From positions 41,912,001 to 41,976,000 of the forward strand of contig NC_134479.1 of the NCBI RefSeq assembly GCF_964194025.1: a stretch of 64,000 nucleotides of DNA, written 5' to 3'. Shown here in pieces: positions 1-64,000 of the stretch. Within the stretch, counting starts at the first letter, position 1; every line of letters begins with the position of its first letter. Origin of the DNA: Convolutriloba macropyga. Its lineage: Eukaryota. Below the pieces are notes generated by a model. That model saw only the letters and a program-made list of their open reading frames with translations. It ran no database searches and was not told where the DNA came from. A program made the position numbers and the translations under genes.

Positions 1-12075: not shown

Positions 12076-13082
12076 TTTTCAAAATCAGCTGGTAGACTTC
12101 CAGAAAATAACCGCAATAGCTTTGTAGATCTGCATTCTCCAAAAGATTTTGCTCTAGTGAAAAACAGCCCAAAATATAAATTTCTTCTGGTCATTAAATG
12201 CTTGGATGTGATTTTTTGATTGAAATTCTGTATTGCTGCGTTTAAATAACCCTCAGAGTGATCTCCTCCGTTTGTGGATCTCTTGCGAATGTTGGATCTC
12301 TTCCGTTTGTCTCCCCCAGCTTAGTGGGCGCATATCATTTGCACCCCCAGACGCAAGTGACATAATTTTGCATAATGATTTACTATGTAATCACACGTGC
12401 TCTATAACTTGGGGAGCATAACAAACTGGGGGGCACAAACAGAAAAGATCCAAAAATTTAGTTAAGAAGTGGGCGACATAAAAGACACAGTGGTGGCGAA
12501 ACAGCATGGACCCCAATTTCTACTGTAAATCTGGTTCAATATCAAACAACGTATGATGTATCGTATAACTTCTAGCCCTCCTCCGCCCCCCAAAAACACT
12601 TAAACTATCATGTAAAACAGGGAAAACCAGGTTTTAGGGGAAAAATTTTGTAACGGGGGGGGGGGGGCGAATAACGTACTGGAGCACAAACGGAAAAGAT
12701 CCATTAAATGTTATGAACCTGTTTAGAAACATTCTTATAGTCAGATCGCAGCCCCAAAACTAGCAGAGGATGAGATCGGACAATCAGTATGTTATACGCC
12801 TCCCAGTTACAAAATGCCTTTCCCTAAAACCTTGGGTCTCCCTGTTATATGCCAACCCACCCACCCCTCCCCCCGCAAAAAATGCTCCCACTAAGCAGCT
12901 CTTTAAAAGCAGCTATTAGAAGCAGTAATACTGATTTTCAATAAAAAAAATCAAAAAATGCCATCCAAGCATTTAATGACCACAAGAAATTTACCTTTTG
13001 GGCTGTTATTCACTATCTTTTGGAAAATGCAGATATACGAAGCTTTTGTGGTTATTTTCTGACAGTATACCAGCTGATTTTG
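12076..13082. mobile_element. Foldback element with ~140-bp diverged inverted arms and MITEs nested in the loop
   Basis: CAAAATCAGCTGGTA...GGTCATTAAATGCTTGGATG..TTTTTGATT (12076-12222) is inverted at about 12947-13082. Confidence 0.7.
12294..12451. mobile_element. GGATCT...AGATCC MITE (Merlin-like family)
   Basis: TIRs GGATCTCTTCCGTTTGT / ACAAACAGAAAAGATCC; body shared with 40183-40375 and 49935-50058. Confidence 0.7.
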
Positions 13083-13960
13083 TTGACTTTGTCTGTACCG
13101 AGAATTTTTTTCAACGATCAAAAGCTCTTTATTGGAGCATATCGAAGCTAATATACTGATTTGAATGTGGTACCAGTTGTTTTCAGAAAAAAATAAACTC
13201 AAAATTTTGTCATATTTGTTTTCAATATTGACGTGTCACTTATTTTTTTGTTAACTGGTCATACGGGATTTTTATGATATCAATTGAGATAAATCTGCAA
13301 GTTTAGGTCTGAAAGTTTTCACTCATATCTAACTGTTTTCATTACTTTGTCACGACTTAGTAAATTTTTTTTGTTTTTGGATTTTGCCCCCTTTTTGAGC
13401 TTTTTTGTAGTTTTTTGTGTACTGTCACAGTCTCTTTTTGTAACAACGATAGGTCTCATTAGTCGTTTTCAGGTATGTTTGATATTAACTAATTATATCG
13501 GTTCAAAACCAAAGGTTCTTACGTCTTTACACAACACGTTTGCAAAACTTTATCATTGACTTTTTGATTGCTACGAGTTTTTGTAGTTGTTCATGTAGTT
13601 TTGTGACATATTGTCACTGAAGACAGATTTTATAGGCTAACCAATGAGTTTTTCTACTCTATTTAGTTCCTTTTGAAATCTAACAGTTATAACATTTTTG
13701 ATACAACTTGTTTTTAAATCCAATTAGAAACTTTTTAGATTTTTACTTGCTATTAAATGAAGTTTGAAACAACTATTGTAAACATGGAATTCTAAGTTAG
13801 GCAAATTTTGGTTGACGCTTTTTCCATTTATGTTCTAGAACCATCTGTGACCTCTTTAGTGATTTTTTAACACTTTTATCTTCTTTTTTGAGTGACCTAA
13901 ATTGCTCTTGTTTTGAAATCAAGTTCTGTGCAAAAAGTTTGTGAGCGAAAGCAAGTTGAA

Positions 13961-14033
13961 GCCATTATAGCTAAGTAGTAAAGATGACAGACTGCCAACA
14001 AGAAGTGCCGGGGTTTGAATTCCCATGGGGGCA
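13961..14033 (+). mobile_element. Degenerate tRNA-derived sequence (GCC in the anticodon position), probable SINE head; copy at 16356-16428
   Basis: A-box-like TAGCTAAGTAG, loop CTGCCAA, B-box-like GGTTTGAATTCC; imperfect stems, so not a functional tRNA. Confidence 0.55.
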
Positions 14034-14485
14034 TTGTCAAACATTTCTAAGGTACACCCGCTCTAACTAAATTAACCCCGCCTGTCGTTCAAGAGCAGTT
14101 CATTCGACCTTAGTTGGTTCATTTTTCTTTTTTTTTCAAATTGCATCGGTTGCCCTGTCACCAGAATCAAGGCCGATAGATCTCGTTTGATTACTAATGA
14201 AAAATGATTAAATGCATCTACGGATTTGAGTTTAAAGCTGATGATTTTATTGGCTTCGATACCTTGTACATCAAATATAACTCAACAATGCTATCTACTT
14301 TTTTTAAAGTTCTAAATCTTTACATTTAAGGCACCTAACCACGGGTTTCGGCCAAAAATCATGTCCGACAGGAGGATTGGGTTAGCGCAAATATCGGGTA
14401 GTAAGTATTCCAAAGCTTAAATTGTTGAAATACGGGGACAACAAATTATGAGTTATGCTCACTATCCAGTAGAAAAAATTTTTCC

Positions 14486-14652
14486 GGATCTATTCTGTTT
14501 TGGCCCTCAGTTTTTTACGCCCCCAATTACAGTTTATAGGTTGTTATATAGCACTTTACTATGTAAAAAATAATATAGCACGTGCTCCTGGGGGCGTAAA
14601 AGATACAAGCCCACTGAGTTGCGGGGGGGGGGGGGCAAAACAGGATAGATCC
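14486..14652. mobile_element. GGATCT...AGATCC MITE (Merlin-like); duplicate at 16876-17043
   Basis: TIR GGATCTATTCTGTTTTG / CAAAACAG(G/A)ATAGATCC; the copy at 16876 is flanked by ACTTTTCC / GCTTTTTC (6/8 match). Confidence 0.75.
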
Positions 14653-17600
14653 GCTTTTTCTTAACAATATCATAAACTGTTGAATGTTAAAAAAAACCCT
14701 GGAAAAAGTATTGAATGTCGCGTTATAGCTACATCTGATTTTACATGATTAAGAAATTGTCGCAATTTTGCTGTAGTTTCAGTGAAACAATGACTAATCG
14801 TTAAAAAATACCAGGCGGAAAACTTGAAAAAAATTTGTCACTCTTATAAACGCATTACGTCAACAAAGTCGCACGTCGCTGTTTGGCTGATGTCAACCTA
14901 TAATTTTCCGCTTCCTAACTTCTTGAGTGGGCGAGACTGGCTACTGATTCCAAGTGCAGCTCAACTTGGTCGCATTCCACATAAAAACAATCGATTACAA
15001 ATGTTTTATGGCGCTATTTTTACATAAAATTTTGCGCTGTAATTTGAGCCAATCAGATTGATTGCCCTATGAAAATTAAGCAATTCCGCTATAAATCGTG
15101 CTATTTTTTATAGCGCAATGACCATGTCATAGCGGCCCGTGGGACTTGATATGAATCTATCACAACCGAACAAAATATCACAACTGAACATGTTATATGC
15201 TGTATTTTAAATGAGCGCTCGAATCTGATTAGCCAATACTCAACTTGAATAATTTAATTTTCGATCTATTGTCCCAATTTTTGCTTTCGATCTGTTGTCT
15301 TTCGATCTATTGTCCTATCATCTTACTTTTTAGCTATATCTTCCTGTTTACCGAGCTCTTATATATGATAACTTTGTGGTCATATTAAATTATAGTGAGT
15401 TCTGCACTTTCATTGAACGTTTAGCCTCCGACTCATTTACCAGAATGAGATATCATTCTGAGAATAATTGTGTTCAAAATTTATTGTTAAAATACTGCAG
15501 AGTTGCTGTTTCAAAGCTGAACATGTTTTTCAAGTCAATGCTTTGATAGAATGGATAAATCCCGCGAGATCTGAATTGAGGAACAGTTAAAATATCCCTG
15601 ATGATTGATAAATTTGAAATCTTGCAAGAATCTTATTTTTTTGTTAACTGGTCATACGGGATTTTTATGATATCAATTGAGATAAATCTGCAAGTTTAAG
15701 TCTGAAAGTTTTCATTCATATCTAACTGTTTTCATTACTTTGTCACGACTTAGTAAAATTTTTTTGTTTTTGGATTTTGCCCCCTTTTTGAGCTTTTTTG
15801 TAGTTTTTTGTGTACTGTCACAGTCTCTTTTTGTAACAATGATAGGTCTCATTAGTCGTTTTCAGGTATGTTTGATATTAACTAATTATATCGGTTCAAA
15901 ACCAAAGGTTCTTACGTCTTTACACAACACGTTTGCAAAAATTTATCATTGACTTTTTGATTGCTACAAGTTTTTGTAGTTGTTCATGTTGTTTTGTGAC
16001 ATATTGTCACTGAAGACAGATTTTATAGGCTAACCAATGAGTTTTTCTACTCTATTTAGTTCCTTTTGAAATCTAACAGTTATAACATTTTTGATACAAC
16101 TTGTTTTTAAATCCAATTAGAAACTTTATAGATTTTTACTTGCTTTTAAAAGAAGTTTGAAACAATTATTGTAAACATGGAATTCTAAGTTAAGCAAATT
16201 TTGGTTGACGCTTTTTGCGTTTATGTTCTAGAACAATCTTTGACTTCTTTAGTGATTTTTGAACACTTTTATCTTCTTTTGTGAGTGACCTAAATTGCTC
16301 TTGTTTTAAAATCAAGTTCTCTGCAAAAAGTGTTTGTGAGCGAAAGCAAATTGAAGTCATTATAGCTAAGTAGTAAAGATGACAGACTGCCAACCAGAAG
16401 TGCCGGGGTTTGAATTCCCATGGGGGCATTATCAAACATTTCTAAGGTACACCCGCTCTAACTAAATTAACCCCGCCTGTCTTTCAAGAGCAGTTCATTC
16501 GACGTCAGTTGGTTCATTTTCCCTTTTTTTCAAATTGCATCGGTTGCCCTGTCGCCAGAATCAAGGCCGATAGATCTCGTTTGACTACTAATGAAAAATG
16601 ATTAAATCCATCTACGGATTTGAGTTTAAAGCTGATGATTTTATTGGTTTTGATACCTTGTACATCAAATATAACTCAACAATGCTATCCACTTTTTTTA
16701 AGTTCTAAATCTTTACATTTAAGGCACCTAACCACGGGTTTCGGCCAAAAATCATGTCCGACAGGAGGATTGGGTCAGAGCAAATATCGGGTAGTAAGTA
16801 GTCCAAAGCTTAAGTTGTTGAAATACGGGGACAACAAATTATGAGTTATGCTCGCTATCCAGTAGAAACTTTTCCGGATCTATTCTGTTTTGGCCCTCAG
16901 TTTTTTACGCCCCCAATTACAGTTTAAAGGTTGTTATATAGCACTTTACTATGTAAAAAATAATATAGCACGTGCTCCTGGGGGCGTAAAAGATACAAGC
17001 CCACTGAGTTGCGGGGGGGGGGGGGGCAAAACAGAATAGATCCGCTTTTTCTTAACAATAACATTAACTGTTGAATGTTAAAAAAACCCTGGAAAAAGTA
17101 TTGAATGTCGCGTTATAGCTACATCTGATTTTACATGTTTAAGAAATTGTCGCAATTTTGCTGTAGTTTCAGTGAAACAATGACTAATCGTTAAAAATAC
17201 CAGGCGGAAAACTTGAAAAAAATTTGGCACTTATAAACGCATTACGTCAACAAAGTTGCACGTCGCTGTTTGACTGATGTCAAACAATAATTTTCCGCTT
17301 CCTAACTTCTTGAGTGGGCGAGACTGGCTACTGATTCCAAGTGCAGCTCAACTTGGTCGCACCCCAAATAAAAACAATTGATTACAAATGTTTTATGGCG
17401 CTATTTTTACATAATATTTTGTGCTGTAATTTGACCCAATCAGATTGATTGCCCGATGAAAATTAAGCAATTCCGCTCTAAATCGATCTACTTTAATCGA
17501 TATGTCATTGCGGCCCCGTGGGACTTGATATGAATCTATCACAACCGAACAAAATATCACAACTGAACATGTTATATGCTGTATTTTAAATGAGCGCTCG

Positions 17601-18309
17601 AATCTGATTGGCCAATACTCAACTTGAATAATTTAATTTTCGATCTATTGTCCGAATTTTTGCTTTCGATCTGTTGTCTTTCGATCTTTTGTCCTAGTAC
17701 CCTAATTTTTAGCTATATCTTCATGTTTACCGAGCTCTTATTTATGATAACTTGGTGGTCATATAAAATACTGCAGAGCTGCTGTTTCAGAGCTGAACAT
17801 GTTTTTCAAGTTAATGCTTTGATAGAACGGATAAATCCCGCAAGATCTGAACTGAGGAACAGTTAAAACATCCCTGGTGATTGATAAATTTAAAATCTTG
17901 CAAGAATCTTGCGAAATCTTCCTTTTTGCTTGCAAGATTCTTGCAAGAATTGAATCCACGATTCTGAATATTCGGCAAGATATCAACAGAAAAAGGCAAT
18001 TATTTTGAATTCAAACAGATAAATCAAAGCGAATACAAAATGATCAATAAAAAGGAAATGAATTTACAATGGCATATATCAAAAATACTCTAAAAAAAAT
18101 AGAAAATTGTCAAATTAAATAGCAACAGACATTCACGTGTATAGTAAGAGTTCATCGATTATGAGAAACAAGCGTTGAAGCAGTGATTATAACACAAATT
18201 AATAAACCGAATCTAAAGTTGGCACATGTATCTCCTTTGAGAACCCTTTGAGTTATATTTTTACCCAACATAATTAATTGAAACTTATAATTTTCCTTAG
18301 TGAAATACT

Positions 18310-18496
18310 AATTCTTAGCTTTAGCATCCAAACATTAGCAGCCTTAGCTTTAGCTTCTTGGCACCTAAATTGTGACCACGTTTAGTGTTAGGGAGTCTAA
18401 AGAAGCAGCTACTGTGTGAAATTGAACCAGTACTGGATTCGAACCAGCATCTCTTAATTGCAAGCCTAGTGTGCCGCCCATTTACACCTACTGGTT
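18310..18496 (-). mobile_element. tRNA-derived SINE-like element (cloverleaf head 18424-18496 with TGC in the anticodon position; GCTAAA/GCTAAG-repeat tail)
   Basis: Perfect 7-bp acceptor stem AACCAGT/ACTGGTT, D-stem GTGT/GCAC, T-arm GCTGG TTCGAAT CCAGT. The anticodon stem is broken, A replaces U at position 8 and there is no G3:U70, so a genuine tRNA-Ala is unlikely. Confidence 0.6.
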
Positions 18497-21400
18497 ACAA
18501 CCGTTCTCACGTTCTTTCTTTTTCCTCAAAGGCCTCATTTCCTTGGCCAAGTATACATCTTTTCAACAATTTACATTAGTTTGTTTTCTCTCTCAACCTT
18601 CTAACACTTATTGATGCAAAACAACAATTAGTTTTGCAGAAAAAAAACATTTTTTTATAACTGTTTTTTATAACGGAGAACTTCAATAAAATTCCCTCAA
18701 GTCTCTTTTTGACTGATGATGGACAGAGGTTTTTCAAGGATTTTCACGATAAATGCAATTTGGATAGAATTAAGATTCAGGGTGGTATGCCGATCAATGA
18801 TTTTTTGAAAACCAAAGCTACATTGTAGGTTGATAAAAGAAGGAACCAAAAGCGAAGCAAACAACAATTGATTGGAGCGCAGAAAAGGTACACGAGAAAA
18901 ATTTGTCTGCTAACTGTAAAATTAATAAATGCATGATGAACCAAACATTTACCGACAGTTTTCTGAATCTGTATGCTTTTTAATTCTAACGACATTATAG
19001 ATTTGTGTATTTTTGAGTAAATGTTTGATTGGCCGACCCCTGCATTTTTGCGAATATATAGCAAAATTAAAGGTGGTTTTAGCGACTACTTATATAGCGG
19101 CTAAATCGTGCTTTGGCTGTTGTTCAGAATTTACACCACGGATAGAATATTTTGTTTTGAATTGCTATACACAACTAACCCTTTAAACCAACTACCTGTC
19201 AATTTCATATTCAAAAAAGTTATTTCTGTGGAATAAACAAAGGAAAGAATGACAATATGTGGTTAAAAACATTAAGAAATTCCTACGGTTTTAAAGAATA
19301 GTGATTTCCTAATTCTAAATTTTCAAGAAAATATGTTAAAGACCGCCACCAACAACAATGTCTCACAATGTCTCACTAATTATGACAATTCTAATCTCCA
19401 TTAAAGTTTTCTATCCTTTAATTCTCTCTAAGCCAGGAAACAACTCAATTGTTCCGTAAGTCTATCAATTTTCTCTATGATGCGTTTTTCTTGTTTCTGA
19501 TTTCCAATAACTTAATTGCACTGCCCTTTGCCAGGTGTTGGGATAAATCATTTTTATATCACAATTTTTTCGTCATTACATTTATTGTATTTTTTGTGAA
19601 AATATTGGAAAATGGTGGTGTACCATAGCCTATTCTAATTTTTTCAAATATCTGTCCAATTGAAACGATTTTCTGACTATGACCTCAAATTTGATTCGTT
19701 AAAACTTCAAAGTCAAGCCATGTTGCTCCTCCTCACGCCTTGCTGGTGAAGTGTTTGCCTATGAAATTTCGCCTACCAAATTTCAATGTTTTACCGTATA
19801 AGAGCTCCTAGTACGATTAATAATGAAAAAAATTGATTGACTCTTCAGTATTTTAGTTTTCAAAAGTGCTCTCCTATAACAAAACACGCAACTGTCGCCT
19901 AAAATTGCTTATCCCAATACGCTTCAAGGTTATCATGCTAGAAATTTCTGGGTTCGTTCAAAAGGGTTTTCAAACGGGCATAAAGTCAGGATGCATACCC
20001 CTTGGTTTCAAGATAAAACGATTTGATATAATAGTTTCATGATAATCAATGTACCCTGCTCGATGAAACTATATGTTGTTGTTGCAAAAATTTTCCTTGC
20101 GGCAAAACATGGTAATATACTTCCCAGAAGCACAAAATTGTCGCTTCATATATTGGGATAATGAGGTTGTTTTCTAGATGTCCCTATAAGGCTTAGAAAG
20201 CCAATCCAACAATTTCTTCATTTTAATTTCACTTTGCGTGGATATCCGATTTTGACATGAATCTCAAATGGAATCTAGTACGCTACTTTCAAAAAACAAT
20301 GTTTATAGACTCTAGATAGATTTAGGGACACAAGTTCACAGTTTTTTCTTTTTTTTTCTGAGTTGAAGTTTTTAAGTAGAAACTTCTTTTTGAACTTGTT
20401 TAACTATTATTTTTTTCAAAATACGGGCCCGGATATAAGGATACTCAATAAATTCTCCTCCCTTGGTTTGAGATTTTTGGTTTCCTTCCTTTGTGCTTTC
20501 CTGTACTTTCCCAGTTGATTCAATTTGTCGCCCTTACCATTAACAATTCTTAATTTGATCGGTGCTACCGTTTGCAAGGAAAGATTCAATTGATACAATG
20601 CATAAAAGAAAAAACTACTACCAAACAAACCTGCGTCCCTATGAGTTATAGCAAATTTTGCAGCACAGCACTGAACTATTGAATTACGAGTTTTATCACT
20701 GTGCGAAAATTCTAGTTTTTGTGATAGTGGCTTGGGAAAAGTTTCGGGAACACTTTTTGTCTTGCTCTCAGAGCTATAGTTATTATAGTTTCTCTCTGTT
20801 GTGAAATTTGCATGATGCTACTGTGAATTCCTCTCATTTAAATTTTGCTCAGTTTAAAAGGTTCTAGAACCCCTTTGAACGGGTTTAAACGGAAATTGGT
20901 TCATAATAATGTCCCATTGGAATCATCATAGGTGCCTGTTAATAAATCATAATTTAATTGGATTTTTGTAACAGGAGTAGAATAGTTTCGAGAAAAATGC
21001 CATCAATCGTTTTGGCTCTTTTCAAATGAAATCTTTAGAGTTTTCGCTAACTTAATTTAGTAATTTTTTATTAAGCTATTAGGATCACCACCACAAACAC
21101 ACAAATCATTCTAATACTCATTCTTCCCTATATCAATACGGAACCAACCGAATATGGCCAAAGTTTTTGCTACTGTTAAAATGAAAAAAATTGTCTTTGC
21201 TTTTACAAACAATTCATCTTGGAACGCTTTTGATTGGGAATCATACCGCTGTCAAATATCCCACATCATTTAAAAAAAGGAAAGTAGTTTTTTGTCTTTG
21301 TTACCTTGGAAACTTGAAAACATTTTCACGAAGTGATTCTCGACCAAAACGATAGGGGAAGAGTGGTTAAAAAAATCCAATGATTGCTAGGGGATACATT

Positions 21401-23034
21401 TCCGTCAGTTACTCCAATTTGCAAGTGTTTTGTATCTCCCTCTTGTTACTTTTGATAACAAGTGAATGACACAAATAAGTCAAAAAAATTGGAATACAAT
21501 CTGTCAAGCAGTCAGACTAAAGCCCTTAGATGTTAATGATGACGCTTTGATACATCATCTGCCAAAAAAAAACAATTGACGTAAAAATTTGTCAACTAAG
21601 GGCTACAATGGTTTCCTCTGCTGCATTGAGAACGATCTAAATGGTCAAGCAACAGTTAATTACTCTATATCCTTTATTTCTGAGTTTGAGGTCCCAAAAA
21701 GGTTCTTCCAGGACATGGTACAACAGTTCGAGACTCTTCAAAAAACTCGGAATTCAACCTGTGGACATGTTTGCTCTTATTAAGGTCTTCAGAGTGCAAA
21801 TTATTGGTGCGATAAAAACAGAGAGGTTTGAGGTTACTACGCTACTACGCTGAAAAAAGAGGATGCAAAAACAGTGTACATTTTTCTGGGCCTGGAAAGC
21901 ACAAAGATAACGATGATTACTGAATTCTCATTGTGGGTGCCCAGAAGAGACCAAATTAAACAAAACCTGAGTTTTTCCTTCTGAGGCTCCCAAATCCCAT
22001 CACTGTAAATTTAAACGGCCCTGCGCTGATAGCACTACATTGTCAGAGGTTCTTGGAGATATAATTTTCCGAGTAATTATTTCAGAACAGAACCTGAACT
22101 TGCTCCTGATCTGAGAGATTTTTTTTGATCTATTGTTTATCAGAGAAATTGTTAACGTGATTTGAGATAGGCCAACAGACTACGTAAACACTCAAGCACA
22201 CCGCTCTGTTTTTCATTGTAATTGATTTCCTTAAGAATGTACCTCTAGAATACTCGGGTGCGACCTGAAAACTTTTAATTTAAACCAGCAAAAGATTGAT
22301 ATGAATCTCTTATAAAGCGACATTTAGTCCAGTTTCAAACTATTTAGATTATTATAAGTAGAACAGTTTTATCGTAACTATATCTGATTTCTCACCACCA
22401 CGTGTTTAGTATACTCTTATCGTCATAATACCCCGGAAGTGCAAATTATAGCTGAGAATTTTTTATAAGCAAACCATATTTGTAATCCTTGCGACCCCCA
22501 CTATAAACACTAGTGCCAAGATTAGTTTTGTGTATTGACCTTTTCGCGCTGATTAATTTTTGATCATCATCTTGATCTCAAATCACCATCTTGATCTATT
22601 ATTCAGATCTCTCCAAATTGTAAATATCTAAAGCTCTGCTGTAATCCTTTTGCTATTCTTTCATCTTTGAGAAATTATTTATTTTACTCAGTTAAAAACG
22701 CTTTTAATTCTGCCTGCAAAAGTTCACAACCCAACGTGCTGAGAATTAAAACGAACCTTGCATGATACGGTTTTCGATGATTTTGTGTCACCAACTTAAA
22801 ACTTGTATGTAAAATTCGAATTTCTCTTCCTTGTAATCAATTGATGCTTATGAAAAATATTGGTTTGATCACCGGTTCAATTTGTCGCTCTTGTTAAAGC
22901 TATGATAATCAAGATTCATTAGATTTTACTAACGTCGAACAAATTTAGAGTCCAGGAAGTTTCGTTCAGGAGTGGGGGTGTAAAATTTTTACGCAGATAC
23001 ACAGTCCAAACATAACAAATTACCTTTTAAATCA

Positions 23035-24798
23035 TCAAATAGATTGAAATTGAGTTTCCCACGCGTCATATTTACTCTTCATACCTTTAGCTGATGGTTT
23101 TGTTTTGTCAAGAGCTTGCACAACATCCCCAGTTGTGATTGTCTTCAAAGTGAGCGATTGTGGCAAATCTTTGGCAGATTGGCAATTTTCAAGAACATCA
23201 AAAATATCTCTGACTTTGTCCATAGCAGCCTCTTTGCACACTAACCTTATGTCCGACCCTGAATAACCCTCCGCTTTTTCAGCTAAAGCTTTGTAATCTA
23301 ACTTTGTATGCAATTTCAAGCAGTTATGGCTCGAGTTTTCGTTTAACAAAGAGGGGAGAAATTTTTGAAACATCGAAACACGAGCTTCACAGATCGGCAG
23401 ATCGACTAAGATTCGTTTTTCAAGACGTCGTAACATTGCATGGTCCAGCATCCAGGGTAAATTTGAAGCCGCAAGAAGAAAAACCAAATCATCAGATCTG
23501 GCCAACCCGTCCATTTGCACCAAAAGTTCTGTTTTCATCCGACGACTACCTTCGTGTTCGGTTCCGAAACCCTCTCCTCGTTGACTAATTAAACTCTCCA
23601 ATTCGTCGACAAAAATAGTGCTCGGCGCGTGAAATCTTGCAAGGTCGAACAGGACTCGAACCAACTTCTCCGAATCACCGCGCCATTTTGAAACTATACT
23701 TGAAGCTGAGATGTTGAAAAAGGTAGTATTGCACTCGCTAGCAACCGCTTTGGCAAGAAGAGTTTTCCCAGTTCCGGGCGGGCCGTAAAGAAGCAACCCT
23801 TTCCATGGTGACAGAATTCCCTGGAAAAGCTCAGGGTATTTGATGGGGTAAACTACGGCCTCTTTGACTAACTTTTTAGCGTTGTCCAGACCAATAATAT
23901 CGTCAAATTTGACGCAGGTACTTTCTAAATAGATGTCTTTGCTGATAGATACGGCAAGTTCGCGCATTTCCGAATTGTACCCCGCTAGAGCGCCAACAGG
24001 TTTCAAAAATCTGTCGTCATAATCCGAAGTTGTTTTCTTTGTCATAACATCATTGAAAAAATTCTTATTTGCCGAGTTTGGGTTCGGGTTTTCATGTTGC
24101 CCGTCGCCAAAAATTGCATCTTTTAACAGAGCCCGGTAGTCTATAATTTGTCCAGCTTTAGCCCGGCTTGTTTGGGGTTCATTTTTTGCTGGCACGCCTT
24201 GCACGCTTAAACCCGATAAGTGGTTCGAATTTGAGTGTCCGTTTGTATCTGAAACGCCGTTTTGTTTCAAGTCGTCTTTCGGACTTCGTTTAATGGTCCC
24301 GGCCGACATCTTTTTATCGGAAGCGTTGGGTTTACTTTGAGGTGTAACAGTGTTTGAAACCGCTCTATTTGTAACTGTTGGGTTTTCGGGGGGCTGTTTT
24401 TCACTGGTGGAGGGGCGTTCAATTTTGGGTAAAGGGTTTTGGCTATTCGCAAATGATCTCTTCGCGTTTGTTCGTTTATGCGCGCTTTTTTCATCAACAT
24501 GGTTCGTTCCATTTTTCCGAATAATTCTCGGATGTCTCTGAAATTTGACGTAATAATACGACTCGTATTCTTGAAGAATTGTTTCCAAATCAACGTTGTC
24601 CGCTACTTCAAAAGATTCAAGGGGTAAATTTGTTTCAGAGGCTAACGAGTTTGCAGTTGTTGTAAAACCGGAGTTCTTCAGGTAATCATGCATTAAGATA
24701 ATGACATTTTTGCGCCTTTGGTCGGCTTTCTGTTCTTCGGCCTCCCGAGCTTGGTTCGCTGACCGTAATGACATATAATTGAGCTCAGCAACCGCCAT
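23035..24798 (-). CDS. KATNAL2: Katanin p60 ATPase-containing subunit A-like 2 (LisH + AAA), single coding exon, 587 aa
   Basis: N-terminus ELNYMSLR..QAREAEE..RRKNVIILMHDYL..DNVDLETILQEYESYYYVKFQRHP is characteristic of KATNAL2. It also has ILSPWKGLLLYGPPGTGKT (Walker A), SKWRGDSEK, IFVDE (Walker B) and MLRRLEKR. Confidence 0.96.
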   Translation of the reverse strand: MAVAELNYMSLRSANQAREAEEQKADQRRKNVIILMHDYLKNSGFTTTANSLASETNLPLESFEVADNVDLETILQEYESYYYVKFQRHPRIIRKNGTNHVDEKSAHKRTNAKRSFANSQNPLPKIERPSTSEKQPPENPTVTNRAVSNTVTPQSKPNASDKKMSAGTIKRSPKDDLKQNGVSDTNGHSNSNHLSGLSVQGVPAKNEPQTSRAKAGQIIDYRALLKDAIFGDGQHENPNPNSANKNFFNDVMTKKTTSDYDDRFLKPVGALAGYNSEMRELAVSISKDIYLESTCVKFDDIIGLDNAKKLVKEAVVYPIKYPELFQGILSPWKGLLLYGPPGTGKTLLAKAVASECNTTFFNISASSIVSKWRGDSEKLVRVLFDLARFHAPSTIFVDELESLISQRGEGFGTEHEGSRRMKTELLVQMDGLARSDDLVFLLAASNLPWMLDHAMLRRLEKRILVDLPICEARVSMFQKFLPSLLNENSSHNCLKLHTKLDYKALAEKAEGYSGSDIRLVCKEAAMDKVRDIFDVLENCQSAKDLPQSLTLKTITTGDVVQALDKTKPSAKGMKSKYDAWETQFQSI

Positions 24799-25456
24799 TT
24801 TTTTTCTATTTAGGCCATTTCAGCTAGATCTCTCGCCTTTTTTAGAAACTGCTGTTTTCCTGGAAAACTAAAAAAATTGATCAGGTTTTCAGAAATATTT
24901 CCCAATTAAAATCAAAAACAATAACTGTAATTACGTAATATTTGTCAATTTAATTCTCAGCAATAGGAACCAAAATTCCGAAATATTTGGATTACAATTT
25001 TCCGGTATATAACTCAAATGTAGCCGAACAATATTGAGGCCGATTTTTGAATAAGATGCACTCACCCCAAAAAAATTTCCAAAAATCCCCACAAACGATA
25101 AAACGCTGAATTAATTGATGAAGAAGAAATCAAACAACGAATGAAATATTATTCTTTTTTCTATCTTGAGGCAAAAGTAATTGTCTAAAATATGGCTTTT
25201 GGTAAATAATCTCTTTTTAAACGCTTGTTTTTGTATTAATAATTATGTGATTCAGTTTAAAAAGATTGTAATAATTTTGAATGCGAGAAGAACTGTTACC
25301 AGTATAATGGTGTTTAAATTTAGAACGTAAAATGGTTGATTGAGCAGCGAAAGGTAATTTAAGCACGTGCGTACTTTTTTCACCGGCTTACTTCAAAATA
25401 TCAATTGTGTGCATATACTTACAGCGGAAACGCGCGTATGGTGGCTATAACTGTGT

Positions 25457-25656
25457 NNNNNNNNNNNNNNNNNNNNNNNNNNNNNNNNNNNNNNNNNNNN
25501 NNNNNNNNNNNNNNNNNNNNNNNNNNNNNNNNNNNNNNNNNNNNNNNNNNNNNNNNNNNNNNNNNNNNNNNNNNNNNNNNNNNNNNNNNNNNNNNNNNNN
25601 NNNNNNNNNNNNNNNNNNNNNNNNNNNNNNNNNNNNNNNNNNNNNNNNNNNNNNNN
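25457..25656. other. Assembly gap (N run)
   Basis: N characters. Confidence 0.99.
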
Positions 25657-27856
25657 CTCGTTTGATAGCTATACTTGGCTGGAGAGCTGAAGCCTTGAGA
25701 AAACAAGAAAGAACAAAAGAATGGGTTCTAAGATATGCTCAAGTTCGTGAGCTTAAAACCAATAGTGTATTGGGAAGGCTATGTTTAGACCTCTACTTTT
25801 GAAAAAACTGGAAATTCTAGTAATGGGGGCTTTATTGACTGGAAACAAAAACGGCCGAGTTTCCTATTTAAAGTCGAGGTAAAATCTTTTCATAGGTTGA
25901 GCATGGTCTTCCATTGGTCGAGCAAAAGTATTTTTAGAAGTTTATTGTGCAATTTTTTGCAGTTGTTTTGTTGCTTTCTGCTTTGGTGGCTTCCACTGAA
26001 GCCTCAATGGAGAAAAAACTACACAGCATTGCACCAGAGCTACACAGCATTCCAATTTATTCCCCAGCTGGAAATGCGCTACTAAGTTTAAGAATTTTTT
26101 CGTATTCTTAAATTAGGTTAAGTTTTCCGGCTGCACTATTTTGCCAAGTTAAACGATAGAACGAAAATAGGTTCACTAACTGTAATGGTTCTTTTCCCAT
26201 TAGACTTGAAAACAGTTTGACTGTTTTTAAATGTTTTCCGTTCAATTTTTTTTAACATTGTCATTGAACAAAAAATATGATAACTTTGTCTAATTATTGT
26301 TTCATCGGAATTGCAACCGTTTAAGGGAATATTTGCTCATTGCATTATCAGCATAAGTGAAAATCATTTTGCATGTAAATGACGAAGATCAGCCAATTGA
26401 ATAAATTTTCCTGTGCTAATGTTTCTGGTCAAAATTAAGTCGAGCATCATTTTTCGTTCGATTGATAGTTGGGCATTGAACTAATGTCGAGCTTAAATCC
26501 AACAGGAAAAATTAGGTACAGCTAAAGTCAAGATGACGATAAAATCGAGCTAGAATTGAGCTAAAGTGGGGTCTCATGTTTCAATTTAGCTTTGGAATGC
26601 TTGATTTGCAATCCTCGGCCGTGTTTAAAACAATATGTCAGATTAAAAGTTTTCAATTATTTGCATTAAGCTCACAAATTTTGGAGGTTAAAACAAAAGA
26701 CAGGATATTTTCGAAAATGTAAACTATGGACTAAGTATTGGTAGAAACTGAAAAAGCTTAAGCCCTCAAGTTTTTTCAAATTCGTGTTCCCAAATTTTGA
26801 TATATGTCCTAAATACCACATCACACCATCGCAAAATCTTGTACACAGAGGTAGCAAATATTTTTAATTTCTCGTCACAATTCTCCAGAAGGCTTAAAAA
26901 TGTCGTTACTTGCATGATTTAAGTTAAAAGGTGCATTTCTTAGATTTGCATTGCTTTGATATTTTTTCACAGGTGCAAAAAACACTGTTTTAAATTTGTA
27001 CCAACATTAAATTTGTACCAACAAGTTTACTTTTGCTTAGTTTTGATCGGCCAATAGAGAGTATTTCTTCTAATATGACTTCTTTATTATAAAAACGTTA
27101 GGTTCAATAAACAACGGTTTGTTATCACTTTGTCAAATGAGACATCGTCTAATGAAATCTAAACACCATGTAAATTCTACTGCAGATCCTCTCAAATTGA
27201 GAAAAAAAAGCAAAACCTGAACATAGGAACTATTTTGCAAAAATTATGTCTTTCTTATCCCGTCTGCATATGAGTGGGTCTTGCTCAGATCACCAACGTT
27301 CAAAACTTAGTTATCACCGCGAAACTTGGCATGAATTCTGTTTTTACTCTTTGTTGTTAATGGATCCATTTAATTGGTTAACAATGCATTGATTAACAAT
27401 CCATTGATTAACGGATCAATTAACCATGCTAGTTGCTTGCCAGTTATCAAAACATTTATTTGTAGTGCTAAAATGTCTGGCATTTTTTTATCGCCGACAA
27501 AACTTTCATAATTTTCTGAGTTTATGGAGCTATTTTTTATTAGGCAGTTAAGAAAATTATGCAAGAGAAACCAATCTGTACATACACATGTTTATTCTGT
27601 AATTGAATTACAGCTGACGATATTTTCTTCAACTTGAACCCTCAAAGAATTACTTTATCAACTGCTGACTTAAAACTTGACGCCCTTAAAGTAAGTATGC
27701 TTTCAGTGATATAAATCATAAAACAAATTGAGAAACCTAATCTTCATTCTTTATGCTTCGCATTAAACTTCGCATAATTCAAGTTCTGCAAAAACTTCGC
27801 TCATTCCAATTAGTAACTTAAATTTATTCTCGCGATAGCATAAATGACCTTCAGAT

Positions 27857-28075
27857 TAGTTTTTGAACTATATCAACTTTAAAAGACTAAAATTTTAGTT
27901 TTCCGAACAACTTGTGTTGAAATGATGCGATTTTAAACTCCTGCGTGTTTGTCCTTCACATTTTGACCTTCAACGCCCTCGTCTTTTTTGTTTATCATCT
28001 TTTTTCGTTGTATAGAACATTATTTTACTTTGATTTAGCATTGATCAAACCGCTGTTTTGCGAAACCATGACCTT
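27857..28075 (+). repeat. ~215-bp direct repeat, second copy at about 30075-30292
   Basis: ACTATATCAA..AAAAGACTAA..TTCCGAACAACTTGTGTTGAAATGA...GCGAAA.CATG.CCT occurs at both sites. Confidence 0.85.
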
Positions 28076-28576
28076 CAAAATCGGGACATGTTTCCTTTTC
28101 CCTTTTGAAAATTTGCCAGCTGATGAATAATATTATTATCTTTTAGTTTTGCTACATTTAGAAATTAATTTTCCGATTTTTGGTTAGAGCCTCTCTGACT
28201 CCCATAGTGTATACCATAAACCTCCAGTTATGTTAAATAATCATGTCAAATATTAAAATAATCAGTTCAAATCACAAAATTGCAACGCAAGCGAGCTTTC
28301 CGTAAATTGCAGACAAGCAACTGAACATCAAAAACCTCATTTAGAATGAAAACTTCTCATTAACCTCAATCTATATTATCCTTTTTTCTGAAAGTTTTAA
28401 AATTGAACTTCGACCTTTGAACTAATTTTGAAACGTTTGATTCCGTTGCCAACTTCATCGGGCATAAAAATTACAAAGCTGCCCTGAAATCACTGAAATT
28501 CATGCCTGTACCATAGCGTGTCCAATAAAAATGAAATAATCGGACGTTTCAAAAACACAGTCCTTCTTGTTCAGAC

Positions 28577-28810
28577 CCTCTTGAGGGGGGAGGAACTATA
28601 TACTCAAATGGGTTTTTTTTGCTCAGACAATTTTGACCGATCGATATATTCATCGTACAGAGTTGTTAGCGGTATCATTAAAAAGCCCGTCCAGCGCAGA
28701 ATATGGAATTAAAATGATTTTTTGGAGTTTCGTTTTCTAGAGCGAGTTAGCGTGGTATAAATTTTTGTGAATATTAGAACAATTTGCCGAATTTTTACTC
28801 ACATTTTCCG
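28577..28810 (-). repeat. Dispersed repeat fragment; longer opposite-strand copy at about 39000-39410
   Basis: GGAGGAACTATATACTCAA..CAATTTTG.CCGA.CG.TATATTCATCGTA..CGCAGAATA matches the reverse complement of 39170-39385. Confidence 0.7.
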
Positions 28811-28811
28811 G

Positions 28812-31800
28812 AGTTGAAGTTTTTGAATGTTCGAAAAGCGCCAAAAACATTCAATTGAGCATACAAATAAGCAACAAAGAGGCTCGGTAATTTGCATTTG
28901 CACATGAAGTTCCGACCCCGCACATCACATTTTTAGCACAATTGTCTATCAAATGAGGAACAGATAAAGCAACCATAAAATTGTAGGATTTTTCAAAAGA
29001 AAACTGGTGTATGGACAAGAAGATTGCTTCCAACGCAATTAATCCGGTAGAATAAAACTCCGCACTAGATTGATGCGTTCTGCCATTATTATAAAGGCAA
29101 GGCTAGACGAAATACAAAAGCAAAAAGCAACAATAAACATTAATTACACCCAAAACTTGATGTCCAATTTAAAAAAAACTTAATTAAAAGTCAAGATAGC
29201 GTCAATAAATCTGAAACTAAAGAAAATGACTTGTGTTTAATTGGAAAAATATCGGACCCGTCCATATTAAAGCTTGGTAACAATTAGACAGAAGAAAAAA
29301 AATAAGCAAAGTTTAAGAAAAAATTCACTTAAAATTTTTCAAAAGAAATAGTTTCAAAAGTAAGGAAAGCCATTAGATATCAACTGAAAACAACTAAAGA
29401 ATTTGAAATGGCCTTAGCCTCTAAGGGCTCTATAGGAGGGCATTAATACCTGTCACTATTCAATTTCCTATGCTGGTACAAAAAGAACAACAAAGAGAGA
29501 CAAAAAATAAAAATCAATTAAAATTTGCGAGAAAAAGCCGTCGAAGCCGTAAGGCATATTTTGCCCCCTAAAAAATATTTGGTTGCACCTTCTTCAATAA
29601 ACCCAAAAATGAGGTATGTGACCTCTCATTAATGAGATTAGGCAGCAATTAGACAAAAAAAGAAAAAAAGTAAGAATAAAGAAATGCTTTGTATTTATCG
29701 AAAACAATTATTTTCAAAGCAATGAAAGCCATTAGCTATAAAAATGAAATAATTAAATAGGTAAGTTTGTTCGTCCAAAGGAAGTGCTTTAGAATTTTTT
29801 TCAGAATATGCCTTACGTCAACAAATATAGACAAAAATCAAAAATTTGTTCACTTTTTTTTGCGAAAAACACAGTGTCGAAGACAGTAATTTCATAACTA
29901 GTTCTTTAAAAATATTAGATTCTGTACACTTACACCTTCCCTTGATAACAGTTTTGCCTTAGGTGTCCTGTAATTAACGAGGCTAGGTAACAAATGGACA
30001 AAATGTACAAAACTGCGAGGTTGAGGTGATTTTTTTTATTATTGAAAACAGTGGTTTTCAAAGTCATGAAAGCTTAGTTTCCGTACTATATCAATTTTAA
30101 AAGACTAATATTTTAGTTTTCCGAACAACTTGTGTTGAAATGAAGCGATTTTAAACTCCTGCTTGTTTGTCCTTCACATTTTGACCTTCAACAACCTCGT
30201 CTTTTTTGTTTATCATCTCTTTTCGTTCTATAGAACACTATTTTACTTTGATTTAGCATTGATCAACCGCTGTTTTGCGAAAGCATGGCCTGTTAACAAT
30301 AGTACTGTTGATTTTATTTCAAAATACAAAAACAATTGTTGACGATTTTGCTTTAATTTTTTGCCAAAATAAATGGCTAAATATTTCAAAATTCAGACTT
30401 TTTCATCAAAAATTGTCCGAAATAAGCTACTTTAGTCCACTTTGATTAAGTTTACCGGAAGTACACACCCAAAAACAACTAAGATAATCTTCTTAGACAA
30501 CATTGGGAGAGAGGGTTATTCTGTCTATTGAATTAAAATAGAACCTTTTTTGCAGTTTTACGCGTTAAATTATGGTTTTTTGGCCTTGATACTACTAGAT
30601 TTCACATTTTTTTTCATTTTTGGGCGTTAGCTCATTTTCACGTTTTTTTCTCGTTTTATCTTGTTATCTTATTGAAGACAGTTCACATATTACATTTTTG
30701 GTGTTCCAAAAAAGAATAAAAAAACAAAAAAGCCTTTAGAGGCATAGATTAATGTTTTAATGGCTTCAACACCCCTTTCTCGAAGACTTTTTTTTCGTTT
30801 GTCTTTAAATAATGGTTTTCGCCGTCTTTTTAAGCGCATGAAATTTTCGGGACATTGGCAGTTCTTTTTGCTTTTCTTTAAGAGGAAAAAAGGAGCCTAT
30901 ATTTGAATTTGAAATGATAGATGATTGCTTTCATGACTTTGAAAACAACTGTTTTAAAAAAAAATCACTTCATCGTCGCATTTTTGTACAATTTTTCCAT
31001 TTGGTACCTAGCCTCGTTAAATATCGGTCACATATGACAACATTGTTATCAAGGGAAGGTGTACAGAGTACAGGGCAAAGTGTACAGAATCCAATGTTTT
31101 TAAAGAACTCGTTATGAAAGTACTGGCTTAGACACGGGTTTTTCTCAAAAAAAGTATACTAATTTTTGATTTTTGTCAATATTTTACAATCTTTTTGTAG
31201 ACGTACGACAGATTCTGAAAATATATGTTCTCAAGCGCTTCCTTGGGACGAAAAAACGAACCTTTTTAATTATTCCGTTTTATAGCTAATGATTTTCATG
31301 GCTTTGAAAATAATTGTTTTCGAAAAATACAACGCATTTTTTAATTCTTCCTCCTTTTTCTTTTTCTAATTTCTGCCTAGTCTCATTAATGAGAGGTCAC
31401 ATACCTCATTTTTGCGTTTATCGAAAAAGGTGCAACCAAACATTTTTTAGGGCGCCAAATATGCCTTACGGCTTTGACAGCTTTTTCTCGCAACTTTTAA
31501 TTGATTTTTATTTGTTGTCTCTATTTGTTGTTCTTTTGGTAACAGCATAGGAAATTGAATAGTGACAGGTATTAATGACCTCCTATAGAGCCCTGAGAGG
31601 CTAAGGCCATTTCAAAATCTTTAGTTGTTTTCAGTTGATATCTAATGGCTTTCCTTACTTTTGAAACTATTTGTTTTTAAAAATTTTAAGTGAATTTTTT
31701 CTTAAATTTTGCTTATTTTTTTTCTTCTGTCTAATTGTTACCAAGCTTTAATATGGACGGGTCCGATATTTTTCCAATTAAACACAAATCATTTTCTTTA

Positions 31801-32203
31801 GTTACAGTTTTTTTGACGCTATCTTGACTTTTATTTAAGTTTTTTTTTAATTGGACATCAAGTTTTTGGTGTAATTAATGTTTGTTGTTGTTTTTTGCTT
31901 TTGTATTTCGTCTAGCCTTGCCTTCTTAGCCTTGCCTTCTTAATAACGCATCAATATAGTGCGGCGTTTTTTATTCTACCGGATTAATTGCGTTGGAATT
32001 CCATACAGCAATTTTTTTTTTGAAAAATCTATAATTTTTTGGTTGCTTTATCTGTTCCTCATTAGATAGACAATTGTGCCAAAAATGTAATGAGCGGGGT
32101 CGGAACTTTATGTGCGAACGCAAATTACCGAGCCTCTTTGTTGCTTATTTGTATGCTCAATTGCATGTTTTTGGCGCTTTTCGAACGTTCAAAAACTTCA
32201 ACT
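28812..32203. mobile_element. Large foldback element: ~1.26-kb inverted arms (28812-30073 and 30927-32203) with a ~850-bp spacer
   Basis: Continuous reverse-complement similarity from AGTTGAAGTTTTTGAA..CAAAGAGGCTCGGTAATTTGC through CCTGTCACTATTCAATTTCCTATGCTG to TTTTCAAAGTCATGAAAGC. No ORF. A related fragment lies at about 37397-37490. Confidence 0.88.
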
Positions 32204-32476
32204 TTATGAGAGTTTTTTGAACAATTAGTTTTTCGAACGTGCGCATGCGTTTCAGAAGTCAACATAGGTCGATAATAAAACATGCGGAGATCTGGTCAAA
32301 CGATGCTCATTTGCATGCGTCGAGTTTTTCGAACGTTCGCTTGCGTTGCAACTTTATGGGACTTACTATAGCAGGATGAGAAGCAGAACAATTTTTCGAT
32401 ATTTTTTTAATCAAAAAATCTTTTAAGAAACGGCTGGTTGTTTTCCTATTTCCAGGAAACATTTCCGTGATTTCAG

Positions 32477-32644
32477 GGTACTGGAACTTTCGAGGACTTA
32501 TTGAGCCTATTCAACTAGTGCTGGAGTATTTGGAGTTTCCTTATGAGATCACGAAGTATGAATATTCTCAGGCTGGCGAGTGGTTTGACAAGGATAAGAA
32601 GAATTTGGGACTGGAAATGCCAAATATGCCATACCTAATCAAAG
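32477..32644 (+). CDS. Glutathione S-transferase, mu/26-kDa-like; first identified coding exon
   Basis: GYWNFRGLIEPIQLVLEYL...EWFDKDKKNLGLEMPNMPYLIK. Acceptor tttcag| at 32476 (alternative ttccag| at 32455); donor AAAG|gtagg. The ATG-bearing exon was not located. Confidence 0.88.
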
Positions 32645-35600
32645 GTAGGGATTTTAGCGGAAAAATAGTGAATTTTCGATGTCTTATTGGTTCTTTAAAC
32701 TGAAATTATCCATCATGTCTAGCCGGTTTCTTGTAAATGCTAGTGAAGCTGCTCTAATAGTACTCCAATAAAGCCTGCAATTCATTCATGGGAACCCGGA
32801 AAACAAAAAAAATGAATGAAATAAATTCGGTCTAACAGTCAAAGTTAATTTTGAATCAATTACAGAAATCTCAAAATTTTATGGCATTGTGCTTGAGTTC
32901 AATAGAAAAGCACTCTAATGCTTTAGATGCCTGGTATTGATAATTGGGGGCCAGTTAAATTCAAATGTAAGGATTTTTTAAAAACAAAGTATTTGCGGAT
33001 TTTTTTGAAAACTCGAATGAACCTTTCCCTTAATTAAATTTTTGTTTACGAAAAAGTAAGGAACCTTCAAAGACACATTCATAGTCCCTTAATCAGATAC
33101 TTTATGTCGTTTTTTCAGAACTTGCTTCTCAGTTTGCTTGGATGCACCAAAAATCTGTTTTTAAAAATTGGATTGACTTATTTTAATTTGCCCTTTTCCT
33201 ATCCAAGAAAATTAGGCAAATTTTCTACAGAAACTTAAAAAAAATTTTGACCGCGTGAAAACAAGAGATAACAAAGAAATATGTCAAACTCCGGAATACG
33301 TATTAATCGCGAGTGCGTACTTTAGTTCCGGAAAAAGAGCTGCTGAGTAGGCTCCTCAAAATAAAAAAACATAGCAGGACAAGTCCTGACGTACAATTCA
33401 AAGAATTTTCATTGACTAAACAGAAAAACTAGACCTAGAATGGACTATGAGTGAATTGAGAAAACCATTTTAGAAAAAAAATCAGATAAAAAATAAGAAA
33501 AAATAGAAATCAATGTCCAAATGCCTCATGTGAACCAAAAAAACCACTAGCGAGAAATGAAAAATTAATTCAAACAAAATACTAGGTCTAGAATGAGCTG
33601 TGAATGGCTTGAGAAAACCATTTAGAAAAAAATCCGATCCAAAAAATCGAAAAAACAGTAAAAATCAGAGTGAAATTGCCGAATGTGAACAAAAAACCAC
33701 TACCGAGAAACCGAAATTTTGTTCAAACACCGTTTTCTCACTCCACTTTAAAATTAGAGCGAAAAAAAATTCACGCCGCAAAACCACTCGCTTTTTCGCT
33801 CCATTTCCTGTTTCGGCGTGACAAAATCACTACTCCAATTTGACTTCAAAAATCATGAAAATGTGTGAACAGATCTTAAAAAAAAAGACAGCGCCCCAAT
33901 ACAATTCAAATTCTTTGAATTGTAATAGAGTAAATAGAGTACCCTATTTAACTATTTTCACACCAAAATTGAACTTAGTGCCAGCTGAAACAGAAACGCT
34001 GAATGAAAAATTTTGCACTGAAAAGATTTTATATTCTACAGTTCAATTTTAGAAATTCCGATTTTCATTTTTTATAGTACGGAAAAGCGGATTTCAAATG
34101 TTTTACTGTATCGAAAAAAACATACATCTGTGTTTTTCAAAAAAATTCAGTTATGCAGCTTGTTTTTTTCAATTAGATACCATTGTGCGTTATAGTTATC
34201 CAAATTAAAGATAAAAAAACATTTTGCAATCCAAATTTCCAGCTCTTTTTCAACCATCATTGAGAGATAGATAAAATTATTTTCAACGAAAATTTGCTCG
34301 CCAGTGCAAGCAAGTTCTTTATCTATCATACATTATTTATTATGATAGATAGAGGAGATTTTAGTTGAAAATTATTTCAACAATCAAGTAGAAACAGTTT
34401 CAGAAACTGACAGAAACACATTGAGAGACATTACCAGTCGTGTAGAAATGAGCAAAAGCGGCAAGACATTGCTTTTTTAAAAGTATTAAATTCAAACTGA
34501 TTAGAAACGTTACGCATCGAAGAAAATCATTGAGAGACTCTTTTATACCCCCATAGAGAGAGACTCCGGCCTTTCATTATCCAGGATATGTCATACGACT
34601 ACAAAAAGAAAGAAAAATATAGGCAAAATTTGCAGGAAAAATCATGCAAGAAAACGATGTCCCCCCAATTGTTAAATATTAAGTTGATCACTAAAAACAA
34701 TGAAAGTCTTCGTTTGCATTTTTTGCAGGTGACAACATTTCTAAGTCAAATGAAGCCCATTATTGTGATACTGTGAAAAGAAAACAAAAACCTACAAAAA
34801 AGGGGCAATTTTGCAAAAATCACGAAAATTGGTGTTCTGAAAACTGGTTGTTCCAAGAACAAACGCCATTTGAGGAAAACAAACCGCTATGAAAAGGAAA
34901 TTGTTTTTCAAAAGATAAATGATGTGAATTGTATATAGAGATCCCTAAAGAGAATCTCATTTTTTAAAAAAAAAACAAATATTTTCAAAAATCATAGCCA
35001 AAAAAAGTTTTCGACTAGAAAAGTGGACATTTTGTCTTGCAACTACTCGGAAATCTAATTGCGGCTGTTATTAACGAGAATAAATCATAAGACTATAAAA
35101 TAACATTAATTACATGCTGAACTAATAAGTTTCAAAAACAACTTTACGAAAACAGTTTTGAAGCCATTAAATTTTTAAGATATTATCCGCGAGAATATAA
35201 CGTCTTCATTTGCGTTTCTTTTGATCATTATTACATCTTTTTACAAAACGACTGTCACAAAATGACAACAAAAAGAACCATAAAAACTGATAAGTATCTA
35301 AATTTCACGAACTTCTTCTGAAACAAATTGTCTGAGCCCTGAAGACATCATTTAAAAAATTTAAACAACAGAAAAATTTCTGTTTGATTCAACAACAAAA
35401 TTGAGGCTAGATTACAAAAATGATACAACATTGTAAAGTACGAAAAAAACGCAAACCAGAACAAAAAGGGAAAAGTTGAAGAATACTATTACTCTTTTTT
35501 TTAGAAATTTAATTCGAAAGTCAAAACAGCCATCAGTTTTTTGCCAATAACAGTTATTTAAATTCATTTTTTAATCTATAGTTGGCCACTGAGACTTTTA

Positions 35601-38178
35601 ATTACACAATATTTGGCATATGACAACAAAAATTAGCAACAAACAAAGAGCAAAACTAAAACAACCTACCAATTTCTCCAAGAGAACGGTGTCGCAGCCC
35701 TTCAAAACATGTAATATATTAACAAAAATCATGTTCAGATTCAAATGTTCTAAAACTTTCTTCAGTTAGGTTGTTAAATTATGTGACAAATCAAAAAACG
35801 AAACAGAAACAACAGCGAAAATGGGCAATTATGCACAAAAATCAGAAAATTTTGTATAAAAACTCGTAATACCAAAAGCAAGAAAACCTACTGTTATTGA
35901 GCCTATTCAACTAGTGCTGTAGTATTTGGAGTTCCCTAATGAGATCAAGAAGAATGAACATTCTCAGGCTGAAGAGTGGTTTGAAAGGGATAAGAAGAAT
36001 TTGGGACTGGAAATGCCAAATATGCCTTACCTGATCAAAGGTATAAATTTTAGCGGAACTTTTCGAGGTGCTATTAGTTTTTAAAACTGAAAATTATCCA
36101 TCACGTTTAACCAGTTTCTCGTAAAAGCTAGTGATGTTGCTCTAATAGTACTCCAATCAAGCCGGGAACTCATTAATGGCTATCAAAAAATGCAAGAAAG
36201 AATTTGGTCTAGCTCTCAACGCTAATTTTGAATCAAATAGAGAAATCTCAAAATTTTACGGCTTTGTGTTTGTGTTCAATAGATAAGCACCTTTATGCTT
36301 AAGATGACTGGTATTGTTAATTGGGGGACGCGTTAAATTCAAATGCAAGGATTTTTTTGAAAAAGTATTTGCGGATTTTTTTTTGAAAACTCGAATGAAC
36401 CTTTCCTTTAATTAAATTTTTGTTTATGAAAAAGTAAGGAACCTTCAAAGACACATTCATAGTCCCCTAATCAGATACTTTATGTCGTTTTTTCAGAACT
36501 TGCTTCTCAGTTTGCTTGGATGCACCAAAAATCTGTTTTTAAAAATTGGATTGACATATTTTAATTTGCCCTTTTCCTATCCAAGAAAATTAGGTAAATT
36601 TTCTACAGAAACTTGAAAAAATTTAACCTCGTGAAATTAGAGATAACAAAGAAGTATGTCAAACTCCGGAATACGTATTAACTGGGAGTGCGTACTTTAG
36701 TGCCGAAAAAAAGCTGCTGAGTAGGCTCCTCAAAATAAAAAATAGAGTAAATAGTGTACCCTATTTAACTATTTTCAAACCAAAATTGAACTTAGTGCCG
36801 GCTTGAAAAAGAAACGTTGAATAAAAAATTTTGCACTGAAAATATTTTATATTCTACAGTTCAATTTTAGAAATTCCGATTTTCATTCTTTATAGTACGG
36901 AAAAGCTGATTTCAAATGTTTTACAGTGTCGAAAAAAAACATACATCTGTGTTTTACCAATAAATGCAGTTATGCAGCTTGTTTTTTTTTTCAATTAGAT
37001 ACCATTGTAAGTTATAGTTATCCAAATTAAAGATAAAAAAACATTTTGCAATCCAAATTTCCAGCTCTTTTTCAACCATCATTGAGAGATAGATAAATTT
37101 ATTTTCAACGAAAATTTGCTCACCAGTGCAAGCAAGTTCATTTTCTATCATACATTATTTATTATGATAGATAGAGGAGACTTTATTTAAAAATTATTTC
37201 AACAATCAAGTAGAAACAGTTTCAGAAACTGACAGAAACACATTGAGAGTAAAGCAAACTCTTGAGAAAAATTGAGCGACAATTGTATAGAAAAAGGAAC
37301 AACCAAAAATTTTTCTCACTGATGTTTTGCTGCGCTGAAAATGGGAAGGTTATTAATAAAGTCCTATTGATCGTATATTTGATTTTAGGTTCTAAACAAG
37401 GAGGCTCGGTAATGTGCGTTCGCACATTAAGTTCCGACCCCGCTCATCTACATTTTTCACTGAATTGTCTACCAAATGAGGAAGAGATAAAAAAATTAAC
37501 ATATCAACATATCGTTCAACTACTAAAAGAATAAAACAATCTGCTCTAGAGGGTCCATGCGACCTGTGGCTACCATAAAATGACTGTCAGAAAAGACGGC
37601 AATAAAAATCAAATAGTTAAAAATATTAATTACGACCAAAACTACTTGACCATTTTTCGAAAACCACTAATAACCAAATCAAAAGGGCATCAGATTAAAT
37701 TTATACTAAGAACATTAACTGGTACTTTTTGGAACAAAATGTGGGATCTTTCCTCAACGCGACTTGGCAACAAGTCGTCTAGAAATGAGCAAAAGCGGCA
37801 AAAGTTTATTGAAACATTTCTTTTTTAAGAGTATTAAATTCGAACTGATTAGAAACGTTACGCATCGAAGGAAATCATTGTGAGAGTCTTTTATACCCCC
37901 ATAGAGAGAGACTCCGGCCTTTCATTATCCATGATATGTCATACGACTACAAAAAGAAAGAAAAATATAGGCAAAATTTGCAGGAAAAATCATGCAAGAA
38001 AACGATGTCCCCCCAATTGTTAAATATTAAGTTGATCTATATATTCAGTTAGGTTGTTAAATTATGTGATAAATTAAAAAAGAAACAGAAACAAGAGCGA
38101 AAATGGGCAATTATGCACAAAAATCAGAAAATTTTGTATAAAAACTCGTAATACCAAAAGCAAGAAAACCTTCTGTTA
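32499..38178. repeat. Imperfect tandem duplication inside the GST intron (about 32499-35896 re-copied at about 35894-38178 with deletions and an insertion)
   Basis: Matching blocks: 32499-33370/35894-36745, 33928-34428/36745-37248, 34444-34690/37779-38038, 35761-35896/38044-38178. Confidence 0.85.
35894..36040 (+). pseudogene. 5'-truncated pseudo-exon copy of the GST exon
   Basis: Lacks GYWNFRG and the acceptor; GAG>TAG stop at 35920-35922; retains donor AAAG|gtata. Confidence 0.85.
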
Positions 38179-40182
38179 AAACAATCGGCCCCAAAATTAT
38201 TTGCTCTATAGGGAGGAAATGTTGACCTGTACTTAATGGGAAAAAGCAAAATGTTGTCTAAAATAATATAAAAAATTGACAAGTTCAAAAAATCACAGCT
38301 AATTCGTTAAAACAAAAACATTCAATAACATAAGAGACATTAGGTAACAACCGAATGAGTAGAACAGGCTCACTTGCACCTTTGGAGGAAGAAATTTGGA
38401 TCTTTGAGTGGTCAAACTTAAAAATCAGACTGCCAAAAGAATAACAATTGAAGGCAAAAGACAAGAATTCAGTTAAATTTTACTAAACCTCTTCCTCAAA
38501 GCCACAAAAACGATTTGGTTCTCGGAAAACAAACTGTATCTACAAACTTACGTAATTTGAAGCTGTCATTAATGGAGCCGTGATTAAAATATATTGTCAG
38601 TAATTAACATTAAAAGAACAAAAGCAAAATATTTTGAAAAAAGGCAGCATAAAAAAACCAAAAAGTCTCTGATTCTAAGAGTCCATGATATTATCGAACC
38701 TCTCCCAGATTTTGTCGCGCGCCCAGCAAACCAACCAAGTGTTCCAAGTGTTTGCGAAATAGTCCAATTGGTGAGTGGAATTCCTCATATATTGAAAAAA
38801 ATTGTATTTCGTATATTTATCGAGTTAAATCTACAAAAAACGGCAAATTTTTAATTCCAGAAGACTTTCATACAGCGCCTACTTGCAAGTTCACTTTTTG
38901 AGATTAGGAAGTGAAGTCTGTTTTAAGGTTTTTAGGTCACTAAGTCTGGCAGAATTTAACAAAGTGGACCAAAAAAACATATTTTGTGCCATTTTTGATG
39001 AAAGTTTGAATTTTTGAAAATTTTATCAAAAATTTTAGCCAAAAACTTCAATCAAACAATTCAGCGACGCTCTTCTATCTCTAACGGTAACAACAACACT
39101 CTGCCGTTAAAAATTTTAACTTATTTTGAATTATATTAGCGAAATTTTGCCAAATTTAGCAAAAATTACTGAAAGTGTGAACAAAAACAGTCGAATGTTC
39201 ACAAAACTTTTAAACCTCGCTAACTCCCTGTAAAAAACCAAAATCGAAAAAATCTTTTAATTACGTATTCTGCGGTGGACGGTCTTTTTGATGATACCAC
39301 TCACAATTCTCTACGATGAATATACCGGTCGGCCAAAATTGACTGAACAAAAAAAAACCAGTTGAGTATATAGTTCCTCCCTCCTCACTAAAGTGGGGGT
39401 CGGAGCAAAGGTGTAAATTAACCCATATCAGTTTATCTATATCTAGACGGATCTGTAAATTTTCATACTGATTTGGACTATAAATACCTGTGAAATTTTG
39501 TACATTTAGGCCATTTTGAATTCAATTGTTAAAATAATAAAATTTTAGTTACTCGTGCTCGAGACCACGACACTAAATTTGTGGAATTATGTTAGGTTCA
39601 AAAATGAAATTCAGTCTTTTCGAGTTTTGTAGCCTCGATTCCGCGATTCTTAAATTTTCTAATTGATCGGAATTCGGTGATTAACTTCCCTTCAAAATAG
39701 CTTAGCTTTTGAATCAAATTCTGCAAACTTTTGTAAATCCCTTGTGTTGATATAGGAAAACAGTGTAATGTCACAAATCAGTCAGCTATGACCCGAGCAG
39801 AAACCTTCACAAAGATATTCAAAATTGTGTCATAATTTTGCTTCAGATGCACTTCTGTTTTATATAGTGATATTGTTCAATCATAGTTTGATTTAAGAAA
39901 ATCACCCTTTTCCTTTGTTCTGTACCTAACGGCAGAATTGAAAAAATGTCTGAAACTCTCACACAGGGGCTGTGACAGATTTGCGACCCTCGCAACCCCT
40001 TGCGAGAGCGTGTACAATAAATTTCCAGTTTTGATGCGAAGTACACACCATTTCATTTTTTGTTTCCTTTCTTAAATTCAATGTTGTTATGTCTTGCAGA
40101 ACTCTCATGGCAAAATTTTTATGACTAGCGACATTTAAAACTGTTGCTGAGATTTTAGGTGAAATGAAAATCAAAACCTATG

Positions 40183-40375
40183 GGATCTTTTCCTTTTGTG
40201 CCCCCCCCCCCCCCCCCAGCTTAGTGGGCGCATATTATTTGCACCATAACCCCCCGCCCCCCCCCCCCCGACGCCCGAGCCATATTTCTACATAATGATT
40301 TACTATGTAATGACACGTGCTCTGTAACTGGGGGGCGCAAAACGTACGGGGGGGGGGCACAAACGGAAGAGATCC
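40183..40375. mobile_element. GGATCT...AGATCC MITE (Merlin-like) in the GST intron
   Basis: TIR GGATCTTTTCCTTTTGTGCCCCC / GGGGGCACAAACGGAAGAGATCC; flanks AACCTATG / AACCAATA (6/8). Confidence 0.78.
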
Positions 40376-40759
40376 AACCAATAAATGATACATGCATCTT
40401 AAAATATAAGGATGGAAGTTATCTACATATCGGATTTTTCAAGCTTCTGCTAGCAAAAACTTACTAATTTGATTAAAGTCTGTGGTGATCAAGTAAGAAA
40501 ATTGTGGTTAGACGCAGGTTTTCAAATATAGCTTTTTAGTATCTAAAAACCGTAAAAACTCGGAAACATTGAATCGAACATTTTTATGGAAGGAGCAAAG
40601 TGAAAAAATATAGCTGAGGTGATTTTAATGATTCTGCCATGTGGAAACTTGTGCTTGGAGAATCTAGAATAATTTTATATCTATCACTGAACTTTCGCGC
40701 ATTACCAATTGATCTGATTCAATAAGTCACAACTGTTCCATTGCAAACTTTGTCTTCAG

Positions 40760-40899
40760 GCGACTTCAAACTCACCCAATCAGCAGCCATTCTGAAGTAT
40801 TTGGGGCGAATTGGAGGACTGTATCCATCTTCTGGCTCAGATGAAGAGATGGCCAAAATTGACGAAATCATGGAAACACTCCTTGATTTCAGATTGAAG
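40760..40899 (+). CDS. GST middle exon (3' boundary uncertain: 40899 GA donor or 40905 weak GT donor)
   Basis: cttcag|GC is phase 1; translation GDFKLTQSAAILKYLGRIGGLYP..EEMAKIDEIMETLLDFRLK contains the TQS G-site motif. Confidence 0.85.
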
Positions 40900-41444
40900 G
40901 AATCTGTTATTCTTATGACTTCCTGTAGTTTTGCTGGAAAGGCATTCAGATTTAGCAACACAATTTTATTATTATTACTTTTTGATACTGGGTGGGGGGG
41001 GGGGGGGGGGAGAGATGCGATAACTAGCGTTGAAAAGTTAGAAATTTCACCGCATTTTTCCCACATACCACATAAGTTCACCGCAATTTTTATGTAAATT
41101 TCAGCGAATGCGGTGAAAGTGTTGAAATTATGCAAGATCAACGCTGAAATTTATCAGTTCACCGCATTCAACGCAAAATTATCTGAGAAAAATGAATTTT
41201 CAAATAAATTTTTAAACTTATAAAATAAATTTCCAAACTTTTCGACGCTTGTTACCGATAATCGTACATTATTTCAACCCCTAATCATACATATTTTTGG
41301 GTTTCGTAGCGCTGAAACCTTGGACCGGGTATTTCAGGCTAAGTTTCCTACAGTAATTGACCACCAGACGGGATAATCGTTTCAAAAAGCATGGGGTTTA
41401 AGTCTGATTTTCTGCAGTTCCAAAAGAAACAGTTTATTTCAAAG

Positions 41445-41780
41445 TTCGTTCTATTGTGTATCAATCCTGACTTCGACAACATCAAAGCGGGTTATTTCAA
41501 ATCATTGCCGACGTTTCTTGATCTATTCGAGAACCGACTCTCGGATGGTCGAAAATGGCTGAAAGGAGACCATATCTTTGTTGGCGACTTTCAATTCTGG
41601 ACTACTTTGGATTTCCACGAGTGCATGGAGCCGAACGTGTTTGAAAAGTATCCGAAAATCAAGCAATTCAAAAATGATTTCGAGAGCATTCCACAAATTG
41701 CGAGATATTTAGCCAGCGACAAGTTCAGGAAATTTCCGATTAATGGAAGACCTGCTAAGTGGGGAATTGGAAAGGAATAA
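41445..41780 (+). CDS. GST last exon (alternative phase-0 acceptors at 41417 and 41432)
   Basis: FVLLCINPDFDNIKAGYFKSLP..FENRL..WLKGDHIFVGDF..FESIPQIARYLASDKFRKFPINGRPAKWG is a typical mu-class C-terminus. Confidence 0.88.
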   Translation, partial: FVLLCINPDFDNIKAGYFKSLPTFLDLFENRLSDGRKWLKGDHIFVGDFQFWTTLDFHECMEPNVFEKYPKIKQFKNDFESIPQIARYLASDKFRKFPINGRPAKWGIGKE

Positions 41781-41822
41781 AACGAAATACTGGAACTACA
41801 CAAGTTTAGTTGTGCGACCCTA

Positions 41823-42201
41823 TACCGCTCTGATCAGACCATATGGCTGGCACGCCGATGGCGTGGTGCGACCGAAATTAAAGGGTGTGGGAAACGCTTG
41901 ACTCGCACGATGATCTAGACAATGGTCTCACTGCGGTCTAATCAGAGGCAAATTTTGCAGTACAGTCTAATCATAGGTCTGGAAAATGATTGCACTGCGG
42001 TGTGATAATACGTCAAACAAAGGTCGCAGAAATTTTGTGGGTCGCACGAAAGTCGCACAATTTTTGTGGGCCGCACAAAGTTTTGAGTACTTGAAAGTTG
42101 GGCTGAATTTTGGGTCGCGAGTCTGATCAGAGGGATTTAGGTCGCAAGATGGTCTTTCGGATCGCACTATGGTCGCAAAAAATTCTCTAATCAGAGCAGT
42201 C
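41823..42201. mobile_element. MITE with TIR TACCGCTCTGATCAGA / TCTAATCAGAGCAGTC and internal GGTCGCA repeats; related ends at about 42832-43041
   Basis: Imperfect 16-bp inverted ends flanked by TA; repeated GGTCGCA/TGCGACC motifs. Confidence 0.55.
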
Positions 42202-44044
42202 TAGGTTCTCTATAAAGAAAATATTGCGCAATTTTTCTGAGACGCCAACAAATAACAAAAACCATGACTCACGTAGTAGTAAACTCAGAGGACAAAATTT
42301 TGAAAACTTTGGGTGTTGTATGTTATTGGCAAAGCGTACTTTACAAAGTTCCTATATTATTTTGTTTATCATTGTGGTCAATTATAATTTAAACGAAGTA
42401 GCGAAACATTTTTAATGTGGAGCTGATTGATCATTATTAACACTGTTTTTTAATCGTCATCGAGAACTAATTGAATTCTGAGGCGGATCTGAGTAGCTGA
42501 ATAGATTAGATAGAGCGATAAGGACCGTCTCCAAACCTTTTTAGTCAACTCTCAATACAACTAAAACAATGCAGACAGTACGCCACTGCGTAGCCGATAA
42601 TTAGAGACTATATTTTGTTCACCACTATTCTAAAGTTCAGATAGACTTTATTATGGTTAGTTGAAGGCACTTATAAATTTCGGGTCTGAATACTGTAAAA
42701 ATGATTGTTTTGGAGTGGGATCATATGTAAGTTGTAGTTCGGATGCCAATTCACATGACAGTTTATTGGAAAAGTTTTAGAGGAAGATTAACACCAAGTA
42801 TTCGAAAGGTCAGTCCAAAACATTGTGGAGAACTGCTCTGACTCTACCCAAGATGAGGTTCCCGGCCAAATCCAGCTCTGGTTATACCCACTTAGGTCGC
42901 GAATGTGGGGTAAAACTTGAACCTTCTACACAGTCTGTCAAGGCTACCTTTTTTCTGGAAAGTCAGATAACAGCCCAATCCAGAACCTCCACGATCTCAT
43001 CAACGCACTATACCTAGTGTCTGCTAAGTCTAATCAGAGCATGGTCCAGAGTATGGATAATATTGCGTTATGATCTGTACAGTCCGATCAGAAACCCTTC
43101 TAGAATCCGGAAAGTCTTATCAGAACCAAGAGAACCAAGAACACGGCCAGTACCAGAAAAAAAATTACCCCTCCCCTTGAACTGTTCATTGAAGAGCTTC
43201 CTAATTTCTTTTGATGAACATCAAAGACCACGCAAAAGACAGAGTAATTACTGCTCACAATTTTCTGTTAGAGAAGTTGAGATATACATCGCAGTTGAAG
43301 CGAATCAAATTCTTCTCTCCCTGAACACAAAGCAGCAAACATGCCGTGTTTGCTTGCATGAATTATCAAAAAATGCTCAATAAAACACTATAACTGATAA
43401 TAAAGGTGAAAAGATGCGAAAAAAGTATAAATTTAAAGCAGCTTTTGGCCCTAAGTCGATTTTATAGTACTGATCGATATGTAGCGGGTTATTTCATCCA
43501 TAAGTAATGCAATCTTTGTCAGCGCAAAGGAGATTGATAAGAAGTTTTTTAGAAAATGTGTTCTGGACATTAACAATAAAACATGCCCTATAAATTCTAC
43601 TGTAGAAGCTTTCAAATATATTGACACGTGCGTTGAAATAAAGTCGCCGAGTTGATGAGAGCTAAGCTCGAAATTGAATTCCTTTAAAATTTGGAACAAC
43701 CTTATTGAAGTAAATTACCTCAAGAGTTCAAGACCGAGCTTCAAAACCCGGTGAGATTGTTCTTGATCACCCCCCCCCCCTCCAACGTCGTACCGCCGCT
43801 AGCCCTTTAAAAAAAGCAGTCGAGTACTGCAACAGAATTAGCCACAACGGGAAGGACACTTCAGAGAAATTTTTTGTCCTATAAATTTTTGTCCTAAAAA
43901 TTCCTCGGCAAGTCATCAAAAAAGCAGTGGTCGACAACAACACGATCAAGTCTAGCTATCGCAAAAAAGAACCTTCGATTCGGGAAAGCACTTCTTTTTT
44001 TTACGATTTGCAATCCCCCGTATGATATAAATACAGTTTCGAAT

Positions 44045-47000
44045 ATGGGAAAAATGAATTACAATCTAAGAAAAACTGTTGTGAACGATAGTGTTCGTCT
44101 GCAAATCCAGTCTCAAGATAATGCTAGCTCACGAGACATCATTGTTGACTCTGACCCCATCAGTGATGCAAATACTGGTTTGACGAAAAACTTTCAAGAC
44201 TTGAGTGTAAAAGAGCAACTTTTAGAGTACTTTTCATCCCCGACACTGTCAACAAACTCTATAAGGTGCAAGTGTTAGAAAACTCGGGGCATGAAACCAA
44301 AATTAGATATAGTGGTTGGGGCTCAGAGCACGACACGTGGTTTAATGCGAAATCAGTTTGGGCCTATTCGAAGCACAAACATAACTTGAAGAATCGCAAA
44401 AAAATAACAAAAGAAATTTCAGATAAAATTGACCTACTCCTCGCGTTGTGTGAGCAGTACCAGCTTGATGATAATTTCTTTGAAAACGTTGAATAAACAA
44501 TACTGAACGAGAACAAAAAACTGCCCTCTTTACAGACAATAGTTAGTTCACATTTTCCAACATGTCGTTTCGTTCCGGTCAAATTTAGAGTTAAGTGGTC
44601 ACAACTGCTAACCAGCATCCTGGATGATTGTGCCACGACACCAGATGACGAACTAAATTGGCAGAAATTGTTTTCTGTTTCGAAGTGTATACTGCGTGCG
44701 AGCAACCGAGGAGGTAAAAAGCATAAACGAAATCAGGATCAGCGGCTCTCCGATCGCATCGATCGATGGAATGCGGGTGAATATGCAAACCATTGGACAG
44801 AAGCCTTGGCAATGAAACAAGCGAGGAAAAAATCCACAAACGGAATAGAAGAATTAGCCAGCAGAGCTAAAAGTCTATGTTTGCAAGGTCAATTTGGTCG
44901 CGCCGCAAAAATACTGTCATCTGAGGGACTTGCGCCTAATAACAGAGCTACTCTGAAAGCACTAGAAGAGCTACATCCCAAAGAAGTGCCTCCAACTTTG
45001 ATCCAACCAGACAATGTTGCTTCAAGTGCGTATCAATTTAGTGATAACATAGTTTTTGAACAATTGAAAACTTTCAGCAAGTACACTGCAGCTGGTCCTT
45101 CCAAGATGTATCCAGAGCATCTATTGCACGCAGTAGAGTGTACTGCTCCCGACCACTCTGAATCCGCCCTTAAAGCAATAACAAGGTTTGTAAATACAGC
45201 AAGCAGAGGTAATTTTCCTTCATTTGTTTCAAAAGCCCTCTGCAGCGCATCGCTCACCGCTCTATCCAAAAAGAAAGGAGGAGTACGCCCAATAGCTGTC
45301 AGTGAAATCCTGAGGCGCCTGATTGCTAAATGTTTGGTGAAAGAAGCAAAATCAGAAGCAATTGAGTTGTTCGATTCCATTCAGCTAGGGGTTGGAGTCA
45401 GCGGAGGTGCGGAAGCAATTATCCACTCTGCAAAAATCACCTACGAAAAGATCCTCAACGCTGAATCTAATGAAGGAGTGCTTCAGATTGATTTCCGAAA
45501 TGCCTTTAATTCGGTTAAGCGTTCACACTTATTGCAAGCAGCATGCGATTTCATACCAGGTATCGCAGCCTTCACATATTTTTGCTACTCTCAGCATATG
45601 CCACTACTGTACAATAACGCCAGTCTTCAAAGTGAATCGGGTGTTCAGCAAGGAGATCCCTTGGGTCCACTTCTCTTTTCGTTGGCGTTATGGCCTGTTA
45701 TAGAAAAAATAAGAGACGCGGTTCCAAATCTTACCCAGCACACTTGGTAATTGGACGATGGTTTTGTTGCAGGTTCAGAAGATCAAATCCGAACTACGCT
45801 CGATATCTTAGCTAATGAAGGTCCAAAAAGGGGTCTGTATTTGAGGAAAGACAAGTGCGAACTCTGGTCAATCGTAGATCTACCTTCAGTTGATCGAGAA
45901 GTTACAAGAAATATGGGCAATGGTTTTGAAGTACTGGGTGCCGCAGTCGGATCACCAGTATTTGTTTCTTCTTGCCTACAGAAACGTGTTCAGAAGGTTG
46001 TGTCGCTCTTGGAAAATTTGAGTTATCTGGATGATCCTCAATGTGCTCTCGGCATACTTCGTTATTGCCTAGGGACACCAAAGTTAGTCTACTCTCTACG
46101 CACTAACACGCCGACAAGACATCTGATCGATGTTTTAAAAGTTTTTGATTCTAGCCAACGGGATGCGTTAGATCAAATAATAGGTGCTGTCACCTCTGAC
46201 AATGCGTGGATGCAGTCAACCTTGCCAATAAACATTTCAGGCCTCGAGTGCGACAATCGCAAGAGCAGTACAGAGCCGCATATGTGGGCTCAGTGATAGC
46301 ATCTGATGACTTGGTTCAGAAAATAACAAACCAGCGCGCGTCGGACAGTAGGGTTTTTAAGGAACTCTATGAAAGCCTTGAACCTTTCAACTTGAATTCC
46401 TACACACAGAAGAAAATTCAAGAAGCTGTAGATACTGAAAAGTTTTCTGAGCTGCTGAGAAATCAGTCGTCAGACAGAGAGAAAGCAAGACTGCAATCAC
46501 TCTGTTTGCCTCATTCCGGCGCATGGCTTGCGGCACCTCCAGTTCCTGCCTTAGCTCTCCATCTGAGTCCCAGTGAATTTCAAATTAGTGTCAAATACAG
46601 ACTAGGTATTGCAGTTTATGAAGATGAAAGAAAATGCCCTCACTGCAGGTCTGGGACCCTTGACCTTTTTGGTGACCACGCCGTCATCTGTACCGGAAGA
46701 GGGGATGCAATTCCTCGGCATGACAGGATTCGTGACCGTTTTGCATCAGCTTGCTCATCAGCTAACTTGTCCCGAGTCATCGAAAAACGGAACCTTATTG
46801 CAGGAAACGGTTCTGGCCCTGGCGACATATTTCTGCCCTCATGGAAATCAGGTCATCCAGCTGCTCTAGACGTCACCGTAACTTCTCCACTGCAATCAAA
46901 CATTATAAATCATACGGCAGAGAAGTCTGGTTGCGCGATTGAAGCAGCCGAAGAGCGAAAGTATGCACAACACGGAAAAAATTGCCCTGAGCAAGGATTT

Positions 47001-47201
47001 TTGTTTGTTCCTCTCGCTGTTGAGTCATTGGGTGGTCAGTCAGTTACTCTCAAGAAAGCGTTAAAGCGCATAGCTCTGTTAGCTGACAGCAGGAATTATC
47101 AGTCGCAGGGAAATGCTATCGCTTTTGATAGATTGGTTCAGTCGGTTTCCGTTGTGATTGTACAAGGATCAGCTACAATGTTGCTTGCACGAGTCCCGTA
47201 A
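44045..47201 (+). mobile_element. CRE-clade non-LTR retrotransposon, single ORF (chromo-barrel-like N-terminus, RT, CCHC knuckle, RLE), inactivated by 4 lesions
   Basis: RT motifs: LTALSKKKGGVRPIAV, QLGVGVSGGAEAIIH, IDFRNAFNSV, GVQQGDPLGPLLF, W*LDDG (YLDD Tyr mutated to TAA at 45748). C-terminal motifs: HSGAWL, CPHC..DHAVIC, RHD, PGDIF..W..ALDVTV..AEERKY, PLAVESLGG. Lesions: frameshift near 44271, stop at 44494, stop at 45748, frameshift near 46246. 3' UTR extends to about 47358. Confidence 0.9.
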
Positions 47202-48060
47202 CCCCAATTTTTGCAATATTTTTGGACAAATTCTATTTCGGCAAACTTTGTGATCTCCAAGAAGAAAGGAGTCTTTTGAGAAGCGTCACCCAATGAGAGG
47301 GGACCTTCGTTTTTGTAAATATTGTCTCACCCAATGACCGGGGAGAACATAAATAATTTTCTAAAGTTCATAGAAGATTGAAACGAGAAGAATTCTGAAA
47401 CTTAAGGAGAACAGGACTGATGTTATAGAGTGCGATTGAGAAGAGTGAAGAATTTTTCAACAAAAAACACACTTATTTGAACCTTTAATGAGCAAAAACT
47501 TTTGATTCCGAATCAAAGTTTGATAACAAAGATTTGTATTCATTCATAATAGATTGGTTTTCAAATATACGTTGGCAAAATGGCAAGTCACCTGATGACA
47601 AGACGGAACGGCATGTAATTCAAAATGGACCGAACTTTAAATGAATGACTCTAACAAATATTCAAAACATTTTAAATAAAAAATGAGCCATTTGATTTAA
47701 TTGATTCCTCTGAAGTCAATTGCTGGCGGCATCAGCGCTGATTCCGTTTGAGTATTTTCTACAAAGCCCATCAGATAGTCCAATTAACGAAAAACAGAAT
47801 ATACGTATATTTGAACCCCAAATTTTCAATTTTTAGCTTTGCATTAGAAGTGCTGTAGTGCTAAAGAAAGAGTTTCAAAAGAATTGTAATGCTAACAAAA
47901 AAGACCAGTTCTGATTTTTGACATGTACATAATTTATCGTCAAAAAACATTATGTTATCGCCACGAAAATCTCGACAATTTTTTTTGCAAGCCCTAAGCA
48001 TTTGATTCACCTCAACTAACTATTTACGATTCGTTTTTATGCTATTTGGACCGTAGTTGC

Positions 48061-48368
48061 GATCAGATTTGCCTGCAGTCAAAGCAACGTCTTCTCTCAT
48101 AATAAAAAAAGTCAAATGTAACATTTTGCATCCTTAGCTGGATGTCACTGGTGCCTTTGTTATGACGTTTATCATTGCTTAACAACCCTTTCGCACTTAA
48201 AGGTAATATTATGTAACCTTAACTATTACCTTTTGAGTAGGTTTTTAAGCAATGATACACGTCAAAGCAAAGGCACAAGTGAAATCCAGCCAAGGATGCC
48301 CAAAATGTTGGCACCGACTTTGTTATCAAGAAAAAAGACGTTTTTCTGACTCCAGACAGATTGAATCA
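48061..48368. repeat. ~305-bp imperfect palindrome (foldback MITE or hairpin)
   Basis: AACATTTTGCATCCTTAGCTGGATGTCACTGGTGCCTTTG..ATCATTGCTTAA..AAAGGTAATA is mirrored by TATTACCTTT..TTAAGCAATGAT..CAAAGGCACAAGTGAAATCCAGCCAAGGATGC..AAAATGTT. Confidence 0.85.
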
Positions 48369-48384
48369 AAATTATTTTCTATAT

Positions 48385-48387
<3 letters not shown>

Positions 48388-48427
<40 letters not shown>
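48388..48427. repeat. (TA)n microsatellite
   Basis: Direct reading. Confidence 0.95.
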
Positions 48428-48430
<3 letters not shown>

Positions 48431-49179
48431 GTATATGTATTTATATATATTTTTATTTGTGTATAAGCTCTCAGCTGACTGAACTAATTTGTCGGGTCAT
48501 GTTAAAAAATATTTTTTTAAGTTCTTTCTCATAGGCTTAAAACAAAATGTTTTGTGGGTTTTATCATGGCAATCAACTACGGATAACAGGTGCTTCGTTT
48601 TCCTGGCGGCAACTGAGAACTCATGCGATAGAATATAGTCTTTTTTTGAAAAAAAATATGAAAGAAAAAAATACATTGGTAGAAGAAGGCCAAACAAAAT
48701 ATCTCTCGCAAATTCAATTGGTTGCTTTTGTTTGGACAGTTAGGGACCTGTATTGGCGTCAGTTGGTTGAATAAAAAAGAAAGCTTACGCTCATGTCAAA
48801 ACAGTAATTTATCTTTTTTCAATGATTTACCTAATGTTGCGGCTGTCTTTTTTTCCACAGAAATTCTGAAGTTTTGCTCATTTTTTATTGCTTGATAGAG
48901 AAAATGCTCACTAATCATCATTTGCTAATTTTTTTGTTTGAATTTATTGCCTCTACACTAGCGTAAATTTAATGATGCAGACTATGGTACCATAAATAAG
49001 TATAGCATAATTTTTTTCTATTTAAGCATTGTTTTTACACCATTAAGCATTATTTTTACACCAAATGTTTGAATTTCGCTAAAGCTGGACAAAAAGTGTT
49101 GTTTATTATTTCATCGGAGATTTTATTCCCTATTCTTCCTCTACACAAGAAAAAGCGGTTTTAATCTCTCACTGTTTGC

Positions 49180-49660
49180 CAGGCTGATTTGGTGCAATTG
49201 GAAATAAGCAATTTTGATCATCTATATTACAAAAGAAGTTACTTCGAAACTGTTTGTTGAGCATTCAGACAATCTGAAGTTTCCAACTAATTTTGAATTA
49301 TTTTCTTGAAAAATTACAAAAACATGTTGCAGATTTAAGACCTTATTTTTCGACAAGGTAATACGCGTATACGATGATCCAAGATATTGTGACAAGATCA
49401 TGTGCGATGATCCTTTATTATTCGAAGGTGAAGAGCGGGAGGTACTTGAATTATCAGCAAAAAGTCCCGATCAGAATTCAGTTGAAAACTTAAGCGCAAC
49501 TCTAAAGCAACATTCTAAAAACAGACACAATTGGCAAAATTCGGAAGAAATGTGGAATACTTGACTCAGATGTCTTTAGTAACTTAGGTGGAAACTATAC
49601 AAACAGTCTAGCAGATGTTAAAAAATAGAACTATGAATCGCTGCTCGTTAACTGATTTGA
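49180..49660 (+). mobile_element. Highly decayed Tc1/mariner transposase relic
   Basis: Manual translation gives GAIG, FRQGN (compare FQQDN), EVLELSAKSPDQNSVENL..LK (compare WPAxSPDLNPIENLW) and EEMW. Confidence 0.6.
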
Positions 49661-49934
49661 ACTCAAAATGTTTAATCTTTGATGTTTGTGGCGCTTTTTA
49701 AAATTTTTTTTTGGGTGTACGTAGCTTATGGGTACTATGATTATTATAGGTATGTGTAAAATTGATTTGAATCCCAGAATTCTTCAAAAATTGAAACCAA
49801 GAAACTGTTCTCTTCCACTTAAGCTAATCCTGCCTGGACAATTGAATGGAAACCGGGATTGATCAAAGTTAGAAAGTTGCTCGCCATGAAACTTCACATA
49901 GGATTTTCAAGGAAAATTAATTATGACAGAAGTC

Positions 49935-50058
49935 GGGTCTTTTTTGTTTGCGTATATTATTTACACCCCCAGACGCACGTGTCATATTTTTACATAATGA
50001 TTTACTGTGTAAATGCATGTGCTCTGTTACTGGGGGGGGCACAAATGGAAAAAGATCC
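49935..50058. mobile_element. Merlin/IS1016-like MITE with a perfect 8-bp TSD
   Basis: CAGAAGTC (49927-49934) | GGGTCTTTT...AAAAGATCC | CAGAAGTC (50059-50066). Confidence 0.82.
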
Positions 50059-50364
50059 CAGAAGTCATACGAAATTTCGAGTTCAGAAAATAATTGACTC
50101 AAAAGCAAGAAATCATAATCAGTCGAATCAGTATCTTTCTGTCGAAAATGACGAAAATGCTTTTTTTGGAAACAAAGCCAGCTTTCCTGAAAAATGCGTA
50201 GAATTATACACACAGGGAAGATCACAAAGCACCGTTTCGGGGGAAAAACACGAAAACAATTTTCATTTTAGTGATAGGCAATATACATACCAACGCAAAT
50301 TAACTCCACCTTGACTTTCAAAGAAGTTGTGCATTTAGCCCGTTTGACCGTACTTCAAGGGCCG

Positions 50365-50642
50365 TGGCCATGCCTTAGCGGCCTTGGGCACTTGATATGA
50401 AAACATCACTACCGAATATATTATTGCCACTTAATTTTTGATAAGAAACAAAATCCCAATGAAATAAAACCACACGGAATTAAGCCCCCACTTAATTTTA
50501 GATGGGAAAAAAATTCCCCGCGGAAATAAAATTCCACCTGAATCTTAAAGAGCATGCGCTCATATCGCGTTTGGCCATGCCTTAGCGGCCCTCAGGACTT
50601 GATATGATACTATCACTACCGACCAACTAATCACGACCGAAA
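50365..50642 (+). repeat. Dispersed short repeat GGCCATGCCTTAGCGGCC..ACTTGATATGA..ATCACTACCGA (two copies here; also at about 15121 and 17502)
   Basis: Direct comparison of four copies. Confidence 0.7.
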
Positions 50643-52759
50643 TTCAAGTTTAAAATGGGGGGTTTATTTCCATAGGGTATAATTCTTTGGGTTTTTCCTG
50701 TCTAAACTAGGGTGGAGTATTTTTCGTGTGGTTTTCGTTCCTACCCGAAACCTAACCCCTTGAAATTTCAGAGTCGAATCTTTACTTTCCCATTTTAACT
50801 CGGAACACCAGTTCTGAATCATTATATTTGCAGTCCATCTATAGGTTTTAAAGAGCCTAACAAGTTCAAAAAAGTTTTCCAATCATGACATTGTACTTGG
50901 CAGATTTAAACTCGATTTTTACCGTGACCACAATTTATGTCAAATTGAAATTTTAACAAAAACAACCGAGCATGACGAAATCGCATAAAAACTGGCGTCG
51001 TACAATGTAAGGACACGTTACAGGAAATCAGAAATCAGGAACTGTGTGTCCAGGGAAGGTGTTTGATTGAAACAGAACAGATCCAGGTTGGGAGGGAGTG
51101 GGGTGGTCTGCGTTTGATTGAGACAGAATAGATCCCGGGTGGTGTTTGATACGAGCATGGTGTGACCTACACCCTCTCTTGCCCTCGTGATACCATCACC
51201 CCCTCCTCCAACAACCACCACCACCACCATCAACCAAACCCCCGGCCCAGACACCAATAATTGGGGGATAACCCTCATACATGATCTTTTTTCCACCCTT
51301 TTATAGCCGTTTAATTAATTTTGTACTTCGGAAAATGTGAACTATGAACACGGCGGTGTTGTCCACAATTTTGGAAATGGAAAAGGTTGGCCCTCTATAC
51401 GGATCCAATTTTCCAAATACTTTATGAGAAATGTAATATTTGATGACTGTGTATTTTTATTTGTCTGAATATTTACTGACTATTGTAATTCTCATAGAAA
51501 ATTCAGACTATGCTGATCTTTTTTCTGAGTACTTTTGTTCAGACTGATGTTTTCTTCTGAGCAGTTGTGACACATTATGATTATGTAGTTAAGAACAAAT
51601 TCAGAATAACTTGGGTTGTCCTGATTTTTTACTCTGATCATTCCAATTTTTGACATGATCATGATACTTGACAGATTAAAATACAGAATCAAAGTTAATA
51701 TGATTCAGCTTTGAAAATAAATGTGACCTCAGTAGACCCCGCAAAAGGTATATGATCCGAGGTAGTCAGCTGGGTAACTATATTTGAACAAATTTCGTAA
51801 AGGCGCATGAAAACTTTTTCATTGTTGTTTTGAAAATCATAATGTCAGTTATAGATATGCGCCTCAGTTTGTGTTCGAAAAATTGTGTTCTGTTTTCTTA
51901 TTGTTCATAGAGCATATGAGCGTTCGCTTTCTATCTTTCTATCCTTTAACCATTAGATTATTGATCTCTAAACATCACTTATAATAAGTTCAGAGATAAT
52001 TACGCCTGTGTGAATACATATAAAAGCATAATCTGATCAAGATCAAAGATAATATTCTGTATATAATTAAGTTCAAAATAATTAATAAATGAATTATAAT
52101 GTACTAAATTGTGTACGTCCGTCGAACCTGCATGTGTAAAAAGCGCAGCGAGAACATTCATCGAAGAAAGCATGAAGAAAATACAATCAAACGATTGATT
52201 TTTTTGCATGTTTTTAACTTAATCAAATCAACTTTGTTTTCTACAGTTTTCTGGCCAAAAAGTTATTCAGACGTGATAGAAATTACAGAACTAGATAAGA
52301 GTTCTTTAGTTATTCAAAAAGCTAGAAAGTTGAACATATAATATGATAGTTCGTATAAACAAAACTGTGTAAACAATTTTGAAACTTTCGTTGAACTGTT
52401 TAGAATTATATTTTGATTAGGAAAAAATTGTTTATTGCATATCCCTTAAATTAGTCAGATTTATTAGACCAGTTAGAATCATTGTTAAAGAATTATAAGA
52501 CACTATTAAATACGATTTTTGGGTCTTAATTCAACTTTCTTAAGCACGTTTCTTCATCCAATTATTGTAAAAATTTGAGCAATTACATTTTATGGTTCGA
52601 AATTTGGCTCCCGTTTTTTTTTTAATCAGATATCACCCACAATAGAATTTATTGAATAAAACTGTACACCGCATTTGATCTAAATTAACCTTTTCTATTC
52701 TATCTTATATTTCAAAAACCGCCGTTTGGAGAAAAAGAAGTTTCCGGTTTTTAATCCTT

Positions 52760-52991
52760 ATGAACAAATTTGTAGCTGCAAACTTGCAAGTTCGCGACCA
52801 AAACGGCGAACGCGATGCATTATTACCAAATAAGGAACAGCATAATGGCAACTCCAGTACGACTTATTCCTCCTCGGATTTCGAGGACGCCGAGTCGTGT
52901 GGAGTCGGAAGATGGACTCCTAGATTTATCCAGATTTTTAACAATGCCGGATGCGCTTTGGTCTTCCTGTGCTTGCTAGTTTGTGTTGAAG
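52760..52991 (+). CDS. Organic anion transporting polypeptide (OATP/SLCO, SLCO4-like), exon 1
   Basis: CGVGRWTPRFIQIFNN..ALVFLCLLVCVEG is a typical SLCO4-type N-terminal motif followed by TM1; donor GAAG|gtagt, phase 1. Confidence 0.85.
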
Positions 52992-54099
52992 GTAGTTATT
53001 AAATAATAAGGATCTCTTTCCATTAATGCCCCCCCCCCCTCAAGTAAGTTATGCGCCCCAGTTACAGAGCATGTGTCATTATATTGTAACAGTACTAGTG
53101 GTTGCAATAGAAAAACATTTTAAAAATTCTAAGGGGACACCATCCCTTTTTTGTTCAGTTCAGTTTAGCTCTGTTTACAAAGTTACATTTCACACATCGG
53201 CATATAAAGCGCATGGTTATTTATTTCTGGCGAATTATCAAGAAGTTCAAACACAATTTCTCAATAGTCGACTTGTTCGGTTTCCAAAATCTTGGTTTAC
53301 ACGGTATATGTAATTGAACCGAAGATTGTTTTTTTTTTTGTGGAAAAAGGGTCGTCCGTTTTGGGCCTGTCTGGTTTTCGATCGTTTGATTTCCTGCCTT
53401 CGGACTTGCGTCATATTTTCGGTATTCTAGTCAGTGCGTTCTAGCTCTTGTACGTCAAAGTCTCCCCAACAAGCGTAGGTGGTATAGTTTCAGGGCTATT
53501 AAGCGAAGTCGTTGCTTCTTTTGATCCTACTGGCCGTTTAGTAGCATGATGCAGTATTTCTTTTTCAAATTTGTTTTAAATTTCCTCTGCTTGGATGCCA
53601 ATTTTGGGATGCATTGGTCGCAATGGAACCACATAACAGGTGTATTCAATTAAATTCTTTTCAAGCTCTTATTTTCTTTGTTGATAATTACAAATTCTTT
53701 CGGTTCTTAGACAGGATTTAAAAAATCCATTACATTTCATAATCATGAAATATTATCTTTTGAGATGAGCCTATTATTACGTAGAGTCCAAAATTTTTTT
53801 TAAGGCATGATATAGAACAAACATTTTTTTTACTGACACAAGACTTTTCTGATTAGATATTGTTTCCAATGGTTAGATATGTTGGAGAGTTGCTGACTGC
53901 TTTTTCCTGAAGCCGTATTTCTTTAGGTGAAACTTCATCGGAGAAAAACAACTCGCTTCAAATAATATGAGGTTTAGCAAAGCTTTGGAAAAACAGCGAG
54001 AACACTAATTTGTCGACAGCAAAATAGCTATTCTTATTTTGGTCCAGAAAACTGGTGTTAGAAATAGAAGTAGAACTAAACGGCTCAACTCTTGTTTAG

Positions 54100-57000
54100 G
54101 GAATTACATAACGCATACAAACTAAAACAATGACCAGCTTTCAAAAATAAAGCAAAAAAAAAACGGTAAAAGACCTGCAAAAAGGGCAACAACATTTTAT
54201 ATAAAAAACGTCAAACAATTCAAGTCTTCTAAAAAAAGATTTTATCACAATCCAAAATGAACCTCGCTTTAGTCATGTCAAAGTGTATTATGTTTCTTTG
54301 TAAAAGGAAGTTGGCAGCAGGTTGCGATCTAAGGAGCAAATTTTCATCTGTTTTGAGTTTTTTGTTCTTTATTAGTTCAAAGTGGCCAGTTCGATGAGTC
54401 CTAGTATGAAATCTCGTAAAACCAAGATCGAGATCACGATCTGTTTGTGATAGCTGCAAACACAATTGTAAAAAGTGTAGACACTTCATGCATATAACAT
54501 AACTGCTCACACCGGTATTCAACATAACTGCTCATACCACTTCAGACAACAAAATTGAAAATGTTCAAGTTTTTTAAGGACGCTACAGAAGAGGTGCCAT
54601 GTCGGAGAACCAAATTGCAAGCTTGATAAAACGAGTGACTTATAGAAATTTGGGTCTTGAGATAGTTACTAGCTGCGGAAAATATTAAAAAAACTTTGAC
54701 ACTTTTACAATACACAGATTGAGAAGTTTATCCCATGTCAAGTTTTTACAAAAAACGATTCCCAAGTCCAGGATGGAGTCTGCGTATTGGAAGACTGAGC
54801 CGTTGAGGTAGAATCCAGCTTTGTTATAATGTCCAAACGAAAGGAGCTTGCATTTTCCGGGCTGAAAGTCTAATTCATTGACCTGCGACAAAATTCAGAG
54901 AGATTTCAATAGCTCGTTGATTGTAAATTGATTGAGACTCCGTGAAAACTTTGAGGTCGCCACAAAACAAATAAGGTTTCCAATGTTCGAGCGAGTCAGC
55001 CAAATAGATAATAAATAAACTGAGTAATAGTGGCCACAACACACTACCCTGAGGAACACCAGACGTAACTTCGTTAGAGAAAGTCTTATCAGCTTTAAAT
55101 TTCCGTGTACTGCAGTTTAAATAAGACTCGATGAATTCAAAAAAAAGCAGAATCAAAGCCAAAAGAAGCTAATTTTATATGGAGCAAAAAAAGTTGGATG
55201 GTAACAAATGCCTATCTGACGTCAAAATGTACAGCCAAACAGTCTGCATGCCAATCTATGCAACCTAAAAACTCTCCAAATAAACGAAAATATAATTAAC
55301 AGTGCCGCAATTCCTCACTAAACCATGTAGCTGCCTCTTCAACTGATATTGCACCCGAGCGTTTAAAAAAGTTAAACATGAACCGTTCAAACAGGATTGA
55401 TTTTTTTTCGGTAATATTCTAATTGGCCGGTGATCTGATATATCTTGCATTGAACTTCTTTTGTTTCATAAGGAAACAAATGAGCTTTTCCGCTGATGAG
55501 GTTATACAGGAGACCTCAAAATGTTTTGTAAAAAAATCAAAAACTGAGAGTGCCAGTAGGTGAGCGCATTCTGATAGAACAAACGGAGGAATATATCACT
55601 GTCCATAGATGAACCATTATTACAAAACCTCAAAGCATTGCAAATATCAGTTATAGCGAAGCAGAAACCACCCAACGGAGTGTCATCCAGTGTTTGAATT
55701 TTTGTCCTTGAGGTTGTTATCTGTAACAGAGCTAAAACCCAGCTTTGAGGTCACCGTAAAACATGTTGCATGGATAAGTGGAACCAAACTTAAGGGAGCG
55801 TAGGAACTGAAAGCAGTGTCTTTGATTTGGTTAAATGAAAAATTTCGACAAACAAGCAATTATCCATTTCAAATGATGACTACAAATCGATGGCCAGCTT
55901 TGCTTTTGGAGCTGAGGTTTGAACCAAAAATGTTTTTGAAAACTTTCGAGAAAGTTTTTCACGTCGGTTGAAAAGATGCATTGTATGCAATGAATAGAAA
56001 TATGGTACACTATGTCCTTTTATTTGTTTGATGCGACAGACTTTGACAACGCTTTGTTAAGACAGTCGCACTATGTCGTATAATACTGACAAATAAGAAA
56101 TGAGTTCACAGTAAAGAATCGACAAAACTCTGTCAAACTATTATTAAAGATATGAATATATATCAAGGCACACAAAATAACCTTTTCAGTAAAATTTTCT
56201 GAAGAGAACTTTATTTGGGAGCAAATTGCTTTTTGATCACTAAAGCTTGTTTTAAAAATCCAAAATGGAAGATCATCAGCACATGATAAAATGAGATCAA
56301 GTGTATTACCATGTCCATGTGTACCTTGATCTAAGAATAGATTCAACCCGTAACATTTAATAAGCTCAAAGAAATTACTAGCATTGAATTTTCAGAGGCT
56401 AGCATTGACAATCAATTCCAGGAAAGTTGAAATCCCCGAGAAAGTAAAAACCAAAATTGTTTTGCCCTCTAGAAGTTGAAAATTGGGAAAACGGATAGCG
56501 GTAATCCCGAAACAGTCAGCCATAGATACAGAAGTAACATCAAAAACTGATGAGGTAGGTGGATTGTTTTTATTTACGAAGAAATTTACTATCCAATCTC
56601 CTAATGTTGAGCAACAGCAACTAAAGAATTATGACTGCAAAGATAAATCGTTTGACTTCAAAATGAAATCAAACGGTACAACAAGAAACCAACTTGTTCA
56701 TTATGATTTCCGTGCAATAATTTGTAAATTATTTCCGTGCAAAAATTTGTAAAGATTTCCGTGCACTAAATTGTAAAACTGACGCTAAAAACATTTCTGA
56801 ATTTTGTTTTTCAGTTGATAATCAACTTTCTCTAAAATACACAACAGAAGACTCAGATAGTGCGAATATTTGAAAATCAAATTCTCGGCAATCCATAGAT
56901 CTGATTGGTTGACAAATAAACAGCAAGTATTCAATATTTTTTAGTCATGAAGGTACGTTTATGACCGGAACGCAAACACCTCTACAGAAAAGCTCCAGAT

Positions 57001-57500
57001 TTCTAATTCTTAAATCATATCGATCTTTGCCTTCCGTGTTTAAAATCTCGCAACGTTTCGCTAAAATTCTGTTTTCAACTTCTTTATCAGCCGATGACAG
57101 GAACTTCCTAACGTATACCGGAAGCGGGTAAATGTGTAGCTTGCACCTCCGAGCAAAACGTTTTGACAAAAATTGGGAATTATTAGACGATACCGTTAAA
57201 GGCCTGCTTTTTCGCCTATCGCTATTCACGAAGTTCGCTCCATCAAATCGTTGGACAGACACTGCATTTTTGTCGGATTTTAATCAAATATGTTTCATAA
57301 TCTGATCAATTTCTGCAAAACCGTTGTCTAACTTGCCATTAACTGAATCAGCTTTCTCAGGTACACCTGTTAATTTAAACTGTCATTTATTTGACGTCTT
57401 CAGGTGATATAAAGACACAGGTGCCAAGAGACGAAGCTCCACAATTCTTGAATCCAATCGCAGATTGGTCGTCGTTTTTAGCTGATTTTTTTTTACAGAA
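54100..57500 (-). mobile_element. Decayed CR1/L2-group LINE (ORF1 remnant, APE endonuclease, RT), antisense in SLCO intron 1
   Basis: Fragments SGVPQGSVLWPLL, LFCGDLK (FADD site), KCKLL..ILDLGIVF..LTW, RPIRILP, GNTLDLI, SDQKAI and ORF1-like RKSRPL..LRIRNL; many stops and frameshifts; ends approximate. Confidence 0.85.
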
Positions 57501-57978
57501 AAAGGAATTTTGCTTGTCCCGTTCTCGTCATTGCATTTAGTGTATGAATCTATTTAATGGACTGGTTGTGATTGTGTTGCTTGACTGATTCTCCGATATG
57601 GCGAAAAACGATCTATTTTCAGCATATTTAAATAATAACGCTTTAATGTTTTGCTGACCATTCCATTGCGCATTTTTGAATTAGATTACCAAGATTGTCC
57701 AGACTATTTAACACTTTGGAACAAGATCAGCCACGTTATCTAGGATAATTTTATTGCAAGTTAGGTTAATGAGTAGAATTTCTGCTCAGTGTATTTTCCA
57801 TTGGGAAGAAACAAAGAAATTATTGTAAGGGTCAACTTTTTAAATTCGCTACTGGCTTCGCTTCCAAGAAATTAGTTGATTGTGTCCAAAGTGTTGCCTA
57901 AAAATTATCAAACAATTTCTTCAAGTTTGGTTTCTGTGGACAATTTGTCCCAAGCTTTCTCAAGCTTTCTGAGTGTTC

Positions 57979-60620
57979 ATAATAAATAAACTGAGTAATA
58001 GTGGCCACAACACACTACCCTGAGGAACACCAGACGTATCTTTAACTTCGTTAGAGAAAGTCTTATCAGCTTTAACTTTCCGTGTACTGCAGTTTAAATA
58101 AGAGTCGATGAATTCAAAAAAAGCAGAATCAAAGCCAAAAGAAGCTAATTTTATTGGGAGCAAAAAAGTTGGATGGTAACAAATGCCTTTCTGACGTCAA
58201 AATGTACAGCCAAACAGTCTGTGCCAATCTATGCAACCTAAAAACTCTCCAAATAAACAAAAATATAATTAACAGTGCCGCAATTCCTGATTAAACCATG
58301 TAGCTGCCTCTTCAACTGATATTGAACCCGAGCGTTTAAAAAAGTTAAACATGAACCGTTCAAACAGGATTGATTTTTTTTGGTAATATTCTAATTGGCC
58401 GGTAATCTGATATATCTTGCTTTGAACTTCTTTTGTTTCATAAGGAAACAAATGAGCTTTTCCGCTGATGAGGTTATACAGGAGACCTCAAAATGTTTTG
58501 TAAAAAAAATCAAAAACTGAGGGTGCCAGTAGGTGAGCGCATTCTGATAGAACAAATGGAGGAATAAAGTCACTGTCCATAGATGAACCATTATTACAAA
58601 ACCTCAAAGCATTGCAAATATCAGTTATAGCGAAGCAGAAACCGCCCAACGGAGTGTCATCGAATGTTTGAATTTTTGTCCTTGAGGTTGTTATCTGGAA
58701 TGAAAACAGAGCTAAGACCCAGCTTTGAGGTCACCGTAAAACATGTTGCATGGATAAGTGGAACCAAACTTAAGGGAGCGTAGGAACTGAAAGCAGTGTC
58801 TTTGATTTGGTTAAATGAAAAATTTCGACAAACAAGCAATTATCCATTTCAAATGATGACTCCAAATTGATGGCCAGCTTTGCTTTTGGAGCTGAGGTTT
58901 GAACCAAAAAAGTTTTCAAAAACTTTTGAGAAAGTGTCTCACGTCTGTTGACAAGATGCATTGTATGCAATGAATAGAAATATGGTACACTATGTCCTTT
59001 TTTTGATGCGACAGACTGTGACAACGCTTTGTTAAGACAGTCGCACTATGTCGTATAATACTGACAATTAAGAGATGAGTTCACAGTTAAGAATCGACAA
59101 AATTCTGCCTAACTATTATTAAAGATATGAATATATATCAAGGCACACGCAAACCCCTTTTCAGTAAAATTTTCAGAAGAGAACTCTATTTGGGAGCAAA
59201 ATGCTTTTTGATCACTAAAGCTTGTTTTAAAAATCCAAATTGAAAGATCATCAGCACATGATAAAATGAGATCAAGTGTATTACCATGTCTATATGTACC
59301 TTGAACTAAGAATTGATTCAACCCGCATCCTTTAATAAGCTCAAAGAAATTACGACCAATTGAACTTTCAGAGGCTAGCATTGAACAATCAATTCCAGGA
59401 AAATTGAAATCCCCGAGAAAGTAAAACATAAAATTGTTTATTCCTCTAGAAGTTGAAAATTGGGAAAACGGATAGCGGTAATCCCTAAACAGTCAGCCAT
59501 AGATACTGAAGTAACATCAAAAAGAAATGAGGTAGGTGGATTGTTAATATTTGCGAAGAAATTGACTATCCAATCTTCTAAAATTGCGCAACAGCAACTA
59601 AAAGATTATGACTCTAAAGATAAATCGTTTGACTTCAATTTGAAATCAAACGGTACAACAAGAAACCAACTTGTTCACTATGATTTCCGGGGGATTGTTC
59701 ACTATGATCAGAAGACTCAGATAGTGTGAATAATTGACAATTAAATGGTATGCGATCCATAGATCTAATTGATTGAGAAATAAACAGCAAGCAATCAATA
59801 TTTTTAGTCATGAAGCTACCTTCATGACCGGAACGCGAACACCTCTACACAAAAGCTCCAGATTTTTATTTTTAAATCAAATCGATCTTTACCTTCCGTC
59901 TTTAACATCTCGCAACGTTTCCAATTCTGTTCTCAACTTCTTTATCAGCCGATGACAGGAACTTCCTAAGGTATACCGGAAGCGGGTAAATGTGTAGCGT
60001 GCACCTCCGAGCAAAACATTTTGACAATAATTGGAATTTTTAGACGATACCGTTAAAGGCCTGCTTTTTCGCCTTTCGCCATTCACGAAGTTCGCTCCAT
60101 CAAATAGTCGGACAGACACTGCATTTCCGTCGGAATTTAATCAAATATGTTTCATAATCTGATCAATTTCTGCAAAACCGTTGTCTAATTTACCATTAAC
60201 TGAATCAGCTTTCTCAGGTACACCTGTTATTTTAAACTTTAAGCTGTCATCAACGTTTTATAAATTTTTTTCTTACAGCTCTATTAGTGCTTTGTACCTT
60301 TTTAAAAGCCTGCGTAGGTTCAATTCTATCTTCAATAACTTTACCCAGAGCTTTTGGCAGGTTGTTTTCAAAAACAAAAGACAATTCGTTCTCAATCATG
60401 TAAGGAAACGAATTCAACTTAGCTTCCGAAGAAGCGGCATCAGTGCTGAGACATTGATCACACAGCCAGACACAACGCTGTTAACCTCTCTGTCATTTGA
60501 CGTCTTCAGGTGATATAAAGACACAGGTGCCAAGAGACCAAGCTCCACAATTTTCGAACCCAATTGCAGATTGGTCGTCGGTCTTCGCTGGTTTTTTTAA
60601 CAGAAAAAGGAATATTGTTT
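57979..60620 (-). mobile_element. Second, 3'-truncated copy of the same LINE (part of tandem duplication 55008-57978 / 57979-61078)
   Basis: GDFNFPGID, GNTLDLI and SGVPQGSV. The duplication includes the non-LINE flank (57500-57978 = about 60600-61078), so it is segmental rather than a new insertion. Confidence 0.85.
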
Positions 60621-62846
60621 GTCCCGTTCTCGTCATTGCATTTAGTGTATGAAACTATTTAGTGGACTGGTTGTTATTGTGTTGCTTGACTGATTCTTCG
60701 ATATGGCGAAAAACGATCTGTTTTCAGCATAATTAAAAAATAATGCTTTAATGTTTTGCTGATCATTCTATTGCGCATTTTTGAATTAGATTACCAAGAT
60801 TTTCCAAACTATTTAACACTTTGGAACAAGATCAACCACGTTATCTAGGATAGTTTTATTGCAAGTTAGGTTAATGAGTAGAATTTCTGCTTAGTGGATT
60901 TTCCATAGGGAGAAATAAAGAAATTATTGTAAAGGTCGACTTTTTAAAAATCGCTAATAGCTTCGCTTTCAAGAAATCAGTTGATGGTGTTCGAAGTGTT
61001 GACTAAAATTTATCACTTTCTTCAAGATTAGTTTCCGAGGACAATTTGTCTCAACCTTTCTCAAGCTTTCTAAGTGTTATTAAACTGCTGATGGAGAAAT
61101 TTTGTTGGTATTTTAGGTTTTTAAATCTATTGATGAAGTTTGGGATAGAACTTGAGTTCCGTTGTAAAACTCAATTGTTGCAAAAATTGTAAAAGGGTCA
61201 CTGTCAATACATTTTCAGTACCTAATTGATTGCTCAAAAGATTCACTGGCGCTTTGGGGTTCCAATTAATAGGCACGAAAGGCAGCAGGTACGGAATTTA
61301 TCCAAACACTGTAACCTTCTATTATACTCTTTTAACAAAAAGACCTAAAGCTAGGCTTCCTCTCGAAAATTTAACGTAACTTCATGTTATGCTTTTAGTT
61401 CAAGCACATGCAGTTTATCCTTACAATGGCAGAAGCATTTCAAAATTGTCCATAATTTGACGCTTTAAACTATTGTCGCTTGGTTCGGAGATTCACGGCT
61501 AATTTGACGCCTGATTTTAAGTGAATGATACGTTTAACACCGAAAATCAGTAAGATAGCCCTGATAAATAACGAATGTAGGCAACCATATAACGTACTTT
61601 TCATTCTCTGTTTACTTTCCGAAATTTGAGCCGTAATTTATAATTTCCCATGCAGTTTTCAATTCCACATCAGTTTTTCCCGAACAAAGTTTTTGCTCCG
61701 GTTTCTCGCGATATTTTTTCGGTAAAATTGTGCTCGAATTGTTGTGCTGAAAGAGAAAAAATTCAAGGAGTGTTACCTTACCTCATATGATTGTTATAAT
61801 AGATTTTTTCCGTGTTGTTGGTTTGCGATAACGGCAATTTGTTCCCTGAATGAATTGATGCTACAATCTGTCCCTCCTTCCTCACACCATGTAATGTACG
61901 ACCCTCTATTCCAATAAATTTTCGAAAGCAGATATTTTTTAGCGAACGAAATAGGTTGGTCTGGAATGATTGTATTTATGTTGAAGTCCCGAAGTCTGAT
62001 GGAGTTTTTTGTTTTGGTAATTTGCAAAATGTGTTGATTATGATTAATGCTTTAATTTTTTACCGCAAAGTACGCAAACGTTGTTCTGAACATAAATTTT
62101 ATTGGGATGGATTGCTTGGGTCGAACAACTCTTTGTTACAGTTTCTAAAAATTGATTATTTGATTTATCTTCTAAATTATTGTGTGATTTTTTATACCAG
62201 TAACAATTTGCTTTTATTGTTTTCGTTATGCATACAGTGTATGTCAAAAACCTGAACATTTTGAAGATTGTGCACCGAAGCCTGATAGATAGATAGATAA
62301 GTCGCAGATTTTGTATAATTTTATTTTTTGTAATTCGAGTTGCAACCGCCACTAGTAACAATACACATTATCTTTGAATATACATTATGGTTAGATTATA
62401 AAAACGGTACAGACGATGCTTAACAAAAACATCATGAATATTACAATCTTCAGACTGAATAAATCAGTAAATATAATTTCACAATTCCAAACTGTACAAA
62501 TTGATCTCGGTCCGTTGACGATCAGCAAGATCAAAGAAGAATCACATTTTTACCTGAAGTTAAAATTCAATTTACTTTGAAAAAAGAAAACTACAGTAAC
62601 ACATCAACATCGCAAAATGATGTTATAAATGTACCTAAAATATGACAAAATAGTGCAAAATATTTGTTAACAATAAGGTAAATATTTTTCTTAAGTGGTT
62701 GTCATAATATGAGACCGACTTTTTTTTCGAAATTTTGAGAAACCGTTCTCCTCTTTTTCTTCCTTCTCTTACTTTAAAAAAATGTAAAATGGAATGGGCA
62801 GCGACCAGATAAACAAACAATTTATTTCTAAATAACTCTGTTTCAG

Positions 62847-63044
62847 GTATGGTGCTTTACGGACTGGCACAGACGACCCTCTCAACCTTAGAAAAGAGAT
62901 ACAGTTTCAAGAGCTCCTCGGCTGGCTTTCTTCTCAGCATGGCAGATGTCGGGATTGCAGTAACACTCATTCCAATCAGCTATTTTGGATCCAATGTCAA
63001 CAAGTGCCAGTGGGTCGCTTACGGAGCTCTCAGTTTTTCAGCTG
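62847..63044 (+). CDS. OATP/SLCO exon 2
   Basis: tttcag|GT; GMVLYGLAQTTLSTLEKRYSFKSSSAGFLLSMADVG..ISYFGS..WVAYGA; donor G|gtaagt. Confidence 0.92.
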
Positions 63045-63433
63045 GTAAGTGCGCGACCCGGCCCGAATTTTTACCCGGCGCAAAAAACAGATGCAAGAGT
63101 AGGGGGTAATCGAGAGAGTTAGAAGTCTGAACACAATTAGATTAGGAGAGGAAATTTTGATTTTGCTAATTGATACTTACACGGGCAAATTTTTAGACTT
63201 TTCTATCTCAAAAACTGTTCACTGTCTTGCTCTATCTATCAGATCTTTCCTTTAAACTTCTAATTTCTACTGTAATTTTTTTTGTTATTCTCCCATTCTT
63301 GACAAACTCGTGTTTCTGAGAAAATCGCTGGAAATAGTATAACCCATAGATCAAATAAAATATATCACCATAAACCAACATTATTGGTTATGAAAACAAG
63401 AATTTCGCTCACCAGGAAAATATTTATTTCCAG

Positions 63434-63646
63434 GTTGCTTCATCTACGCATGTCCCCATTTCCTCAGTCCAGACTACCACCTGTCATCTAATCTGACGTC
63501 ATCACAAGAGGGCCAGCTGTGTACTAAAGGAAATCTTAGTACTCAACTGACAGTTGAGAGAAAGGCGCTGGACTGTGACCCTCATGTGCATGAAAGCAGT
63601 GCAGATGATATGCCAACTGGATTTTTCTACTTTCTATTCTGTGCAG
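63434..63646 (+). CDS. OATP/SLCO exon 3 (gene continues beyond the window)
   Basis: tttccag|GT; GCFIYACPHFLSPDY..QLC..C..FFYFLFCA; donor CAG|gtaagt; 213 nt, open frame. Confidence 0.9.
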
Positions 63647-64000
63647 GTAAGTTTCGACCATTTTTTTTGAAAAATTAAAAGACAATTATGAAATGCTGCA
63701 AAATTTATAAATTCGCAATGCGTGAAAAGTGAGTAAGCGACAGTTTCTTGTGTTTGAAAACCAACCATATCGGCGATACAGCAGAAAAAACACGAACTTT
63801 CGTCGTTTATGTCCAGCTTAAACGTAACATGCCGACTATTTTCCTCTGTTTAAAATCGACAATTTCGGGACTCGGGTGGACGCTTCAATTTGAAATTTCA
63901 GCAAAAAGTCGACCAGGGTGATCAAAATCTGTTCAGTCTTGCCCAGGGTCTGGCTCGGGTCTGTTTAGACTGGCCCAGTGTGATCAAACCTGGGATGTCT

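What the first reader, a model, noticed from the sequence alone, without database searches (positions are those of the whole stretch)
44201..44370. CRE-clade RLE retrotransposon carrying an N-terminal chromo-barrel (Tudor-knot) domain
Seen: restoring one base near 44271 gives LSVKEQLLEYF..SIRCKVLENSGHETKIRYSGWGSEHDTWFNAKSVWAY. From 44272 this is in the same frame as the CRE-typical LPSL..TCRFVP..W..RGG block and the RT, separated only by one TAA. Known: it parallels the MRG15/Eaf3/MOF chromo barrel (FQEGERVLCF..EAKCV..FIHYSGWNKNWDEWVPESRVLKY), whose Y/W residues form a methyl-lysine cage; MOF/Esa1-type barrels can instead bind nucleic acid. CRE elements usually have N-terminal zinc fingers, and none is visible here. 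Chromatin-reader targeting is best known from chromoviral integrases. Inference: a non-LTR lineage that swapped DNA-sequence recognition for a captured histone-mark or RNA reader. I cannot confirm it is unreported.
Basis: partly seen in the sequence, partly recalled or inferred. Interest (0 to 1): 0.85.

Follow-up and report, generated by a model that had tools for sequence, protein, structure and literature searches.

The report
LINE retrotransposon with a histone-reader-like barrel
The window holds a dead copy of a very abundant jumping gene of an acoel worm whose protein starts with a small barrel domain of the type that reads methylated histones, which suggests, but does not show, that it picks insertion sites by chromatin state and not by DNA sequence.

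Summary
Window 43625-47558 (+) is a full-length, inactivated copy of a non-LTR retrotransposon. The genome is Convolutriloba macropyga, an acoel.

- **The lesion in the domain:** it is a 13-nt deletion at 44223, not one base near 44271. The ORF carries three more lesions.
- **Intact copies:** at least four encode one 1056-aa ORF: leader, barrel (aa 58-113), conserved N-terminal block, RT, CCHC knuckle, restriction-like endonuclease.
- **Abundance:** at least 1336 loci carry the barrel, in five subfamilies.
- **Selection:** between subfamilies the barrel's dN (0.20-0.25) matches RT and endonuclease, while its flanks run at 0.46-1.0.
- **Fold:** sequence, profile and fold searches all place it in the Royal superfamily (Tudor / MBT / chromo-barrel). 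It passes no single Pfam model.
- **Cage:** the aromatic-cage positions are conserved.
- **Clade:** the closest reviewed protein is SLACS (CRE clade), but clade membership is untested.
- **Relatives:** related endonuclease-bearing LINEs carry chromodomain, PHD, SAP or zinc-finger modules in the same N-terminal slot.
- **Targets:** insertions are dispersed, with no shared target sequence.

Methyl-lysine reading that tethers integration is my best inference (about 0.55). It is not shown. First-stage readers noted this domain in eight other windows of this genome.

The parts
43610..43620 (+). 5' copy of a putative 11-bp target-site duplication (TTTCAAATATA)
   Evidence: The same 11-mer lies at 47559-47569. 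It is longer than the best match in any of 200 shuffles, whose maximum was 10.
43625..47558 (+). Full-length but inactivated copy of the retrotransposon (subfamily A). It is 96.3% identical to intact copy L034.
   Evidence: The 5' end motif CACGTGCGTTGAAATAAAG is shared with other full-length copies. The 3' UTR anchor ends at 47546.
43625..44044 (+). 5' UTR (about 420 nt)
   Evidence: Similarity between copies begins here, and the conserved ATG lies at 44045.
44045..47201 (+). Broken single ORF (1056 aa in intact copies). Lesions: 13-nt deletion at 44223, TAA at 44494, TAA at 45748, 1-nt deletion at 46246.
   Evidence: Pairwise alignment to L034 and an in-register stop scan; ORF list.
44216..44370 (+). 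Royal-family beta-barrel (aa 58-113 of the intact ORF). Its first strand is destroyed here by the 13-nt deletion.
   Evidence: sequence; homology; fold; selection; conserved cage positions.
44527..44811 (+). Conserved N-terminal block upstream of the RT fingers (LPSL..TCRFVP..W..RASNRGG, aa 164-260)
   Evidence: Conserved in all relatives, including the Diplonema 'SLACS RT' protein. It falls inside the stretch aligned to SLACS residues 367-1174.
45268..45870 (+). Reverse transcriptase core (Pfam RVT_1, aa 413-613). The YLDD motif at aa 573 is hit by the TAA at 45748.
   Evidence: Pfam RVT_1 at E 8.4e-17 on the intact copy and 5.8e-10 on the window piece.
46635..46691 (+). CCHC gag-knuckle-like motif (CPHCRS...HAVIC)
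   Evidence: Motif position. The cysteine and histidine columns are invariant or nearly so across 39 relatives.
46716..46960 (+). Restriction-like endonuclease (RHDRIRD ... PGD ... LDVTV ... K)
   Evidence: Motifs. The model has pLDDT above 90 here and aligns to the C-terminal ends of SLACS and R2.
47202..47558 (+). 3' UTR. This copy has no A-run. Most other copies end in a variable 8-20 nt followed by A7-14.
47559..47569 (+). 3' copy of the putative target-site duplication

Best explanation
**Shown**
- The window carries a dead copy of a young, very abundant non-LTR retrotransposon family of the acoel Convolutriloba macropyga.
- Its single 1056-aa protein has this order: short variable leader, Royal-family beta-barrel, variable linker, conserved N-terminal block, RT, CCHC knuckle, PD-(D/E)xK restriction-like endonuclease.
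- The barrel is kept in frame in all five subfamilies.
- It evolves as slowly as the catalytic domains.

**Inferred**
- The barrel sits where R2- and CRE-type elements carry sequence-specific zinc-finger or Myb DNA-binding modules.
- It keeps the aromatic positions that form the methyl-lysine cage in MBT, chromo-barrel and Tudor domains.
- So it most likely docks the protein-RNA complex on nucleosomes that carry a methylated lysine.
- The endonuclease would then nick nearby DNA with little sequence preference and prime reverse transcription there. This would give dispersed insertions chosen by chromatin state.
- Which mark is read cannot be said.
For: **Architecture and abundance**
- Four natural copies have an intact 1056-aa ORF.
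- At least 1336 candidate barrel loci exist. All 150 scored have E below 2e-36, and many lie in open frames of 1042-1126 aa.
- The RT query found 7327 candidates.
- There are five subfamilies.

**Selection**
- Between subfamilies, barrel dN is 0.20-0.25. RT is 0.14-0.32 and the endonuclease 0.13-0.29.
- The leader runs at 0.5-0.9 and the linker at 0.46-1.0.
- dS is saturated.

**Royal-family identity**
- phmmer hits to proteins that pass the Pfam Tudor-knot, MBT or MSL3_chromo-like cut-offs: E 1e-9 to 8e-4 over 1.84e9 sequences.
- Profile-profile match to those domains: probability 97.1%, E 5.7e-11.
- PDB sequence hits: L3MBTL3/L3MBTL1 at E 4e-4, then SFMBT, SAWADEE and EAF3.
- AlphaFold core pLDDT is 75-84 with an SH3-like strand order.
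- All 50 top Foldseek PDB hits are small SH3-like beta-barrels, 49 of them Royal-family domains and one a designed SH3-like barrel.
- VIA-align Z: 7.3 for SETDB1 Tudor, 6.9 for L3MBTL1 MBT, 5.7 for MRG15.

**Cage positions across 17-20 aligned family members**
- Y/F77 in 17 of 18.
- Y/F93 in 17 of 20.
- W96 in 18 of 20.
- Y/F/H100 in 16 of 20.
- D71 in 15 of 17.

**Slot logic**
- Related endonuclease-bearing LINEs carry other modules N-terminal to the same conserved block: Chromo (P0082, P0084), PHD (P0097, P0103, P0117), SAP (P0101) or a C2HC-like zinc finger (P0063, P0066, P0199).
- These sit on separate, well-supported branches.

**Targets**
- Flanks of 25 copies share no sequence and are not AT-enriched: 64.8% against 62.2% AT, p = 0.15.

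**Published background**
- Chromodomains direct LTR-retrotransposon integration to H3K9me chromatin (Gao et al. 2008, as cited in 10.1101/2021.11.30.470311).
Against: - No binding or insertion-site-versus-chromatin data exist.
- The domain passes no Pfam gathering threshold on its own. The best is MBT at 17.8 bits against a cut-off of 22.
- Fold scores are middling in absolute terms: Foldseek E 0.02-0.15 and Z below 8.
- The conserved aromatic residues are also part of the fold's core in non-binding Royal domains.
- Position 100 is not aromatic in 4 of 20 members. Subfamily B has Met at W103.
- Some chromo-barrels (MOF, Esa1) bind nucleic acid (general knowledge).
- I could not inspect model coordinates, so the cage geometry is unverified.
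Confidence: 0.55

Rival explanations
1. The barrel binds nucleic acid, either the element's own RNA or target DNA, as reported for MOF/Esa1-type knotted Tudor or chromo-barrels and some PWWP domains. It would replace the zinc-finger/Myb module as a sequence-independent DNA or RNA clamp, not as a histone reader.
For: - Fold hits include the MOF chromo-barrel and a PWWP bound to ssDNA.
- The slot is a DNA-binding slot in R2-type elements (PMC5678591).
- A basic linker (KHKHNLKNRKK) follows the barrel.
- One relative carries a SAP DNA-binding motif in the same slot.
Against: - All four aromatic cage positions and the acidic D71 are conserved.
- The closest sequence relatives are MBT and Tudor-knot-type methyl-lysine readers.
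- Sister lineages chose chromodomain and PHD, which are histone readers.
Confidence: 0.22
2. The barrel recognises a methylated or other motif on a non-histone host protein, for example a chromatin, repair or small-RNA-pathway factor. It would serve recruitment of a host cofactor or evasion of silencing, not choice of insertion site.
For: - Royal domains such as PHF20 Tudor and extended Tudors read non-histone methyl marks (general knowledge). PHF20 and PHF20L1 Tudor domains are among the best fold hits.
- The family's very large copy number would fit an advantage against silencing.
Against: - There is no extended-Tudor (SN-like) scaffold. It is a single 56-aa barrel.
- Nothing in the data points to a particular partner.
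Confidence: 0.12
3. The barrel is a passenger or a chance resemblance with no function in transposition.
For: Direct Pfam scores are below cut-off.
Against: - It is kept in frame in five subfamilies whose synonymous sites are saturated, with dN equal to that of RT and endonuclease and 2-5 times lower than its own flanks.
- It has significant hits to bona fide Royal domains.
Confidence: 0.03

Closest known systems
SLACS / CRE1 / CZAR (CRE clade of restriction-like-endonuclease LINEs, trypanosomatids)
   Same: - Single ORF with a conserved N-terminal block, RT, CCHC knuckle and C-terminal PD-(D/E)xK endonuclease.
- SLACS (P15594) is the best Swiss-Prot structural match to the RT-endonuclease model. 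E is 7.9e-32, with 18% identity, query residues 11-890 aligned to SLACS residues 367-1174.
   Different: - No N-terminal zinc fingers. A Royal barrel takes their place.
- Insertions are dispersed, not confined to spliced-leader genes.
- Most copies have a short A-run.
- The host is a bilaterian animal.
- Membership by RT phylogeny is untested, and R4/Dong or HERO affiliation is not excluded.
R2 elements (R2Bm, avian R2)
   Same: The overall enzyme layout and, presumably, target-primed reverse transcription. A small separate N-terminal globular module does the targeting (PMC5678591).
   Different: R2 uses zinc-finger and Myb motifs to read one 28S rDNA site. Here the N-terminal module is a Royal barrel and there is no common target. 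The sequence relationship is distant (PDB E 2.7e-7, RT core only).
Chromoviruses (Ty3/gypsy LTR retrotransposons with an integrase chromodomain, e.g. MAGGY)
   Same: A retroelement that carries a methyl-lysine reader of the Royal/chromo superfamily. There it tethers integration to marked chromatin (cited in 10.1101/2021.11.30.470311).
   Different: - A different element class (integrase, not TPRT).
- A canonical chromodomain at the C-terminus of integrase, not a barrel at the N-terminus of an RT-endonuclease protein.
MBT repeats (L3MBTL1/3), SETDB1 and PHF20 Tudor domains, MRG15/Eaf3/MSL3/MOF chromo-barrels
   Same: - SH3-like barrel.
- The motif hYxGWxxx[YFH]D[ED]W.
- An aromatic residue on strand 2.
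- Best sequence and fold matches.
   Different: - Scores fall below every Pfam family cut-off.
- It has its own conserved C-terminal motif, S-[IV]-W-A-Y.
- It is a single copy without MBT arms or an MRG domain.
- It is attached to a retrotransposon enzyme.
Reader-domain/TE fusions catalogued by Grau-Bove et al. (10.1101/2021.11.30.470311)
   Same: The general principle that TEs capture Chromo and PHD readers. The supplementary table lists cnidarian LINE gene models: PHD with L2, and PHD or TUDOR with 'Dong-R4'.
   Different: - Those are predicted gene models in a table, not characterised element architectures.
- I found no Tudor-knot or MBT-like barrel joined to a LINE there. The stored file is cut.

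Membership tests
Royal superfamily (Tudor / MBT / chromo-barrel / PWWP SH3-like barrels) | Small SH3-like beta-barrel fold | tested here: met
   - The AlphaFold core has pLDDT 75-84, with strands at 23-27, 33-42, 45-50 and 59-61.
- The top 50 Foldseek PDB hits are all SH3-like barrels, 49 of them Royal-family, with probability about 1 and E 0.02-0.15.
- VIA-align Z is 7.3, 6.9 and 6.2 for SETDB1 Tudor, L3MBTL1 MBT and PHF20L1 Tudor.
- Absolute scores are middling because the domain is about 55 aa.
Royal superfamily (Tudor / MBT / chromo-barrel / PWWP SH3-like barrels) | Detectable sequence homology to accepted members | tested here: met
   - phmmer hits at E 1e-9 to 8e-4 to proteins that pass the Pfam MBT, Tudor-knot or MSL3_chromo-like cut-offs.
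- hhalign of A1 against A4: 97.1%, E 5.7e-11. The A4 domains hit Tudor-knot, MSL3_chromo-like or MBT at E <= 0.001 (6 of 10 each; best Tudor-knot 3.3e-9).
- PDB phmmer: L3MBTL3 at E 4e-4.
Royal superfamily (Tudor / MBT / chromo-barrel / PWWP SH3-like barrels) | Aromatic cage residues at the methyl-lysine pocket | tested here: inconclusive
   - Positions 77, 93, 96 and 100 are aromatic (or His) in 80-95% of family members, and D71 is present in 15 of 17.
- Their equivalence to the MRG15 and L3MBTL1 cage residues comes from the HMMER alignments plus my recall of the cage residues.
- The 3-D geometry could not be inspected.
Royal superfamily (Tudor / MBT / chromo-barrel / PWWP SH3-like barrels) | Binding of methylated lysine or arginine | not testable with these tools
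   Needs peptide arrays, ITC or NMR.
Chromo-barrel / Pfam Tudor-knot (PF11717), MSL3_chromo-like (PF22732) | Score at or above the Pfam gathering threshold | tested here: not met
   - Tudor-knot was not reported at E up to 1.
- MSL3_chromo-like scored 13.5 bits against 28.
- MBT scored 17.8 bits against 22.
Chromo-barrel / Pfam Tudor-knot (PF11717), MSL3_chromo-like (PF22732) | Closer to chromo-barrels than to other Royal subfamilies | tested here: inconclusive
   MBT and SETDB1/PHF20 Tudor rank slightly above MRG15, MSL3 and MOF in both sequence and fold searches, but the differences are within noise.
Restriction-like-endonuclease (early-branching) non-LTR retrotransposons | Single ORF with RT followed by a CCHC knuckle and a PD-(D/E)xK endonuclease, and no AP endonuclease | tested here: met
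   - ORF translation and motifs.
- RVT_1 at E 8.4e-17.
- The full-length model (pLDDT 92.6) aligns end to end with SLACS and R2 proteins.
CRE clade | RT groups with CRE1, CRE2, SLACS and CZAR in a phylogeny that includes R2, R4/Dong, NeSL, HERO and Utopia | tested here: inconclusive
   - SLACS is the top Swiss-Prot hit by ten orders of magnitude over R2.
- A 30%-identical Diplonema relative is auto-named 'SLACS reverse transcriptase'.
- No trypanosomatid, R4, HERO or NeSL sequences could be fetched.
- Deep branches of my tree are unresolved.
CRE clade | N-terminal C2H2 zinc fingers | tested here: not met
   - There is no Cys/His pattern in aa 1-165 and no zinc-finger Pfam hit.
- That founding CRE elements have such fingers is my general knowledge, and PMC5678591 states it for the early-branching group.
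CRE clade | Site-specific insertion (spliced-leader genes in the founding members) | tested here: not met
   Copies lie on all large scaffolds, with unrelated flanks.

The most novel reading that the evidence does not exclude
The N-terminal slot of this group of restriction-like-endonuclease LINEs is an exchangeable targeting cassette. Different lineages would have replaced sequence-specific zinc fingers with different histone-mark readers: a Royal barrel in the acoel family, canonical chromodomains and PHD fingers in relatives. That would turn site-specific elements into chromatin-state-specific ones. In C. macropyga this change would have allowed a genome-wide burst of thousands of copies. 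The barrel would be the first methyl-lysine reader shown to guide target-primed reverse transcription.
Probability: 0.35. Interest if true: 0.8.

Novelty: new variant of a known kind. Interest (0 to 1): 0.62.

Why it matters
How LINEs choose where to insert is understood for a few site-specific elements (R2) and, loosely, for L1. Chromatin-mark reading has been shown experimentally only for LTR elements with integrase chromodomains.

This family is a natural, highly successful LINE whose DNA-binding module has been replaced by a selected Royal-family barrel. Relatives carry chromodomain or PHD modules in the same slot. Together they give a direct test of whether target-primed reverse transcription can be steered by histone marks.

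The finding also bears on efforts to re-target R2-type enzymes for gene insertion, where the N-terminal module is the part being engineered. It further explains part of the repeat load of an acoel genome.

Tried and rejected
- **Direct Pfam assignment.** Scans of the window pieces, the intact ORF and 20 family members gave only sub-threshold MBT, MSL3_chromo-like, SAWADEE and PWWP hits. No single Pfam family can be claimed.
- **Profile of the family against PDB sequences.** It was weaker than the single sequence: L3MBTL3 at E 0.028 and MRG15 at 0.76.
- **Word-indexed search with the N-terminus.** It found only one near-identical protein.
- **Family HMM against 86 relatives from other sources.** No hit.
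- **Barrel of the sister lineage P0040.** It aligns in register but at only 9% probability. Common origin of the two barrels is open.
- **Fetching trypanosomatid CRE/SLACS references through the Diplonema protein.** This failed, so I could not make a named-clade phylogeny.
- **Target-site duplications.** They are convincing for the window copy (11 bp) and plausible for L035 (10 bp) and L003 (9 bp). For most copies they are not above shuffled controls.
- **Flank composition.** No AT bias.
- **RNA evidence.** No run on record as RNA holds the element. I did not lay reads, because contigs of runs of unknown kind cannot separate RNA from repeat DNA.
- **ESM Atlas.** Only a lead: score 0.76 for a cluster with Tudor-knot and MBT.
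- **Literature.** Seven completed full-text searches (an eighth was rejected) found no description of a Tudor, MBT or chromo-barrel domain in a non-LTR element. The nearest are gene-model tables in 10.1101/2021.11.30.470311. Repbase and Dfam could not be queried.
- **Consensus or repair.** All protein work used natural intact copies.
Full report
**1. What is in the window**

The finding lies inside a 3.9-kb repeat at window 43625-47558 (+). ORF listing shows four open pieces in two frames:
- 44045-44278
- 44266-44496
- 44668-45750
- 45751-46296 overlapping 46206-47201

Pfam finds RVT_1 in the third piece. Only a weak MBT hit (E 0.05) falls on the second.

A DNA search of the window's own genome with 44045-44700 returned 40 scored copies at 88-96% identity. 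In these the segment is 669 nt, not 656 nt. Alignment shows that the window copy has a 13-nt deletion plus substitutions at 44223. It is not a one-base loss near 44271.

Against the intact copy L034 the window copy is 96.3% identical. It carries four ORF lesions:
- the 13-nt deletion at 44223
- CAA>TAA at 44494
- TAA at 45748, in the first codon of the catalytic YLDD
- a 1-nt deletion at 46246

The element is flanked by an 11-bp direct repeat, TTTCAAATATA, at 43610-43620 and 47559-47569.

**2. Intact copies and the family**

Four natural copies (L032-L035) have one uninterrupted 1056-aa ORF. It starts at the conserved ATG and ends in ...LLARVP.

Its order is:
- variable leader, aa 1-57, containing a conserved GLTQ motif
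- barrel, aa 58-113
- basic or variable linker
- conserved block, aa 164-260 (LPSL..TCRFVP..W..RASNRGG)
- RT, with YLDD at aa 573
- CCHC knuckle, at aa 869-887
- endonuclease motifs RHDRIRD, RPGD and LDVTV, from aa 896 to about 975

There is no zinc-finger pattern N-terminal to the RT.

An HMM of the N-terminal region finds at least 1336 candidate loci in this genome. All 150 scored have E below 2e-36, and many lie in open frames of 1042-1126 aa. An RT query finds 7327 candidates.

I recovered intact ORFs of five subfamilies, A to E, which are 54-71% identical overall. Copies within a subfamily differ by dS 0.02-0.07, so the family was active recently.

The genome is Convolutriloba macropyga. 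An NCBI protein of that species (P0038) is encoded at 100% identity on scaffold C13. The length of C13, 49,130,780 bases, equals that of the NCBI record.

**3. Is the N-terminal domain a Royal-family barrel?**

Direct Pfam scans stay below cut-off: MBT 17.8 bits against 22, MSL3_chromo-like 13.5 against 28, and SAWADEE 13.2 against 28. Four independent lines nevertheless agree.

- (a) phmmer of aa 51-175 against 1.84 billion representatives gave 35 hits. About 25 are fragments of the same element family at 27-88% identity. Most of the larger or multi-stretch remainder (P0013, P0024, P0025, P0026, P0028, P0034, P0036, and P0031 by its near-identical motif) are unrelated proteins at E 1e-9 to 8e-4; the seven scanned pass the Pfam cut-offs for MBT, Tudor-knot or MSL3_chromo-like. 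Two others (P0015, P0035) look spurious.
- (b) A profile of 20 family members against a profile of ten of those non-element domains gives 97.1% probability and E 5.7e-11 over 47 columns. Those ten hit Tudor-knot, MSL3_chromo-like or MBT at E <= 0.001 (6 of 10 each; best Tudor-knot 3.3e-9).
- (c) Against PDB sequences, the best hits are L3MBTL3 and L3MBTL1 at E 4e-4, then SFMBT, SAWADEE and EAF3.
- (d) The AlphaFold model has a confident core (pLDDT 75-84) with an SH3-like strand order.
  - All top 50 Foldseek PDB hits are SH3-like barrels, 49 of them Royal domains: PHF20L1 and PHF20 Tudor, MBT, MRG2/MRG15/MSL3/MOF chromo-barrels, and PWWP.
  - VIA-align gives Z 7.3 for SETDB1 Tudor, 6.9 for L3MBTL1, 6.2 for PHF20L1, 5.7 for MRG15 and 5.5 for MSL3.

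The subfamily (chromo-barrel, MBT core or Tudor) is not resolved. 'Royal-family barrel of the hYxGWxxx[YFH]D[ED]W type' is what the data support.

**4. Is it functional?**

Between subfamilies synonymous sites are saturated. Non-synonymous divergence by region is:

| Region | dN |
|---|---|
| Barrel (A vs E, A vs C, C vs E) | 0.20-0.25 |
| RT | 0.14-0.33 |
| Endonuclease | 0.13-0.29 |
| Leader | 0.5-0.9 |
| Linker | 0.46-1.0 |

So the barrel is as constrained as the enzymes.

The conserved positions are:
- L76 in 18 of 18
- Y/F77 in 17 of 18
- Y/F93 in 17 of 20
- W96 in 18 of 20
- Y/F/H100 in 16 of 20
- D101 in 17 of 20
- W103 in 17 of 20
- D71 in 15 of 17
- a family-specific S108-x-W110-x-Y112

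In the HMMER alignments to L3MBTL repeats, positions 93, 96 and 100 fall on the F/W/Y positions that I recall as the MBT methyl-lysine cage. Y77 matches the strand-2 tyrosine of MRG15. This mapping is partly from memory and I could not check it on coordinates.

**5. Relatives and the N-terminal slot**

A search with aa 165-1056 found 87 relatives at 24-98% identity, mostly from unnamed assemblies. Named ones come from the sponge Ephydatia, Diplonema and a tardigrade, among others.

Their N-termini differ:
- a canonical chromodomain in P0082 and P0084 (E about 1e-10), which also have the C-terminal CCHC and endonuclease motifs
- PHD fingers at or above cut-off in P0097, P0103 and P0117, and below it in P0057, P0094 and P0095
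- SAP in P0101
- C2HC/Sgf11-like zinc fingers in P0063, P0066 and P0199
- Cys-rich motifs in P0044 and P0047
- a different barrel in P0040 (MSL3_chromo-like, E 0.0035)

In an RT-to-endonuclease tree the five acoel subfamilies form one clade (100/100), sister to P0040 and P0041. The chromodomain, PHD/SAP and zinc-finger lineages are separate supported clades. Deep branches are unresolved. The slot upstream of the conserved block therefore behaves as an exchangeable module, and several lineages fill it with histone readers.

**6. Clade**

A high-confidence model of aa 165-1056 (pLDDT 92.6) was searched against Swiss-Prot models. The best match is the SLACS 132-kDa protein of Trypanosoma brucei, at E 7.9e-32 and 18% identity over nearly the full length. 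R2 proteins follow at about 2e-22, then L1, Tx1 and R1 at about 1e-15.

This agrees with 'CRE-like'. However, Swiss-Prot holds no R4/Dong, HERO or NeSL protein, and I could not fetch such references. A published table classes cnidarian PHD-RT gene models as 'Dong-R4'. Clade membership stays open.

**7. Ends and targets**

Full-length copies start with (A/G)CACGTGCGTTGAAATAAAG, and some have partial duplications of that end. They finish with ...GTATTAATTCA, then 8-20 variable nucleotides and an A7-14 run. Flanks share no sequence and are not AT-enriched. Copies lie on all large scaffolds. This fits TPRT without sequence-specific targeting.

**8. Mechanism**

Shown:
- the domain architecture
- the barrel's Royal-family identity
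- purifying selection on the barrel
- modularity of the N-terminal slot
- dispersed insertions

Inferred: the barrel docks the ribonucleoprotein on methyl-lysine-marked nucleosomes and so biases where the endonuclease nicks (0.55). The rivals are nucleic-acid binding (0.22), reading a non-histone partner (0.12), and no function (0.03, contradicted).

**9. Novelty**

Capture of Chromo and PHD readers by TEs is published, including LINE gene models in cnidarians (10.1101/2021.11.30.470311). So is chromodomain-directed integration of LTR elements.

In the open-access literature I could search, I found no report of a Tudor, MBT or chromo-barrel-type domain in a non-LTR element. I also found no report of reader modules in the N-terminal slot of restriction-like-endonuclease LINEs. 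Repbase and Dfam were not searchable.

I rate it a new variant of a known kind. First-stage readers of this scan noted the same domain in eight other windows of this genome. That reflects the copy number and is not independent support.

Noticed in passing
G000:C10:59260285-59270042 (own genome, not in the window): Three barrel-bearing copies on the minus strand lie about 4.7 kb apart. Each has an identical 114-aa open frame and the same truncated HMM range. This looks like a head-to-tail tandem array of the element.
   Followed up: no
L003 and L005, 5' junctions (about locus 1050-1090); 3' junctions in L048-L067: Some copies carry a partial duplication of the element's first 8-10 nt at the 5' junction (e.g. 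AAACGTGC..AAACGTGCG). Most copies have 8-20 variable nucleotides between the conserved 3' UTR end and a short A-run. This suggests template jumps or non-templated additions during TPRT.
   Followed up: partly
intact ORF aa 44-56 (window about 44174-44212); P0040 aa about 220-232: A short motif, (S/T)GLTQxxxxL(S/T)(V/I), is conserved in all five subfamilies just before the barrel. In the sister lineage P0040 it lies after that protein's barrel. Its role is unknown.
   Followed up: no
L036, L037, L046, L047 (subfamily B): Subfamily B has Met in place of the otherwise conserved W103 (DEM for DEW), yet it keeps intact ORFs of 1042-1047 aa.
   Followed up: no
G000:C13:14272444-14274537 (L070): The RefSeq gene model LOC142351636 ('uncharacterized protein', 698 aa) is a copy of subfamily E of this retrotransposon. 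It covers the RT and endonuclease part only, so the genome annotation counts at least some copies as host genes.
   Followed up: partly
window 23035-24798 (-): An uninterrupted 587-aa ORF has an AAA ATPase domain (E 5e-38), an AAA lid and a weak N-terminal LisH-like match. It is probably an intronless host or retrocopied AAA ATPase gene.
   Followed up: partly
L069 (ENA ERZ27280958 contig k119_227682), protein P0082: A 1271-aa restriction-like-endonuclease LINE protein from an unnamed assembly. It has two zinc-finger-like motifs followed by a canonical HP1-type chromodomain (Pfam Chromo, E 1.4e-10) upstream of the RT.
   Followed up: partly
window about 48390-48450: A (TA)n/(TATA)-type microsatellite lies about 850 bp downstream of the element. 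It is visible as the YIYIYI runs in the ORF list.
   Followed up: no
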